In this document: piece by piece, positions 1 to 64,000 of the stretch
Numbering within the stretch: position 1 is the first letter of the stretch
Layout: each line of letters begins with the position of its first letter
Assembly (NCBI GenBank): GCA_965203355.1
Contig: OZ241889.1
Span: 1,344,001 to 1,408,000 of the forward strand
From: Candidatus Latescibacterota bacterium
Lineage (GTDB): Bacteria; Latescibacterota; UBA2968; UBA8231
DNA length: 64,000 nucleotides
Reading direction: 5' to 3'
Translations under genes and position numbers: made by a program
The notes under the pieces: generated by a model
Seen by the model: the letters and a program-made list of their open reading frames with translations, nothing else
Told to the model about the DNA's origin: nothing
Database searches by the model: none

Positions 1-692
1 CCTAAGCGGAGGTGTGCCCGCCCCAAGCCAATCCGAGGGGCGACTGCTGTCGGTTGCAAAGTCACGGCCCGTGCGAGGAGTGTGGCGGCCTTTTCGCACT
101 GCCCCAACTTGAGGCAATACACATCGCCCAGCGCGGTGTACGCCAAGATGTATTTAGAGTCGCTGGCAATGGCCTGTTCCATAGCTGCTGCCGCTTCTTG
201 ATACGCCCCTTCTTGGCCGAAGGCCGCACCGATATTGTAGTGCGACGGGGCGTGGTCCGGCTCGCTTAAAAGGGCCTGTTGGTAGGCTTGGCGAGCTTGG
301 GCAAAACGCTGCTGCCGTAGATAGACGGCTCCCAGCCCCCGGTGCGCGTCTGCACAATCGTCGCATCCCTGCGCGGCTCGTTGGTATACTTGTACGGCTC
401 GCTCTAATTCGCCCATCCTAAACAGGATGTTGCCGATCCTCACTTGCGCTCTGGTGTGGGAGGAATCAAGTGCTTCGGCTTGGCGAAGAGACTGTAGGGC
501 CTCGGGGTAGCGCGCTTGTTCGCAGTACACTTCGCCGAGCGCGTAATGAGCCTCGGCGTCCGCTGGGTCTTCTGCGATCTGACGCTGCCAGCGGACCTCC
601 CGTGCGCCTAAGCTTTCTTCGGCGGGTGTACACCCGTAGAGCAGGGCTAGCAGGACGGCACACGCTCCGCCCCTCTTCCATTGGTTGCTCAT
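1..692 (-). CDS. TPR-repeat lipoprotein (3' end outside window)
   Basis: Manual translation from ATG 692 (overlaps the stop of the upstream gene) is open to the window edge: MSNQWKRGGACAVLLALLYGC (lipobox), TPR-like units AEAHYALGEVY, ADAHRGLGAVY, APSHYNIGAAF. Absent from the ORF track because there is no stop in the window. Confidence 0.85.
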   Translation of the reverse strand, partial: MSNQWKRGGACAVLLALLYGCTPAEESLGAREVRWQRQIAEDPADAEAHYALGEVYCEQARYPEALQSLRQAEALDSSHTRAQVRIGNILFRMGELERAVQVYQRAAQGCDDCADAHRGLGAVYLRQQRFAQARQAYQQALLSEPDHAPSHYNIGAAFGQEGAYQEAAAAMEQAIASDSKYILAYTALGDVYCLKLGQCEKAATLLARAVTLQPTAVAPRIGLGRAHLRL

Positions 693-2362
693 TCTTCCAC
701 TTGGTGGATCTGGTTGATGGGCATTTGTCCGAGCGTCTGTACGATGCCGCTGGGCCAGTAAATCTCGACGCGATCCACCCGTTCCCGCTGGCCCAAGCCC
801 AAGTACACCCGCAGATCGTTTTGCGAAAGATAGCTGCTGCCGCTGCGGACTTCCTCGACCTGCGCCAAATCTCCGCTTACCACCCGGATCACCGCCCCGA
901 TCCCATCTCGGTTGCTGACTCGGCCTACGGTCTTAAATGCGATCCAATTGTTGCGCTGGCCGTGGTCGTTGCGCAGCAAAAATGCTCGCTGGTTGTTGTT
1001 GGCGACAAAGGCATCTAGGTCTCCGTCGTTGTCGATGTCGGCAAACGCCGCGCCGCGCCCCACGCCGCGCAGGGTCGTAGTCGGCACCAGCGCAAACCGC
1101 CCGGTCCCGTCGTTGGCAAAGAGTTGGTCCGACTGTGGATAAGACGCGGCTTGGTCGAACGACTGTACTTGTGGATGGACGTGGCCGTTGGCCAGATAGA
1201 GGTCTAGGTCTCCGTCGTTGTCGTAGTCGAGAAAATCCGTGCCAAAAGTCAAGGTCGCAAGCGTAGGCTCGCCCAACCCCGACGGGAAGCTCAGGTCGGC
1301 AAATGCGCCGTCGCCCTCGTTGCGATAGAGGCGGCAGCTTTCCCACTGGAAGTTGCATACCACGAGATCCAAGTCGCCGTCCCGGTCGCAGTCGCCAAAG
1401 TCCGTACCCATGCCGGCCTCGGGGCGCGCACTCTCGCTGAGTGCCACCCCCGCGCTCAATCCCACTTCGGCGAACCGCGCTGCGCCGTCGTTGCGGAAGA
1501 GAAAGTTGGCCTTCATGTCGTTGGCCACATACAGATCCGCGTCCCCGTCCCCATCGTAGTCGCCAAAGACCACGCCTAATTGGCGACCAGCTTCGCTATA
1601 CACGCCGGCTGGCCGGGTAATATCGGCGAACTTCCCGCCCCGATCGTTGCGAAATAGAGTGCCGGATTCTCCTTTGTATTGGGTGGGGGCACAATAGACT
1701 GGGATCGCCCCTTGGCGACATCCTTTGTCGTGCGCTAGGTCAACGGAGACATTGTTGGCCACATAGAGGTCCAGATCGCCATCGTTGTCAATGTCGGCAA
1801 ACGCCGCGCTAGTGCTCAGGCGAGGGTCGTCGACTCCGGCGTCGGCTGTCTGATCGGCAAAGGTGCCGTCGCCCTGATTGCGATACAGGATGTTGGGACC
1901 GAAGTTCGTCACGTATAAGTCCACGTGTCCGTCGTTGTCGATATCCCCGACGCAACTGCCCATGCCATAGCCCGGATGGCCTGTCCGCGTTTGCACCGTC
2001 GCATCGGCGAAGGAGCCGTCGCCCTGGTTGCGATAGAACGCGTTGGTCGGGACGGCTTCGGCGACAAAACCCGGCAGCGGCGCGCTATTGACCGCATAGA
2101 GGTCTTGGTCGCCGTCGTTGTCGTAGTCGAGGAAGGCCGCGCCCGATCCATAGGTTTCCACATAGTAGTAGCGTCCGCTCGCCCCATTCTGGTGGTGGAA
2201 GTCAATGCCCGCCTCCTGCGCCACTTCTACAAACGCCGGTTCGACTTCCGGGTCTGCTGGTCCGCATCCCGCGCTGCCCTCGACGAGCAGCACCCACAAA
2301 GACAAAAACGCGGCCACGGACCTGTAGGAAGCTGGGGAATTGGGGCGCGCGTGGGATGGCAT
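689..2362 (-). CDS. CRTAC1-family protein (FG-GAP repeats + ASPIC/UnbV domain)
   Basis: Repeated DYDNDGDLDLY / DIDNDGDLD motifs; C-terminal SNRDGIGA...GSSYLSQND...LGLG...VEIYWPSG. Confidence 0.92.
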   Translation of the reverse strand: MPSHARPNSPASYRSVAAFLSLWVLLVEGSAGCGPADPEVEPAFVEVAQEAGIDFHHQNGASGRYYYVETYGSGAAFLDYDNDGDQDLYAVNSAPLPGFVAEAVPTNAFYRNQGDGSFADATVQTRTGHPGYGMGSCVGDIDNDGHVDLYVTNFGPNILYRNQGDGTFADQTADAGVDDPRLSTSAAFADIDNDGDLDLYVANNVSVDLAHDKGCRQGAIPVYCAPTQYKGESGTLFRNDRGGKFADITRPAGVYSEAGRQLGVVFGDYDGDGDADLYVANDMKANFLFRNDGAARFAEVGLSAGVALSESARPEAGMGTDFGDCDRDGDLDLVVCNFQWESCRLYRNEGDGAFADLSFPSGLGEPTLATLTFGTDFLDYDNDGDLDLYLANGHVHPQVQSFDQAASYPQSDQLFANDGTGRFALVPTTTLRGVGRGAAFADIDNDGDLDAFVANNNQRAFLLRNDHGQRNNWIAFKTVGRVSNRDGIGAVIRVVSGDLAQVEEVRSGSSYLSQNDLRVYLGLGQRERVDRVEIYWPSGIVQTLGQMPINQIHQVEE

Positions 2363-2365
2363 GGA

Positions 2366-4033
2366 CTAGTGGGGGCTGGCGTCTAGTTTGCTCAACTGCT
2401 CCTCAAATACCACGACTCTATCGGCATATTGATCTCTAAGACGAGTGAATAAGGAGTCGAAGAGGGTCTTTTCTTGCTGCTTCTGCACCCACCACCGCGC
2501 TCGCGAAGCCGCCTGGGCAAAAGGCGTGGGACGGGGGGGAATGCGTTCCCGCACCTCAAAGATCGAATAGCCCTCGTCGAGAGCCACCGGGCCGGTGAGC
2601 ACTCCCACCGGCGCGGCGACCACCGAATCGTAGAGAGCACCGAAAACCCGCCGCTCGGACGGGTGATTGTGGATGTGGTATTGCCCGGCCTCGGCATCCG
2701 TGCGGAGCGTGTAACGGTCGGCCAGCGTTTCTAGGCGTTCGCCAGCGCGGATCCGCTGCAAGAGTTGTTCCGCCTCAGCACGGGTCGCCACTAGCACCTC
2801 GGCCACCCGAATCTCTTCTAGTTCCATGAACATTTGCGGATGGTCGTCGTAGTACTGGCGGGCCTTGATGCTATCAACTTCGGTTCGCTGCACGACCGCT
2901 TCTCTGCGGAGGGCTTCGAGCAGCAGCGATTTTTTTTTGTTCTGCAACCAAGCAGCTATGGTCGAATCTTGGTCTAAGCCTTCTTGCAACGCCGCTTGAT
3001 AGACCAAGACCCGCGGCAAGAGGTCCCGGTGGACGAATTCGGCAATCCCGCTGCTGTCGAAGGAGACCGAACGGATGAACCAGTAGGCGTTATAGGTTTC
3101 GGCGAAATCTCGCAGCGTTACCTGTCCGCCTTTGAAGCGGCAGAGGATTACTTCCTGCTCTTCGGGATCCAACAGCATCCCTCGGCCGGCGGATTCGGCC
3201 ATCCTATTGACTAACAACCGGATCGCCTCCCCGTCCAGTCGTGCATTCAGTCGGTCTTTGAGCTGGGCGGTCAGCTCCTTCCAGCGGGTGCGGAACTCCT
3301 TCCAGTACTGCTCGCGCAAGAAGGCCGCTCGGTAGTGTGTAGGGGCCGGGCCTTGGGACAGCACCTTGAAAATCTCGTAGTGTTCCCCCACGATTAAAGG
3401 CTGGCTCAAGTCCCCGACCTGTAGGTTGAATACCTGCTCCCCCACTTCTATGGGCAGGCCCATCTCCTCCAAGTTGCCGCGTCCGTACCAAGCATCGAGC
3501 ACCCCGCCGTGGGCGGCTGTCGGCGAGAGAGAACGCCTGCGGGCTACCTCGGCAAAGTCCTGCCCTTGCTCCAAGTCGCGCATGGCCTTTTGGGCTTCGG
3601 CCTCGCTCGCGGTGCGGATATGGGCCAAGCGCAGCATCCGATTCCACTTGCTCGTCGCAAAATCCTGACGCATGCCTTCTACTGCAATATCTACATCCGC
3701 GAGGATGGTCCGCACGGCGTACTCATCGACCAATTTCTTGCGCCGTTCCCGCTCCCATTGGCGCACAAACTCCACTGTTTGATCTAGCTGCCGCTCGTGC
3801 GCGTTGATGAGCATCAGCTTCATGTCGATCATCGTCTGCAAGTAGAAGTGCCACGCCGGCCCATCTTCGGGGTTGCGGTAGTTGGCGGTCGATTCTTCGC
3901 GAAACTGGCGCAGGTCTGCGAGTTCGATTTTTTCGTCGCCTACTAGCGCGACCACATCGCCATTCGCTCGTGGCCCGCAGCCACTCCACCACAGGGCTGC
4001 GAGTACGACGCCCACAACGGCCCGCACGAGCAT
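2366..4033 (-). CDS. Parvulin-type peptidyl-prolyl isomerase/foldase lipoprotein, two rotamase-like domains
   Basis: Lipobox WWSGC; LAHIRTASEAEAQKA...DFAEVARRRS...GGVL; second domain EVLVATRAEAEQLLQRIRAGERLETLADRY. Confidence 0.8.
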   Translation of the reverse strand: MLVRAVVGVVLAALWWSGCGPRANGDVVALVGDEKIELADLRQFREESTANYRNPEDGPAWHFYLQTMIDMKLMLINAHERQLDQTVEFVRQWERERRKKLVDEYAVRTILADVDIAVEGMRQDFATSKWNRMLRLAHIRTASEAEAQKAMRDLEQGQDFAEVARRRSLSPTAAHGGVLDAWYGRGNLEEMGLPIEVGEQVFNLQVGDLSQPLIVGEHYEIFKVLSQGPAPTHYRAAFLREQYWKEFRTRWKELTAQLKDRLNARLDGEAIRLLVNRMAESAGRGMLLDPEEQEVILCRFKGGQVTLRDFAETYNAYWFIRSVSFDSSGIAEFVHRDLLPRVLVYQAALQEGLDQDSTIAAWLQNKKKSLLLEALRREAVVQRTEVDSIKARQYYDDHPQMFMELEEIRVAEVLVATRAEAEQLLQRIRAGERLETLADRYTLRTDAEAGQYHIHNHPSERRVFGALYDSVVAAPVGVLTGPVALDEGYSIFEVRERIPPRPTPFAQAASRARWWVQKQQEKTLFDSLFTRLRDQYADRVVVFEEQLSKLDASPH

Positions 4034-4035
4034 CT

Positions 4036-4809
4036 TTAGAGTTCCCCAGCGCGGCGGTGCTTGGCCAAGTACACTTCGCGCGTAAATGGATAGGCAATGT
4101 CTATGGTCTCCACCGGCTGATCTCGGTAGTCGAAGCGCAGCACCATCTCCGCGATCCGCACTTCAAACGCTTCGACATCGTTAGCCAGTGGGGCGAAGGC
4201 GATAAAACCTTCGCGCTCTTGGCCGCTGAAGATCATCTCGTCTTCGGGGTACAAGGTACGGAGCAGCAGGTCTCGACGCTCGCGGAAGGGGAGGAAGGTG
4301 TTGCCCGCATAGCCTATGGCATAAGGGGCGAAATACTCGTCTAGTGCCAGCCGAGTGAAGGCTTGATAATGCCGACCATTGGCGCTGGCGATCTCTGTGG
4401 CGTAAGGATTGAGCCACACCTTGGGGTACGCGTAGTTTTTGACCTTGAGCAGAAAGACCGTAAAGCGGGTCGGATGCTCCTCTGCCCAGCCCGGCTTCCA
4501 GTCGCCATAGGTGTAGGGATTGACCGGCGCGAGATAGGGGTTGGGATCGTGAAAGCCCTCTGGCCGCTGCGAGTGGCTGCTTAGCTGTCGGTTGAGCATG
4601 GCCACAGTCAGCGGCAACAGGCTTACCTCCAAGCGGTTTTTGACGAAGGTGATGCTGTGGTCGTCGCGGACGACGAAATCCGCAGACGACAAATCTGCGG
4701 CCGGCAATATGGGGCCGGCAAAGTGGCGATAGCCCAATTTGTGCCCACAGCCTGCGGCGAGCAGCGCGGCGCACAGCAAGGTGGATACGCGGTGAGACGA
4801 TATAGACAT
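4036..4809 (-). CDS. Hypothetical lipoprotein
   Basis: Lipobox LLAAGC; 2-nt gap to the next gene; start chosen at MSISSH. Confidence 0.7.
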   Translation of the reverse strand: MSISSHRVSTLLCAALLAAGCGHKLGYRHFAGPILPAADLSSADFVVRDDHSITFVKNRLEVSLLPLTVAMLNRQLSSHSQRPEGFHDPNPYLAPVNPYTYGDWKPGWAEEHPTRFTVFLLKVKNYAYPKVWLNPYATEIASANGRHYQAFTRLALDEYFAPYAIGYAGNTFLPFRERRDLLLRTLYPEDEMIFSGQEREGFIAFAPLANDVEAFEVRIAEMVLRFDYRDQPVETIDIAYPFTREVYLAKHRRAGEL

Positions 4810-5114
4810 GGTTGGCTTTCTTGGTGAGATGCTACGCTGTCGCATGTTGATCAACTAAACCACACGCCTTTGTCTGGGCATCAATTGCCCTTGAAATGCT
4901 CTGCCGGCTACGCCTATCAAGGACTTCAATCTTTGCTTGCGGCGACAAACTTGTAAGAAGCGTTTTTAAGATTCCTCTTATTGCCCTTTAAGTCAAAAAA
5001 GAACCTAGTAGCAATGGAGTCTCGCCCTCGGAAAACGCCCGATCTGGGAGCCTCTCGATTGCCTTTGCAGCGGTCGACGAGAGTTTTAAAAACGCTGCTT
5101 AGCCACCCCTGCGT

Positions 5115-7121
5115 CTAGTACACCACAGCCACCGGCTGTAAGCGCACCTCGAGCCCTTTGTCCGTTTCCACTTCCACGCGCACCAGATACACGCCTGGGC
5201 GAACCAGTTGCCCGGCCGCGTCCCGGCCATCCCAGCAAACCGTATGGCGTCCTGCACCCTGCACATTGGGCGGTGCTTGCCACGCGGATCGCCCGTCGAG
5301 TCCATACACGCCGACTTGCACTTGGGACGCTTCCCGCACCCGGAAGAGGGTGTATTGTATAGCCAACAGATCGTTTACGCCGTCGCCTTGGGGAGTAAAC
5401 GCGCCGCTGCCCGCTTCGACGTCTCCCAGCACCCCACCCGCGGAAGCGACAGATGCCACGACGAGCAACTGGTTGGAGCCTAGTTCCGCGCTGACGTCGC
5501 CCCCTTCGATGCGCTGCAACAAGCTCGGCTCGCGGCGGTTGAAGACCTCACCGCCAAATTCGTCGGCCTCGCCGTACAACACGGCATTGAGGCCGATGCG
5601 CAACCGCTGGTCGCCGCTTGGGTGCAAAGGGCGCGGCAAGAATACCACAAAGCCGCTTTCTTCGCGCAGCAGGCTATCCGGCTCTACGGTGCTGAGTGGG
5701 TCGCCCATTTCCAGATAGCGAAATGTGGCTTCCGCTGGGGCCGAGATGCGCACGGCATCGCAGCCGATGCGGTCCGCGCTGGCAAACTCCGCGCCTAGGT
5801 CGTACGTGAATGGGATTTTCTCGCCCGCTGGTACGCGCACTTGCCCGCCTTCGGGGTGGGGTTCCTTCGCGACGACGATCTCGCCGATGACCCGGTCGGC
5901 TAGCAGAGGCGCGATCTCGATTTGCAGGGAATCAAGGCGGGCAAATTCCCACAGCGCGTCCGTTTCTAACCGGACGCGCACTTGGAAAAAGCGGCCCCAC
6001 GGCAGGCGCGGATGCTGCCCTGAGCCCTCCAACGGCAGCGACCAGAAGCTCCAGTTTTGCAGGTCTGCGGCCACCGGACCGCGAAAGCCGACCGCTATGG
6101 TCGCGCCGCGTGACTCTAAGGGTATCAGCCGGTCCCACTGCTTCTTGGTCACCTCTACGTGGGCACCCAGATCGTCAAAGCCAAAATAAGCCGTTGGGCT
6201 ATCGTCGCGCCCCGTGCGGATTTCCACTTGGGCGCGCCCCGGCCCGTCGGACGGCAGGAGTCGCTCCCCGTCCTTGCGCCATTTGCTTACCGCCAAGCGC
6301 ACCTGCCCGAAATTGACCTCCCGCCCCAAGTCTATGATCTGCGACTCATAGGTTGCCTGCGGAGCGAAACCCCGGCCGTAGATCTCCATCTCGGCAAAGG
6401 CCGAGCGCGTGACGATGGGGTCGCCGTACAGAGTAAACCCATCGGGCATGGCGATTAGGCGGAAGAAGCGGAGGTATTGGGTGGGAAACGCGATTTCGGT
6501 CACTGCGTCGGTATTGCGCTCCTCATAGGCAAGGGGGATGGCTAGCGGACAGCACGGCCCGTCGCCTCGCCAGACGAATCCGCGCTCTATTTCCTCTTGC
6601 ATGATGCCGGTCTCGGCTTTGGCGGCCGTCAGGCTGTAGGACTTGAGGATGTAATTGGGCCTGAAAGGCTCGTCGCTTTCGGGACTGATGCCTGCGGGAG
6701 GGAAAAAGACGAAGCGATCTACCGGCACTTGGGTGCCCAAGTCTATGGTATAGAAAATCTGCTGTTCGTCGCGTCGCTCCACGTACGTGGTCGAGTCTCC
6801 ATCGACGAAGAGAAAAATTTCCGTGGCCTTATGTAAGGTATTGTGGTTGATGTCCGTCCAGAAGCGCGGATGTCCGGAGCGGAATTGCGGGTCGGTGGGA
6901 AAGCGCCAACGCTGCCAAGGGCCGAGCTGCGGCAAGATGTTTTCGCTCGGCTTGAGCTCAAAAGGCTGGAGTGCTTGGGCGGCGATAGCAGCGTCTATCA
7001 TCAGGCTGAAATCCGCCACATCCGCTGGCGAGACACCGCCCTGCCCGCCGAGTTGCCACCACTCTTGCGCCGCCCCCGGGCTGCTTATCAGCGCGGCACA
7101 TGCCAACATCGCCCATTGCAT
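5115..7121 (-). CDS. Secreted protein with C-terminal FlgD-Ig/CHU_C-like domain
   Basis: Signal peptide MQWAMLACAALISSPGAA; FTPQGDGVND and WDGRDAAGQLVRPGVYL motifs; paralogous to 13535 and 15495 genes. Confidence 0.8.
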   Translation of the reverse strand: MQWAMLACAALISSPGAAQEWWQLGGQGGVSPADVADFSLMIDAAIAAQALQPFELKPSENILPQLGPWQRWRFPTDPQFRSGHPRFWTDINHNTLHKATEIFLFVDGDSTTYVERRDEQQIFYTIDLGTQVPVDRFVFFPPAGISPESDEPFRPNYILKSYSLTAAKAETGIMQEEIERGFVWRGDGPCCPLAIPLAYEERNTDAVTEIAFPTQYLRFFRLIAMPDGFTLYGDPIVTRSAFAEMEIYGRGFAPQATYESQIIDLGREVNFGQVRLAVSKWRKDGERLLPSDGPGRAQVEIRTGRDDSPTAYFGFDDLGAHVEVTKKQWDRLIPLESRGATIAVGFRGPVAADLQNWSFWSLPLEGSGQHPRLPWGRFFQVRVRLETDALWEFARLDSLQIEIAPLLADRVIGEIVVAKEPHPEGGQVRVPAGEKIPFTYDLGAEFASADRIGCDAVRISAPAEATFRYLEMGDPLSTVEPDSLLREESGFVVFLPRPLHPSGDQRLRIGLNAVLYGEADEFGGEVFNRREPSLLQRIEGGDVSAELGSNQLLVVASVASAGGVLGDVEAGSGAFTPQGDGVNDLLAIQYTLFRVREASQVQVGVYGLDGRSAWQAPPNVQGAGRHTVCWDGRDAAGQLVRPGVYLVRVEVETDKGLEVRLQPVAVVY

Positions 7122-7253
7122 TCGACTTCTTCTCCGACGCGGGAAGGGGGAGCAGAAGCGGTTTCCTCCTTCCACGTCGGTTGGGGTTTTATCGCGTTTT
7201 TTGACTTCGGCCATTTTCGGCGGTTTCTCGATATTTTTAAGAGCCACTAGATC

Positions 7254-7379
7254 TCACATTCCCCACACCTCGATCACCATCCCACTATCCGACGCCCGGT
7301 GACAGTGGAATACCTTGTCGTCCCACCGCCGACCTGCGCGCTGGTCGAATATCACCAGATGCCCCGCTTCTGCTTCGTA
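7254..7379 (-). pseudogene. C-terminal remnant of an AAA-like ATP-binding protein ending 'VWGM'
   Basis: Manual translation YEAEAGHLVIFDQRAGRRWDDKVFHCHRASDSGMVIEVWGM*; matches my recollection of the family terminus (GHLVIFD...W.EK.F...VWGM); in-frame stop shortly upstream. Confidence 0.65.
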
Positions 7380-7460
7380 GTGATAAAAAAACGCATTGTG
7401 GTTCCCTAGGGAATTAATTAGCAACGGATGTTACGCCCAAGGCCCATATAGAATGAGCCT

Positions 7461-7529
7461 GTCATTCTGAGCGCAGCGGAGTCGAAGAATCTTCTATCCT
7501 CCATCCCTTGTGGGGTAAAAGATGCTTCG
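7461..7529. repeat. Degenerate REP-like palindromic element
   Basis: GTCATTCTGAGCGCAGCG...CGAAGAATCT pairs with AGATGCTTCG; outer right arm missing. Confidence 0.5.
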
Positions 7530-7576
7530 TCAGTGTGCCAAAAACACAAGGTAGGCGTAACATCATTAGTACAAAT

Positions 7577-7610
7577 AAAAAAAAGGGAGAAGGGCCTTTG
7601 GCCCCCTCCC
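7577..7610 (-). terminator. Rho-independent terminator
   Basis: GGGAGAAGGGCC-TTT-GGCCCCCTCCC hairpin followed by a T-run on the minus strand, just after the 7633 stop. Confidence 0.75.
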
Positions 7611-7632
7611 TCGAAGGTTGTGCCGTGCGTTG

Positions 7633-8544
7633 CTACTTGAGGCGTTGGGACATGCTGTTTTTGATGTGGCCCCAAGTGTCATTTTCCACGTTAGTCTCCG
7701 TCGCCGCCAGTGCCCAGAAGTCGGGCATCTGCGAAGCGTCGACGTCCTGCGACTGGCTGCCGTCGTTGATGTACATGGAGTGCTTGCGTCCTCCGCCGGG
7801 GCGGTCGGCATCGAGCGGGCGATAGCCGAGGTGGATCACGTCGTCCTCGGCGAACATGTGCCGTGTGCTCTCGGCCTCACTCAGGCCCCAGATGTCCCAC
7901 AGGGCACCCCGCCACTCATAAGTGTACGTAACCGGGCCAACCGTCAGGTTCTCGGCACCTGCTGGCAGGACGGTCCACGCGGCCTCGAAAAATTCCGGCT
8001 CCACCCCCCACAGCAACTCTTGGGAGTCAATGAATTCTAGCTGACTGTAGAAAAAGCAGGATTGGTTGGGCAACAGAGACTCGCCGGCTGGCGGGAAGAT
8101 GCGCACGTGCCAGCGCTGGCCATTGGCGATCTGTTCGAGGTCGGAACCGAGAATATTACCACCGAGGTGATCGGCGTCCACGGTTATCTGCAAGCAGTCG
8201 TCTTTCCACCACTCCTTGACGGGCGAGTCGTACTTGAGGGTATCATCGACAAAGCGCGCAAAGCCGTACCACTTGTTATCCGGCGGCGCGGACCAACCGT
8301 TGAGGATGGTGAAATCGTAGTCCGTCAACTCGACGAAATCGCTGGCTCGGTCGAAGAAATCGGGCTGATTGAGGGCGAGAGCGGGGTCGTACCAACCCCA
8401 GTCGTCGTCGTTGCCGTCAATGGTGATGGCCGCCGGGTCGGGCACTTGGGGATAGAACACGGTCACGCCTACGTGGGCAAAAGTGGCCGTACTCAACAGA
8501 TACGCCAGTCCAAAAGACAAGGCGAAAAAGCCGAATTTTCTCAT
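7633..8544 (-). CDS. Secreted CBM9/DOMON-like protein with C-terminal 'VE..TWG.IK' motif
   Basis: Signal peptide (ATFA/HVG); ITIDGNDDDW; DCLQITVDAD; ends ATETNVENDTWGHIKNSM; GGAG RBS. Confidence 0.7.
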   Translation of the reverse strand: MRKFGFFALSFGLAYLLSTATFAHVGVTVFYPQVPDPAAITIDGNDDDWGWYDPALALNQPDFFDRASDFVELTDYDFTILNGWSAPPDNKWYGFARFVDDTLKYDSPVKEWWKDDCLQITVDADHLGGNILGSDLEQIANGQRWHVRIFPPAGESLLPNQSCFFYSQLEFIDSQELLWGVEPEFFEAAWTVLPAGAENLTVGPVTYTYEWRGALWDIWGLSEAESTRHMFAEDDVIHLGYRPLDADRPGGGRKHSMYINDGSQSQDVDASQMPDFWALAATETNVENDTWGHIKNSMSQRLK

Positions 8545-8814
8545 TTGCTACTCTCCTTGATTGGAAGAGAAAAAACAAAAAAAGATGTGGAAATTGTCGT
8601 TCAACAAGAAGCTGTGCAACCTCCTTTCAAATTAAGTGATAATGCTGAAGTGATTTTACATTATAAATAAAAAAACACAGACAGGCGAAACAAATTTACA
8701 GCAAGGAAGGGCCATTCTTGCCGGCGCGACAGTGCGGTTCTGACTTGGTAGGCCGTGGGTACGGGGCGTATATTGTCAGCCGATGACACTCGCGGCCTAG
8801 GCGAGTTTTCGCTT

Positions 8815-8891
8815 AGTGGCCAGTGGTTAGTCTCCCCTCCGCCCTTGGCGCGGTGCGGGGACTGGTGACCGACCACTAACCACTGGCCACT
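8815..8891. repeat. 17-bp perfect inverted repeat built from heptamers
   Basis: AGTGGCCAGTGGTTAGT (8815-8831) / ACTAACCACTGGCCACT (8875-8891). Confidence 0.8.
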
Positions 8892-8910
8892 GATATATAG
8901 GAGATGGATC

Positions 8911-11550
8911 ATGAGGCTGACAACCCTTTGTAGCAGATGGCCAATTTTACTGTTGTGGTGTGCGTTTGTACTCTCGGAGTCTAAGGTTTTCGCCCAGCTA
9001 TCTACGGGCTTTCGGCCGGTTGAGGAGCCGGGAATTCGCGGGGTGCGCATCCATCCCGGAGCCTTGGCACCCAATCGGCGTAAGTGGTACTTGCCACAGA
9101 ACCTGTACTACGAATACCAGTGGCGCGGCTGGGAGTACAGCAACTACGCACGCGATCACTACACGCGCTACGTGAACATCCTGCTCGAAGGCACCCGCAA
9201 TTACAACCTCTTCGGCCAGTACATCAACCGCGGTTGGGTCATCTACGACTGGACCGAAACCAGCCCTCTGCGCCAAGGCAGTGCCCTCTTGAAAGGCACC
9301 CGATTTGGCCGCTGGTTCGATAGCCTCGTCATCTCGTCGGCCAGCCACGGCCAGTTCCACACCTCCCTGACAGTGGGCGATGCCATTCGCACGACGCTCA
9401 CTCCCCTGACCTTCTCCAAGCCCACGTTTAATGGGTTGCAGTGGGATTTTCTCGCCGACAAGTACGCGCTGACCTTGCTCGGCTCGCGGCTCAATGCGCC
9501 GGGGTTTACCGCGCTCAACGAAGCGGGCGGGGCTTCGGTGCTCGAAAACACGACCCGCCTGCTCGGGGCGCGCGGCGTAGCCCAAGTGGGCGATTTCGCC
9601 AAGCTGGGCCTGACGTGGGTCAATGTGTCCAATACCAGCAGCGAACTGAGCCTCGGCGACAACTCGCTCAAGGGCCTGCTGACCGGCCCCCAGAACACGG
9701 GCAATGTCGAGCGGGTTATCATCCGCATTGCAGACGACTCGCCCGAATCCGAGCAAACCGGTGCTTCGTTTTTCGTCGATCAGGTGATCATAGATGGGGA
9801 GCTGCACCCAGAAATCGCGCCCTTGGTGCGCGGCGGCGTACGGCGCGAGGGCATTTTGGAGGTGAGCGGATCGGACGTAATTGAGCTTATCTACGACATT
9901 CGCAACGATTTTAGCCCCACCGAAAAAGTGGGCACCTTCCGCGAGGCCAAGAAGCTCGAATTCGAGCTGGTAGTGTCCAACGACTACCGCATAGAGATCG
10001 CCTCCAACCTCCAGACCAATGTGCGGGGCGAGCAGGTCTTCTTGCCGGTGGCCCAAGCCCGCGACGAAATAACCGATGGATCCAATCAGACCTTTGTGCG
10101 CTTTGCCTATGGCCTGCCGACCGGGCACGAAGTGATCGGCATGGATCTGGAACTAATTAACCTCGCCCACTTCGACCTGCGGGCCGAATGGGCCCTCAAC
10201 CGCCGCTTTCGCCGCTTCCCCAACCAGAACTTCCGCAAGTTGCCCGCCTACAAGGAAACGGCCGAAGCTGGGTACATCACGGCTTCGTACCAGCGCTACC
10301 CCTTCTTTGCGTACGGCGAGGTGTTCTCCATAGATCCCGATTACAGCACCACGGCCTTTATCGCCGACCCGGGCGGGGTCATTGACTACGCCAGCGAGAC
10401 CCAAAACCTCTTTGAGTTTGTCGATGACAACGACGATCAAGACCGCTTCACCGACTGGCAACGCTATCGCCAGAGCCAAGGGTTTGGCGGCGAGGGCGGC
10501 TCGCTGGGCCGCGACACTGAGATTTTTCCCGGGCTGGACGAGAACAACGATTTTATCTCCGACTTCAACCAAAACCAGAACAGTCGCCCGGATTACGTCG
10601 AGCCTTTCCTCCGCTATCAGGTCGATCCGCCGGAGTTTCTCTTTGGCATGGACATGAACAACAACACGATCATCGACCGCTTTGAGGACGACCGCCTCCC
10701 CGACTACCCCTACGAACGCGACCATCGCGGCTACAACGCGTACGGAGGATTGAAAATCACCGAGAGCAGTCGGCTGACCGTCGGTCGGCTCGCCGAGCAC
10801 CAACTGAGCAGCGACCGCGAGAGCCGCTCCTTCTACGGGCTGTTGACCTTGGAAAAATCCTATCCTGGGCTGGATATCGCCCTTTTTGAACACGCCAAAT
10901 TAGTGGCCGACAATTTGCCCGAAGACCGCGTTGTCTGGCGCGATCCCATCGGCCTGACGGATTTTGAAGACCCCCTCGACAACCAAGATACCTTTGTCAA
11001 CGCGCTGTACTTGCAGGCCCGCTACTTCCGCGTCCGCAATCTGAACATCGAGGGTAAGCTGAAGTACGAGCGCTTCAACCAGCTCGGCGCACAGGCCAGC
11101 GAAAAACGCGACCGCTCGTTTTTGGGCCTGATCAACAAGGCCGACTACGCCATTCGTCCCAGCGCTCGGCTCTCTCTTTATCCCAAGTGGAAGAGCATGT
11201 ACCAGCGAGAAACGCCCACCGCGCTGGCCGGTTTGCAGGCCAACGAACTGACCGAGAGCTTTTTCTTTTTAGGGCAATACGCGCTCCTGCCGCAGACGCA
11301 CTTGGACTTCGGCGTTGAATTCAGTCTTTTCGAGAACCTTATTGCGCGTCCAGCCGAGGCGTCTCCGAGCTATGTCGAGGACTTCCGCAGCCTGGTGTTT
11401 TCGGTGCTGCTGACCAATGTGTCGTCCTATCAAGGGTACGAGTTGACCATGAACGCTGGCTTCCTGCTAGAGCGCCAGTTTTTCGCCGAACAGACCCAGA
11501 AGCAATCGATCGTCTTCGTCCGCCTCTTCGCTGCCACCGGCGGGGTATAG
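8911..11550 (+). CDS. Large secreted, probably outer-membrane beta-rich hypothetical protein
   Basis: Signal peptide; GGAG RBS; acidic DxNxxD-like loops (DDNDDQD, GLDENNDF, DMNNN); amphipathic beta pattern at the C-terminus. Confidence 0.7.
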   Translation: MRLTTLCSRWPILLLWCAFVLSESKVFAQLSTGFRPVEEPGIRGVRIHPGALAPNRRKWYLPQNLYYEYQWRGWEYSNYARDHYTRYVNILLEGTRNYNLFGQYINRGWVIYDWTETSPLRQGSALLKGTRFGRWFDSLVISSASHGQFHTSLTVGDAIRTTLTPLTFSKPTFNGLQWDFLADKYALTLLGSRLNAPGFTALNEAGGASVLENTTRLLGARGVAQVGDFAKLGLTWVNVSNTSSELSLGDNSLKGLLTGPQNTGNVERVIIRIADDSPESEQTGASFFVDQVIIDGELHPEIAPLVRGGVRREGILEVSGSDVIELIYDIRNDFSPTEKVGTFREAKKLEFELVVSNDYRIEIASNLQTNVRGEQVFLPVAQARDEITDGSNQTFVRFAYGLPTGHEVIGMDLELINLAHFDLRAEWALNRRFRRFPNQNFRKLPAYKETAEAGYITASYQRYPFFAYGEVFSIDPDYSTTAFIADPGGVIDYASETQNLFEFVDDNDDQDRFTDWQRYRQSQGFGGEGGSLGRDTEIFPGLDENNDFISDFNQNQNSRPDYVEPFLRYQVDPPEFLFGMDMNNNTIIDRFEDDRLPDYPYERDHRGYNAYGGLKITESSRLTVGRLAEHQLSSDRESRSFYGLLTLEKSYPGLDIALFEHAKLVADNLPEDRVVWRDPIGLTDFEDPLDNQDTFVNALYLQARYFRVRNLNIEGKLKYERFNQLGAQASEKRDRSFLGLINKADYAIRPSARLSLYPKWKSMYQRETPTALAGLQANELTESFFFLGQYALLPQTHLDFGVEFSLFENLIARPAEASPSYVEDFRSLVFSVLLTNVSSYQGYELTMNAGFLLERQFFAEQTQKQSIVFVRLFAATGGV

Positions 11551-11553
11551 TCC

Positions 11554-13494
11554 TTGCACCCCCCAGCGGCTGGAGCCTTCACGCCCAAGGCGCTGATCCT
11601 CGGCTGCCTGTTCACGTTTTTCGTGGCTGCGGGCGACTCGTATGGGGTTTTCTATCTGCGCGGCTCGTATATGACGCTGGGGACCAGCACGGTCGGTGCC
11701 CTGTTCTTGCTGTTATTCCTCGCTGGTTTGATCAACCCGCTGCTGAAGCTGGTCCATCCGCGAGCCGGGCTGAACCGCGGCGAACTCCTGCTCATTTATA
11801 TAATGATGGTCATGGCCTCGCCCCTGCCGGTGTTTTTTGCTGGCCGGTTCATCGGCACGATTCTCACGCCCTTTTACTTTGCCACGCCGGAAAACGACTG
11901 GCACACGCTCATCCAACCCCACCTAGCCGACTGGTTGGAGCCGCGCGACCTAAGCGTCATGGGGCCTTTTTACGAGGGTTTGGAGCAGGGGCAGGCCATC
12001 CCGTGGGCTGGCTGGCTACCGATTTTTTTGCGCTGGGCACCTTTTGTCTGGGCTTTATTCTTGGCGATGATTGCCGCGATGGCGATTCTGCGCAAGCAGT
12101 GGAACGACTACGAGCGGCTGACCTATCCGCTCGTCCAAGTGCCAATGGCCCTCACCGAGCAGGACGCCGGGGGGAAGCGCATGGCCCCATTCTTCAAAAA
12201 CCCGGTGATGTGGACAGGCTTTGCCGTGCCGGCCGTCTGGGGCACCCTGCACGGGCTACACAACTACTTCCCGGCGACCGTACCCATCGCCACTAATGTA
12301 GATCCCATCCACTTCATCTTGCCCATCTTCGACAATCTGTCCGAACTGCAATTCAAATTCCGCTTCAACATTTTGGGATTTTTTTATTTCCTCAAGACCG
12401 AAATCGCCTTCAGCCTGTGGTTTTTCAACCTCTTCGCCAATGCCTTGCGCACCACATTCGCCGTTTTAGGCGTCACCAGTTCGGAGATGCTGGGGGATGG
12501 ACACTCGATCATCGATCCGATTCTCGTCCACCAGTCGATGGGCGGCATGCTGGTGCTGTTTCTATTTGGCTTGTTCGCAGCCCGCAAGCACCTGCGGGTG
12601 GTCTGCCGCAAGGCCCTTTGGGGAGACCCGACGGTAGATGACTCCGGCGAAATCCTCTCCTACCGGACAGCCGTGCTCATCTTGCTGGGCAGCAGCGCGG
12701 TGATGGTCGCATGGCTCTCGCTGGCGGGCCTGCCCGTCTGGGTTGCCCTAGCTTTTCTCTTTACGGTGGCCGCGCTCTTTGTGGGGTTTACGCGCCTAAT
12801 CGCCGAAGGGGGACTTTCGGACGGTTCGGTCCCGGTCGGCCCGGCCGCTATCGTCGTCTCCGCGGTTGGCTCGTCAGCCATCGGTGCTCAGGGTTTGGTT
12901 GTGCTGGCGACGACTTATTTTTGGACGATTGGGCGCAGTTTCGCCATGACGTCAGCCGCTAACAGTCTCAAATTGAGCGAGGGCTTTGGCGGTTCAAAAC
13001 GCCCGCTATTCTGGGCGATGCTCTTGGCCATGGCCGTCGGACTGGTCTCGTCGATGTGGGTGGTCGTGGAACTGGGCTATTCCTACGGGGCGCTCAACCT
13101 GAAAATTCCCGGGGGAAAGCACGGGTTTTACGACTATGCCGCTGGTTTGATTCGCACGCCGAGCGAGCCGCATCTGTGGGGTTGGATCAACACCGGGATT
13201 GGGGCCACCGCGATGCTGCTGTTGATGCTGGCGCGCTGGTACTATGTCTGGTGGCCCCTGCATCCCCTCGGCTATCCCATCGGCCCGACCGTAATTATGG
13301 ATCACCTCTGGTTCGACATGTTCTTGGCTTGGCTGATCAAGGTATCGGTGCTGCGCTACGGTGGCGTGGCACTCTACCGCCGGACGCGCCCCTTTTTCAT
13401 GGGCATGATCGCCGGGCACATTGTGCCGGGGGGCCTTTTTCTTTTCGTCGATCACTTTACCGGCATGGTTGGCAACGTGATTTTCTGGGGTTGA
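11554..13494 (+). CDS. DUF6785/DUF6784-type polytopic membrane protein (putative transporter)
   Basis: Many TM segments; motifs YFATPENDW, LRKQW..ERLTYPL, WWPLHPLGY, LRYGG...RPFFMG; exact start uncertain. Confidence 0.8.
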   Translation: MHPPAAGAFTPKALILGCLFTFFVAAGDSYGVFYLRGSYMTLGTSTVGALFLLLFLAGLINPLLKLVHPRAGLNRGELLLIYIMMVMASPLPVFFAGRFIGTILTPFYFATPENDWHTLIQPHLADWLEPRDLSVMGPFYEGLEQGQAIPWAGWLPIFLRWAPFVWALFLAMIAAMAILRKQWNDYERLTYPLVQVPMALTEQDAGGKRMAPFFKNPVMWTGFAVPAVWGTLHGLHNYFPATVPIATNVDPIHFILPIFDNLSELQFKFRFNILGFFYFLKTEIAFSLWFFNLFANALRTTFAVLGVTSSEMLGDGHSIIDPILVHQSMGGMLVLFLFGLFAARKHLRVVCRKALWGDPTVDDSGEILSYRTAVLILLGSSAVMVAWLSLAGLPVWVALAFLFTVAALFVGFTRLIAEGGLSDGSVPVGPAAIVVSAVGSSAIGAQGLVVLATTYFWTIGRSFAMTSAANSLKLSEGFGGSKRPLFWAMLLAMAVGLVSSMWVVVELGYSYGALNLKIPGGKHGFYDYAAGLIRTPSEPHLWGWINTGIGATAMLLLMLARWYYVWWPLHPLGYPIGPTVIMDHLWFDMFLAWLIKVSVLRYGGVALYRRTRPFFMGMIAGHIVPGGLFLFVDHFTGMVGNVIFWG

Positions 13495-13534
13495 GGTTCT
13501 GTGTGAGAACGGGCTATATTTCGCTAATCAATAC

Positions 13535-15481
13535 GTGAGGAAATGGCTTGTGTCCGCTTTCAAATCGCTATCTGCCTCTAAAGCACTGATTGTAGTCGCG
13601 TGGTTGGCCGCAGCCGCAGCGGGCGAGGTGCGGCAGTGGGAATTAGGCGGCGCGGGTCGCTCTTGGAAGGGCGACGAGCTAAATTCTACGGCCATCAGCT
13701 TCGATGTAGCCGGGGCCATTCAGCTGGTAGGTTTTAATCCCGACGATAACATCGTCCGGCAGCTAAAATGGACCGAGGGCTTTCCCTTGGACTTCGTCGG
13801 TGAAGTGGCCGAGGCACGGGTGTGGGACAACGTGCCCTTTAAGCAGACCAATGCCCCGCTCGTCGATGGCGACATGCAGACCTCCAGCGAAAATCGCTTC
13901 AAGGAATTTGGGGTGCTGCAAGCGGGCCGGGCCTTTTTCTTTGATCTAAGTACGCGCTTCCCCATCAACCGCATTTCGTTTTTCCCGCGCCTACAAGGGG
14001 CCGATAGCCGCGGGCGGCCCTTTGCCGATGACTTTATTCGCGGCTATAAAATTCAGGTCAGCGACGGCGTGAGCTTCACGCCGGAAGATCTGCCGGTGTA
14101 CAACCTGCTGACTCAAGTGGATTTCACTACGGAAAGCGTGGCGCAAATTCCCTTCCCATTGCAATTTGTCCGCTACATCCAGCTCAACGTGACCTCGACC
14201 AATCCCTTTGAGATAGCCGAGTTTGAGGTGTACGGGGCGGGCTTTCCGCCAGAGGGGCGCTATCGGTCCAAGATCATCGACTTGGGCGCAGTGGCCAACT
14301 TCAGCCGCCTGCTGTGGACGGCTGAGACCTTGCGCCAGCAAGACGCTCGCATCGTCGTCGAGCCGACAGCCAACGCGGATGTCTCCGTTCGCATGCGCAC
14401 CGGCCGCGACGATACCCCGCAGGTGTTCTACGAGATAGTCAATGTTTTCACCGGCGACGTGCAGGAAGTTTCGGAGGGAGACTACGGTCGGTTGGGTCTG
14501 AACGTGCGCGGCTCGGTCGAAGACGACCGAGTCAACTGGAGCGAGTGGTCGCCGCCCTTTGCCGAGTCCGGCCAGCGGATTGAGCTGCCGAGTCCGCGTC
14601 GTTTTTTCCAGCTCGAAATCGCACTCACCAGTCACTCCATCCTCGACGGCATACGGGTCAACTCGCTGGTGGTTGAGCACTCCATCCCACCGTTGGCCCA
14701 GCAGCTTATAGGGGAGATCTCCGCGCTGGAAACCCCCCGCCCCTTGGGCAACAAACCCCGAGTGCCAGCCGGGGCACTGTCGACCTTTGCCTACGACATC
14801 CGCGCCGACATAAGCGAGACGGATGTGGGCTTTGACGCCTTGGAGATATTCACGCCCGCTAGGCCGCAGTTCAAGGAAATGTTCACGGGCGATCCGCCCG
14901 TCGCCACCACGCCCGACAGCGTCGTCGAGGGCGAGAGGAGCCTGAAGCTATTCTTTCCCAGTCAACGGCTGACGCACCAATCGCCGCGTGTGCTGCGCGT
15001 CGTGTTCGACGCCGAAGTCTTCGTCCAATCCACGTTCTTTCGCGCCCGAGTCTTCGACACTCAAAGTGCCGAGTCCCCGCAGCAGGTCCTGCCCGGGGAC
15101 GCCAACCCCACGGTCTTGACCAACGACCTGCGCGTACTGACCACAGCCGCTTCAGCACGCAACCTGCTCCCGCTTTTTGCGGCGCGACCGGCCGCGATAA
15201 CGCCCAATGGCGATGGGGTCAACGAGCGCGTGACCATTTCCTGTACTTTGGTCCAGCTCCAGCAGCCCGTCCAGTTGGCCGTGCAGATTTTTTCGCTTGA
15301 AGGCCAGCGGGTGCGCACCTTGTTTACGGGCGTACGCAGCAGCGGATCTTTTGCTTGGGAATGGGACGGCCGCGACGACAGCGACAACTTGGTTCCCGTG
15401 GGGATTTACCTCGCCAAGGTGACGGCCGACGCCGAGCGCGAGCGCTTCACGCGCCTCGGCGTGGTGGGCGTTGTCTATTAA
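13535..15481 (+). CDS. Secreted protein with C-terminal FlgD-Ig/CHU_C-like domain
   Basis: Signal peptide; RMRTGRD, WSEWSPP, SPRRFFQ; ITPNGDGVNE; WDGRDDSDNLVPVGIY. Confidence 0.8.
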   Translation: MRKWLVSAFKSLSASKALIVVAWLAAAAAGEVRQWELGGAGRSWKGDELNSTAISFDVAGAIQLVGFNPDDNIVRQLKWTEGFPLDFVGEVAEARVWDNVPFKQTNAPLVDGDMQTSSENRFKEFGVLQAGRAFFFDLSTRFPINRISFFPRLQGADSRGRPFADDFIRGYKIQVSDGVSFTPEDLPVYNLLTQVDFTTESVAQIPFPLQFVRYIQLNVTSTNPFEIAEFEVYGAGFPPEGRYRSKIIDLGAVANFSRLLWTAETLRQQDARIVVEPTANADVSVRMRTGRDDTPQVFYEIVNVFTGDVQEVSEGDYGRLGLNVRGSVEDDRVNWSEWSPPFAESGQRIELPSPRRFFQLEIALTSHSILDGIRVNSLVVEHSIPPLAQQLIGEISALETPRPLGNKPRVPAGALSTFAYDIRADISETDVGFDALEIFTPARPQFKEMFTGDPPVATTPDSVVEGERSLKLFFPSQRLTHQSPRVLRVVFDAEVFVQSTFFRARVFDTQSAESPQQVLPGDANPTVLTNDLRVLTTAASARNLLPLFAARPAAITPNGDGVNERVTISCTLVQLQQPVQLAVQIFSLEGQRVRTLFTGVRSSGSFAWEWDGRDDSDNLVPVGIYLAKVTADAERERFTRLGVVGVVY

Positions 15482-15494
15482 AAAAGGAGAGGCC

Positions 15495-17870
15495 ATGCAG
15501 CGCATTGGCTCGCACCGAACGTTCCTACTCTTCGCGGGCTTGGCGGCTCTCGCGCTGGCGGCGAACGCCCAGACTCGGCGCACCAATCTGGAGGTGTACC
15601 GGGTGGATCGCCAAGCCGAGTGGCAGCAGTGGGCCTTCCCGTCCGGTACGCTCTCGTTTTCCCCAGATGGCTCGGTGACTCCCGTCGAATTCAAGGGCGA
15701 GCACAATGCTGCGGCCAACGCTGGAGAATTCACCCACGAGCTAGTGAGCGGCCAACAGATGCGCGGCGGCGCGTGGAAGGCCGGCACCAACCTCGCAACG
15801 GCCGGCCGGGCCATAGACGGCCGCGCCCACACCTTCTGGCAACCCGACCCGGATGCCCCCTTAGAGGACTGGTGGATCGAGATAAACTTAGGAAGGGCCG
15901 TACTCGTGTCGGAGATTCGCCTCATTTTTCCCGATCAAGAGGGCGCGCGACCTTTCCGCGAGTTTCGCGTCTTCGGCTCCGAGGGCCGGCGCGTGACGCG
16001 CCAAGACATATTCTCTTTTTACCTGATAGGCGGCACCACCAAGCCCATTGACGAGACTGAGGTGATTTACGATGTGAAGCCGCTAGTGCGGGAGGTGAAA
16101 CGGGTGCGGGGAGCACGCGAGGAGGGCACTGCGGACGCTACCTATGATTTGCTGCAATTCATAAGGATTTTGGTGGATGCCAAGACGCCGGACGCCGCCC
16201 TTGCCGAGGTGGAAGTGTACACGCTCGGGGAAAATATCGCTTTGCAGACCCTAGCGCGCGGTGGCGCGATTCAGGAGCGCGTAGGGCGGGGATTTGCCTT
16301 CAACATGGCCGATGGCAACGCCAATACCGATTGGGGAGCACGGCGGGAGCGCGGCCAAGATCCCATCGCTTGGGACTGGGACTTGGGCGCATTGTTCTGG
16401 GTGGATCGGATCGTGATGCGCACTTCGGATTTTCTCCTCCGCACCCTGACGTACGGATCCAATTTGCCCCAAATTCGCACTCACAGCTTGAGCGTTTCCA
16501 ACGGTCGCCGCACCCTGACGGGCGAAGTCGATTTCGATCCGCTCTTCGTCGGCGATACAGATGCCTTGCTCGCGTCCTCGACTGAGTTCCCCGGCCAATT
16601 GACGTATCTTTTTGAGCCGCGCCCTGTGCGCTTTATCGCGGCCGAATGGGTCGGTGGTGGCTCGCAGTCCAGCTTCCAGTTCCAGAGCGGCTTTTTGATA
16701 GAGACGCTCGTGTTTGCAGTGGGCCACGTGGCCCAAGTGGAGATGAGTTCGGACTTCATCGACTTGGGGAAGATCTCTGGCGACAATCGGGCGAAGGTGA
16801 TCAAATCCCTGCGCTGGGAAGCCGATCTGCCCCCGGGAGCACGCATTCAGGTGCGCACCCGCTCGGGCAACGAGTTGCAAGAAAATTTTCGCTATTTTCG
16901 CAAGGATGGCACCGAAGTAACGGCCGAGCAATACGACCAGATGGCAAAGGCACTGCGGGGCGAGATCCAAAGCACTATCGGCATTGGCGAGGATTGGAGC
17001 GAGTGGAGCAACTTTTACCAGCGTTCCGGCGAGCAGTTTCTGTCGCCCAGCCCGCGCCGCTTCGTCCAAGTCCAGCTCATCCTCAGCTCAGACCGCCCGA
17101 CCACCGCGCCGACCGTGCGCGCCTTGGAGATCGAATTTACCGACGCCTTCCTCGGCGGTGTCACCGGCGAGATGCTTCCACGCACAGCCGAGGCGGGTGT
17201 GTCCCAACTTTTCTCGTTTCACATCACGCCGGAATTCGAGTCGCGCAATCCCGGTTTTGATCGCATTCTCCTGCAGACCCCCTCGCCCGCCGACCCTGCC
17301 GCGCTCGTCCTCACCATAGACGGTGCCGAAGCCGACCCGACCGCCGTGCGCGTCGCCGGCGATTCGCTGCTCGTGGAGTTGTCGCGTACCGTGCGGCGCG
17401 AGGAGGTCGCGCTGTCGTTCAGCACGGTCGTAGAGCGCAACGCCACGCTCTTCCGGGCCTTCATCGGCCGCGCGGGGCAGCCCGCGGTATGGCAGCCGGT
17501 CGATCCAGTGCGCCGCGCTGCTACGACCGTGTATTTGCCCAGTGTCCCGGGTGCTGATCGGTTGATCGCCAATCTCGCGGTGCAATCGTTCATCAGTCCC
17601 AACGGAGACGGAATCGGCGACGCCGCGGAAATCCGCTTCCACGTCCTGAAGACGGACGCGCCCGCTGAAGTGCGGATCTACACCCTTGATGGTCGGCTCG
17701 TCCGCGTTCTTGAGGGGCAGCGCCAGCCCGACTGGTCCTACCTCTACACTTGGACCGGCCAAGACCAAGACGAGCGCGTAGTCCGGCCGGGTTCGTACCT
17801 ATGCCGGGTGGGGGTAGAAGCCCAAGCCGGGGCCGTGAGCCGACACCGCATCATCAGTGTGGCTTACTAA
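15495..17870 (+). CDS. Secreted discoidin-like + FlgD-Ig domain protein
   Basis: AGGAG RBS; signal peptide; AIDG...TFW...WIEINLG (discoidin-like); WSEWS, SPSPRRFVQ; ISPNGDG; WTGQDQDER. Confidence 0.8.
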   Translation: MQRIGSHRTFLLFAGLAALALAANAQTRRTNLEVYRVDRQAEWQQWAFPSGTLSFSPDGSVTPVEFKGEHNAAANAGEFTHELVSGQQMRGGAWKAGTNLATAGRAIDGRAHTFWQPDPDAPLEDWWIEINLGRAVLVSEIRLIFPDQEGARPFREFRVFGSEGRRVTRQDIFSFYLIGGTTKPIDETEVIYDVKPLVREVKRVRGAREEGTADATYDLLQFIRILVDAKTPDAALAEVEVYTLGENIALQTLARGGAIQERVGRGFAFNMADGNANTDWGARRERGQDPIAWDWDLGALFWVDRIVMRTSDFLLRTLTYGSNLPQIRTHSLSVSNGRRTLTGEVDFDPLFVGDTDALLASSTEFPGQLTYLFEPRPVRFIAAEWVGGGSQSSFQFQSGFLIETLVFAVGHVAQVEMSSDFIDLGKISGDNRAKVIKSLRWEADLPPGARIQVRTRSGNELQENFRYFRKDGTEVTAEQYDQMAKALRGEIQSTIGIGEDWSEWSNFYQRSGEQFLSPSPRRFVQVQLILSSDRPTTAPTVRALEIEFTDAFLGGVTGEMLPRTAEAGVSQLFSFHITPEFESRNPGFDRILLQTPSPADPAALVLTIDGAEADPTAVRVAGDSLLVELSRTVRREEVALSFSTVVERNATLFRAFIGRAGQPAVWQPVDPVRRAATTVYLPSVPGADRLIANLAVQSFISPNGDGIGDAAEIRFHVLKTDAPAEVRIYTLDGRLVRVLEGQRQPDWSYLYTWTGQDQDERVVRPGSYLCRVGVEAQAGAVSRHRIISVAY

Positions 17871-17964
17871 TACTTTATAGAAAAAAATTGGCGTATGCCT
17901 GTGGCGCAGGACGCGGTGTGGTAAGTGACCGGCGCGGCATACTTAAAAAAGGAGCGATTCGGCG

Positions 17965-18795
17965 ATGATCATTGATACGCACACGCATTTCTACGATCCG
18001 TTCCGCCCCCAAGGTGTGCCTTGGCCGGAAAAAGACGACGAGATTCTCTATCGGTGTACGCTGCCCGAAGACTACAAGGCCCTAGCCGTGCCCGAAGGCG
18101 TGACGAGCACGATCATGGTTGAGTGCAGCCCGTGGGTTGAGGACAATCAGTGGGTGCTTGACTTGGCTGCCGAGGATCCTTTCATCGTGGGATTGGTCGG
18201 CCACCTCGAACCTGACGACCCGGAGTTTGCCACTCATTTGGAACGCTTTGCCGTCGCTCCGGCTTTCGTCGGCATCCGCGCCCGCGTAGATGCCGCGGCA
18301 AGTCACGGCTTGGCCGCTGCTGAGATGCTAGTAGCCCATGATCTGGAACTAGATACAGGTTTACACGAAGGGGTGCCTGTGCTGGCGGAACGTTTTCCCG
18401 AATTGCGCATCGTCGTAAACCACATCGGCGGCATTCCCATTGATGGTGGCCCGCCCGATTCAGCGCGGCTGGAATTGATGCGTCAGGCCGCGGCCCATTC
18501 GCAGGTTTATTGTAAGGTGTCGGGGCTGATGGATTTGTGTAGCCAAGTCAAGCCAGCACCAACGGATATAGACTTTTACGCCCCGGTGCTCGACGCACTA
18601 TGGGGTATGTTCGGAGAGGACCGGCTGATTTACGGCAGCGATTGGCCGGTATCCGACCGCAGTGGCCGCGACTACGCAGACATACAGCGCTTGGTGATGA
18701 CGTATTTTACCGCTCGCGGCGCAGAGGCGACGGAGAAATATTTTTGGCGCAATGCCAAAGATGCCTATAAGTGGATTGACCGCGCCGACGCATAG
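17965..18795 (+). CDS. Amidohydrolase-2 family (sugar lactonase-like)
   Basis: IIDTHTH, VVNHIG, KVSGL, FGEDRLIYGSDWP. Confidence 0.9.
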   Translation: MIIDTHTHFYDPFRPQGVPWPEKDDEILYRCTLPEDYKALAVPEGVTSTIMVECSPWVEDNQWVLDLAAEDPFIVGLVGHLEPDDPEFATHLERFAVAPAFVGIRARVDAAASHGLAAAEMLVAHDLELDTGLHEGVPVLAERFPELRIVVNHIGGIPIDGGPPDSARLELMRQAAAHSQVYCKVSGLMDLCSQVKPAPTDIDFYAPVLDALWGMFGEDRLIYGSDWPVSDRSGRDYADIQRLVMTYFTARGAEATEKYFWRNAKDAYKWIDRADA

Positions 18796-18824
18796 CGATT
18801 AGAGAGACTAGCAAGGAGTCATTT

Positions 18825-19532
18825 ATGGCCAACATCGAAATCCCCATTCGCTACTACAAGGATTATCCCGGCGGGTACGACTATGGATACGAGACCTTGA
18901 CCCTGAATTTTGCCGAGTGCGCCTTTCTGTTGGTAGATGTCGATGGCCGCTCGCCCAATCCGACGACTAAGAACTTCATTGCGCCGGCTTTGCAAGCCGC
19001 CCGCGACCGCGGAATGCTGGTGAACTACGTCCACAACGATCTGCGTTTGGTGGCCGACCCTGGCAACATCGTGGGCGAGATTTGGGGCAAGACCAAGGGC
19101 GGCGGCAACGGCATTGCGAGCTGGGCGCGGCAAGAGTACAAACCAGCATACCTCGACTGCGTGGCACCTCGCGAGGGCGAGCGCAATTTTCCCAAGTGGA
19201 TCTGGAGCGGCTTCCACGACACTTTCTTGGACCAGCACTTGCGCAGCTATGGCATTAAGACGCTGTTCGTGGTTGGCTACAGTCGGCGGGCCTGCTTGCA
19301 CTACACCTGCGCCGAAGCCGTGGGGCGGAATTACCGCGTCATTCTCTTGCGCGATTGTTCCAATGCCCCCGGTACGATTGAGATGCCAGACACGCTAGAC
19401 GACAGCCTGCCGGAAGGTGGTTGGATCAACCGGATCACGCTGCGCAACTTTGAACATCTGATCGGTTATACTACTACGGCCGAGGAATTCATCGCGGCGT
19501 GCCAGCGGGTAGAGCAAGAAACTCGTCGCTAG
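18825..19532 (+). CDS. Isochorismatase-family cysteine hydrolase
   Basis: LLVDVD, K..WSGF.DT.LD..LRS.GI.TL, ACL..T (Asp-Lys-Cys triad). Confidence 0.85.
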   Translation: MANIEIPIRYYKDYPGGYDYGYETLTLNFAECAFLLVDVDGRSPNPTTKNFIAPALQAARDRGMLVNYVHNDLRLVADPGNIVGEIWGKTKGGGNGIASWARQEYKPAYLDCVAPREGERNFPKWIWSGFHDTFLDQHLRSYGIKTLFVVGYSRRACLHYTCAEAVGRNYRVILLRDCSNAPGTIEMPDTLDDSLPEGGWINRITLRNFEHLIGYTTTAEEFIAACQRVEQETRR

Positions 19533-19740
19533 CACTGCTGATTTGAACCGCGATCGAGGTGAACGGAATTAAAAGATTCGCTGTGGTGGTCTCGCAATCA
19601 GCGTCGAGAACTGGGATCCCGTGGACCGCTTTCTAACGATTCCATTCTCGACGATTTTTATCAAGAAGCCGCTCGCACTGTGGCGCAAGAAGTGTCGTTG
19701 TTGTTTGACTAAAAACGCTCGAGTACAAAAAGAGATTGAT

Positions 19741-19887
19741 ATGCAGCGTTCCACAACCGACACCAAGAGAGTGGCTGTCTGCCTGTTTCTCTCGGCGCTC
19801 CTGCATTTGGCTGTGGTCCTGTTGACTCCTTTCACACCCGAACCGCAACCGGCCTTTGAGGTAGTTTTTCGTCCGCCGCCGAGGTGA
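19741..19887 (+). pseudogene. N-terminal fragment of a TonB/TolA-like energy transducer
   Basis: Single TM helix with SALLH (SxxxH), followed by Pro-rich PFTPEPQP, then a stop at 48 aa. Confidence 0.45.
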
Positions 19888-19971
19888 AGCGGTCCGTTGG
19901 CATTTCATAGAGCGGAGCTGACAACAGCCGAGCCCGTCCGCTGATACTCACCGGGCAAAAGGAAGGTTAGG

Positions 19972-21093
19972 GTGATGAAAATACGCGATATTGATACCAT
20001 TTTAATCGACTCGCCGGGCCGCAAATGGACGATTGTGCGGGTCTTTACGGACGAGGGTCTGGTGGGTTTGGGCGAGGCCACGTATTCCCAAAAGGAGCCG
20101 GTGGTCGTCGCGGCCGTCGAGCATCTCAAACAGGAGCTGATCGGCGAAGACCCGGCGCGCATCGAGTACTTGTGGCACAAGCTCTATCTGCGCTCTTCGC
20201 CGAGCGGCATCTGGCGCATGGCAGGTCCGGTGTGGATGAGCGCCATGAGCGGCATTGACCAAGCGCTGTGGGACATCAAGGGCAAGGTGGCCAACCTGCC
20301 GGTGGTCGAACTGTTGGGCGGCAAGTTCCGCGACCGGGTCGAAGTCTATACGCACTTTGGCGGTGCCACGCCCGAGGATTCGGCGAACATGGCGCGTGAA
20401 AAGGTCGCAGAGGGGTACACCGCGCTCAAGGGCGGGGCGCGGGCGCGGAGTGGAGCCGAATTTGGCCAATACGCGGACGACGGCCATCCGACCGAGACGG
20501 CCGCGCACTTTGCCGCCGTGCGGGAAGCAGTGGGGCCGGATGTCAAGCTGTTGATCGATTGCCACGGTCGCTTCACAGTGGCCCGGTGCATCCGCTTGGC
20601 CCGCGCCATAGAGCCGTACGATCTCTACGTATTTGAAGATCCGGTGCCGCCGGAAGACCTGAACGCCTATCCCAAAGTGCGGCGGGAAATCGCCATTCCG
20701 GTCATGGGCAGCGAGCGGCTCAACACCAAGAGCCACTACCGCCAATTGTTGGAACTAGACGGCATTGACGTGGCGCAACCGGACCTGATGTACGCTGGCG
20801 GGATCACTGAAGTCCGCAAAATCGCGGCCATTGCCGACACCTTTCACGTCCCCATCTCGCCACACAACACCAAAGGCCCGGTCGGCATCATCGCGGCCGC
20901 GCATCTGATGGCCTCCATACCGAATGTGGCCCCCATGGAATTCGTCACTGGCATTGCGTGGCGGGACGAGATCATCACCGAGCCGCTGCGAGTGGAGGAT
21001 AGTTGCATCGCGTTGCCAGAAGGCCCGGGTTTTGGAATTGAACTGGACATGGATGGGGTGGAAAAGCACCGCTGGCGGGCGCGGGTCGGCTGA
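19972..21093 (+). CDS. Mandelate racemase/enolase superfamily, galactonate dehydratase-like
   Basis: TDEGLVGLGE, SGIDQALWDIKGK, IDCHGR, FEDP, GSERL, QPD, SPHN. Confidence 0.9.
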   Translation: MMKIRDIDTILIDSPGRKWTIVRVFTDEGLVGLGEATYSQKEPVVVAAVEHLKQELIGEDPARIEYLWHKLYLRSSPSGIWRMAGPVWMSAMSGIDQALWDIKGKVANLPVVELLGGKFRDRVEVYTHFGGATPEDSANMAREKVAEGYTALKGGARARSGAEFGQYADDGHPTETAAHFAAVREAVGPDVKLLIDCHGRFTVARCIRLARAIEPYDLYVFEDPVPPEDLNAYPKVRREIAIPVMGSERLNTKSHYRQLLELDGIDVAQPDLMYAGGITEVRKIAAIADTFHVPISPHNTKGPVGIIAAAHLMASIPNVAPMEFVTGIAWRDEIITEPLRVEDSCIALPEGPGFGIELDMDGVEKHRWRARVG

Positions 21094-21167
21094 CTGTATG
21101 TGTGTAGATGCCGAGGGCGAGCAAATGACGAGTACCAAACTCGTCGTCGGCGCGGACTAGCGACCCG

Positions 21168-21345
21168 TTCCATGCCGACGAGGAAATCCGCGTCGTTCCC
21201 TTTCCGTGCGCCCATAGTATTTTTCGTCGATGCCCGAATCGCCCATCTTGGCGACCTGTTTTTCAACGGCCTTTTCCCTTTTGTCGATCTAGAGTACGGT
21301 GGCGATGTCGAAACCCTGATGCAACACATCGCCACGCTCGACGGT
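21168..21345 (+). pseudogene. Fragment of an MBL-fold metallo-hydrolase
   Basis: FHADEEIRVVPFPCAH, then a frameshift into IVFFVDARIAHLGDLFFNGLFPFVDLEYGG; the expected HTxGD segment is truncated. Confidence 0.7.
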
Positions 21346-21549
21346 ATCATCGCACGCATGTTGGTGGAAACTACGGCTAGCGTACGCACGCGCTGGAGCG
21401 CGGCCCGATCTGAACCGAGGGACTCGACTCGCAATGGGCGTCGTGGGCGTGGTCTTTCATGCCAGCGTAGTGCTGGATCGAAACGGTCTATTGGAGCTTG
21501 GGGCGAATGCTGGGGAGTGCTCGGGTCGGGCACGATTGGCTGAGAGTAT

Positions 21550-21578
21550 TTGACACGGTCCGTTGCTATTCATAGACT
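21550..21578 (+). promoter_or_regulatory. Sigma70-type promoter
   Basis: TTGACA-N17-TAGACT. Confidence 0.7.
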
Positions 21579-21657
21579 AATTTTTGCAAAACCTATAGAA
21601 AGATCAAAGCATTTTTTTAGACAAAGGAAGAAAAAAGAAAGGATAGAGCACTATATT

Positions 21658-22659
21658 ATGACAACACTCGTTGCTTTCTCGACTAAAGATGCCGTTGTGA
21701 TGGGATGCGACAGCCTTGGCACTGTCAGTCGTACTATGGTTGATCCTTATGAGTTACTCCAATATTTTAATCTTGATAAGGAAGGCGAACTCAAAACAGA
21801 CGAAAATGGAAAACCGCTGCTATCGAATTTTTGGAAACATATTTATTCGCATTCTAAAAATATACCTTACAGTCACATGACGCATGTAGACAAGCTATTT
21901 AAGCTACATAAAAATATCGGTATTATGACTTCTGGCATTATATCTATTGGTGATGCAACCCTGAAGAGTATTATTCAAAACTTAGCTCTAAAACTTACTG
22001 TTGATGATTCCTATACAATTCGTTGTATTGCTCAACAGTTGGTCGATGAAGTTCAGATATACTATAAAGGAGAATATCCAGACGACGTATCCCAACCAGA
22101 AATTGAGTTTCTCATTGGAGGTTGGGAACCCAAGGACAGGCACCCTAAAATCTACCGTGTGAATTTTCCTTCTGGTGGTATCGACCTTGCATTGAATGGT
22201 AGTTATGGCATAGCATTTGGTGGACAATTTATAGAAATTGCCCGTCTTGTTCATGGAACTGATCCCTTCAATATACGTTTGATAGAAGAAAGGTACAAGT
22301 TTCTTCTGGGTCGGTTTGTGAACGAAGTGCAGAAGGCAAACCAAGATATAATTTTGCCAGATTTAGATAATTTTTTCGAGAAGTTCCATATATTCGGCTT
22401 AGAAAACCCCGATGATCCTAGCAATGAACAATCTTGGAGACTCGAAGGATTTAATGCTGATGTCGGAGATTTTTCCGCGCAAAACGCTATAAATTGCGTA
22501 TATTGGCTTGTCGAACTCATGGTCAGAGTTCAAGAATTTGGCGACTCAATGCCTACGGTTGGTGGCGATATACATGTGGCAATCATTGACCGAAAGGATG
22601 GATTTAAATTTCTTTCTGAAGAAGCCTATAAGCTCCAAGGCCACATTACCCCCAGATGA
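21658..22659 (+). CDS. Proteasome-beta/HslV-like Ntn hydrolase
   Basis: M-TTLVAFSTKDAVVMGCDS (Thr1, Asp17-like), DKLFKL, IGIMTSG, FLIGG, TVGGDIHVAII; AT-rich relative to flanks. Confidence 0.8.
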   Translation: MTTLVAFSTKDAVVMGCDSLGTVSRTMVDPYELLQYFNLDKEGELKTDENGKPLLSNFWKHIYSHSKNIPYSHMTHVDKLFKLHKNIGIMTSGIISIGDATLKSIIQNLALKLTVDDSYTIRCIAQQLVDEVQIYYKGEYPDDVSQPEIEFLIGGWEPKDRHPKIYRVNFPSGGIDLALNGSYGIAFGGQFIEIARLVHGTDPFNIRLIEERYKFLLGRFVNEVQKANQDIILPDLDNFFEKFHIFGLENPDDPSNEQSWRLEGFNADVGDFSAQNAINCVYWLVELMVRVQEFGDSMPTVGGDIHVAIIDRKDGFKFLSEEAYKLQGHITPR

Positions 22660-22673
22660 CCAAGGAGGAATTT

Positions 22674-22877
22674 ATGAGACAGAATATTTATCCTAAAGTC
22701 TCCGAAATGGATAAGCTGAAAACTTTTCTAGAACGCTCGTCCATTGATTTAGGTTCGCGGTCCTATTCCAAGAGAACCCGAAACCCCGAACCAACAGAAG
22801 AGGAAAAGAGGCTGTTTATCAAGCAATACGAACAATACGAACAATACGAAGCGAAACGTAGTCGCCAGCGCACCTAG
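22674..22877 (+). CDS. Small charged hypothetical protein (67 aa)
   Basis: AGGAGG RBS 5 nt before ATG 22674; alternative start 22656 overlaps the upstream stop; (CAATACGAA)x3 at 22824-22850. Confidence 0.65.
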   Translation: MRQNIYPKVSEMDKLKTFLERSSIDLGSRSYSKRTRNPEPTEEEKRLFIKQYEQYEQYEAKRSRQRT

Positions 22878-22951
22878 TACGTCCCTCGCCGAGGGTTTCC
22901 TCCAGAAAAATCCAGCTATCCGGCCTCTTTAGCCGACCTCTTTTGCCGCTC

Positions 22952-22980
22952 TTGACAGCGGGAATGGAGCAGTCCATAAT
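22952..22980 (+). promoter_or_regulatory. Sigma70-type promoter of the Mo-hydroxylase operon
   Basis: TTGACA-N17-CATAAT. Confidence 0.7.
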
Positions 22981-23026
22981 TAGGCGCGAACTCAGCGATC
23001 CTACTTACAAGCGAGGAGGTTTTTCC

Positions 23027-23935
23027 TTGAAAGATTTTGCATATTGCGCTCCCAACACGTTGCGCGAGGCCGTGGCCCTCAAGGCCGAGAAAGGCGCGGC
23101 CGCCCGCGTCCTTGCGGGCGGCACCGATTTGATCGTTCAGTTGCGCGGGAAGCGATTTACGCCCGACTGCATCATCGACATCAAGAACGTCCCCGAGGCC
23201 AACGAGCTTTCCTATGGCCCTCGCCGGGGGTTGGTCATTGGCGCGGCCGTGTCCTGCTGGCGCATCTACAACGTCCCCGAAATCGTCGAGCGATACCCTG
23301 GGCTCGTGGATTCGGCTGCCATTATCGGCGGCATCCAAATACAGGGCCGCGCTACTTTTGGCGGCAATTTGTGCAATGCCTCTCCCAGCGCGGACACCAT
23401 CCCCAGCTTAATTACCCATTCGGCCGTGTGCCACATCGCCGGGCCGGCCGGCAAGCGCCAAGTCGCGGTCGCGGATTTTTGCACCGCTCCGGGCCGCAGT
23501 GTGCTCGCGCCCGGCGAGCTCTTGGTTGCTCTCCAGATCCCGATTGCCAAAAAGAACACGGGTTCGCACTACCAGCGTTTCATTCCGCGCAACGAAATGG
23601 ACATCGCCGTCGTCGGGGTGTCTTCCCATGTCACCTTGGCCAATCGCGGCCGGGAGTTTAAGGCTGTACGCATTGCGCTCGGCGCCGTTGGGCCGACGCC
23701 GATTTTCGCCCGCGACGCCGGCGACAGCCTCGCCGGCCAAGCCGTTTCAGACGAGGCCATTGCTGCGGCCGCGGCCGCAGCCCAGCGCGTGGCCAGTCCG
23801 ATTTCCGATATGCGCGGCCCGGCCGAGTTCCGCACCCACCTCGTCGAGGTGCTGGTCAAGCGCACGCTCGCGGGTGCTGTGGACCGGGCACGCGGCCGGT
23901 TCGTCGCCAACGCCGTGCAAGAAGCGGCTGGCTAA
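23027..23935 (+). CDS. Xanthine dehydrogenase/CoxM-family FAD-binding subunit
   Basis: TTG start after GAGGAGG; LAGGTDL, ATFGGNLCNASPSAD, PISDMRG. Confidence 0.92.
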   Translation: MKDFAYCAPNTLREAVALKAEKGAAARVLAGGTDLIVQLRGKRFTPDCIIDIKNVPEANELSYGPRRGLVIGAAVSCWRIYNVPEIVERYPGLVDSAAIIGGIQIQGRATFGGNLCNASPSADTIPSLITHSAVCHIAGPAGKRQVAVADFCTAPGRSVLAPGELLVALQIPIAKKNTGSHYQRFIPRNEMDIAVVGVSSHVTLANRGREFKAVRIALGAVGPTPIFARDAGDSLAGQAVSDEAIAAAAAAAQRVASPISDMRGPAEFRTHLVEVLVKRTLAGAVDRARGRFVANAVQEAAG

Positions 23936-24021
23936 ATCGTACGAAGGGAACCGGCCAGGCGGTCGGCGATAGAAGATTCTCACTCGCCGCGACAAGCGGC
24001 CCAAATTCGGAGTTAAGGTAC

Positions 24022-24501
24022 ATGAGCAAAACACACGTCCAAACCACGATCAATGGGGAGCCGACCGAGTTTCTCTGCGAGGCGCGCCAAAGCCTGCTCG
24101 AAGTATTGCGCGAGACGCTCGGCTTCACCGGCACCAAGGAAGGCTGCAACGACGGCAACTGTGGCGCGTGCTCGGTCGTCGTCGACGGCGTCCTCGTTGA
24201 TTCTTGTCTGATGCTGGCGGTCGAGGCCGAGAGCAAGGAGATCGGCACGGTCGAGGGCCTGGCCAGCCCGGAGAGCCTGCATCCGGTGCAGCAGAAGTTC
24301 CTCGAACACGCCGCGCTGCAATGCGGCATTTGCACCCCAGGCTTTTTGGTCGCGGCCAAAGCCCTGATCGACCACAACCCCAACCCTTCCGAGCACGACG
24401 TGCGGCACTGGCTGGCCGGCAACTTGTGCCGCTGCACGGGCTACGACAAGATCGTCCGCGCCGTCCTCGACGCGGCTGAGGAAGTGCGCCAAAGTGCCTG
24501 A
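24022..24501 (+). CDS. CoxS-family (2Fe-2S) subunit
   Basis: GTKEGCNDGNCGAC, QCGICTPG, GNLCRCTGY. Confidence 0.95.
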   Translation: MSKTHVQTTINGEPTEFLCEARQSLLEVLRETLGFTGTKEGCNDGNCGACSVVVDGVLVDSCLMLAVEAESKEIGTVEGLASPESLHPVQQKFLEHAALQCGICTPGFLVAAKALIDHNPNPSEHDVRHWLAGNLCRCTGYDKIVRAVLDAAEEVRQSA

Positions 24502-24515
24502 ACTGGACGAGTGCT

Positions 24516-24719
24516 ATGGAATGGATGATAGCATGTACCGTCGGAGTCGGCTTCCTCCTGTATTTCCTGCCAACTCTTCTCGTGATGAGAGACCCAGAAA
24601 AAAGCCGCGCCTCGATCTTTGTAGTGAACCTATTCCTCGGCTGGACGCTCGTAGGATGGGTTGTGGCCTTGGCGTGGGCCGTCAAGCGGGAGCCGCCCAA
24701 CAACCTCAAACAGGTGTAA
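24516..24719 (+). CDS. Superinfection immunity protein (T4 Imm-like)
   Basis: LYFLPT...IFVVNLFLGWTLVGWVVALAWA signature. Confidence 0.85.
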   Translation: MEWMIACTVGVGFLLYFLPTLLVMRDPEKSRASIFVVNLFLGWTLVGWVVALAWAVKREPPNNLKQV

Positions 24720-24737
24720 CCAACGAGGAGGAACGCG

Positions 24738-26996
24738 ATGTCTGCCACAAACGGCGGCTACAAAGTCATCGGCACTCGTCCCATCCGCCACGACGGCGTT
24801 GACAAGGTCACGGGGCGCGCCATTTACGGTGCCGACACCCGATTGGCCGGCTTGCTTTACGGACAGGTTCTGCGCTCGCCTCACGCCCATGCGTGCATCA
24901 AATCCATAGACACGTCTAAAGCCGCGGCCCTGTCTGGGGTCAAGGCCGTTCTCACGGGCCCTGATCTGCCCGATGCCGGCGACCAAATGGTCGATCTCGG
25001 CGAAGGACCCGCCCGGCTCAAATATCTGCGCGACAACGTGCTGGCCACGGATAAGGCTCTGTACAGCGGGCATCCGGTCGCGGCGGTCGCCGCTACCAGC
25101 GTTCACATTGCCGAAGAGGCGCTCGACCTGATCGAGGTCGAGTACGAAGTCCTAGAGGCCGTGCTCGATGTGCGCGAAGCCATGCAGGAGGGTGCGCCCC
25201 AACTCCACGACGACATGACCACTCAAGAGTTTGGGGAAGACACCGGTCGCAAGAGCAACCTCGCCACCCACTTTGAGCACCGGCTCGGCGACCCGGAAAG
25301 GGCCTTTGCCGAGGCCGACGTGGTCGTGGAGCGCGAGTTTCAGACCGCCACCGTGCATCAAGGGTACATCGAACCACACAACGCCACCGCGAGTTGGAAC
25401 GCCGATGGCCAGCTGACGATCTGGACCAGCACTCAAGGTTCGTTCACGGCGCGCGCCCAAGTCGGCGCGGTCTTGGACCTGCCCATTTCCAAGATCAAGG
25501 TCGTGCCGCAGGAGATTGGCGGCGGCTTTGGCGGCAAAATTCCGATTTACTTGGAGCCGGTTGCCGCCCTGCTCTCCAAGGCGAGCGGCCAACCTGTCAA
25601 GATGGTAATGCCCCGGCCAGCCGTCTTTGAGAGCACCGGCCCGACGCCTGGGTCGTATATCAAGATCAAGATGGGTGCTGACAACAGCGGCAAGATCGTG
25701 GCCGCCGCCGCCTATATCGCCTTTGAGTCCGGGGCGTATCCCGGCGGTTTGGTCGGCGCAGCCGCCATGTGCGTGTTCTCGTGCTACGACATACCCAATG
25801 GCCGGATTGACTGCTATGACGTTGTGGTCAACAAGCCGCGCAGTTTTGCGTATCGCGCCCCAGGTTCGACGCAGGTGGCCTTTGCCACCGAGCACGTGGT
25901 CGATCTGCTCGCGGCCGAGTTGGGCATAGAGCCGCTAGCGATCCGGATCAAAAACGCCGCGACGACCGGCACCCGCCGCATCGACGGGGTGGTGTACCCG
26001 AAGATGGGTTGCAAGGAGGTGTTGGAAGCGATCCGCGACTCAGAGCACTATCAGAGTCCAGCACCCGCTGGTCCCAATGGCGGGCGCGGTATCTCGGTTG
26101 GTTATTGGTTCAACGTCGGGCTCAAGTCCTCCTGCACGGCCAGTGTCAACTCGGACGGCACGGTTAGCTTAGTCGAGGGGTCGACCGACATCGGTGGTAC
26201 GCGCACATCGGTCGCCATGCAGTTTGCCGAGACCTTGGGCCTGCGGGCCGAAGACGTCAAGCCGCAGGTAGCCGACACCGACTCGATTGGCCACACGGAC
26301 GTAACCGGCGGTAGCCGCGTGACGTACGCCACTGGCTGGGCCGCGTACAAAGCCGCCCTCGACGTGCGAGACCAACTCTGCGAGCGCGCCGCCCAACTGT
26401 GGGAAGTCGAAGTAAGCCAAGTCGAGTTTGACGATGGCGTCTTCCGTTCTGGCGATAACGCCCTGGGCTTTAAGGAACTAGCTGGCCGACTCGAAGAGAC
26501 CGGCGGCCCGGTTATTGGCCGCGCCACTGTGAACCCAGACTCGGGTGTCGGCGGCTCCTTTGCAGCCAATATCGCCGATGTCGAGGTCGATCCCGAGACC
26601 GGCAAGGTGGATGTTTTGCGCTTTACGGTCGTCCAAGACGCTGGCCGGGCGATTCACCCGGCGTACGTCGAGGGCCAGATGCAGGGCGGCTCGGTGCAGG
26701 GCATTGGTTGGGCACTCAACGAAGAGTACTTCTACAGTGGAGACGGCCACCTCAATAACGCCAGTTTTCTCGACTACCGGATTCCGACCAGCCTCGATCT
26801 GCCGATGATTGAGACCATCATCGTCGAGGTCCCCAACCCGGGCCATCCTTACGGTGTGCGCGGCGTTGGCGAGGCCAACATCGCCCCGCCGCCCGCCGCC
26901 ATGGCCGCGGCCATTGAGGATGCCGTTGGCGTGCGGCCGCAGGAATTGCCCATGAAGCCCGACCGCATTGTCGCCGCGTTGGCCGGGAGTCGCTAA
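24738..26996 (+). CDS. Xanthine dehydrogenase-family molybdopterin-binding large subunit
   Basis: DKVTGRA.Y, GGGFGGK, AYRAPG, VEGQMQGG, RGVGE. Confidence 0.95.
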   Translation: MSATNGGYKVIGTRPIRHDGVDKVTGRAIYGADTRLAGLLYGQVLRSPHAHACIKSIDTSKAAALSGVKAVLTGPDLPDAGDQMVDLGEGPARLKYLRDNVLATDKALYSGHPVAAVAATSVHIAEEALDLIEVEYEVLEAVLDVREAMQEGAPQLHDDMTTQEFGEDTGRKSNLATHFEHRLGDPERAFAEADVVVEREFQTATVHQGYIEPHNATASWNADGQLTIWTSTQGSFTARAQVGAVLDLPISKIKVVPQEIGGGFGGKIPIYLEPVAALLSKASGQPVKMVMPRPAVFESTGPTPGSYIKIKMGADNSGKIVAAAAYIAFESGAYPGGLVGAAAMCVFSCYDIPNGRIDCYDVVVNKPRSFAYRAPGSTQVAFATEHVVDLLAAELGIEPLAIRIKNAATTGTRRIDGVVYPKMGCKEVLEAIRDSEHYQSPAPAGPNGGRGISVGYWFNVGLKSSCTASVNSDGTVSLVEGSTDIGGTRTSVAMQFAETLGLRAEDVKPQVADTDSIGHTDVTGGSRVTYATGWAAYKAALDVRDQLCERAAQLWEVEVSQVEFDDGVFRSGDNALGFKELAGRLEETGGPVIGRATVNPDSGVGGSFAANIADVEVDPETGKVDVLRFTVVQDAGRAIHPAYVEGQMQGGSVQGIGWALNEEYFYSGDGHLNNASFLDYRIPTSLDLPMIETIIVEVPNPGHPYGVRGVGEANIAPPPAAMAAAIEDAVGVRPQELPMKPDRIVAALAGSR

Positions 26997-27001
26997 AAGC
27001 C

Positions 27002-27271
27002 GTGCCCGTAGCTTGGATTCCCTCGCTGATGCAGAAGCTGACTGCTGGCCAGCAGCAAGTAGAAGTAGAGGGCGCGACCGTGCGCGAGGTCGTTGCCGCA
27101 CTCGACGCCCGCTACCCTGGCTTCAAGGAACGGGTTCTCGACGGCGACCGCATCAAGACCGAGATCGCCGTCGCGGTAGATGGCGAAGTGGTCGCCGCCG
27201 GGCTTAGGGCTAAGGTGGGGCCGCAAAGCGAGGTCCACTTTCTGCCCGCCATATCGGGGGGTGCGGGTTAG
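27002..27271 (+). CDS. MoaD/ThiS-family sulfur carrier
   Basis: VEGATVREV...EVHFLPAISGG followed by AG. Confidence 0.88.
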   Translation: MPVAWIPSLMQKLTAGQQQVEVEGATVREVVAALDARYPGFKERVLDGDRIKTEIAVAVDGEVVAAGLRAKVGPQSEVHFLPAISGGAG

Positions 27272-27499
27272 TCAGCCGTCCGAATGCAGCGCAAAGGGGC
27301 TGGTATTCCTCTTTTTCTACCCACTTTTGGACAGTTTTAGATAGTGATACGTTTTGAAATTTAGCTTTACTCCCGTTGCACGGGTTGCTCTCGCTCGGCC
27401 TGAACCCCGGCGACCCAAGCCCGACCGAAAACGCATCACGACCGAATGATTTGGTCTAATCCCGCTTTGGCGGTGCAGGGTAGTTGCCGACCTTGACAT

Positions 27500-27605
27500 C
27501 CCAGAACATCAGAGTCCCATTTCCGTAACTTGCGGTGCCGTGGGTGCTACTTGAGCGACAGCATCTTCTGGACGGCGAGGAAGTCGCCGCCCGCCTGCAA
27601 GCGGT
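27500..27605 (-). pseudogene. Orphan copy of the 3' end and half terminator of a FlgD/T9SS-CTD surface-protein gene
   Basis: Encodes RLQAGGDFLAVQKMLSLK*; closely resembles 27651-27756 and 50220-50314. Confidence 0.8.
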
Positions 27606-27640
27606 CCGTAGGCTGTCGATCGGACGTTCATAAGGAAAAG

Positions 27641-27674
27641 AAAATGGGACCCCAGAACATCGGGGTCCCATTTT
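27641..27674. terminator. Rho-independent terminator (likely bidirectional)
   Basis: AAAATGGGACCCC...GGGGTCCCATTTT. Confidence 0.8.
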
Positions 27675-27697
27675 CGTGCTTCGCGGTGTCGTATGTG

Positions 27698-30600
27698 CTA
27701 CTTGAGCAGCAGCATCTTCTTGATGTCGAGGAAGTCGCCGCCGGCCTGCAAGCGGTAGAAGTACATCCCCGACGATACGCTCTGGCCGCTATCGTTGGTC
27801 GCGTCCCACTCCACCGCGTAATGACCGGCACTCTGATGCTCGGCAACCAGCGTCCGCACCGGCTGACCCAACACGTTATACACGGTCAGCCCCACGTCCG
27901 CCGCCTGCGGCAACGCATACTGAATCGTCGTCTGCGGGTTGAACGGGTTCGGATAGTTGGCTGCCAGCGAGAACACGGCCGGGCGCGTCTGCACCGAAAT
28001 CGGCGCGGGCAGTGCCAGCCGGTTGAAGCCCAACGCCTGGTCCCAGGTCCGGTTGTCGGTGATTTCGAGGGTCGTGTGTGCAATCTCGGTCGCCGGCCGG
28101 AAGACCAAGCGCAGTATCACCTCGCCGTCGGCAACGACATCGCCGTGCGCGGCTACCGTCAACACGCCCGCTTCGGCCAGCACCTGCGGCGTAGCGAATG
28201 CGCTCCCGCCCAGCGGCTGATCGGTCTGCGCCTCGACGAAAGTTAGCTGATCGGCGTCATACGCTATCTGCAAGCCGTAGCCCTTGACCGCTACGAAGTC
28301 GGCCAGTCGCACATTAACGCCGAACTCTTCTCCCACGCTCGGCAGGGCTGTCGGCGCATCCAGATACAGCCGCGCCGCCTCATTCAGCCCGGCCCGCAGC
28401 GGTACGCGCTTGCCCGCTCCGCTGTTGAACCGATCGAACAACGCGCTCAAGTCGCCAAAGTCCAGCATCGCGTTGATGGTAATCGCGAACGTCAGCGAGA
28501 CGCTTTCGTCGCCAGCCATGGCCGTGTACGTGACCTCAACGGCCCCATCGGTCGCCGCTTCCGGCGTCCCGGAAATCGTCCGGGTCGCCGCGTCAAACGA
28601 CAGTCCCGTCGGCAGACCCGACACGCTATACGTGATGGTGCCTTCGCCGCCCATCGCCATCGGCAGTTCCAACGAGTGAATCGCCGTGCCCGCCGTATAG
28701 TTCTGGTTGGGAATCGAAGCACCATCGACAAACGCCAAGACGATCATCATATCCTCATCGCCGTCCATATTGTCGTCCATCATGCCGCGGTCCATGTCGG
28801 TCAGCACCAGCGTCGCCGAACTCTCAGCAAAGCCGGGCAGCATCGCGTTGAGCACGATCGTCTCGTCGCCTTCAGCCATGCCGTCGGCCGTCGGATCAAC
28901 CAACAGGCGTGTCGAACCCATAATCGAACCGGCGGCAATGGTAATCGTCGGATTGAACAGCGCCGAGTAGTCCGTGTCGCGCGTGGCACTACTCGCAGCC
29001 GCGTCAATCGAGACGGAGACCGTCGCAGCCTCGGCTAGCGGCTTGCCATCCAGCGCGGCCATGACCATCACTTCCGTCAACTCGGCGGACTCGCTGATCG
29101 CACTCGGCGTCACCGACAGCACCAAAGACGTGCTCGGCGTCTCGTCGTCGGAAATGCGGATGTCCACCTGCGCCCAACCGCCTGAAGCCGCCGCTCGCAC
29201 CCCCAAGTGCTTATGACCGGCCGCCGAAGCGTTGTCAATCGGCGACAGGAACAGCGTCGTCCAACCCATCGTCTCGCCGGCTGGAATGGTGATCGTCCCG
29301 GCTAATGTCGCGGTGTAATCCACGTCGCGGGTCGCCATCGCGCCGCTGGCCGGCGGCACAATCGTGAAGCGGACCGTCTCAGCCGCCGGAGCCGCGCCCG
29401 ACAAGGTCGCCGTAACTCGGATTTCCGCCGTCTCGCCGTTCTCGCGCACGGCCGATTGCGAAGCCATCACGCTGGCGACGCCAATCGTCACCGGCGCAGC
29501 CTCCGAGACCGTGATGGTGAAAGTCCGCACCCCGCCATCGCCGTCGGCATCGATCGCCGTATAGACGACCGAGGCCATGCCTGCCAGCGTCGGTGTGCCC
29601 GAAAGCGTCCGCGTACCCGCGTCAAACGACAGCCCCATCGGCAGGTTCGACGAAACGCTGTACATCAGCGTTCCTTGGCCGCCCGTGGCCGCGGGCAACA
29701 CCGCGCTAAACGCTTGGCCAACCGTCGCTTCAAAGGCTAACGCGGCAGTGCCGAAACTCGGCCGTCCCGTATCCGCGGGCGTATCCGTATCCGAAGAACC
29801 AGAATCATCCATCATCGCCGCGTCTTTCAGCTTGATCGCCACGGTGCCGACCGTGATCTTGTCGTCGTCTTGGTTCTTGAGGTCGTCCTTGAGTGGCTTC
29901 AGCGTGATCGTCTCGTCGTTATCGGCTTTGCCGTCGTTGACCGGCGTGACCGTGATCGTCGTTGAGCCGGTGATCTCGCCGCGCGGAATCGTCAGCGCGC
30001 GAAGCACCGCCGTGTAATCCACATCCCGCGTCGCGGCACCGGACGCATCCTCATCCAAGACCAACGAGATCGTCGCATCCGCGTCGAGCGCCTTGCCGTC
30101 TAACGTGCCGGTCACCGTGACCGTCGTCTCACCCGCGTCTTCTTTGATTTCACCCGGGCTGACCGACAGCGTGATGTTCTCACTCAGCGTCTCATCATCG
30201 GTGATCGTGAACTCCACCTCTTTCATCTGAGACGTTTCGTCGCCGACCTTCGCTGTCACCGTGAACGTCCGCGCATTATGCGGAGTGCTGTTGTCCACCG
30301 GCGTGACGCGCAGTGTCGCCGTGCCCTTGGTATCGCCGGCCGGGATCGTCAAACCCTCAATCACTTCCACCTCGTAATCCACATCGCGCGTCCCCTCACC
30401 CGACGTAATCTGAAAGTCCACCGCCTTAGCGCCGGTTAAAGCCGTCTCCAATTCAACCGTCATCGTAACGTCCGTCACCCCGGCGGCCTCGCGGATCGTC
30501 TTCGGACTCAGCGTAAAATTCTTGATCGTCGCCACCGCAACGTCCTCAACCGTGATGGTACCCGGATTGACCACAATAGGAATGACAAAAGAATCCAAAT

Positions 30601-31984
30601 GCTTGATCGTTCCGGTAGCGTTAGCCGTCCCCTCGATCTTCCCATCGCCGTTAAGGTCAACACCGATGTTGATCTTAACGGCGGCGCCGTTTTTGGAGTG
30701 TCTGGGGTTAGCGTTAGGGTTGACTAAATGGGGACCCACTTCCGTTAGCACTTTTCCGGCGGGCACCACATAGGTATCCAACAAATCGCCATCATTGAAA
30801 AAGTCGAGCCCCAAGTCTCGTTCTACTAAGACGGTGCCCGCCGTGAGGGTGTCGGAGTTGCTAATGTCCCATCCAGTACTACCGTTCCCTGTCCCAACCC
30901 CTAAGAAATCATTACCATCGTTCCCTTCATCTGATTCGGGTCCTAATGCAATAGTCCCATCGCCATCCAAGTCTATGGCGATGAGGTGATTGAGGTTCAC
31001 TTCCCTAATAGTAGGGTCGCCTGAGGTATGTACATGACCATCTTTTTCGAAGCTACCATCAAAGTTGTAGTCGATCCGGACCTGCTTACCCGCGCTATTG
31101 ATCCGTTTCTTGAACTCCACCAGCAGCGTATCCTTGGCCCCCAGCACGATCTTGCCCGCCTTATTAGCCGGATCGACGGTGATCGTCGTCGTCGCGTCGA
31201 TCCGCCGCTTTGGAATGGTCAACTTCCCCAGCCCCCGAATTGAGTAATCCACGTCGCGCGTCAACGTACTAGTAGAAGCAACAACCAGTTGAGTTTCAAG
31301 ATCGCGCTCCGTCCACGAGCCGCCATCCAACATCGCCGTTACTTCAATCGAAGTCGCATCCGCCTGCTTGCTGAGCTTGGACGGCGAAAGAGAAAGGTTG
31401 ATCGTGGGGACGAACACATCGTCGTCAATCACGTCAATATAGAAGACGCCAGTAACACCAGTCTCTTTCTCAGTATAGGACGCGGCGGTTTTGCCTTTCT
31501 CGAAGATGGTTCCAGTGGAACCCCCTACATCAATCACGATAGGAATATTAACCCGACTTTTAACCTTAGCCGTATCGACGGTACCCGTTATGGTCAAGGT
31601 ATCAACATCTGCTGAAGCGTTGGTCGGGTTAGTTCCGATCCGATCATTGTTTATCGGGGTTACGGTAATAGTCCCGGTCGCCTTACGCGCGCCCTTCTTA
31701 ATCACCAAAGAGGGTAAAGATATTCTGAAGTACTCGTTGAGATAGCGGGCCGTGACACCGACGAGACTCAGCGGAAGATGAAGATCGACCTTCGCCTTCG
31801 CGTCAGCGTCGCGTAATTCGGCTGTTATCGTAATATCCTGCGCCCCTCCATCCTCGCGGACGGAACGCCGGTCAACGGATATGTCGATATTCTCGGTCTG
31901 AGCCACAGCCTCGCCGGCCCAGCCCAACACCAAACTGGCAACCAGCAAAAAAGGAAAGGTAAAAAGCCGCGTGTGCGTACTCAT
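27698..31984 (-). CDS. 1428-aa surface protein: Calx-beta-like repeats, putative Ig domains, cohesin-like and FlgD/T9SS-type C-terminal domain
   Basis: Signal peptide AVA/QT; five TRDV/TDY modules; LP.GLSFDA.TRT.SGTP twice; NYPNPFNPQTTIQY...SSGMYFYRL. Confidence 0.85.
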   Translation of the reverse strand: MSTHTRLFTFPFLLVASLVLGWAGEAVAQTENIDISVDRRSVREDGGAQDITITAELRDADAKAKVDLHLPLSLVGVTARYLNEYFRISLPSLVIKKGARKATGTITVTPINNDRIGTNPTNASADVDTLTITGTVDTAKVKSRVNIPIVIDVGGSTGTIFEKGKTAASYTEKETGVTGVFYIDVIDDDVFVPTINLSLSPSKLSKQADATSIEVTAMLDGGSWTERDLETQLVVASTSTLTRDVDYSIRGLGKLTIPKRRIDATTTITVDPANKAGKIVLGAKDTLLVEFKKRINSAGKQVRIDYNFDGSFEKDGHVHTSGDPTIREVNLNHLIAIDLDGDGTIALGPESDEGNDGNDFLGVGTGNGSTGWDISNSDTLTAGTVLVERDLGLDFFNDGDLLDTYVVPAGKVLTEVGPHLVNPNANPRHSKNGAAVKINIGVDLNGDGKIEGTANATGTIKHLDSFVIPIVVNPGTITVEDVAVATIKNFTLSPKTIREAAGVTDVTMTVELETALTGAKAVDFQITSGEGTRDVDYEVEVIEGLTIPAGDTKGTATLRVTPVDNSTPHNARTFTVTAKVGDETSQMKEVEFTITDDETLSENITLSVSPGEIKEDAGETTVTVTGTLDGKALDADATISLVLDEDASGAATRDVDYTAVLRALTIPRGEITGSTTITVTPVNDGKADNDETITLKPLKDDLKNQDDDKITVGTVAIKLKDAAMMDDSGSSDTDTPADTGRPSFGTAALAFEATVGQAFSAVLPAATGGQGTLMYSVSSNLPMGLSFDAGTRTLSGTPTLAGMASVVYTAIDADGDGGVRTFTITVSEAAPVTIGVASVMASQSAVRENGETAEIRVTATLSGAAPAAETVRFTIVPPASGAMATRDVDYTATLAGTITIPAGETMGWTTLFLSPIDNASAAGHKHLGVRAAASGGWAQVDIRISDDETPSTSLVLSVTPSAISESAELTEVMVMAALDGKPLAEAATVSVSIDAAASSATRDTDYSALFNPTITIAAGSIMGSTRLLVDPTADGMAEGDETIVLNAMLPGFAESSATLVLTDMDRGMMDDNMDGDEDMMIVLAFVDGASIPNQNYTAGTAIHSLELPMAMGGEGTITYSVSGLPTGLSFDAATRTISGTPEAATDGAVEVTYTAMAGDESVSLTFAITINAMLDFGDLSALFDRFNSGAGKRVPLRAGLNEAARLYLDAPTALPSVGEEFGVNVRLADFVAVKGYGLQIAYDADQLTFVEAQTDQPLGGSAFATPQVLAEAGVLTVAAHGDVVADGEVILRLVFRPATEIAHTTLEITDNRTWDQALGFNRLALPAPISVQTRPAVFSLAANYPNPFNPQTTIQYALPQAADVGLTVYNVLGQPVRTLVAEHQSAGHYAVEWDATNDSGQSVSSGMYFYRLQAGGDFLDIKKMLLLK

Positions 31985-32173
31985 GATCTCACTCCTTTAG
32001 AAAAGGGAAAAGTGACAGAAGAAAATGAACTTAGCCTTATCACTAAGCCGTTACGTTCTTGCGTTTTTGCTACCGTTGAGTAAGACGAATCCCGCGCGGC
32101 GAGAGCGAGGCTACGACGTCGCCGGCCGATAACCGTGCGGCTATCGAGAAGGGGTTTCGTTTGTGATGTGGAT

Positions 32174-32208
32174 GGGTGGTCAGTGGCCGGTGGCCAGTGG
32201 TCGGTGGA
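32174..32208 (+). repeat. Heptamer tandem repeat x5
   Basis: GGGTGGT CAGTGGC CGGTGGC CAGTGGT CGGTGGA; same unit as the 8815-8891 element. Confidence 0.6.
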
Positions 32209-32639
32209 GCTTACCGACGCGGCCGGGCAGAGCAATGCCTCTTCCCGCTTCCGTAGAGGAAGGGGAGCGAGGCGAATAGGTTGGTGAGTGAAGCTAGGGC
32301 TTAATGCCCAAGAAAATTCGGGGGGGGGGGTAAGTCATTGTTTTTTAACGACTTATGACGATTAAGTCTCGGCGTTATCGCAAGCGTAGAACAAGGCACC
32401 GCTCCCGTCGATAGTGTTCTTTGTGCTATTGACGTTGTGCCCATGTCCTGTTAATCCGACTAAGAATGCCGCAAGCAGCGGGGGTTCTATACCCAAACGC
32501 GCCGCGCCGCTGTGAATTGCAAGTCCTAATTTTATGAATTTCAGCAAAGGCTTGTCAAGTTCCTGAACCCCGGCACCCCAAGCTCGACTTCAACCGTACC
32601 GCGACAATTGGAGATTGCAAAATGTACCACGACCCAGTT

Positions 32640-33080
32640 TTAGCCCGCTCCCGTCGAGCCAAAGCCGCCGCTGCCGCGCTCGGTTTTCGCGAGCGTCTCG
32701 ACCTCGCTCCACTCGCCGCGCGTCACCGGCGCGAAAATGAGCTGGGCAATGCGGTCACCCGGTCCAATGCGCTGCTCTTCGGACGAAAAATTGACCATGA
32801 TGACGCCGACTTCGCCCCGGTAGTCGGCGTCTATTGTGCCTGGGGCGTTGAGCAGCGTTAGGCCGCGCTTGAGGGCCAAGCCACTGCGCGGCCTAACCTG
32901 TGCCTCGTAGCCCGGCGGGATTTCGAGGAATAGGCCAGTGGGAATGAGGCCGCGCTCGCCGGGAGCTAACACCACTTCTTCTGCTAGCGCGGCGCGCAAG
33001 TCGAGGCCCGCACTGTGCGCCGTCTCATAGGTGGGCAGTGGTTGGCCGCCCTTGTTGATCACTTTCACTTGAATAGTCAT
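32640..33080 (-). CDS. dut: dUTP diphosphatase
   Basis: SAGLDL, QVRPRSGLA, GTIDADYRGE, RIAQL, RGSGGFGSTG. Confidence 0.98.
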   Translation of the reverse strand: MTIQVKVINKGGQPLPTYETAHSAGLDLRAALAEEVVLAPGERGLIPTGLFLEIPPGYEAQVRPRSGLALKRGLTLLNAPGTIDADYRGEVGVIMVNFSSEEQRIGPGDRIAQLIFAPVTRGEWSEVETLAKTERGSGGFGSTGAG

Positions 33081-34279
33081 AAAACCTCTAGCGTCGTCTG
33101 GTGCCGGTCGCGCCAGCGCTGTCGAAGGTCTCGCATGTACACCGCCCCCAACACATAGGCCGTTGAGGCGATGAGGCTGAGGAGGCCGGCGATAAATACG
33201 ATCAGTACGCGCTGGGGCTTGGCCTTGATTTCGGGGGGCGTGGCTGGGTCGAGTATCTGTACGGTCGAAGTGGCGTCCTTGGCTTCGATCAAGGCTTGCG
33301 CTTCCTGTTGCAGCAGGACCAGCAAAAGGGAGGTCTGCACGAGGACATCCTTTTCGAGGGTCGCGTACTTTTGGGCCACGCCTGGGATCTGCTTTAGCGG
33401 CAGGAAGAGGTTTTCATCTAGCCCTAGTTGCAGCGGTTTGTTTTGCAATAGGGTGTTGTCAGCGGGCTTGAGGCCGTCGCGCAAGAAAGCCATGGTCGCC
33501 TGGCGCAGCAGGATTTCGCGCTCGAGCTTTTTGACCTTGTCGTGGTTGGGATCTAGCCCCGATTGAATGAGCCGTTGGCGCTCAATTTCGAGTTCCATCG
33601 CCGCGGTCAGCATCGAGGTGGCCGTTAGAATCACAGCGCGGGCTTGGTCGGCGATCGAGATGGCATTGTGATCGGACTGGAACTGCTCCAGCCGCTTCAT
33701 TTTGTCCTCTAGCTTTTTATCCTCTTCTTGCAAGATCCCGCGAATAAAATTCAAGCGCTCGGAGGCGGTCTTGTGCGAGAACCGCTTGTTGGTGCTATCG
33801 AGTAGGACGATGTAGTAATTGGCCATGTCGGCGGCCATTTGCGGATCTTTGTCTAACACGGATACCGAAAGCATACCCTCTTCGGTCATGTCGGCCGTGG
33901 TATTGTCGGCGAGGGTCTCAAGCGCGTTGGTCAGCATGCGCGCCTCGTAGTGCTGCATCAAGCCAAACTTCTCAACCATCCGCCGCCGGGCCGTAAGGCT
34001 CCTGATGGTGGCGAGAGAAATGTCAGATGGCGTGCCTCTTTCCCCGAGGCGCAAGGTGGGTATGGGCAAGGAAGAGAGCAGGCTGGAAAAACCGAAACTC
34101 TGCTTCTCTTCGCGCGGAGGCAGGATTTGCACAGTGGCCTCGTATTCCTTGGGCAAGAGAAAACTGAGGCCACCGGCTAAAACGCAGATGGCCAAGGTGC
34201 CGCCGATGATCAGCCAGCGGCCCGAGTGCAGTGCCGTTAGCAGATCGATGATGTCGATTTCTTTTTTTGCGGAATTCAT
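33077..34279 (-). CDS. Wzz/GumC-like polysaccharide chain-length/co-polymerase protein
   Basis: EIDIIDLL + N-terminal TM, coiled coil, VQILDPATPPEIKAKPQR + C-terminal TM. Confidence 0.88.
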   Translation of the reverse strand: MNSAKKEIDIIDLLTALHSGRWLIIGGTLAICVLAGGLSFLLPKEYEATVQILPPREEKQSFGFSSLLSSLPIPTLRLGERGTPSDISLATIRSLTARRRMVEKFGLMQHYEARMLTNALETLADNTTADMTEEGMLSVSVLDKDPQMAADMANYYIVLLDSTNKRFSHKTASERLNFIRGILQEEDKKLEDKMKRLEQFQSDHNAISIADQARAVILTATSMLTAAMELEIERQRLIQSGLDPNHDKVKKLEREILLRQATMAFLRDGLKPADNTLLQNKPLQLGLDENLFLPLKQIPGVAQKYATLEKDVLVQTSLLLVLLQQEAQALIEAKDATSTVQILDPATPPEIKAKPQRVLIVFIAGLLSLIASTAYVLGAVYMRDLRQRWRDRHQTTLEVL

Positions 34280-34340
34280 TAAGTAGTGCTCCTTGAGATC
34301 CTTTGTCTAAATAGACCGCACCGATAGGACGGGTCGATTA

Positions 34341-36083
34341 TCACCTCGCCGCCGCCTGCACCGCCAGGACGAGGGCGAGGACGCTGGCGGCGGTGCGAAT
34401 AGTCTCCTGAGTGAGTGCCCAGTAGCTGATGCGTTCTTTCTGGGGCACCCATATTTCGTCGCCGACCTCGACTAACAGGTTGTGCTTGAGTTTCTCGCGG
34501 ACGCCCGTGCGCGCCCGGATTAGGCGGGCATTGCGTTTGTCGGCGTCGTACAAATATCCGCCGGCCTTGGCTATGTAGTAGCGCACGTTGCGGCCTATCT
34601 CGTAGTCGATCAACCCCGCCCGTTGCACTTGGCCACTGACGCTGATGGTGTGCCGCTGCATGGGGAAAAAGATCATATCGCCGCTGGCCAGCAGGATGTT
34701 TTGCCCCTCGTCACCATCCACAAACAGCCGCTCGAAATCGACCGCGAGCCGCCCCTTTTCCTCGCGAGTTTTGGTTTTGAGATAAGCCCGATCCTCAATG
34801 TTCATATAGGTGAGGCCCGCCACCTCGCTCTGTCTTTTTAGCTGCTCTAGCTGCGGATCTCTCTCGGCCCGTACCTTGGTGCGGATCACGCGGGCACCGA
34901 TGAGCGACGCTTCGTCGGTGAGGCCACCGGCCGCGGCCACCACGTCCTTGATGCGGGTAACTCCGGGCTCGATGCGGTAGCGGCCTTGGAACGCGACCTC
35001 GCCGGAGATCACCACCGAATGCGTGGACTGCCACAGCGATCGCGCGCGGATGAAGACGGCGTCGTTAGGGCGCAACTCAACATGGCGGATGGTCTCGAAA
35101 TCCAACGCCTCCATGGCTTCTTTATCGCCGCTCAGCTCCATGATTTCGGCCTGCTCGGTGCCCTCCTGAAAGCGCCAGAGTTCGGCGCTGATCAGCGGCT
35201 TGGAGCGATTCAAGCCCTTGGCCAGTGTCACTAGGTCGCCGAGGGTGTCCCCGGGTAGGAACTCGTATTCGCCCGCTTCGTTGACCGCGCCGAAGATGGA
35301 CACCGAATGCTTGCGAAACGAGACATGGACGACGTCGCCCATGCGCACGTAGGGATTGTGCGCGAGGTCGCCGGTGGCGAGGAACATATCGAGATCCACG
35401 CGCTCGCTGGTGCCGTCGCGGTGGAGCAGTTGGATGGAGCGCCGCCCGGTGTTGCGGTTGGCCTGCTGATCTTGCAACGCAATCCTTTGCAAGCGGTCCC
35501 TAAAGCCGCCGGCCTGATTGATTATGTCGGCAACCCGCGTGGTCGGATGGATGGTGAAGCTGCCCTCGTCGATCACCGCGCCAGTGACGTACGCGGTGAA
35601 GAAGCGCATACTCACGAGAGAGATGCTGATGTCCACGCCAGGGTACTTTTTTTGCGTTGCGGCAGCGAGCAGCGCTTTGGCTGCGGTCAGCGACAGGCCC
35701 GAAATGTGAAACGAGCCGACGGTGGGGATGAGGACATTGCCCTCTGGATCGACCTGCAAGGTGTAGAGCTGATCGAATTCGCCCCAGATGTAGAGTTGCA
35801 ATACGTCGTTGGGACCGACGATGTACGCGTCTGGGTCTATATCCCGGTCCTGACCAATGCGCGTCTTGTCCTCGCCTAAACTGCCGGGTAGGCGCGCCTT
35901 ACCGGAGACCTGCTCCAGATCTAGATCCGGGAGGTCGGCCGCGGAAAAAGCCTGTAGTCCGGTTCCACCACCCCCCAGATTGATCAGATTTTCCAAGTTT
36001 CCTAAGCCTTGTTGGGCGCTGGCTGGCCCTGCTAGCCCGCAAAAGACCAAGGCGCAAGCAAGGGCAAAAATGCTCGTTGGCAT
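34341..36083 (-). CDS. Polysaccharide export protein with SLBB domains (Wza/KpsD-like)
   Basis: YIVGPNDVL.LYIWG, VDPEGNVLIP.VG, repeated V.G.V..G SLBB units. Confidence 0.9.
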   Translation of the reverse strand: MPTSIFALACALVFCGLAGPASAQQGLGNLENLINLGGGGTGLQAFSAADLPDLDLEQVSGKARLPGSLGEDKTRIGQDRDIDPDAYIVGPNDVLQLYIWGEFDQLYTLQVDPEGNVLIPTVGSFHISGLSLTAAKALLAAATQKKYPGVDISISLVSMRFFTAYVTGAVIDEGSFTIHPTTRVADIINQAGGFRDRLQRIALQDQQANRNTGRRSIQLLHRDGTSERVDLDMFLATGDLAHNPYVRMGDVVHVSFRKHSVSIFGAVNEAGEYEFLPGDTLGDLVTLAKGLNRSKPLISAELWRFQEGTEQAEIMELSGDKEAMEALDFETIRHVELRPNDAVFIRARSLWQSTHSVVISGEVAFQGRYRIEPGVTRIKDVVAAAGGLTDEASLIGARVIRTKVRAERDPQLEQLKRQSEVAGLTYMNIEDRAYLKTKTREEKGRLAVDFERLFVDGDEGQNILLASGDMIFFPMQRHTISVSGQVQRAGLIDYEIGRNVRYYIAKAGGYLYDADKRNARLIRARTGVREKLKHNLLVEVGDEIWVPQKERISYWALTQETIRTAASVLALVLAVQAAAR

Positions 36084-36121
36084 GGTTCCTCCTGTTTACC
36101 TAATTGCGCTGATAGTATTTC

Positions 36122-36877
36122 TCATACGGCAGTTTCCAAGTAGCGTGCCCAATTGGCCGCGGCCTCCTCGGCCGTGAACCCGATGAGTTCAGCTAGTTTG
36201 GCGGCGACGGCTACCACCCTCGCCGGATGGCCGGCGACCCCGCCGATGGGCACGGGGGCGTCCGTCTCCAACAGCAGCAACTCGCGTTCAATCTCGGCGA
36301 CCACGGCTTGGGTCTGCGGATCGCACAGGACGGATGGACCGACGGAGACGTAGATCCGCTCCGCACGGCAGATCCGCACGAGTTTTTTGGATTGGGTGAA
36401 CCAGTGAAGCTGGGCGTTGAGTTGGGTGCGGCGGCGAAATGCTACGGCCTGCTCCAAGGTCTGCCGCTGAGCGCGGCGCGAGTGCAGGTTGATCGGCTTG
36501 CCGCACTGTGCCGCCAGATCGAGTTGCTGGGCGAGGACATCCTGCTGCCGGGCCTGCTGCTCCGGGCTGACCGCCCATTTGTAGTCGAGGCCGACTTCGC
36601 CGAGGACATCGGCCTCGGGCAGATGCGCCGCCAGATAGGCGAGCCCTTCGGCGAGTTCGGTGTCCGCAGCTTGGGTGACCCATGCTGGATGTAAGCCCAG
36701 CCCGGCCAGCACTTGGCCCGGGTGCCGCTGCTTGAGCGCGAGTACCGCACGCATGGAACTGGCACTTTCGCTGACGGCGACGACCTGCTCCACCCCGGCT
36801 TGAGCGGCGGCCGCGAGTACGGCATCGGCATCGGCATCGGCAAACTGGTCGAGATGACAGTGGCTGTCGACGAGCAT
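36122..36877 (-). CDS. tatD: TatD-family hydrolase
   Basis: DSHCHL, GLHP, GEVGLDY, HSR, HWF, LETDAP. Confidence 0.93.
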   Translation of the reverse strand: MLVDSHCHLDQFADADADAVLAAAAQAGVEQVVAVSESASSMRAVLALKQRHPGQVLAGLGLHPAWVTQAADTELAEGLAYLAAHLPEADVLGEVGLDYKWAVSPEQQARQQDVLAQQLDLAAQCGKPINLHSRRAQRQTLEQAVAFRRRTQLNAQLHWFTQSKKLVRICRAERIYVSVGPSVLCDPQTQAVVAEIERELLLLETDAPVPIGGVAGHPARVVAVAAKLAELIGFTAEEAAANWARYLETAV

Positions 36878-37825
36878 CTAGACCAGGCCTGCGGTCTCGT
36901 CGCAGCCGAGCATCAAGTTGAGGCACTGCACGGCATTGCCCGACGCTCCTTTGCCGAGATTGTCGAGCCGCCCGACCAGCACCAATCCCTGCTTTGGATC
37001 GCCCCAGACCGATAGCTCGACGAAATTGGTATGGCTCAATCCGGTTAGGTCGAGGAATTTGTCGTCGCGCAGCACCGCGTCTTGAGGCGCGACCACCTGT
37101 ACAAAGGGACAGTCCGCGTAGTATGCACGCCAGACTTCGCACACGGCTGCGCGATCGACGTGGGGACGGGCGAAAAATTCCGCGGGCAGTGGCGTGCTGA
37201 CGACCATGCCGCAGAACGAATGATCGACGGACGGCACAAAGAGCGGCTGCTTTTCGCACCCGCTGAATTGCCAGATCTCGGGCAAGTGCTTGTGTGCGCT
37301 GTCGAGGCCGTACAGGCAGAAAGGCTTGTGATCGCCCTCGCCTTCGTATTCGGCGATCATGGACCGCCCGCCGCCGGAATAGCCGGACACCGCGTTGATG
37401 GTCAGCGGCGCGGTGGGCCGGAGCAGCCCCTGCGCGATGAGGGGCCGCACGGCGAGGATGAAACCAACGGGATAACAACCGCAGTTGGCGACTTGCTGGG
37501 CGCGGCGAATTTGCTCTTTGTGCGCAGGTGAAATCTCGGGCAGTCCATAGACCCATTTGGCGTGGACCCGACGCGCCGTGCTTGTGTCGATGACCTTGGT
37601 CCGCGGATTTTCGAGCAAGGCGAGGGCATCGGCGGCTGCGTCGTCGGGCAGGCAGAGGACGCACAAGTCCGCGCGATTGAGGAACTCGGCGCGTACGCCC
37701 GGGTCTCGGCGATGCTCCGGTGGAATGAGCAACACCTCCACATCCTCGCGCCCGGCTAGCATCTGGCGAATGCGCAGCCCGGTCGTCCCTTCTTGGCCGT
37801 CTATGTAAATCGCCGGCTTTTTCAT
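36878..37825 (-). CDS. argC: N-acetyl-gamma-glutamyl-phosphate reductase (type 2)
   Basis: IDGQEGTTGL, ANCGCY, AVSGYSGGG, LDNLGKGASG.AVQ. Confidence 0.96.
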   Translation of the reverse strand: MKKPAIYIDGQEGTTGLRIRQMLAGREDVEVLLIPPEHRRDPGVRAEFLNRADLCVLCLPDDAAADALALLENPRTKVIDTSTARRVHAKWVYGLPEISPAHKEQIRRAQQVANCGCYPVGFILAVRPLIAQGLLRPTAPLTINAVSGYSGGGRSMIAEYEGEGDHKPFCLYGLDSAHKHLPEIWQFSGCEKQPLFVPSVDHSFCGMVVSTPLPAEFFARPHVDRAAVCEVWRAYYADCPFVQVVAPQDAVLRDDKFLDLTGLSHTNFVELSVWGDPKQGLVLVGRLDNLGKGASGNAVQCLNLMLGCDETAGLV

Positions 37826-37831
37826 GGGAAC

Positions 37832-38083
37832 TTATTTTGGCCCCTTGGCGATGGTGCCGGTGAGCAACCGCGGAAACCCGGCCAACAGCGGAATCGCCGC
37901 TGCAATAAGCGACTGCACGGGTAGCATTGCTTGGTCGATAAAAAAGAAGAAGTAGAGAAAGGTCAAAACGCCGCATAGGGCGAATAGCTTGACGATGCCG
38001 GGCCCTTGGCGCGGGATGTCGCGGATTACAGCGGGCAGGGTCTGCTCTTCGTCAAAGCAGGGAATCTGCACGATTAGCTTCAT
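37832..38083 (-). pseudogene. Internally deleted GT2 glycosyltransferase
   Basis: GT2 start MKLIVQIPCFDEEQTLP fused directly to a membrane C-terminus (FLYFFF...VQSLIAAA); catalytic core absent. Confidence 0.75.
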
Positions 38084-38971
38084 TCACCCCCAGCTTTCCT
38101 GCCGGATTTGCTTTTTGTCCAGCCCGTGCTCCTGCAAGAGCGCGACCATGTTTTCGACGAAGCGCGGCTCGGGGGTCTCGCCTTTGGCCCTAGCGGCCTT
38201 GCGCTCGTGCGGCGTGATGCCCGGACCGCAGCTATAGGCCAGTACGCTGGAGGGATCCGGGGCGATCTCGCGCAAAAGTTCCCCAGCGATGCGTCCTTGG
38301 CGGGCACCGCGAATGCCAGCGGGGTCTTCGCGGGTGATGCAGTGAATCACGTCGAGTCGATCGGGATACTGCGCCCGCAGCACCTCGAGTTCCTCAAAGT
38401 AAATGATGTCGCCGCGCGTCTTGTTGCTAAACAGCAAGGTGTGCCTAAGCGAATCGCCGCGGTGCAGACTTTCCTTGATCAGGCTTCGGTTGGGCACGAT
38501 GCCGCTGCCAGCGCACACGTGGAGGATGTGGTCGGTGCGCTCGCAGACATCGGCGGGAAAGGTGTACGCCCCGGTAAAACCGCTGATGACTAGCCGTCGG
38601 CCCTCGTGGATGTAGTACGTCAACAGCGGCGACAAAAGCGGTGGGTACGGGGTCTGGCCGCTCTCGTAGCGTTCTTCTTTGATCGTAATGGCGAGGTGCT
38701 CTTCGTGCGGCGCAGAGGCCATGGAATAGGCCCGCGGCTTTTCCCGCTGCCCCTTTTGATCTTCTAGATAGGCGGTGAAATGCGCTAGCTCGCCGAACTG
38801 ATGGGGATCAATGGTGCAGAAGTGCCCGGCCTCGTATTCGATTGGATCGTCGCCAGCGGACATAAAGAGCGTGGTGGTGTCTGGGGTGTCGCGGCGCACG
38901 TGGACGACCTCCACCTCCAGCGCCCGGACCCGACGCCTTGGCGTGCGCGTTGTTTGCTCTGAGGTGTTCAT
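38084..38971 (-). CDS. FNR-like FAD/NAD(P)-binding oxidoreductase
   Basis: RAYSMAS, GFTGAY, CAGSGIVP, YSCGPG, ends ESWG; no ferredoxin domain. Confidence 0.9.
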   Translation of the reverse strand: MNTSEQTTRTPRRRVRALEVEVVHVRRDTPDTTTLFMSAGDDPIEYEAGHFCTIDPHQFGELAHFTAYLEDQKGQREKPRAYSMASAPHEEHLAITIKEERYESGQTPYPPLLSPLLTYYIHEGRRLVISGFTGAYTFPADVCERTDHILHVCAGSGIVPNRSLIKESLHRGDSLRHTLLFSNKTRGDIIYFEELEVLRAQYPDRLDVIHCITREDPAGIRGARQGRIAGELLREIAPDPSSVLAYSCGPGITPHERKAARAKGETPEPRFVENMVALLQEHGLDKKQIRQESWG

Positions 38972-38972
38972 A

Positions 38973-39239
38973 CTAGCGCTTCCTAGCCAAATGCGCTTTC
39001 ATCTTTTCGATCAGGGCCTCGTCGTCTGCCGACGAGGCCACCATCTCCGCGAATGCTGCGGCTGTCAACTCCACTTCCTCCAGGAAGTGCTGGTCGGCCG
39101 GTCAGGGAAATACGTAGTCGCCGATGCGTTGCTGTTGGTAGGCCCGCGCTTTGTCGGCGATTCGCGCCAGCCAGGGAATGTCGCCGATGATCATTCCTCG
39201 GGCCCGGGGCTTGAAGTCGAGCGTGTTCCACTCGCTCAT
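38973..39239 (-). CDS. DUF5069-family protein with in-frame TGA (predicted selenocysteine, codon 46), 88 aa
   Basis: PR...WLARIADKARA...GDYVFP-TGA-PADQHFLE...DEALI; GGAGG RBS; readthrough stop lies 1 nt before the next ATG. Confidence 0.8.
39072..39089 (-). promoter_or_regulatory. Putative SECIS hairpin
   Basis: CACUUCC-UGGA-GGAAGUG starting 12 nt 3' of the UGA at 39102-39104. Confidence 0.65.
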
Positions 39240-40291
39240 AAGGTACCTCCGCGTGGTGATAGACAAAATTGCAACCGGCTTCTGAACTCGGCTGCACTTG
39301 GGTCTGTGCTCAAGCCCTGAGCCAACATGGCCGCGCATTGCCGCAGCCGCGCATAGGGCCTTTTCCAGCGTTGGCGCAAGGCCAGCGCGTGCGGCCCGCC
39401 ATTGAGCGCTGCACACAACAGGGCCGCGCTGTTTAAGAGAAAAAAGATGCGGTGATAATCGAGCGCCCGCGCACCGTCGCCGCGCCCGGATACTTCGGCG
39501 TATAAACGCGCTGCGGGCGCGTCCAGCAGCGAGCCCATGCGCCCATCCTGCCGCCCGCTGCCCATGCTAGTAGTATACTGCGTCAAACGCCTTTCCGTCC
39601 AGTCCCAACCCATTTTGGCAAATTCGAGAAAGTAAACGCGCGTGCCCTCCGGCCCGACGATTGCATTGCGCGCATTGTAATCTAGGCTGCCCAGCGAAAC
39701 GGGGCGCGTCGCCAGCCAATCGTGCATGGATTCGAGCAGCGGTGGCAGCCCAACGTCTAGCGGGCGGCACAACTGTTCGATGCCAGCGTGCGCCCGGACT
39801 CCCGCTTCGTCCCAGGCGGCGTCCAGCGCGGCGCGGTTGGCACTGGGCACTATCCTCGGTTCTAGCTGGGCGGCGCGTTGGGCGCACGCGCGCTCAATGG
39901 CGCACAAACCGCGTATGGCTTGTAGCGTCGCCGTGCGGTCTCCATCCTGAATAGCGTCGTCAAGGGTGCGATCACCGACCCATTGCAAGAAGATGCAGTG
40001 GGCATCTGAGTCTATGCCGAGGACCGTGGGCACTAGACATCCGTCTGCGCGCAAGAAGCCGAGCACGTCCCGCTCGACTTCCAACAGGTCGTAAGCCGTG
40101 CCCTGCGTCAGCCTGCCGAAGAGCTGATGCTTAACCACGACCTTGCGGCCGTCCGCGTCTTCGACGCGCCAGACCCCTCGGGCGAGCGGAGTGATAGCGC
40201 GGACGGGCGGATACCCCGTACGCACATAGGCCGCGGCGGCCTGATCCCCGTTCACCGGCCACGGATCCTCCGCGTGGTCGGCGCGGCTCAT
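39236..40291 (-). CDS. APH/kinase-like phosphotransferase (divergent)
   Basis: VVVK, E..VL..L...VP.VL, LQWVGD; LDYNARN (DxxxxN) and FLEF in place of IDF. Confidence 0.65.
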   Translation of the reverse strand: MSRADHAEDPWPVNGDQAAAAYVRTGYPPVRAITPLARGVWRVEDADGRKVVVKHQLFGRLTQGTAYDLLEVERDVLGFLRADGCLVPTVLGIDSDAHCIFLQWVGDRTLDDAIQDGDRTATLQAIRGLCAIERACAQRAAQLEPRIVPSANRAALDAAWDEAGVRAHAGIEQLCRPLDVGLPPLLESMHDWLATRPVSLGSLDYNARNAIVGPEGTRVYFLEFAKMGWDWTERRLTQYTTSMGSGRQDGRMGSLLDAPAARLYAEVSGRGDGARALDYHRIFFLLNSAALLCAALNGGPHALALRQRWKRPYARLRQCAAMLAQGLSTDPSAAEFRSRLQFCLSPRGGTL

Positions 40292-40665
40292 GGTTGGCTG
40301 AAGACGATGATTTGCGCGACGACTTTGCCGGCTTGGTTGTTGAAGGCTGGATTTTCGTTCATGGCCAAGAAGAGCACCCCGGCGCGGTCGGCAATAAAGT
40401 CGTAGCGGCTGCCCACGGCAAAGGTCGGCCCGTCGTCGCCGATGCGGGCGATGAGCGCACCAACGTTAGCCGCTGGCAGGAGGTACCCCTCGTCAGCCGG
40501 TAAGTTGTACAAGCCATCGGCTCCACACCAAGCGATTTGGTTGCGCAGGTCCGGCGACCAAGTTTCCTCGGCGTCGATGACGACCCGCTGGCCGCTCTCC
40601 AGCCGGATCAAGCTGTCTTGCCATTGCGGACTAGGCCGCACCGTACGCATAATTGTTACAGCCAC
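40288..40665 (-). CDS. LecA/PA-IL-like lectin-fold protein
   Basis: WQDS.I.L..G...W...G.DG...GALIARIG...F.VG...G.L.LAMN. Confidence 0.65.
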   Translation of the reverse strand: MAVTIMRTVRPSPQWQDSLIRLESGQRVVIDAEETWSPDLRNQIAWCGADGLYNLPADEGYLLPAANVGALIARIGDDGPTFAVGSRYDFIADRAGVLFLAMNENPAFNNQAGKVVAQIIVFSQP

Positions 40666-40712
40666 AGCACCTTCTCGCTATCTATTTAGTTAAAGCGCGT
40701 ATTGCGATTTCA

Positions 40713-42095
40713 ATGGCGCTAAAAAAATCCTCTGGCCCCAAAGAGTCAAGCGCGGCTCTGCACCAGCGGCGCATTGCCCTCCTCGGCCTCGGCGTGGAAA
40801 ACCGCGCATTGGCTCGTTTTTTTTGGGCGCACCAGATTCCCTTTGCCGTGTGCGACGTGCGCGATCCGGCCACTCCGGTGGAGGGCGTGCAACAGTGGCG
40901 TATTGGCGAACGCTATCTCGACGATCTGACCGACTTCGACCTGCTGTTCCGCACGCCGGGCCTGCCGACGCTGGACCCGCGTCTGGGTGCGGCGCGGCGT
41001 TGCGGCGTTGAAGTATCGAGCCAGACGCGCCTCTTTCTGCAACGGTGTCCGGCCCCCGTGCTCGGCATTACCGGCACCAAGGGCAAGGGGACCACGACCG
41101 CGCTGCTACACGCCTTGCTGGCAACCGATCCGTCGGCGCGGGTGTTTAGCGGCGGCAACCTGGGCCGACCGCCGCTCGAATTCATCGACGAGCTGGAGCC
41201 GACTGACCGAGTGGTCCTAGAGCTGTCCAGCTTTCAATTGCAGGACCTCGACCAAAGTCCCCACATCGCCGTGGTGCTCTCCATCACCGAGGATCACCTC
41301 GACTATCACGCCGACCGCGCCGAGTACGTCGATGCTAAAAAAGCCATCTGCCGATACCAAACGCCCGGCGATATGCTCATTGTCAATCGGGACTGTCCTA
41401 CGGCTCGGACCTTTGTCGAGGAGAGTACCGCCACCCTTTGGTCCTTTAGCACAACGGCTCCGAGCATTCCGGGCGCGTGGATCGCCGATGGCCAGTTGTG
41501 GGCTTGCTGCCCGGAGGAACAGCCCCTCGCCGTTTGTCCGGTGGACGACATTCCTTTGCGGGGACAACACAATTGGAGCAACGTCGCTGCCGCGGTGGCT
41601 GGTGCCTTGGCATTTGGTGCGCCAGCGTCCGGTTTCGCCGCGGCCATTCGCTCCTTTGCCGGCCTTCCCCACCGCCTCGAATACGTTGCTGAGTGCGAGG
41701 GCGTTACCTATTACAATGACTCACTGGCCACGACGGTCGATGCTGCTTGTGCCGCCATCCGCGCCTTCGACGCACCTCTACTGTTGATTGCGGGCGGTGC
41801 TTCAAAGGGGGCCGACTTTAGCGCCTTAGGTACTGCTGTTGCCGCGGCCAAGGTCCGCGCCGTGCTGCTCATTGGCCAAGAGGCCCCGCGCATTGCCGCG
41901 GCCGCCCGGCAAGCGGGCGCGATCGTCCAGTGCTGCCGCGACCTGGCGCAAGCCTTGGACCGGGCCCGCGCCCTAGCGCAAGCGGGCGACGTGGTGCTGC
42001 TTTCGCCGGCCTGCGCCAGCTTCGATCAGTTTGCCAGTTACGCCGAGCGCGGCGACCTATTTAAGCGGCTGGTCCGCCCCCCGAGCGTTGTATGA
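40713..42095 (+). CDS. murD: UDP-N-acetylmuramoyl-L-alanine--D-glutamate ligase
   Basis: GITGTKGKGTT, ELSSFQL, DHLDYH, HRLE, YYNDS.AT, LSPACASFDQF..Y.ERG. Confidence 0.97.
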   Translation: MALKKSSGPKESSAALHQRRIALLGLGVENRALARFFWAHQIPFAVCDVRDPATPVEGVQQWRIGERYLDDLTDFDLLFRTPGLPTLDPRLGAARRCGVEVSSQTRLFLQRCPAPVLGITGTKGKGTTTALLHALLATDPSARVFSGGNLGRPPLEFIDELEPTDRVVLELSSFQLQDLDQSPHIAVVLSITEDHLDYHADRAEYVDAKKAICRYQTPGDMLIVNRDCPTARTFVEESTATLWSFSTTAPSIPGAWIADGQLWACCPEEQPLAVCPVDDIPLRGQHNWSNVAAAVAGALAFGAPASGFAAAIRSFAGLPHRLEYVAECEGVTYYNDSLATTVDAACAAIRAFDAPLLLIAGGASKGADFSALGTAVAAAKVRAVLLIGQEAPRIAAAARQAGAIVQCCRDLAQALDRARALAQAGDVVLLSPACASFDQFASYAERGDLFKRLVRPPSVV

Positions 42096-42289
42096 GCCGC
42101 TCGGTCTTTTTTACTTTGTCCCTGGCTGCGCCCGACCGACTACATCTACGCCTTACTGGCGCGCTGTGCGCTGATTCGCGGGGGCTTGCCCAGCGGCGGC
42201 CCCCAGTATTGGCTGACCAAAGACGCCGATGACGTGCCGAGCTGAAGCGCGGGCGAGTGCGAAAACGTCCTAACAAATGGAGTAGCATC

Positions 42290-43765
42290 ATGCCCGACCG
42301 ACCCAACCTACTGTTCATCATGCCCGACCAGATGCGCCACGACTTTCTTAGTTGTTACGGTGCTCCCCACATTTCCACGCCCAACATCGACCGCATTGCC
42401 GCTGAAGGCGTCCGCTACGACCAAGCCTATAGCTTGCATCCGGTCTGCGTACCGGCGCGATGTTCGCTGCTGACTGGCCTCAATGCTTGGCGCAATCACG
42501 TGCTGACCAATGGCAACCACCTACGCCCAGACCACGCGGCGTGTGGCATCCGCACTTGGGCGGAGATGTTGACCGAGCGCGGCTACCTCACCTCGGCCAT
42601 CGGCAAGATGCACTTCTACCCGTGGGACGCCTCTTTTGGCTTCCAACATCGCATTGCCTGCGAGGACAAGGTGTGGGTCAACATTCGCGACGATTACTGG
42701 CACTATTTGCAACAGCGCGGCCACCGCAAGTACATGGGCAAGGAGCACGAAGGATACGACGAAAATCGCGGGGCCTGCGTGTCGCTGTTGCCTTGGGATT
42801 GCTACTGGGATTACTTCGTCGGCGAAGCGGCGGCGCGCTTCATCCGCGAGTACGACGACGAGCGGCCCTTCGCCTGCATGGTGGGCTTCCCCGGCCCGCA
42901 CGACCCCTACGATCCCACGCCGGAGTTTCTGGCTAAGGTAGATGTTGATAAAATTCCCGATCCCGCGCCCGGCGACCCGATCCACCGCGACGTCCGCGAG
43001 GGCGTCCACCCCCGGCCTCGGCCGGGTGTGCCGATCTGGACTCCAGAAACCGAAGGCCCCTATACCGAGGAGCAGAAGCGCAAGGTGCGCGCCCACTATT
43101 CGGCGCTCATCTTGCAGATAGACCACGAGGTCGGCCAAATCCTCGCGGCCTTAGAAGCAAGCGGTCGTCTCGACAACACGCTCGTCATTTTTGCTTCCGA
43201 TCACGGCGATTTGGTCGGGGATCACGGCGTAAACGCCAAGGGCAACTTCTACGAGGGGAGCTGCCACGTGCCCATGCTGGTGCGCCAGCCGGGCGGTGCT
43301 ACCGGTGTGGTGCGCGACGATCTGGTTTGCCTCACGGACGTCACCGCGACCCTGTTAGCCGCGTCTGGTCACGGTGTGCCAGATTACATGGATGCTAGGC
43401 CGCTGCCCGGCTTGGGCTTGGCTGGCGATGCGCCGCGCGACCTGCTCATCGGTGGCTTGCAGTCCGGCTGGATGGCCTACGACGGGCGGCACAAGTTGGT
43501 GAAGTACGGCAACGGCGCGGCCGGACTGTTCGATTTGCAGGCGGATCCCCAAGAACAGCACAACCTCGCCGAATCCGCCGCACACGCGGCTCAATACCGC
43601 CACTTGGACGCCGCGCTCTGGCGCGAAGTCATGCGCTCGGTGCAGGCTTCACACTCCTACAACGCGGTTTACTCGTCCGAAAGCGTTTCCCTGTGGGCCG
43701 ACAAGGCGTTTGGTGCGGCCGGGTGGGAGCGGGTCTATCCGCACAGTTCGATTCAAGGGGAATAG
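42290..43765 (+). CDS. Formylglycine-type sulfatase
   Basis: PNLLFIMPDQ, CVPAR, GKMH, PHDPY, SDHG. Confidence 0.95.
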   Translation: MPDRPNLLFIMPDQMRHDFLSCYGAPHISTPNIDRIAAEGVRYDQAYSLHPVCVPARCSLLTGLNAWRNHVLTNGNHLRPDHAACGIRTWAEMLTERGYLTSAIGKMHFYPWDASFGFQHRIACEDKVWVNIRDDYWHYLQQRGHRKYMGKEHEGYDENRGACVSLLPWDCYWDYFVGEAAARFIREYDDERPFACMVGFPGPHDPYDPTPEFLAKVDVDKIPDPAPGDPIHRDVREGVHPRPRPGVPIWTPETEGPYTEEQKRKVRAHYSALILQIDHEVGQILAALEASGRLDNTLVIFASDHGDLVGDHGVNAKGNFYEGSCHVPMLVRQPGGATGVVRDDLVCLTDVTATLLAASGHGVPDYMDARPLPGLGLAGDAPRDLLIGGLQSGWMAYDGRHKLVKYGNGAAGLFDLQADPQEQHNLAESAAHAAQYRHLDAALWREVMRSVQASHSYNAVYSSESVSLWADKAFGAAGWERVYPHSSIQGE

Positions 43766-43808
43766 GCACAGGCGTAGAAGGCTGTCGCTGATAGGCTCGG
43801 CGACGCAT

Positions 43809-44159
43809 CTACCCCAACGCCGTCGGCAGCAACGCCTGGTTGTAGCCGACGATCAGGCAGGTTCCGCTGCGGAATGCGGGTGCCCGGAGCTTGCCAGAAC
43901 GCCCCAACAGAAGCGGCAGCAATTCCTCGTCCGCTGGCCGTTGCGCCACCAAGTCGAAGCGGAGGACGCGCTGCCCTTGGGCGACGAACAACTCGGTCGC
44001 ATCCGCTAGCAGAGCGAGGGCGGCCGTGCCCGCGACCGGTTCTTTGGTCGCGCTCTGCACGATGCCATCGGCGATGTTGTTTTGCACAAGAAACTCTTGT
44101 GCGCGCTTGCAGCTCGTTCAGCCGGGGCGGTGGTAGCGCCATTCCAAGGCTCGGACCAT
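43809..44159 (-). CDS. ArsC/Spx-like thioredoxin-fold selenoprotein (UxxC), 116 aa
   Basis: MVRALEWRYHRPG-TGA-TSCKRAQEFL...LLGRSGKLRAP...LIVGYN; GAAGGA RBS. Confidence 0.85.
44084..44102 (-). promoter_or_regulatory. Putative SECIS hairpin
   Basis: GCACAAGA-GUU-UCUUGUGC starting 15 nt 3' of the UGA at 44118-44120. Confidence 0.65.
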
Positions 44160-44172
44160 GGCTCAGATTCCT

Positions 44173-44970
44173 TCAGATGTTGTAGTGTAGTCCGCACTCT
44201 TTGTGGTCATCTGCGCTGTCGGCTTGTTCGTTAAACCAACGCCAGCGACCGTTGCGCTTGGGTTCGTCGGGCCGGACCGGGGTGGAGCAGATGATGCAGC
44301 CAAAGCTAGGGTAGCCTTGGCCGTAGAGCGGATGTACCGGCAAGTCGTTTGCCCGCGTAAATTCCATTAGCTCCGCTTCGCTCCAATCGACCAATGGATT
44401 GAGCTTAAGTATTTTGCGCCGGGTGCCGTACTCGTCGATTAAGGCCGCCTTCTTGGCCGTCTGTCGGCGATGCGCGGACTGGTCCCAGCGCTGCCCCGAA
44501 ATCCAGCAATCGGCGGTCTGCAACAGTGCGTTGTTGGGCCATTCTTTCCGCACTTGGCAGCAGTGCTGCTGTTTTTCTGGAGAATCGAAAAACAAGTACT
44601 CGCCGTGGCGTGCGACCATCCGCTCGACATCGCCGCGCTTGGGTTGGACGACCTCGAAGTGGCAGCGGTAGCGTGCGCTGACTTCCTCCATGAAGGCGTA
44701 GGTTTCGGGGTGGAGCCGGAAGGTGTCGATGGTGGCAAAGCGCAGGTTCAGCCCCATGGACATCGCCATGTGGATCATCGCAACGCCGGTGTACTGGAAG
44801 CTGGTGTTGAGCACGGCCCGGCCGGGAAAGGTCTCGCTGGCCCAGCGCAAGAGATCTTCGGCGGGCATCTGCTCCACGGCTAGGTCGCGGAGGTAGCGCG
44901 CTAACGGCTGGTCGCGCTCGGCTGAGGACGAGGGCCCCAGCGTCTTTTGGTCTGCGGTCGTAGCGGTCAT
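44173..44970 (-). CDS. cysH: APS/PAPS reductase (4Fe-4S APS-type)
   Basis: TSF, IDT.RL.PETY, CCQVRK, GYPSFGCIICS, GRW, KECGLH. Confidence 0.93.
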   Translation of the reverse strand: MTATTADQKTLGPSSSAERDQPLARYLRDLAVEQMPAEDLLRWASETFPGRAVLNTSFQYTGVAMIHMAMSMGLNLRFATIDTFRLHPETYAFMEEVSARYRCHFEVVQPKRGDVERMVARHGEYLFFDSPEKQQHCCQVRKEWPNNALLQTADCWISGQRWDQSAHRRQTAKKAALIDEYGTRRKILKLNPLVDWSEAELMEFTRANDLPVHPLYGQGYPSFGCIICSTPVRPDEPKRNGRWRWFNEQADSADDHKECGLHYNI

Positions 44971-45098
44971 AAATCTTATAATGTAAGGATAAGAGCGGAT
45001 TGGCAAAGCTCAGGAGTTTTCCCTTGCCATTGTCCAAACGCTAAGAGTAGCTTTTTCAAGGTCGAGTCAACCTGTCTTACGGGGCTTTTTCTCAAGGC

Positions 45099-47333
45099 AT
45101 GAGCGTGCAAAAACTCCTAGAATCAGCCGACGCAACCGCGACTGCGCGGATTGCCACTGTCCTGCCCGCTGAGGAGGAAGTGCTCATCCGCGCCTCGACG
45201 GATTTGGCCGCCGACGGGTGTTTTGGTCGTCAGTGGCTGATCGCAACCGAGCAGCGCGTCCTCGTCGTACCCGCTCAGGGCGAGATCGTCGATATACCAC
45301 TCGCCGCGCTGGCCGAGGTGCGGACCGACGCGCTCGTTGGCGGCGGTCAGTTGGCGATCGAGCGCGTAGATGCGCCGACCTTGTCGCTGAGCTACACCAG
45401 CTCGGAGGCCGAAAAAATGTCCGAGGTGGCGCGGGGTTTGGAGCAGTTGCGCCAGGGGCAGCCGTTTGTCGTCAATGGGCACTTGGACCGGACCCGCTGC
45501 GAGCACTGCCAGCGGCTCTTGCCGGAGAAAAACGGCATCTGTCCGGCGTGCATCAAAAAACTGGCGACCCTCAAGCGCATTGCCAGCTATATCAGCCCGT
45601 ACAAGCTCAAGGCCGGCGTCTTGGCCTTTGCTTCCATTGCCACTACGGTCGCGGAGCTGGCTCCACCGCTGATTACCAAGCGCATAGTCGATGAGGTGTT
45701 GATCCCGGTGGAGGGGAGTCCTACGGGATTTGACGAGCGCGTCCAGCTCTTGGGCTTGTTCGTCGCGGCTTTAATCGGCGTCCGTTTTGCGTCGTGGGTC
45801 GCCGAATGGGCCCACGGCTGGATTGCGACTTGGCTCGGCGCACAGCTCACGGCGGATATTCGCTCGCTCCTCTACCGCCGCTTGGAAATGCTGTCCTTGC
45901 AGTTTTACGACAAGCGCAAGGTCGGCTCCCTCATCTCGCGGGCCACTCGCGATGCTGGCATGTTGCAGGACTTTCTCGTCGATGGCTTGCCCTACATCGT
46001 CATCAACGGTCTGATGATCTTTGGCATCCTCGGATTTTTGTTTTGGATGAGTTGGTCGTTGAGCCTGTACGTGCTGGTGCCCGTGCCGCTTATCATGCTG
46101 TGGGGCGTGGTTTTTTGGCGGCGGCTGCGCGGTTTTTTCGTCAAGTGGGGCGAGGTCTGGTCTGGCCTGACCGAGCGCACGGTAGAGACGCTTTCTGGCA
46201 TCCGCGTAGTCAAGGCGTTTGCCCAAGAAGACCGAGAAGTAGCGGCCTTTGCCAAGCCCAACGGCAGGCTGCGCGAAGTGGCCGAAAAGACCGCGATAAA
46301 TCGCGGCGTGTTCTTCGCTACCATCACGTTTTTGACGGGGTTGGGCGTCTTGGTCGTCTGGTTGTTCGGCGGGCTGCAAGTCCTCGCTGGCAAGATGACC
46401 TTGGGTACACTGTTGGCTTTTTACGCGTACATGTGGCTGTTTTACGGCCCCTTGGAGTGGTTCGGCCAAGTCAATGCGTGGATGTCGCGGGCCTTTGCTG
46501 GGGCCGAGCGCATCTTCGAGGTCATCGACACCCCGCCCGAGGCATACGAGGACCCAGCCGCAAAGCGGGTGCCGCGGATGAAAGGGAGTATTCGCTTTGA
46601 GGGCGTCACCTTTGGCTACGACAAGAGCAAGCCCGTGCTGAAGGACTTTGACTTAGACATCCAGCCGGGCGAGATGATCGGCTTAGTGGGCAAGTCCGGG
46701 GTCGGCAAGACCACGACCGTCAATCTCATCGCCCGCTTCTACGACGTCGACTACGGGTCCATTGAGATCGATGGAATCGACATCCGCAAAATCCACCTGC
46801 GCGACTTGCGCTCGCAGATCGGCATCGTGCTACAGGAGCCGGTGCTTTTTTCCGGGACCATTGCCGACAACATCGGCTACGGTCGGCCCGGGTCCTCTTT
46901 TGCGGACATCATGGCGGCCGCTCGCGCCGCCAACGCCCACAACTTCATTGTGGCCAAGCCCGACGGCTATGAGACCCAAGTCGGGGAGAAGGGGGCTGGG
47001 CTTTCGGGGGGGGAGCGCCAGCGCGTCTCCATTGCCCGCGCCATTCTCCACAACCCGCGCATCCTGATCCTCGACGAAGCCACGGCCTCGGTTGATGTGG
47101 AGACCGAGTTGCACATCCAAGAGGCGATTCAGCGGCTCGTCAAAGGGCGCACTACCGTGGCCATTGCCCACCGGCTTTCGACGTTGCGCAACGCCGACCG
47201 GCTGATGGTTATCGACGACGGTCGCATCGTCGAGTCGGGGACGCATGCGGAGCTCATGGCAAAGCAGGGGGCCTTTTACGAGTTGGTCAATTTGCAAAGA
47301 GCAGTGGCCGAGATCATCGCCATTCACGACTAG
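45099..47333 (+). CDS. ABC exporter (TMD+NBD) with N-terminal extension and CxxC..CxxC motif
   Basis: CEHC...CPAC; GKSGVGKTT; LSGGERQR; ILDEAT. Confidence 0.92.
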   Translation: MSVQKLLESADATATARIATVLPAEEEVLIRASTDLAADGCFGRQWLIATEQRVLVVPAQGEIVDIPLAALAEVRTDALVGGGQLAIERVDAPTLSLSYTSSEAEKMSEVARGLEQLRQGQPFVVNGHLDRTRCEHCQRLLPEKNGICPACIKKLATLKRIASYISPYKLKAGVLAFASIATTVAELAPPLITKRIVDEVLIPVEGSPTGFDERVQLLGLFVAALIGVRFASWVAEWAHGWIATWLGAQLTADIRSLLYRRLEMLSLQFYDKRKVGSLISRATRDAGMLQDFLVDGLPYIVINGLMIFGILGFLFWMSWSLSLYVLVPVPLIMLWGVVFWRRLRGFFVKWGEVWSGLTERTVETLSGIRVVKAFAQEDREVAAFAKPNGRLREVAEKTAINRGVFFATITFLTGLGVLVVWLFGGLQVLAGKMTLGTLLAFYAYMWLFYGPLEWFGQVNAWMSRAFAGAERIFEVIDTPPEAYEDPAAKRVPRMKGSIRFEGVTFGYDKSKPVLKDFDLDIQPGEMIGLVGKSGVGKTTTVNLIARFYDVDYGSIEIDGIDIRKIHLRDLRSQIGIVLQEPVLFSGTIADNIGYGRPGSSFADIMAAARAANAHNFIVAKPDGYETQVGEKGAGLSGGERQRVSIARAILHNPRILILDEATASVDVETELHIQEAIQRLVKGRTTVAIAHRLSTLRNADRLMVIDDGRIVESGTHAELMAKQGAFYELVNLQRAVAEIIAIHD

Positions 47334-47335
47334 CC

Positions 47336-49546
47336 ATGTCCACCTTTTTTGAAAATCTGCCGCGCACCATCGAGGCCAAAGTCGAATCGCGCAAGGGCCG
47401 AGAGGAAGAAGTTCTGATCCAGGTCGCCACGGATATGGCCGGCCAGGACCGCTTTGAGCGGCGCTGGCTGGTCGTAACGTCGAAGCGTCTGATGGTCCTC
47501 GATCCCAACGGCGCACACGGCGACGTGGAGCTTTTGCTGCAAGTGGTCAAGTCCGCCCGCGTTGAGGCGCTGGTCGGCGGCGGACGCTTGGAACTGGAGC
47601 GCGAAGAGGGGCCCCCAACGCATCTGTATTACTCCAATTCACTAGCGCCCAAATTCGCCGAGGTGGCCGAGGGCATTGCCCATCTCAAAGAGGGCCAGGA
47701 TCTCAACCTACCTCACGAATTGGACCACACGCACTGCGAGCAATGCCAGCGCCGCTTGCCCGAAGTCGGCGGGATGTGCCCGGTCTGCATCGACAAATTC
47801 GATACTTTTAAGCGTCTAATCAGCTACATGCTGCCCTATCGGTTTCAGCTCGTCTTATTGCTGGGCCTGACGGTGGTATCCTCGCTGCTGGAGCTGGTGC
47901 CGCCCTATATCGTCAAGCATCTCATTGACGATGTGCTCGTTCCCGGCGAGGCTGGCACCAGGCTCTACTGGCTGGTCGGTGGTCTCTTGGCGGTCGGCGT
48001 CGTCAAGTGGGGCATGGACGTGGTGCGCCGCTGGCTCAACACCCGAGTCGGCTTCCGCGCCATTGAGCACTTGCGCACGGATTTGTTTAGAGCACTCCAG
48101 TATTTGCCGCTGCGCTTTTACGACAAGCGCAAGGTCGGCGCGTTGATCTCGCGCATGAACAACGACTCGGAGATGGTCGAAGACTTCCTGCTCTTTGACA
48201 TGCCTTATATCGTCTCCAATGCCGCGATGATCGTCGGCATCCTAGGGCTGCTGTTCTACATGAACTGGGCGCTGACTCTGTACGTGCTGGCCCCGGTGCC
48301 GCCGATTATCATTGGCTCAAGCCTCATCTGGAATCGCCTCCAGCGCTTTTGGGGCCGTTGGTCGGCGCGCTGGTCGCGGCTGACGACGCATCTCAACGAG
48401 TCGATCGCCGGCATCCGCGTGGTCAAGGCTTTCGCGCAAGAACACCGCGAGTCCGAGCGTTTTGATCAGCGCAATCACGCCTTGCGCCAAATCAGCGTCA
48501 GTGCCGAACGCTCGTGGTTGGTTTTCTTTTTGGTAACCAACTTCTTCATGAGCTTTGGCGGGTTTTTCGTGTGGTATTTCGGCGGTAAGCAGATCGTTGG
48601 CGGCGACCTGTCGCTGGGGGAGTTGATGGCCTTTATCGCCTATCTGTGGATGCTCTACCACCCGCTCAAGTGGTTCGGCGATTTCTACAGCTTCATGGTG
48701 CGGGCCTTCGCCGGTGCCGAGCGCATCTTTGAAATTGTCGATGCGCCCTCCGAGCCTTTCGACCATCCCGGTGCCGAGCGCATTCCCGCGCTTAAGGGCC
48801 AAGTCGCCTTTGAAGGCGCGGCCTTTGGCTACGACCCGGGCAAGATCGTCCTGCGCGACCTCGACTTGGTGGTGCAGCCGGGCGAGATGATCGGCTTGGT
48901 GGGCAAGTCCGGGGCGGGCAAGAGTACGCTGATCAACCTAATCACGCGCTTTTACGATGTCTCGCATGGTCGCCTCGCCATCGACGGGGTCGATATCCGC
49001 CGCATCGCCCTGCGCGACCTGCGCTCGCAAATAGGCATGGTGGCCCAGCAGTCGTTTTTGTTCAACGGCACGATTGCCGAAAACATCGCCTACGGCAAGC
49101 CCGGCGCCACATTCGACGAGATTTTGCGCGCGGCCCGCGCCGCCAATGCCCACGAGTTTATCGTCAAAAAGCCAGACGGCTATGACATGGTCGTCGGGGA
49201 GCAGGGCGACAAGCTCGCCGGCGGCGAAAAGCAGCGCATTTCCATTGCGCGGGCCATTCTCCACGACCCGCGGATCTTGATCTTGGACGAGGCCACTTCG
49301 TCGCTCGACACGCCGACCGAGAAAAAGATCCAAGAGGCGATTCAGCGGCTGGTCAAAGGCCGCACGACTTTCGCCATTGCCCATCGGCTTTCGACCTTGC
49401 GCAGCGCGGATCGCCTCGTGGTGATCGACGCGGGCAAAATAGCCGAAGTTGGCACACACGAAGAATTGATCGCGCGCGAGGGCATTTTCTACAATCTGGT
49501 AAAGACCCAACGCGAGACATCCGCGGTCATGGCCACCAGCGGCTAG
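47336..49546 (+). CDS. ABC exporter (TMD+NBD), paralogue and probable heterodimer partner
   Basis: CEQC...CPVC; GKSGAGKST; LAGGEKQR; ILDEAT. Confidence 0.92.
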   Translation: MSTFFENLPRTIEAKVESRKGREEEVLIQVATDMAGQDRFERRWLVVTSKRLMVLDPNGAHGDVELLLQVVKSARVEALVGGGRLELEREEGPPTHLYYSNSLAPKFAEVAEGIAHLKEGQDLNLPHELDHTHCEQCQRRLPEVGGMCPVCIDKFDTFKRLISYMLPYRFQLVLLLGLTVVSSLLELVPPYIVKHLIDDVLVPGEAGTRLYWLVGGLLAVGVVKWGMDVVRRWLNTRVGFRAIEHLRTDLFRALQYLPLRFYDKRKVGALISRMNNDSEMVEDFLLFDMPYIVSNAAMIVGILGLLFYMNWALTLYVLAPVPPIIIGSSLIWNRLQRFWGRWSARWSRLTTHLNESIAGIRVVKAFAQEHRESERFDQRNHALRQISVSAERSWLVFFLVTNFFMSFGGFFVWYFGGKQIVGGDLSLGELMAFIAYLWMLYHPLKWFGDFYSFMVRAFAGAERIFEIVDAPSEPFDHPGAERIPALKGQVAFEGAAFGYDPGKIVLRDLDLVVQPGEMIGLVGKSGAGKSTLINLITRFYDVSHGRLAIDGVDIRRIALRDLRSQIGMVAQQSFLFNGTIAENIAYGKPGATFDEILRAARAANAHEFIVKKPDGYDMVVGEQGDKLAGGEKQRISIARAILHDPRILILDEATSSLDTPTEKKIQEAIQRLVKGRTTFAIAHRLSTLRSADRLVVIDAGKIAEVGTHEELIAREGIFYNLVKTQRETSAVMATSG

Positions 49547-49560
49547 CGAGGAACGATGCA

Positions 49561-50091
49561 ATGACAGATAGCGGCAAACCAGCGATCACCCCGATTTCCG
49601 TGACGCACCCCGAGCACGTCGAAATTGACAAGCTGCGCCTCTTCCGCGCGCCGGCTTGGCTCTTGCGCTTGACCATCGACGGCGACCGCTCGTACCTGAA
49701 GGTGAAGGTCGTCCGCGCCGCGCCGCTGTCCCACCCGACGCGCTACATCAGCCTCCTCGACGCCAAGGACGAGGAGATATGTATGATCGACGATCTCGCC
49801 CAGCTCGACTTAGCGGCGCGCGGCTTGATTGAGGAGGAGTTGGACCACCGCTATTTGACGGCGACGATTCAGCAGGTCCATGCGGTGCGCAACGAATACG
49901 GCACCTCTTATTGGGACGTGCAAACCGATCGCGGGCCGCGCGAGTTTGTCGTCCAGAACGTCTCGGAAAATGCCCAGTGGCTCGGCGACCACCGACTGCT
50001 GATTATCGACGTTGATGGCAACCGCTTTGAAATTCCGCGCCTCGACAAACTGGATAAGAAAAGTTTGGCTGCGGTTGAACAAGTCGTCTGA
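49561..50091 (+). CDS. DUF1854 domain protein
   Basis: RAAPLS.P..YISL, EEEL..RY, W.V.TDRG, LLI.DV.GNRF.I. Confidence 0.85.
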   Translation: MTDSGKPAITPISVTHPEHVEIDKLRLFRAPAWLLRLTIDGDRSYLKVKVVRAAPLSHPTRYISLLDAKDEEICMIDDLAQLDLAARGLIEEELDHRYLTATIQQVHAVRNEYGTSYWDVQTDRGPREFVVQNVSENAQWLGDHRLLIIDVDGNRFEIPRLDKLDKKSLAAVEQVV

Positions 50092-50194
50092 TTAGTCTGC
50101 GCTGTTGCAGCCATGCCGGCCAGCCTCGCCAGCGGTTGTTTTCACGATCAGTGCCAATAACGCCGCCTTGTGCAACGAGCCGCGGCGAAAAAAG

Positions 50195-50231
50195 AAAATG
50201 GGACCTCAAACCGAAAGTTGAGGTCCCATTT
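50195..50231. terminator. Rho-independent terminator between convergent genes
   Basis: AAATGGGACCTCAA...TTGAGGTCCCATTT. Confidence 0.8.
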
Positions 50232-50255
50232 CCGTGCCTTGCGGTGTCGCGTGTG

Positions 50256-53200
50256 CTACTTGATCAGCAGCATCTTCTGGACGGCGAGGAACGCTTCACC
50301 CGCTTGCAAGCGGTAGAAGTACATCCCCGACGATACGCTGTGGCCGCGGTCGTTGGTCGCGTCCCACTCCACCGCGTAATGACCGGCACTCTGATGCTCG
50401 GCGACCAGCGTCCGAATCGGCTGACCCAACACGTTATACACCGTCAGCCCCACGTCCGCCGCCTGCGGCAACGCATACTGAATCGTCGTCTGCGGATTGA
50501 ACGGGTTGGGATAGTTAGCTGCCAGCGAGAACACGGCTGGCCGCGTCTGCACTGCTACTGGCGCGGGCAATGCCAGCCGGTTGAAGCCCAACGCCCGGTC
50601 CCAGGTCCGGTTGTCGGTGATTTCGAGTGTTGTGTGTGCAATCTCGGTCGTCGGCCGGAACACCAAGCGCAGCATTAGCTCGCCGTCGGAAACGACATCG
50701 CCGTGAGCGGCCAGTGTCAACACGCCCGCTTCGGCCAGCACCTGCGGCGTAGCGAATGCGCTATCGCCCAGCGGCTGATCGGTCCGCGCCTCGACGAAAG
50801 TTAGCTGGTCGGCGTCATAGGCTACCTGCAAGCCGTAGCCCTTGACCGCTACGAAGTCGGTCAACCGCACATTAACGACGAACTCCTCACCTACGCTCGG
50901 CAGGGCTGTCGGCGCATCCAGATACAGCCGCGCCTCCGCATTCAGCCCGGCCTGCACCGGCACTGGCTTGCCGGCTCCGCTGTTGAACACATCGAACAAC
51001 GTGCTCAAGTCCAGCATCGGGTTGACCGTGATTGTGAACCTCAGCGAGACGCTTTCGGCGCCAGCCGTCGCCGTGTAGGTGACCTCAACGGCCCCATCGG
51101 TCGCTGCGTCCGGCGTCCCGGAAATCGTCCGGGTGGTCGCGTCAAACGACAGCCCGGCTGGCAAACCCGACACGCTATACGTGATGGTCCCCTCGCCGCC
51201 CCGCGCCGCCGGCAGGACCAACGGCGTAATCGCCGTGCCCGCGGTGTAGGTGTGTGCAGCGACCGAAGCCCCCTCGACGAAAGCCAAGGAGAGCGTCTTC
51301 TCCTCATCGCCGTCCATCATGCCGCTGTCCACGTCGGTCAGCACCAGCGTCGCCGAACCCGCCGTCAAGCCCGGCCCTCTCGCGTGGAGGACGATCGTCT
51401 CGTCCCCTTCGGCCAAGCCATCGGCGACCGGATCAATCAAAAAGCGCGTCGAACCCATAAGCGAACCGGCCGCAATGGTAACGGCTGGATCGAACCGGGC
51501 CGAGTAGTCCGTACCGCGTGTGGCACTCGAAGCCGCGTCAATCGAGATGGCGACCGTCGCATCCGTGGCCAACGGCTGGCCGTCCAACGCAGCCATGACC
51601 ATTACCTCGGTCCATTCTGCGGACTCGCTAATCGCGCTCGGCAGCACCGACACGACCAGCGCCGTGCTGGCGGTCTCGTCGTCGGAAATCCGCAGGTCCA
51701 CTTGTCCCCAGCCGCCCGAAGCCGCCGCCCGAATACCCAAGTGCTTATGACCGTCCGCCAAAGCGTTGTCAATCGGCGACAGGAAAAGCGTCGTCGAACC
51801 CATCGTCTCGCCGGCCGCGATGGTGATCGTCCCCGCCCATGTCGCGGTGTAATCCACGTTGCGGGTGGCCATCGTCCCGCTGGCTGGCGGCACAAGCGTG
51901 AAGCGAATCGTCTCCGCCGTCGGGGCCGCCCCCACCAACGTCGCCGTAACGCGGATTTCGGTCGGCGCGCCGTTTTCGCGCACGACCGAGGGCGAAGCCT
52001 GCACACTCGCGACCCCCACGACCGGCTGGGCTTCCCGAACCGTGAGGGTGACGGTTCGGGCGGCGCGGTCGCCGTCGCTATCGAGCACCGTATAGACGAG
52101 CGTGGCCAGGCCCACGGCGGTCGGCGTCCCGGCAATCGTCCGCGTGGCCGGGTCAAACGCCAGCCCGGCCGGCAGCCCGGTCGAGATGCTATAAGTCAGC
52201 GTCCCTTCGCCCATGGCGGCGGGCAACACCGCGCTAAACGCCCGCCCCCTCGTCGCTTCAAAGGCTAAGGCTAATGGGCCCGCGGCGAAGCGAGGCTGGC
52301 CGAGGTCGGCGGGCGCATCCGCATCCGCATCCGTCATAGTCGCGCCATCGATCAGCGTGATCGTCGCGGTATGGACCGCGAAGGTCGCGCCGGCTTGGTT
52401 TTTGAGGTCGTCGGTCAACAGCGTTAGGGTGATCGTCTCGTGGGTGTCGGCTTGCCCGTCGGGGAGCGGGGTGATCGCGATCGTCGCGGTCCCGGACACC
52501 GAACCGCGCGGAATCGTCAGCGTCGTCAGCCGCGCCAAGTAGTCCACATCGCGCGTCGCCGCCAGGTCCGAGGCGTGATCCAAGACCAACGTGAGGGTCG
52601 CATCCGCGTCGAGCCCTTGGCCGTCTAACGTCCCTGTCACCGTAACCGTTGTCTCGCCCGCGTCCTCTTTGATCTCACTCGGACGCACCGACAGGGTGAT
52701 GTTCTCGCTCAGCGTTTCATCGTAAGAGATTGGCTCATCGTAGGTGATCGGCTCATCGTAAGAGATCGGCGCATCGTAAGAGATCGGCGCATCGTTGGTG
52801 GGCGGCGCATCATTGGTAGGCGGCGCATTGTTGGTCGGCGCGGACCCCGTATCGTCGCTTCTGGTAGCTTGCATAATCGGCAGCACGAGTTTGCCGTATC
52901 CGCTGTCGTTGTCCTGCCCCGAGGTTCCTATGTCAACCGTTACCGCGATCAGGGCATCCCACAATTGAGTACGCGAGTACGATGGATTCGCCGACTTGAT
53001 CAGCGCGGCCGCGCCAGCCACGTGGGGAGCCGCCGCGGAAGTCCCCCAAAAGCCGGGAGGATTAGAAACTGACGATACTCCATCCGGTGCGACGAGTTCG
53101 GGCTTGATGCGACCATCGGTCGTAGGCCCTCGGGAACTGTAATCTGCAATCAGACCTAGGTCGTAATCGTCATAATTGATCGCGCCGACGGTCATAGCCC

Positions 53201-54452
53201 CTCTGGCGTTTCCAGGATTCCGGATACTGCTCTTGGCAACCGCATACTCTGCGAAATCGGGACCGGGAAAAAATGAAAATATCTTAAAGCTCATAGGCTG
53301 GGTACTTGTACTTACATTATCGTACAAGTAAACCCCTATGCCATAGTCCCCCGATTTTGGTGCCGTTATGCCGAATGATTCATGGGGCGTGCCACCGGAA
53401 GCGTGTTGAGTAGTGGTACTTGAGGTGACTCGTTCTAAAGTGCCATCGGCTTTTTCAAAATAGAGATACAGGTCGTAGTCTTGGTAGGAGATGGGCCAAT
53501 CATTCCAAGTCAAGTAAATATGTATATAATCCCCGGCCTCGGCTTTAAACGACAGTGTCTCGTCTTCTTGGCTACTAAAGTTGTGAAAACGATCCCCATC
53601 GGGATCAGACCATACCCCTTCGTAATGTTTCTCGGCGTAATTGCCCGCTGCATTGACCCAGAGAATGCCGTTGTCGGCCGCGTCATTTACAATGTCGCAG
53701 GCCAGCCCACGGCCATCGCCAAAGCCATCAGGCCAAGTTATGGAATGATTGATTATGTCAATTCCCTCTCGTATGCAAAAGTCTTTGGCATTCTCAAGGT
53801 CAACTAAATCGGTTGCCTTCAGGAACGTGAGTTCGGCTTCAGGAGCCATATCGTAGATGATCTCGGCACAATGGGTGCCGTGATCGTCGCCTGTGTATAT
53901 ACCGTCCCCGGTAAAGTCGAAAGACTTCACATCCGTCGGCAGTTCTGAGCCTAAATTGTCCGCCCCTGCAAATCCGTAATCAATAATCGCCACCTTGACC
54001 CCTTGGCCACTCACACCATTGCGGTGATTATCATGCGCTTTGGTGACTTGCACCCCTTCGCTGACAGTCTGGTTCGGATGCGGCCGACGCGGCCGACGAA
54101 CAAAGCGAACCCCCGGTAGCTCGGAAACCGCCCGCAGCGACGCCGCCGGAACCGAAACCCGCATCAGACTCTTGGACCGGGCGCGCACCGTCCCGCCCCG
54201 TGCCGCCAGCGATGACGTATCAATCGAAGCCGACCCTTGGCCAAGATGTGGAACCAAGATGACGACGACCGTATCCTGCAAATCGCTAACCGGCTTGCCG
54301 GCTCGGGGTGCGGCCAAGGCCCACAACGCACTTTCTAGCTTGGCCGGGCCGACGGGTTTGTCAGGTGGGGAAAAGTCTATGTTCTGTCCCCAAAGGGATG
54401 TATAGCTCAGGACGCCCAAGAAAAGGGCGATTGTCATACTTTTTGATTGCAT
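50256..54452 (-). CDS. S8 subtilase fused to a Calx-beta/Ig stalk and FlgD/T9SS-type C-terminal domain
   Basis: VAIIDYG, HGT, AAGN, GTSAAAPHVAG triad; C-terminal half homologous to the 27698 gene; GGGAGG RBS. Confidence 0.9.
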   Translation of the reverse strand: MQSKSMTIALFLGVLSYTSLWGQNIDFSPPDKPVGPAKLESALWALAAPRAGKPVSDLQDTVVVILVPHLGQGSASIDTSSLAARGGTVRARSKSLMRVSVPAASLRAVSELPGVRFVRRPRRPHPNQTVSEGVQVTKAHDNHRNGVSGQGVKVAIIDYGFAGADNLGSELPTDVKSFDFTGDGIYTGDDHGTHCAEIIYDMAPEAELTFLKATDLVDLENAKDFCIREGIDIINHSITWPDGFGDGRGLACDIVNDAADNGILWVNAAGNYAEKHYEGVWSDPDGDRFHNFSSQEDETLSFKAEAGDYIHIYLTWNDWPISYQDYDLYLYFEKADGTLERVTSSTTTQHASGGTPHESFGITAPKSGDYGIGVYLYDNVSTSTQPMSFKIFSFFPGPDFAEYAVAKSSIRNPGNARGAMTVGAINYDDYDLGLIADYSSRGPTTDGRIKPELVAPDGVSSVSNPPGFWGTSAAAPHVAGAAALIKSANPSYSRTQLWDALIAVTVDIGTSGQDNDSGYGKLVLPIMQATRSDDTGSAPTNNAPPTNDAPPTNDAPISYDAPISYDEPITYDEPISYDETLSENITLSVRPSEIKEDAGETTVTVTGTLDGQGLDADATLTLVLDHASDLAATRDVDYLARLTTLTIPRGSVSGTATIAITPLPDGQADTHETITLTLLTDDLKNQAGATFAVHTATITLIDGATMTDADADAPADLGQPRFAAGPLALAFEATRGRAFSAVLPAAMGEGTLTYSISTGLPAGLAFDPATRTIAGTPTAVGLATLVYTVLDSDGDRAARTVTLTVREAQPVVGVASVQASPSVVRENGAPTEIRVTATLVGAAPTAETIRFTLVPPASGTMATRNVDYTATWAGTITIAAGETMGSTTLFLSPIDNALADGHKHLGIRAAASGGWGQVDLRISDDETASTALVVSVLPSAISESAEWTEVMVMAALDGQPLATDATVAISIDAASSATRGTDYSARFDPAVTIAAGSLMGSTRFLIDPVADGLAEGDETIVLHARGPGLTAGSATLVLTDVDSGMMDGDEEKTLSLAFVEGASVAAHTYTAGTAITPLVLPAARGGEGTITYSVSGLPAGLSFDATTRTISGTPDAATDGAVEVTYTATAGAESVSLRFTITVNPMLDLSTLFDVFNSGAGKPVPVQAGLNAEARLYLDAPTALPSVGEEFVVNVRLTDFVAVKGYGLQVAYDADQLTFVEARTDQPLGDSAFATPQVLAEAGVLTLAAHGDVVSDGELMLRLVFRPTTEIAHTTLEITDNRTWDRALGFNRLALPAPVAVQTRPAVFSLAANYPNPFNPQTTIQYALPQAADVGLTVYNVLGQPIRTLVAEHQSAGHYAVEWDATNDRGHSVSSGMYFYRLQAGEAFLAVQKMLLIK
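52716..52842 (-). repeat. Coding 18-nt tandem repeat (~7 units)
   Basis: APTNN APPTND APPTND APISYD APISYD EPITYD EPISYD. Confidence 0.85.
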
Positions 54453-54497
54453 CGGAGTCCTCCCATGCTTTTTCAAAAACTTCAAAACGCTGATTAG

Positions 54498-54995
54498 TTA
54501 AAGAAGCTCGAGAAATTTCCACAATGGTTGAAGCGCCCGCATCCCCGCGTGTTGGTTGAGCTTGTAGGTAATTTCGTCTTGGTTCATCACTTCGGTCTTG
54601 GGCATGTTGCCGAGGCTGCGGACCACAGCATTGGACAGCCGCGCCATGACCTTTTCGATGTCCAACTCGCGAAAGGGTTCGATGTTGGTCGCGCAAACGA
54701 CGCCGATGTGATCGACTTCCGCGAGGTAGGGGCGCAAGACCGGATCGGGTTGCGACGGGGCGCGAAACTCGACGTGGGTAAAAGCACTGCGGTCGCCGCA
54801 GCCCACCAGACCAATGAGCAATATGAGAGCAGCAATCAAAAGCTCTGGCCAAAGCTGAAGTGAAACTTGAAGTCCGAGAAGCTGCTTTATTTTAAGTGAT
54901 GCCGAATTCGCCGACCCCGCACAAGCCCGCGTCGGTTTCGACTTTGACGAAGAAATAATTACGCGAGCCATAGAAGACGGGGAAGGGTTTGACAT
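54498..54995 (-). CDS. Hypothetical lipoprotein-like ORF, possibly truncated
   Basis: LLIGLVGC lipobox; start uncertain. Confidence 0.35.
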   Translation of the reverse strand: MSNPSPSSMARVIISSSKSKPTRACAGSANSASLKIKQLLGLQVSLQLWPELLIAALILLIGLVGCGDRSAFTHVEFRAPSQPDPVLRPYLAEVDHIGVVCATNIEPFRELDIEKVMARLSNAVVRSLGNMPKTEVMNQDEITYKLNQHAGMRALQPLWKFLELL

Positions 54996-55409
54996 CGGTA
55001 ATATTTTTTCATCGAGCAAAAAGTAAGTTGGCCTTGTCGCCAGCGGCTCTCTCCCCCTATCTTCAGAGTGTTCAGCATTCCTTGCAGATCCCGTCTTAGT
55101 CGGGTCATCTGCTGAATACAATAGCCGATACCCGGCGAAGGGTCGCTCCCTTCTGCCTTGGCGAATAGGTAGAGACATCGCTGCACTCTGCAGGGAATGT
55201 TGAACATGGCCCGGCCCCCGAGGGGGCCGCCTGTTCCCCTTCTCCGAAGGAGCGGGGCGATATTAACGCCTGAAGGCGCGGTGAAAGCCAAGGCGACTTG
55301 CTCATTATCATCCCATCCGTTGTATAGAGCAGAAGTTCTTTTTAGACCACGCTGTATGTGGGCCTTGCCCTGACTTTGGTTACACACCTTATAACTGGTT
55401 GAGGATACC

Positions 55410-56402
55410 GTGAAAAAGGTCCGCCGCCCTGTCGATCTGTATCGAGTCGGGGGGCATCCCATGTTGTTCGCCTCTGCGGAGACTATTATGGCCGCGCTCC
55501 AATACTACAGCCCCCAACTCGCCGACGAGCGAGCGTACTACGGGGCTTTGATGGGCTGGTCGTTCTTTTTCGACGCCGAGGAGAGAATGCCGGTCGGCCT
55601 GCCCGCCGACGAATTGATTCACCGCAACTTGTACTATCTCTACGGAATTGAACGCCGCGAGATGCGCTGCGACAATTTTGCCGACCTATGGCAGGCGATT
55701 GAAGAGTCGATTGCCGCCGATCGGGTGCTGCTCGCTTGGGTGGATGCCTGTGAGGTGAACGATGCGGCCTTTCGCCACAATCGCGTACCCGGCGCGAGCG
55801 AAGCCATGCTCATCTATGGGTACGACGATCAAGGAGCGGATGGGCTGATGGTTTTGGTCAATCCGCAGGGCTTCGTGGGGCCGGTGCCGCTGGCGCGTTT
55901 GCCCGAGATGTTGCCCGAATGGGTCGTGTACGACTACGCAGTGCCCGAAGGGCTCGATCCCTATCCAATCAAAAAAATGAAACAGGTGCTCTTGGGTGAT
56001 GTGCGGGAGATGCTCGCGGGCAACAGGGTCGGCCGGGTCGAGACGGGCCTGCCGGCCGCGCAGCGCTTTGTCGAGGAGATGGAGCGTCAGATTGAACTGG
56101 ACGAAGACAGTATGCGCGCTTGGATGCGGGAGGCGTTCTGTCGCATAGCGCTACTCGGCCCGCAGCGTCAGCGATTGGACGACAATTTGCGGCGGCTAGC
56201 GGCGGCAACCGGCTCGGATGCCCTGTCGGCAGCGGCGGATGCCTTTGGGGATATAGGCCGGCGTTGGGAGACGACGCGCAAACTATTCGCCAAAGGGGGG
56301 TGCCACGACCCGGCGTTGATGCTGAAGCGCGTCCGCGAGTACGTCGAGATCCTGTTGAATCTAGAGGAGGCGCAGGCTCGTTTTCTGTTGCAGCGGCTAT
56401 AG
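55410..56402 (+). CDS. BtrH/DUF4872-like (papain-fold) hypothetical protein
   Basis: I..GR.VL..VD and LIYGYDD patterns, G..A..RF, helical C-terminus. Confidence 0.55.
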   Translation: MKKVRRPVDLYRVGGHPMLFASAETIMAALQYYSPQLADERAYYGALMGWSFFFDAEERMPVGLPADELIHRNLYYLYGIERREMRCDNFADLWQAIEESIAADRVLLAWVDACEVNDAAFRHNRVPGASEAMLIYGYDDQGADGLMVLVNPQGFVGPVPLARLPEMLPEWVVYDYAVPEGLDPYPIKKMKQVLLGDVREMLAGNRVGRVETGLPAAQRFVEEMERQIELDEDSMRAWMREAFCRIALLGPQRQRLDDNLRRLAAATGSDALSAAADAFGDIGRRWETTRKLFAKGGCHDPALMLKRVREYVEILLNLEEAQARFLLQRL

Positions 56403-56507
56403 CGGTTTATAGCATTTGGAACTGCGATAGGCAATCGTTAGTTTGCTTCTATGAACGGAGTGTTCGCCGCTAGCGGCGAAAAACCTTCACCCCACCAAGG
56501 AACCGCC

Positions 56508-57188
56508 ATGGAAGCACCCCAAGCAGAAATCAGCGTCGTCGATCGCCTATTGCGCGTCTTCTACGCTCCATCCGAGACTTTTGAAGCCGTAGCCGAGCAG
56601 CGCAGTGCCGCCGATTGGCTGGTGCCGACCCTGCTCGTGGCCGCGGTGATTTTCGTCTCCACGTATCTAACTTCGCCGATCTACGTGGCTGAGGCGCTGA
56701 AGCAGATACCGGCAGAACAGCGCGGTGAAATGGGCGGTGCTGGAGAAGCCATGCGGATCAGCGGGCTGATTGCCGCGCCGGTTATGACGTTTGTCATGCT
56801 CTTTATTGGTGCCGCGATTTACCTTTTGGTCGGCAAATTGCTCGGTGGCCTACTCGGCTATGGCCACTGCTTGGCTATCGTGGCGTACACGTCGCTAATT
56901 ACCATTCTCCAGCACCTTGTCAAGACGCCGCTGGTCTTGGCCACGGAGACGATGGACGTGCAGATAGGGCTGGGCATGTTCCTCGCCGAGGAGGCCCGCA
57001 AGGGTTTCGCGGGTGCTTTATTGAGTTCGGTCGAGCCTTTTGTCGTCTGGATGGTCGTCATCGCCGGCCTTGGGTTATCTATCGTCGGGCAGATAGAGCG
57101 CAGCCGCGCCTATGCGGGCGTTGCGGCCATCACGTTGCTCTTCCTCGCCATTGGCGCGTTTTTCAGCACCCTCAGACCGGGTGGTTGA
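56508..57188 (+). CDS. Yip1-family membrane protein
   Basis: VFYAPSETFE...W.VP; five TM segments. Confidence 0.85.
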   Translation: MEAPQAEISVVDRLLRVFYAPSETFEAVAEQRSAADWLVPTLLVAAVIFVSTYLTSPIYVAEALKQIPAEQRGEMGGAGEAMRISGLIAAPVMTFVMLFIGAAIYLLVGKLLGGLLGYGHCLAIVAYTSLITILQHLVKTPLVLATETMDVQIGLGMFLAEEARKGFAGALLSSVEPFVVWMVVIAGLGLSIVGQIERSRAYAGVAAITLLFLAIGAFFSTLRPGG

Positions 57189-57189
57189 C

Positions 57190-58431
57190 GTGGCGACCAA
57201 GAAACGCCGCCTGTTGAAGCTGCTCGTTTTCTTGCTGTTGGCTGGCGCGGTTGGCGCGGCGATCTACTTCAACTTGCGGCAAGAAAAGGCCGCAGAGACC
57301 TTTGCCACCGCGCTCGTCGAGCGGGGCGAGATCGTCGATAAGCTCGCTGAAACAGGCCGCATTGAACTGGTGCGGACTGTGGAGGTCAAATCGACGATTG
57401 CCGGCGAAATCCGCGCATTGCCCATCGAGGCGGGGGCGTGGGTGCAGACCGGCGCGTTGATGGCCGTCATCGAGCCAGACCCCAATCAGTCGCTGCAATT
57501 GTATCAGAAGCGGTCGAGCGTGGAGCAGGGCAAAATTGACTTGGCCGAAGAGGAGCGCAACTTCGACCGCCAAAAGACCCTGTTCGACCGCCAGATGATA
57601 CCGGCCAAGCAGTTTGAAGAAGCCGAGCTGCGCCTGACGCGGGCGCGCACCGGCCTGCGCTTGGCCCAGCTCGAACTCGACATGCTCGAAGCCAAGGCCA
57701 ATCTGCAGCGCGTTCAGCTTGCCGAAGATCAAGTCGCGCTCGACGAGGTGCGCGTTCTCGCTCCGATTGACGGCATTGTCATCCGCCGCAACGTGGAGGA
57801 AGGCGAGGTGGTGGCGTCCGGGCTATCGTCGTATTCGGGCGGCACGGTGCTGTTTGAAATCGGCGATCCCAGCCAGCTGATCGTGCGCGGCAACATCGCC
57901 GAAATCGACATTGGCCGGGTGGCGGTCGGCCAAGCGGTGGACATTGTCGTGGATGCCTATCCCGACACCACCTATGGCGGCCGGGTGCGCTGGATTGCGC
58001 CGGTGGGTCAGCAGCCGCAGGGCAGCACCATCGTCACCTTTGACACCGAGATTGAGCTGACCGGTCACGCGCCGCGCTTGCGCCAAGGCATGTCCTGCGA
58101 CATTGACATTCTGTTTGCGCGGCGCGACAGCGCAGTGTATTTGCCGGTTGAGCGGGTGCTGGAGGTGTTGGACGACGAGGACGACGACGAGCGCCGCCGC
58201 TTTGTCGCGTATAGGGCCGCGCCGCCGGATTCGCTAGCGGCTGCGCCAGACAGCGCGTTGCACTTGCCGCTGGATGCTTTCGCCGAAGTGGAATTAGCCA
58301 TCGGCCTTGAGACCTCGACCCGCGTTGAAATCCTCGACGGCCTCGGTAGCGGCGACCGCGTCGCCGAAGAGCCGAGTGTCATTCGCAGCCAACTGGAGCG
58401 GGAGGACGAAGAGAAGGATGAGGAACGCTGA
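57190..58431 (+). CDS. Efflux periplasmic adaptor (MacA-like)
   Basis: N-terminal TM, VEVKS.IAG, APIDGIV, EIDIGRV..GQ, LRQGMS. Confidence 0.92.
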   Translation: MATKKRRLLKLLVFLLLAGAVGAAIYFNLRQEKAAETFATALVERGEIVDKLAETGRIELVRTVEVKSTIAGEIRALPIEAGAWVQTGALMAVIEPDPNQSLQLYQKRSSVEQGKIDLAEEERNFDRQKTLFDRQMIPAKQFEEAELRLTRARTGLRLAQLELDMLEAKANLQRVQLAEDQVALDEVRVLAPIDGIVIRRNVEEGEVVASGLSSYSGGTVLFEIGDPSQLIVRGNIAEIDIGRVAVGQAVDIVVDAYPDTTYGGRVRWIAPVGQQPQGSTIVTFDTEIELTGHAPRLRQGMSCDIDILFARRDSAVYLPVERVLEVLDDEDDDERRRFVAYRAAPPDSLAAAPDSALHLPLDAFAEVELAIGLETSTRVEILDGLGSGDRVAEEPSVIRSQLEREDEEKDEER

Positions 58432-58442
58432 TGAGCGCTCTA

Positions 58443-59828
58443 TTAAACCCGCTCCTCTAGCGCTAGACGCAACAGAGCTTGGGGCAGGAACTCGACGGGA
58501 ATGTCGCCTATGTCCGCCGCCGCACTCTGGCGCGCGAGAATGCGGCTGTTGGCGTACTTGCCTATCTGTTTGAGCGTTTTGGGCCGCAACTGGCCCGTCC
58601 ACTTGATCTCTACGGGCCAAAAACGACCGTCTTTTACATAGGCGATATCCACTTCGCCCTCGCCTTTGATGTAGTACGTGGGATAGCGACGGCTATAATG
58701 GGCAACGGCGCAGGCTTCTACTAGGGGGGCGGTGCGCTCGGGGTCGGCGAGGAGGGGGCGCACTTGGGCGGCGAAAGGGTCTTGCGCCGCGTGTAGCCAG
58801 CTTTGCACGGCGTGGAAAATGAAGGGATCGCAAAAACTGATTTTGCGCGCCTTTTTCGGCGCAGCGGTCAGCTTGTCCTCGCGCAAGGCCGGCTGGACGC
58901 AGAGTACATCCATAGAGGTGAGCAGGGCGATATAATCGCTCACGGTAGCGGGATGGTCGATGCTGAGGGTGCGGGCCAAGGCGTTATACGTGATCTGGGT
59001 GCCGCTGCAGCGGACAATGGCGGCTAACACTTCGCCCAAATAGTGTTCCTGCTTACCGCGTTTGAGCATATCGCCGCGTATCCAGTCGCTGTACGTGGCG
59101 AATGTGGCCGGGAGGATGCGGTCGTGGCGGGCCATATCGTTAATGGCGGTGAGAAAGCCGCCGTGGACCAGATAGGCGAGCAATTCCTCGCGCAGGACTT
59201 GCTCGGTTGCGGCAGGTAGCGGCGATCTAGGCTGTGCTAATTGCAGCAACGCTGGGTTACTCAGCGCGCGCTTTAGACCCACAGCCGCGGCAAAACTGAG
59301 AGGATGGAGGTGAAAGTCAACCACCGAGGCTCGTCCTCGGCGGCCGGGAAAACGCATGCGGGCCTCTTGGATGACCGCCATATCCGAGCCGGTCGCCATC
59401 AGGACGACGCCTTCGAGCAAGCCGGCGTCGGCGAGATACTTGATTCCCTTGTCCCAACCGGCGATATAGGTCACTTCGTCGAGCAGGATATAGCGCGGGC
59501 CCTCGGCGGGCATTTCCCGCAGCAGAGCCGATACCAAGCGCACTAGCGCGTGGTGATCGTCGATGAGTTCGCCGGTGAAGAAGCGCAGACGGGTTGGGTC
59601 AAGGCCCGTTGCAAGCAGGTCGGCCATCCACTGTTTGAGTAGCGTCGTTTTGCCGATTTGACGGCCGCCGCCCACCGTGTAAATGCCCGGCTGGTTGCGC
59701 GGCAGACGGTCGAGGAGGGGAAAGCGGTAGATTAGGGGCTGAGTTCGCAGGCGTCTGAGGTGCGGGTCGAGGTCGGAAAAGGAACCATCGAGATGACTAT
59801 TGTGGATCTGAAATTCTGCTAAGTTCAT
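58443..59828 (-). CDS. AAA_14 + DUF4143 ATP-binding protein
   Basis: GGRQIGKTT, LLDEV, ATGS, GGF, EVDI...VEIK (PD-(D/E)xK-like). Confidence 0.9.
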   Translation of the reverse strand: MNLAEFQIHNSHLDGSFSDLDPHLRRLRTQPLIYRFPLLDRLPRNQPGIYTVGGGRQIGKTTLLKQWMADLLATGLDPTRLRFFTGELIDDHHALVRLVSALLREMPAEGPRYILLDEVTYIAGWDKGIKYLADAGLLEGVVLMATGSDMAVIQEARMRFPGRRGRASVVDFHLHPLSFAAAVGLKRALSNPALLQLAQPRSPLPAATEQVLREELLAYLVHGGFLTAINDMARHDRILPATFATYSDWIRGDMLKRGKQEHYLGEVLAAIVRCSGTQITYNALARTLSIDHPATVSDYIALLTSMDVLCVQPALREDKLTAAPKKARKISFCDPFIFHAVQSWLHAAQDPFAAQVRPLLADPERTAPLVEACAVAHYSRRYPTYYIKGEGEVDIAYVKDGRFWPVEIKWTGQLRPKTLKQIGKYANSRILARQSAAADIGDIPVEFLPQALLRLALEERV

Positions 59829-59856
59829 AGAATAGCAATAGTTGCGTTTATTTCAG

Positions 59857-59894
59857 AAATTTAGTCAATGAACTCTGAATAAATTTAGTCAATG
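59857..59894. repeat. 14-bp direct repeat in a divergent intergenic region
   Basis: AAATTTAGTCAATG at 59857-59870 and 59881-59894. Confidence 0.7.
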
Positions 59895-60056
59895 CGAGTC
59901 GGCGGCGCAATTTTGTCTCTTTCAAGTAGGGACTGGCCGTCTTCAGCCCAATTGGCCAAAGAATTCTCAGTGCCGTTTTGGGGTTGTGCTGTACCGGGCT
60001 TATTTTTAACGCTTGCTCAATCGCTGCATCTTCGCTCCGAAGGACAAAAAACGCCA

Positions 60057-61286
60057 ATGACCGTTCTCGAACCCCTCCTTGCCGGCTTGGGTCAGCTTCG
60101 GGCGCACAAGCTGCGCTCGCTGTTGACGCTGTTGGGCATTGTCATTGGCGTGGCGGCCATTATTGCGGTGGTGTCGCTGGGCGAGGGATTGCGCCGCGAG
60201 GTGATCGCGCAATTCGTCTTCAGCGGCGGCGCGGGCATGATCGAGGTGGAGCCGCCGCGCCAATGGGTGCGCAAGGATGGCCGCTGGGTGCGCCGCCCGT
60301 GGCAAGAATACCTGACCGAGGCCGACATGGCGGCCATGCAGCGGGAAATCGACGAACTCTACGCCCTCGTGCCCCAGCTTCAAGGCAACGCCGAGCTCCA
60401 GCGCGGCAAAACCACCGTACAGACGAGCTATACGGGCACGTCGGCTGCGTTCAACGAGGGCTTCAACTGGCCGGTGACCAGCGGCCGGCCGCTGAGCGCG
60501 GACGATCTGCGCCTCGCCCGCCAAGTTTGCCTGATCGGCGATGATGTACATAAAGACCTTTTTCAGGAGGCCGAGCCGCTCGGCGCGGAGATTCTGCTCA
60601 ACGGCGACCGCTACGTGGTCGTTGGCGTGCTCGACGAGCGCGTTCGCTTTGGCCAGAGCGAGGGTCATGTCGCGTTGGTCCCGTACACTACGGCCCAAAA
60701 GCGGCTGCAAGGCGTGGATCACTTCTCGGAATTCACGCTTTTCGTCGAGGATTTGGATGCCGTCGAGCAGGTCGTCGCTGCGGTGCGCCGCGTTCTCCGG
60801 CGACACCACGAGCACGGCGACGAGTTTGAGGTCGGAACCAGCCAAGGGCAGATAGACAATGCCAATGAGTTCTTCCGCGTCCTCCAGCAAGTGGGCGGGG
60901 GGATCGCCGGGATTTCGCTGTTGGTCGGCGGGATTGGCATTATGAACATTCTGTTGGTGTCGGTGGCCGAGCGCACCCGCGAAATCGGCATCCGCAAGGC
61001 CCTCGGGGCCAAGCCGCGCCACATCCTCGGCCAGTTCCTCGCCGAGTCCGTCGTCTTGAGCATGGTCGGCGGCCTGTTGGGCATCCTCAGTGGCTTGGGC
61101 TTGGGCTTGGGGGCGGCCTTCGTCATTCAGCAACTCGCGCCCGGTTCGCCTTTTACCAGCATTGTCTCGGGCGAATCCGTGCTGTGGGCGGTCGGCTTTT
61201 CATCGGCGGTCGGCATCTTCTTTGGCGTCTATCCGGCCTGGCGTGCGGCGCGGCTCAACCCGGTAGACGCGCTGCGCCGCACGTGA
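60057..61286 (+). CDS. MacB-like ABC permease
   Basis: [51 protein letters not shown]. Confidence 0.95.
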   Translation: MTVLEPLLAGLGQLRAHKLRSLLTLLGIVIGVAAIIAVVSLGEGLRREVIAQFVFSGGAGMIEVEPPRQWVRKDGRWVRRPWQEYLTEADMAAMQREIDELYALVPQLQGNAELQRGKTTVQTSYTGTSAAFNEGFNWPVTSGRPLSADDLRLARQVCLIGDDVHKDLFQEAEPLGAEILLNGDRYVVVGVLDERVRFGQSEGHVALVPYTTAQKRLQGVDHFSEFTLFVEDLDAVEQVVAAVRRVLRRHHEHGDEFEVGTSQGQIDNANEFFRVLQQVGGGIAGISLLVGGIGIMNILLVSVAERTREIGIRKALGAKPRHILGQFLAESVVLSMVGGLLGILSGLGLGLGAAFVIQQLAPGSPFTSIVSGESVLWAVGFSSAVGIFFGVYPAWRAARLNPVDALRRT

Positions 61287-62506
61287 TCTTCCTCGAATCC
61301 ATCCGCATTGCCCTCGGGCAAATTTGGGTCAACAGGCTGCGCACGGCCCTGACTCTGCTGGGCATGACGATCGGGGTCGGCGCGGTAGTAGGCATTGTGT
61401 CCATTGGCGAGGGGATGCGGCAGTTTGTCGTCGACGAGTTCGGCAAGTTGGGCGGGGCGGAGTTTGTGATGGTCGCGCCGCAATACATGCAGCTCAAGGA
61501 CGGCCGCTGGGTGCCCAATCCGCACGCCAAGCCTTTGACCTTGGACGACCTGGCGATTATTGAGCAAGCCTCCGACCGCATAGCCGCGGTCTTGCCTTCG
61601 ATGAACAATGGAGCCAATCTGCGCTATCGCAAGGCCAGCTACCAGAGCCGAGCGGCCGGGACCTTGCCCGAATTTGCCGCGGTGTACAACTGGCCGGTCG
61701 CCGAGGGCCGCTTCCTCATCCACGCCGACTTGGACAAGCTGCGCCGGGTCTGCGTGATTGGGCAAAAGGTGCGCGAGGAGGTGTTTGGCTTGGCCGCCTT
61801 TTTGGGCCGCGAGCTCAAGATCAACGGCCAGCGCTTTACGGTTGTAGGTCTCATGGAGGATCGCCAGATCTTTGGCGAAAACTGGGGCGATCAAGTGCTG
61901 GTGCCAGTGACGACAGCCCAGCGCCGCCTCGCCGGCAACAAGTATATCCAAGGCTTAGTAGCCCACGCCGAGGAGGCCGACGATGTGCCCGGCATTGCCA
62001 CGGCCATTGAAGCGGCACTCAAAAAGCACCACGGCCCGGACGCGAGCTATCAGATTATCAGCGGCCGCAGCATCTTAGAGCAGGTTGAGCAAATCATTTT
62101 GCTGTTGAAATTGGTCGTGGGTGGGATTGCGGGGATTTCGCTGTTGGTCGGCGGGATTGGCATTATGAACATTTTGTTGGTGTCGGTGGCTGAGCGCACC
62201 CGCGAGCTTGGCCTCCGCAAGGCCCTCGGTGCCAAGCCGGTGACGCTGCTGTGGCAATTTGTGATCGAGGCGATGGCCCTGAGCTTGACCGGGGGTGCGC
62301 TCGGGGTGGCTGCGGGCTATGGGCTGGGCGAGGGCATTGCGCGCGTCATTACCCATTACAGCGAATTGAGCTTTCCCAGCATTGTCTCGCTGGAGGCTAC
62401 GCTGCTGGTGCTGGCCTTGTCCATTGCGGTTGGTTTGTTCTTTGGCATCTATCCAGCGGCCCGCGCTTCGCGGCTCGACCCGGTGGATGCGTTGCGCTCG
62501 GAGTGA
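61283..62506 (+). CDS. MacB-like ABC permease (paralogue)
   Basis: GTG start overlapping the upstream stop; same MacB/FtsX motifs. Confidence 0.95.
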
Positions 62507-62510
62507 TCTC

Positions 62511-63191
62511 ATGCTGATCGAACTGAATGGCATTAGCAAGGTATATGTGCGCGGCACGGAAGAAGTACACGCCTTGCGGTCGGTAGATTTGGCGATTGAG
62601 GACAACGAATACGTCGCGCTGATGGGGCCTTCTGGCTCGGGCAAATCCACGCTGATGAACATTCTCGGCTGCTTGGATTCGCCGACCGAGGGGGCGTACC
62701 GCTTGGCGGGTACAGATGTGTCGCGCATGAATGCCAATGAACTGGCCGAAGTGCGCAATAGCCGCATTGGCTTCATCTTCCAGACCTTCAACTTGCTGCC
62801 GCGCGCGTCGGCTTTGCAAAACGTCGAGCTGCCGCTGATTTACAATGGCCAGCGTCGCAAGGTGCGCCGCGCCCGGGCGATTGAGGTGCTGGAGCGGGTT
62901 GGCTTGGCCGACCGCATGACGCACCGTCCGACCGAGCTGTCTGGCGGCCAATGTCAGCGGGTGGCCATTGCCCGCGCCTTGGCCAACGGGCCTTCGCTGC
63001 TGTTGGCCGACGAGCCGACCGGCAACCTCGACTCCCGCACCGGCGAGGAGATCATGGTCCTCTTCGCCGCCCTGCAAGAAGAGGGCAACACCGTGCTTTT
63101 GGTGACCCACGATCCGGTTGTTGCCCAACAGGCCAAGCGGCTGATTCGCATCCACGACGGCCGCATTGCTTCTGACGAGCAACGGGCGTAG
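62511..63191 (+). CDS. MacB/LolD-like ABC ATP-binding protein
   Basis: [25 protein letters not shown]. Confidence 0.96.
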
Positions 63192-63307
63192 GGAAGCTCT
63201 GACCCTTGTCGGCGATCGCCGCTTTATTGACGCGATTGTTCCACTATTCTTGTGTTACAGAGACCGTCTTTGGTTCACCAATACTCTACAGATTTTAGAG
63301 GTATAGC

Positions 63308-63403
63308 ATGAAGAATATCACCATCACCCTACCAGAGGATGTTGCTCGGTGGCTGCGGATCAAGGCCGCCGAAAACGAGCTCAGCGTCTCCAAATGGCTG
63401 GCC
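63308..63403 (+). pseudogene. Truncated ribbon-helix-helix (CopG-like) antitoxin
   Basis: GAGG RBS; MKNITITLPEDVARWLRIKAAENELSVSKWLA, then runs into the antisense of glcF. Confidence 0.65.
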
Positions 63404-64000
63404 GCGGCCCGCCCGTTGCCCAATCCAACAGTTCGACGGTGTGGACGACCGGGACCGCGGCGCAGGCGGCGATTTGCTCTATGCAGCCGATGTTGCCCGC
63501 CGCCACGACCTGCGGCGCAACGCTGGCGATGTGCGCTACTTTGCGCGCTTGTAGCTTTTGCGCCAAGTCGGGGCGCAGCATGTTGTACGTGCCGGCGCTG
63601 CCGCAGCAGATATGGCCCTCGGGTATCTCGACGACCTCAAAGCCCGCCGCCTTCAGCAGGTGCCGCGGTGGGGCGGTGACGTGCAGACCGTGTTGGAGCG
63701 AACAGGCGTCGTGATACGCTACCTTCAGGGCCGGTGCGCGACCCGCTTGGCCCAATCCGAGTTGCGCCACCACCTCAGACACATCCCGCACTCGCTCCAC
63801 TACCGCCTTGGCCTTGTCGGCCCACTGGGGATCGCGGCGAAAGATGTGATGGTATTCTTTGATGGCTGTGCCGCATCCCGACGTGTTGAGCACAATCGCG
63901 TCCAAACCCTCGTTTAGCGCGCGATGCCAAACCTCAATGGCGCGCTGCATTAGCTTGAGGCTGCGCTTGCGCTCGCCGAGGTGGAAAGTCAGCGCGCCGC
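63381..64000 (-). CDS. glcF: Glycolate oxidase iron-sulfur subunit (5' end outside window)
   Basis: SGCG, YHDACSLQH, CCGSAGTYN, GNIGC..QI, HTVELLDWA.GGP. Confidence 0.92.
   Translation of the reverse strand, partial: GALTFHLGERKRSLKLMQRAIEVWHRALNEGLDAIVLNTSGCGTAIKEYHHIFRRDPQWADKAKAVVERVRDVSEVVAQLGLGQAGRAPALKVAYHDACSLQHGLHVTAPPRHLLKAAGFEVVEIPEGHICCGSAGTYNMLRPDLAQKLQARKVAHIASVAPQVVAAGNIGCIEQIAACAAVPVVHTVELLDWATGGPRPAIWRR

What the first reader, a model, noticed from the sequence alone, without database searches (positions are those of the whole stretch)
38973..39239. Apparent DUF5069 selenoprotein hidden behind an in-frame TGA
Seen: the ORF track stops at GDYVFP*, but reading through TGA 39102-39104 gives an 88-aa protein, ...GDYVFP-U-PADQHFLEEVELTAAAFAEMVASSADDEALIEKMKAHLARKR. 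It has a GGAGG RBS, its ATG overlaps the upstream stop (ATGA), and its TAG lies 1 nt before the next gene, so the operon is contiguous only with readthrough. A perfect 7-bp hairpin with a G-containing loop begins 12 nt after the UGA. Knowledge: as I recall, DUF5069 proteins carry G-E/D-Y-x-Y/F-x-C-P-x-D, placing the TGA at the conserved Cys, and bacterial SECIS elements lie immediately 3' of the UGA. Inference: a Sec-for-Cys substitution that marks this Cys as a catalytic redox residue in a family of unknown function. I do not know DUF5069 as a described selenoprotein family, but cannot search to confirm.
Basis: partly seen in the sequence, partly recalled or inferred. Interest (0 to 1): 0.9.

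Follow-up and report, generated by a model that had tools for sequence, protein, structure and literature searches.

The report
Hidden selenocysteine gene in DUF5069 family
A small gene of unknown function that looks cut short by a stop codon is almost certainly read through with selenocysteine, which marks the working residue of a protein family not so far listed among selenoproteins.

Summary
The 88-codon frame 39239..38973 has one in-frame TGA (39104..39102), a GGAGG 6 nt before the ATG, an ATGA overlap with the upstream gene, and a TAG 1 nt before the next ATG. A perfect 7-bp hairpin with loop UGGA starts 12 nt after the TGA.

The product scores 48.3 bits on Pfam DUF5069, cut-off 27. The TGA falls on the family's nearly invariant Cys. 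Of 80 related loci, 67 carry TGA at this codon and 13 carry Cys. All 68 TGA forms have the UGGA loop and 64 of 68 form all six core pairs; none of the 12 Cys forms counted does. Two stem pairs show compensatory changes. The 36 codons after the TGA are open in 67 of 67 and under purifying selection.

Five of five relatives' genomes hold selA, selB, selD and tRNA-Sec. The window's own genome is not held.

Full-text searches for "DUF5069" and "PF16798" found no paper. A 2026 table of 119 prokaryotic selenoprotein families does not list it.

Verdict: a real selenoprotein gene and probably an unlisted family. Its biochemical role is unknown.

The parts
38973..39239 (-). DUF5069 short-form selenoprotein gene, 88 codons plus TAG
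   Evidence: Translation with TGA=U. Pfam PF16798 48.3 bits against a cut-off of 27, residues 11-86 on profile positions 4-79 of 133.
39102..39104 (-). In-frame TGA, codon 46, read as selenocysteine
   Evidence: Aligned with the nearly invariant Cys of homologues. TGA at this codon in 67 of 80 related loci.
39072..39089 (-). SECIS-type hairpin: 7-bp stem CACUUCC/GGAAGUG with apical loop UGGA (39082..39079), starting 12 nt after the TGA
   Evidence: Sequence and single-sequence fold. Loop UGGA in 68 of 68 TGA forms; all six core pairs in 64 of 68 TGA forms and 0 of 12 Cys forms. Compensatory changes at two pairs.
39246..39250 (-). GGAGG ribosome-binding site, 6 nt before the ATG
   Evidence: Read directly from the sequence.
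39236..40291 (-). Upstream 351-aa gene, kinase-like (APH-like, a lead only); its TGA stop overlaps the DUF5069 ATG
   Evidence: ORF list; no Pfam or NCBIfam match. Atlas neighbours include clusters with PF01636 APH in 10-100% of members. Lies upstream of the DUF5069 gene in 51 of 80 loci.
40288..40665 (-). 125-aa gene, weakly PA-IL-like, first gene of the conserved trio
   Evidence: Pfam PA-IL 18.1 bits, below the cut-off of 22.5. 69-96% identical and in the same place in 49 of 80 loci.
38084..38971 (-). Downstream 295-aa flavoprotein reductase of the ferredoxin-NADP reductase type; its ATG is 1 nt after the DUF5069 TAG
   Evidence: Pfam NAD_binding_1 52.3 bits; NCBIfam partial matches to PaaE, NqrF and FNR-type reductases, all below their cut-offs. 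Downstream of the DUF5069 gene in 39 of 80 loci.

Best explanation
This is a genuine selenoprotein gene. UGA codon 46 is decoded as selenocysteine by SelB carrying Sec-tRNA(Sec). SelB is recruited by the hairpin (6-7 bp stem, loop UGGA) whose loop lies 19 nt after the UGA inside the coding sequence. The 88-aa product is a short form of the DUF5069 fold, the same fold as crystal structure 3omd, whose function is unknown.

The selenocysteine is the protein's only Cys-type residue. It sits just before the second helix of the model and replaces the family's conserved Cys in the motif G-D/E-Y-x-Y/F-P-[C/U]-P/G/A-x-D.

Shown here: the frame, the family, the Sec/Cys pair, the hairpin linked to TGA forms, selection on the downstream part, and Sec machinery in relatives.

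Inferred: that the residue acts as a redox or nucleophilic centre. It would work through an intermolecular partner, since no resolving Cys is present. The partner could be the co-transcribed flavoprotein reductase and the kinase-like/125-aa pair.
For: Frame and signals.

Family: PF16798 48.3 bits against a cut-off of 27. An AlphaFold model (pLDDT 83.5) matches only 3omd (TMq 0.78, rmsd 1.0 over 73 columns).

Sec/Cys pair: Cys is nearly invariant at column 46 among 61 database homologues and is present in 3omd. The codon is TGA in 67 of 80 loci and Cys in 13.

Hairpin:
- Loop UGGA in 68 of 68 TGA forms against 1 of 12 Cys forms.
- All six core pairs in 64 of 68 against 0 of 12.
- Mean 24-nt fold energy -8.56 against -4.44 kcal/mol.
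- 93.7% of cells paired against 77.6% in shuffles (0 of 500 reach it) and 36-72% in slid controls.
- Pair 18-31 switches CG to GC; pair 17-32 takes four pair types.
- All four constraints of the published bacterial SECIS model are met (model read in PMC13188914, Fig. 2 legend).

Downstream part: open for 36 codons in 67 of 67 TGA forms; dN/dS 0.08-0.83 in 20 pairs, 18 of them at or below 0.4.

Genetic code: TGA is the ordinary stop of 6 of 8 neighbouring genes.

Sec machinery: 5 of 5 relatives' genomes have selD (itself with one in-frame TGA), selA, selB and tRNA-Sec above the family cut-offs.

Independent assembly: a 984-nt contig of another study covers 38452-39435 with 0 differences.

Residue position: helix 47-55 starts right after residue 46, and the product has no Cys.
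Against: No protein-level evidence exists: no 75Se labelling and no mass spectrometry.

The window's own genome is not held, so its selA/B/C/D could not be checked. The window has no tRNA, no Rfam match and no other convincing in-frame-TGA gene.

The single-sequence fold energy is not significant (z -0.79; z +0.21 for the Poribacteria copy). No Rfam SECIS family matches even at E <= 10.

The compensatory changes separate a few clades, so they may reflect few events. The shuffle control does not correct for relatedness (caveat printed).

The hairpin encodes F-L-E-E, so part of its conservation is protein-level. The contrast with Cys forms rests on only 12 sequences.

The redox role is inference alone. 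The genomic context differs in Poribacteria and in loci L053-L058.
Confidence: 0.9

Rival explanations
1. The TGA is a true stop. The gene is a 45-aa truncated remnant or pseudogene, and the downstream 42 codons are untranslated spacer.
For: Standard ORF calling stops at GDYVFP*. Public gene callers produce 49-aa products for relatives (P0063). No protein-level data exist.
Against: The 36 codons after the TGA are open in 67 of 67 TGA forms and evolve with dN/dS mostly 0.1-0.4, like the upstream part. They align with the C-terminal half of Cys-containing homologues and of 3omd. The TGA is kept in lineages only 55-60% identical to the window protein.
Confidence: 0.03
2. The UGA is read through, but not as selenocysteine. 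It could be read as Trp or Gly under a reassigned code, or by near-cognate or Cys insertion.
For: One public gene call (P0061) shows W at this position, so some pipeline used a TGA-sense code.
Against: TGA ends 6 of 8 neighbouring genes, including the overlapping upstream one. The aligned residue is Cys, not Trp or Gly. The TGA forms carry a hairpin that meets the bacterial SECIS model, and the Cys forms lack it. The relatives have complete Sec machinery.
Confidence: 0.04
3. Assembly or sequencing error: the true codon is TGC, TGT or TGG.
For: None was found. It is the default worry for a single metagenomic contig.
Against: The same TGA occurs in 67 independently assembled loci. A contig of a different study is identical over 38452-39435.
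Confidence: 0.01

Closest known systems
Pfam DUF5069 (PF16798) and PDB 3omd, a protein of unknown function from Leptospirillum rubarum
   Same: Scores above the Pfam cut-off. The profile of the short forms hits 3omd at E 1.3e-11, with the motif GEYTYNCPLDQ aligned to GDYVFPUPADQ. The model superposes on 3omd with TMq 0.78.
   Different: This is a short form: 88 aa covering profile positions 4-79 of 133, so it lacks the C-terminal third. It carries Sec where 3omd and most members carry Cys. No function is known for either.
Bacterial selenoprotein genes with an in-frame UGA and a coding-region SECIS hairpin (E. coli fdhF type; bSECIS consensus model)
   Same: The hairpin lies immediately 3' of the UGA. 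Apical loop is 4 nt with G at the second position followed by G; stem is 6-7 bp; 19 nt lie between UGA and loop; fold energy is below -7.5 kcal/mol. The constraints were read in PMC13188914, Fig. 2 legend. Cys homologues exist, as for nearly all selenoproteins.
   Different: No Rfam SECIS family matches. The protein family is not among the 119 families/subfamilies of that review's Table 1. No NCBIfam model, including its selenoprotein models, matches.
Thioredoxin-fold selenoproteins with UxxC/CxxU motifs, which the 2026 review says are the majority of characterised selenoproteins
   Same: Sec replaces a conserved Cys placed at the N-terminal end of a helix. This placement is typical of nucleophilic Cys residues (my recall).
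   Different: There is no second Cys anywhere in the protein. The fold is all-helical with a short hairpin and matches no thioredoxin-like structure.
Hypothetical selenoprotein families from marine metagenomes (GOS_A, GOS_B, GOS_C; PMC2398784)
   Same: Small proteins of unknown function found through Sec/Cys pairs in marine data.
   Different: GOS_B (NF041374) and GOS_C (NF045500), as numbered in the review table, do not match this protein in NCBIfam. GOS_A (2 Sec sequences, 155 Cys homologues) could not be compared, because its sequences are in a figure and a supplement I could not see.

Membership tests
Bacterial selenoprotein gene (Sec-UGA plus bSECIS) | In-frame UGA aligned with Cys in homologues (Sec/Cys pair) | tested here: met
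   Column 46 is nearly invariant Cys in alignment A1 and in 3omd. 67 of 80 loci have TGA and 13 have Cys.
Bacterial selenoprotein gene (Sec-UGA plus bSECIS) | Coding conservation continues downstream of the UGA | tested here: met
   36 codons are open in 67 of 67 TGA forms. dN/dS is 0.08-0.83 in 20 pairs, 18 of them at or below 0.4.
Bacterial selenoprotein gene (Sec-UGA plus bSECIS) | bSECIS model: 3-9 nt apical loop, 4-16 bp upper stem, G in the first two loop positions, 16-37 nt from UGA to loop, MFE <= -7.5 kcal/mol (PMC13188914 Fig. 2 legend) | tested here: met
   Loop UGGA, 6-7 bp stem, 19 nt spacing. MFE is -18.8 kcal/mol for the 60 nt; mean is -8.56 for the 24-nt cores of 68 TGA forms. 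bSECISearch itself was not available.
Bacterial selenoprotein gene (Sec-UGA plus bSECIS) | Hairpin conserved with covariation and tied to the UGA forms | tested here: met
   93.7% of cells paired against 77.6% in shuffles; 2-3 pairs with changes on both sides. All six pairs form in 64 of 68 TGA forms and 0 of 12 Cys forms. Caveat: the changes fall between a few clades.
Bacterial selenoprotein gene (Sec-UGA plus bSECIS) | selA, selB, selC and selD in the same genome | not testable with these tools
   No genome is held for the window, and the window has no tRNA. In 5 of 5 relatives' genomes all four are above the cut-offs.
Bacterial selenoprotein gene (Sec-UGA plus bSECIS) | Selenium in the protein (75Se labelling or mass spectrometry) | not testable with these tools
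   Needs an experiment.
Pfam DUF5069 (PF16798) | HMM score above the gathering cut-off | tested here: met
   48.3 bits against 27, but only profile positions 4-79 of 133 are covered.
Pfam DUF5069 (PF16798) | Same fold as the family's solved member 3omd | tested here: met
   Foldseek probability 1.00, TMq 0.78, rmsd 1.0 over 73 columns; no other hit at E <= 0.001. Model pLDDT is 83.5.
Thioredoxin-fold UxxC/CxxU selenoproteins | Second redox Cys two residues from Sec, and a thioredoxin-like fold | tested here: not met
   The product has no Cys. The fold search finds only 3omd.
Selenoprotein families already modelled in NCBIfam or listed in the 2026 inventory | Match to a listed family model or accession | tested here: not met
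   NCBIfam gives 0 families at E <= 0.01. PF16798/DUF5069 is absent from Table 1 of PMC13188914. GOS_A was not testable.
Reassigned genetic code (TGA = Trp or Gly) | TGA not used as a stop by ordinary genes | tested here: not met
   TGA ends 6 of 8 neighbouring genes and 14 of 35 long open frames in the window.

The most novel reading that the evidence does not exclude
DUF5069 is an unrecognised selenoprotein family with a fold unrelated to thioredoxin and a single Sec with no resolving Cys. Its Sec form carries one nearly invariant SECIS hairpin (UUCCUGGAGGAA). It is the form seen in the Latescibacterota-type and Poribacteria genomes retrieved here, many of which appear to be sponge-associated. 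The shared hairpin suggests one origin followed by reversion to Cys, or transfer between phyla. The Sec would mark the active site of a new kind of redox or selenium-handling protein, working with a conserved kinase-like protein, a 125-aa protein and often a flavoprotein reductase.
Probability: 0.6. Interest if true: 0.7.

Novelty: new member of a known kind. Interest (0 to 1): 0.6.

Why it matters
Sec/Cys exchange is one of the few purely computational ways to pin down the functional residue of an uncharacterised family. Here it points to Cys/Sec46 of DUF5069. That family already has a crystal structure (3omd) but no function, and it is present in 132 of 167 genomes of one phylum, mostly in several copies.

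The Sec forms are systematically mis-called in public data: cut at 45-49 aa, read with Trp, or run into another frame. So this gene, and the continuity of its operon, are invisible to standard annotation.

If confirmed, it adds a family with a non-thioredoxin fold and a single Sec to the roughly 119 known prokaryotic selenoprotein families. It also shows selenium use by symbiont lineages that are hard to study in culture.

Tried and rejected
Sec machinery in the window's own genome: four searches with where='own' failed because no genome is held. I used relatives' genomes through locus handles instead.

Other signals in the window: no tRNA and no Rfam match at gathering scores. A crude screen for other in-frame TGAs flanked by high-GC3 coding sequence gave 15 candidates. 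Only the one at 39104 has protein-like flanks by eye. The rest were not tested further.

Rfam at E <= 10 on 38950-39260 gave three chance-level hits and no SECIS family.

Single-sequence folding energies are not significant: z is -0.79 for the window, +0.21 for L060, -0.85 for L055 and -1.34 for L081. I therefore do not use energy as evidence.

Function by domain fusion: the longer DUF5069 proteins I examined are only tandem repeats, 2x and 3x.

Function by context in Poribacteria: the neighbours are UPF0182, PheA and QueG, which are housekeeping genes and uninformative.

Fold search found no fold other than 3omd.

Reads:
- Run X17 laid nothing.
- X15, an RNA library, gave a 2283-nt contig covering 38000-39564 at about 90% identity. 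This shows only that a relative's operon is present in an RNA library. It does not show transcription, and 187 difference rows were not displayed, so I could not read its codon 46.
- For X5, none of the displayed difference rows falls on 39102-39104, with the same limitation.

Not used: complex prediction (I make no binding claim), the metagenome-contig scan and the search of protein representatives (the genome collection gave enough).

The tree has few columns and many unresolved forks. It shows only that the Sec/Cys label needs at least 2 changes on the best tree, and at least 1 if only well-supported branches count.

Sampling caveat: 67 of 80 is not an unbiased frequency. The 80 loci are the best of 173 hits to a Sec-form query, and one of the two search patterns ended in Cys.

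Supplements of papers were closed, so Dataset S2 of PMC2398784 (GOS_A sequences), Table S2 of PMC13326102 and Table S2 of PMC12013277 may bear on the novelty claim.

Full report
**Observation**

The feature lies on the minus strand. Read with TGA=U, 39239..38973 gives MSEWNTLDFKPRARGMIIGDIPWLARIADKARAYQQQRIGDYVFPUPADQHFLEEVELTAAAFAEMVASSADDEALIEKMKAHLARKR. Its single TGA is codon 46 (39104..39102).

- GGAGG at 39250..39246, 6 nt before the ATG at 39239..39237.
- The ATG overlaps the TGA stop of the upstream 351-aa ORF as ATGA.
- The TAG at 38975..38973 lies 1 nt before the ATG of the next ORF at 38971.
- After a 12-nt spacer comes CACUUCC-UGGA-GGAAGUG (39089..39072), a perfect 7-bp hairpin.

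**Family**

The readthrough product scores 48.3 bits on Pfam DUF5069 (PF16798, cut-off 27). The match covers residues 11-86 on profile positions 4-79 of 133, so this is a short form. No NCBIfam model matches at E <= 0.01.

A search of the large protein collection gave 61 homologues, mostly 87-95 aa. In their alignment the column of codon 46 is nearly invariant Cys, in the motif RIGDY[IV][YF]PCPADQ.

A profile of these proteins hits one solved structure, 3omd, an 'uncharacterized protein' of Leptospirillum rubarum. The match has E 1.3e-11, with GEYTYNCPLDQ aligned to the same motif.

An AlphaFold model built on the alignment has pLDDT 83.5 and pTM 0.73. It shows helices at 24-35, 47-55, 60-68 and 73-87. 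It superposes on 3omd with TMq 0.78 and rmsd 1.0 over 73 columns, and on nothing else at E <= 0.001.

**The TGA in other genomes**

A pattern scan of one genome per prokaryote species found 173 relatives and kept the best 80 loci. Reading the codon at the Cys column gave TGA in 67 loci plus the window, TGC in 8 and TGT in 4. The one locus my motif missed (L033) is a Cys form. The total is therefore 67 TGA and 13 Cys among 80 loci.

The TGA forms carry labels of Latescibacterota, Gemmatimonadota, Planctomycetota and Poribacteria MAGs. Their identity to the window protein runs from 95% down to about 55%. Some labels are probably binning or taxonomy noise. For example, 'Gemmatimonadetes' and 'Alphaproteobacteria' MAGs sit at 91-92% identity inside the Latescibacterota clade.

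This proportion is not an unbiased frequency. The loci are ranked by likeness to a Sec-form query.

Public gene calls mishandle the Sec forms:
- P0063 ends at the TGA (49 aa).
- P0061 shows W there.
- P0062 is 96% identical to the window's N-terminus and then runs on in another frame.

**The part after the TGA is coding**

In 67 of 67 TGA forms with enough sequence, the 36 codons after the TGA are open. In 20 pairwise comparisons with the window, dN/dS of that part is 0.08-0.83, with 18 of the 20 at or below 0.4. This is similar to the 35 codons before the TGA.

**The hairpin**

In an alignment of the 54 nt from the TGA (67 sequences, 57 distinct), RNAalifold predicts a 6-bp stem with loop UGGA.

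For the 7-bp structure:
- 93.7% of cells are standard pairs, against 77.6% in column shuffles (0 of 500 reach it) and 36-72% when partners are slid by 1-3 columns.
- Pair 18-31 is CG in 35 distinct sequences and GC in 22.
- Pair 17-32 takes UA, GU, AU and GC.

These changes mostly separate clades, so they may be few events. The tool's own caveat about relatedness applies.

The stronger argument is the contrast with the Cys forms:
- Loop UGGA: 68 of 68 TGA forms, 1 of 12 Cys forms.
- All six core pairs: 64 of 68 TGA forms, 0 of 12 Cys forms.
- Mean energy of the 24-nt core: -8.56 against -4.44 kcal/mol.

In the TGA forms the codons TTC CTG GAG GAA are almost frozen at synonymous sites, while the Cys forms vary there.

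The hairpin meets all four constraints of the published bacterial SECIS model:
- Loop of 3-9 nt.
- Stem of 4-16 bp.
- G in the first two loop positions.
- 16-37 nt from UGA to loop, here 19, with MFE <= -7.5 kcal/mol.

I read these constraints in the Fig. 2 legend of PMC13188914.

Against this, the 60-nt single-sequence fold is no better than shuffles (z -0.79). No Rfam SECIS family matches.

**Genetic code and Sec machinery**

TGA is the ordinary stop of 6 of the 8 surrounding genes, including the one that overlaps this gene's start. A TGA-sense code is therefore excluded.

No genome is held for the window, and the window has no tRNA. I searched five complete or near-complete genomes reached through loci. 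Two were close Sec-form relatives (L002, L004), one a Poribacteria Sec form (L060), and two Cys forms (L039, L048).

All five have the following above the curated cut-offs:
- selD at 325-376 bits, each with one in-frame TGA.
- selA at 518-584 bits.
- selB at 326-346 bits.
- tRNA-Sec at 70-78 bits.

**Independent sequence support**

A contig of a run from another study covers 38452-39435 with no difference. A contig in an RNA library covers 38000-39564 at about 90% identity. I count that only as presence of a relative.

**Evolution**

On a maximum-likelihood tree of 79 rows (82 columns, many forks unresolved), the Sec/Cys label needs 2 changes. Well-supported branches alone force only 1.

The Sec forms fall into three groups: a large group of 40 that includes the window, a group of 5 (L053-L058), and the 22 Poribacteria rows. 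All share the same hairpin core. This fits one origin of the Sec form with later reversion or transfer, but the tree cannot decide.

Separately, a long-form (133-position) DUF5069 paralogue in another genome of the same phylum also has TGA at the same Cys column (...DYVYN-U-SLD...). It scores 109.7 bits on PF16798.

**Context and function**

The 125-aa and 351-aa upstream genes precede the DUF5069 gene in about 50 of the 80 loci, for both Sec and Cys forms. The flavoprotein reductase follows it in 39 loci.

The neighbours are as follows:
- The 351-aa protein has no Pfam or NCBIfam match. Its nearest Atlas clusters include aminoglycoside-phosphotransferase-type kinases. This is a lead only.
- The 125-aa protein is weakly PA-IL-like, below the cut-off.
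- The Poribacteria copies (neighbours read in L060) and L053-L058 sit in other contexts.

The product has no Cys at all. The Sec lies directly before helix 47-55 of the model.

My inference is that it is a single nucleophilic or redox selenol acting on or with a partner. The partner could be the reductase. This step is not shown.

**Comparison with what is known, and novelty**

The mechanism is the standard bacterial one, so the kind is known. For the family, full-text searches for 'DUF5069' and 'PF16798' found 0 papers.

I read all of Table 1 of the 2026 review PMC13188914. The review calls it the most comprehensive inventory, with 119 families/subfamilies. It lists neither the name nor the accession.

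For other papers I saw passages only:
- deep-Sep (PMC12013277): its nine new families do not include it.
- BSepDB (PMC13326102): the main text has no 'DUF' term.
- GOS study (PMC2398784): GOS_B and GOS_C correspond to NCBIfam models that do not match this protein. GOS_A could not be compared.

Searches for selenoproteins in Poribacteria, Latescibacteria and sponge symbionts, and for 3omd, found nothing relevant.

I therefore rate it a probable new selenoprotein family, that is, a new member of a known kind.

**Verdict**

- The Sec interpretation is supported at about 0.9.
- The family appears unlisted, at about 0.6-0.75 given the sources I could not see.
- The biochemical role is unknown.
- Interest is 0.6.

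Noticed in passing
L081 (G105:C322:26700-27350), codon at L081 238-240: A long-form (133-position) DUF5069 paralogue in another genome of the same phylum also has TGA at the conserved Cys column (...DYVYN-U-SLD...). It is followed by a different, longer predicted hairpin.
   Followed up: partly
Genomes of the phylum of G001; L083 860-2155 (-), L084 362-1216 (+): DUF5069 is strongly expanded: 132 of 167 genomes have matches, mostly 4-8 per genome. Some proteins are tandem double (284 aa) or triple (431 aa) DUF5069 repeats with no other domain.
   Followed up: partly
G001-G005, selD places listed: The selD gene of all five relatives' genomes has one in-frame TGA, so these lineages also carry the well-known Sec form of selenophosphate synthetase.
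   Followed up: no
P0061, P0062, P0063: Public gene calls of the Sec forms are wrong in three different ways: cut at the TGA (49 aa), TGA read as Trp, or continued in another frame after the N-terminal 30 residues.
   Followed up: partly
window 40288-40665 (-): The 125-aa weakly PA-IL-like protein is much better conserved (69-96% identity) than the kinase-like gene next to it (32-86%) over the same loci. It always heads the three-gene cluster. Its function is unknown.
   Followed up: no
L013, L016, L019, L025 and others: MAGs labelled Alphaproteobacteria or Gemmatimonadetes carry loci 91-92% identical to Latescibacterota ones, with the same synteny. This looks like binning or taxonomy-label noise rather than transfer.
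   Followed up: no
window 36878-37825 (-) and 36122-36877 (-); 40653-42095 (+): An argC-like gene, a TatD-like gene and a murD-like gene flank the cluster, and this arrangement is kept in most Latescibacterota-type loci. These three names come from my reading of the translations, not from a family scan.
   Followed up: no
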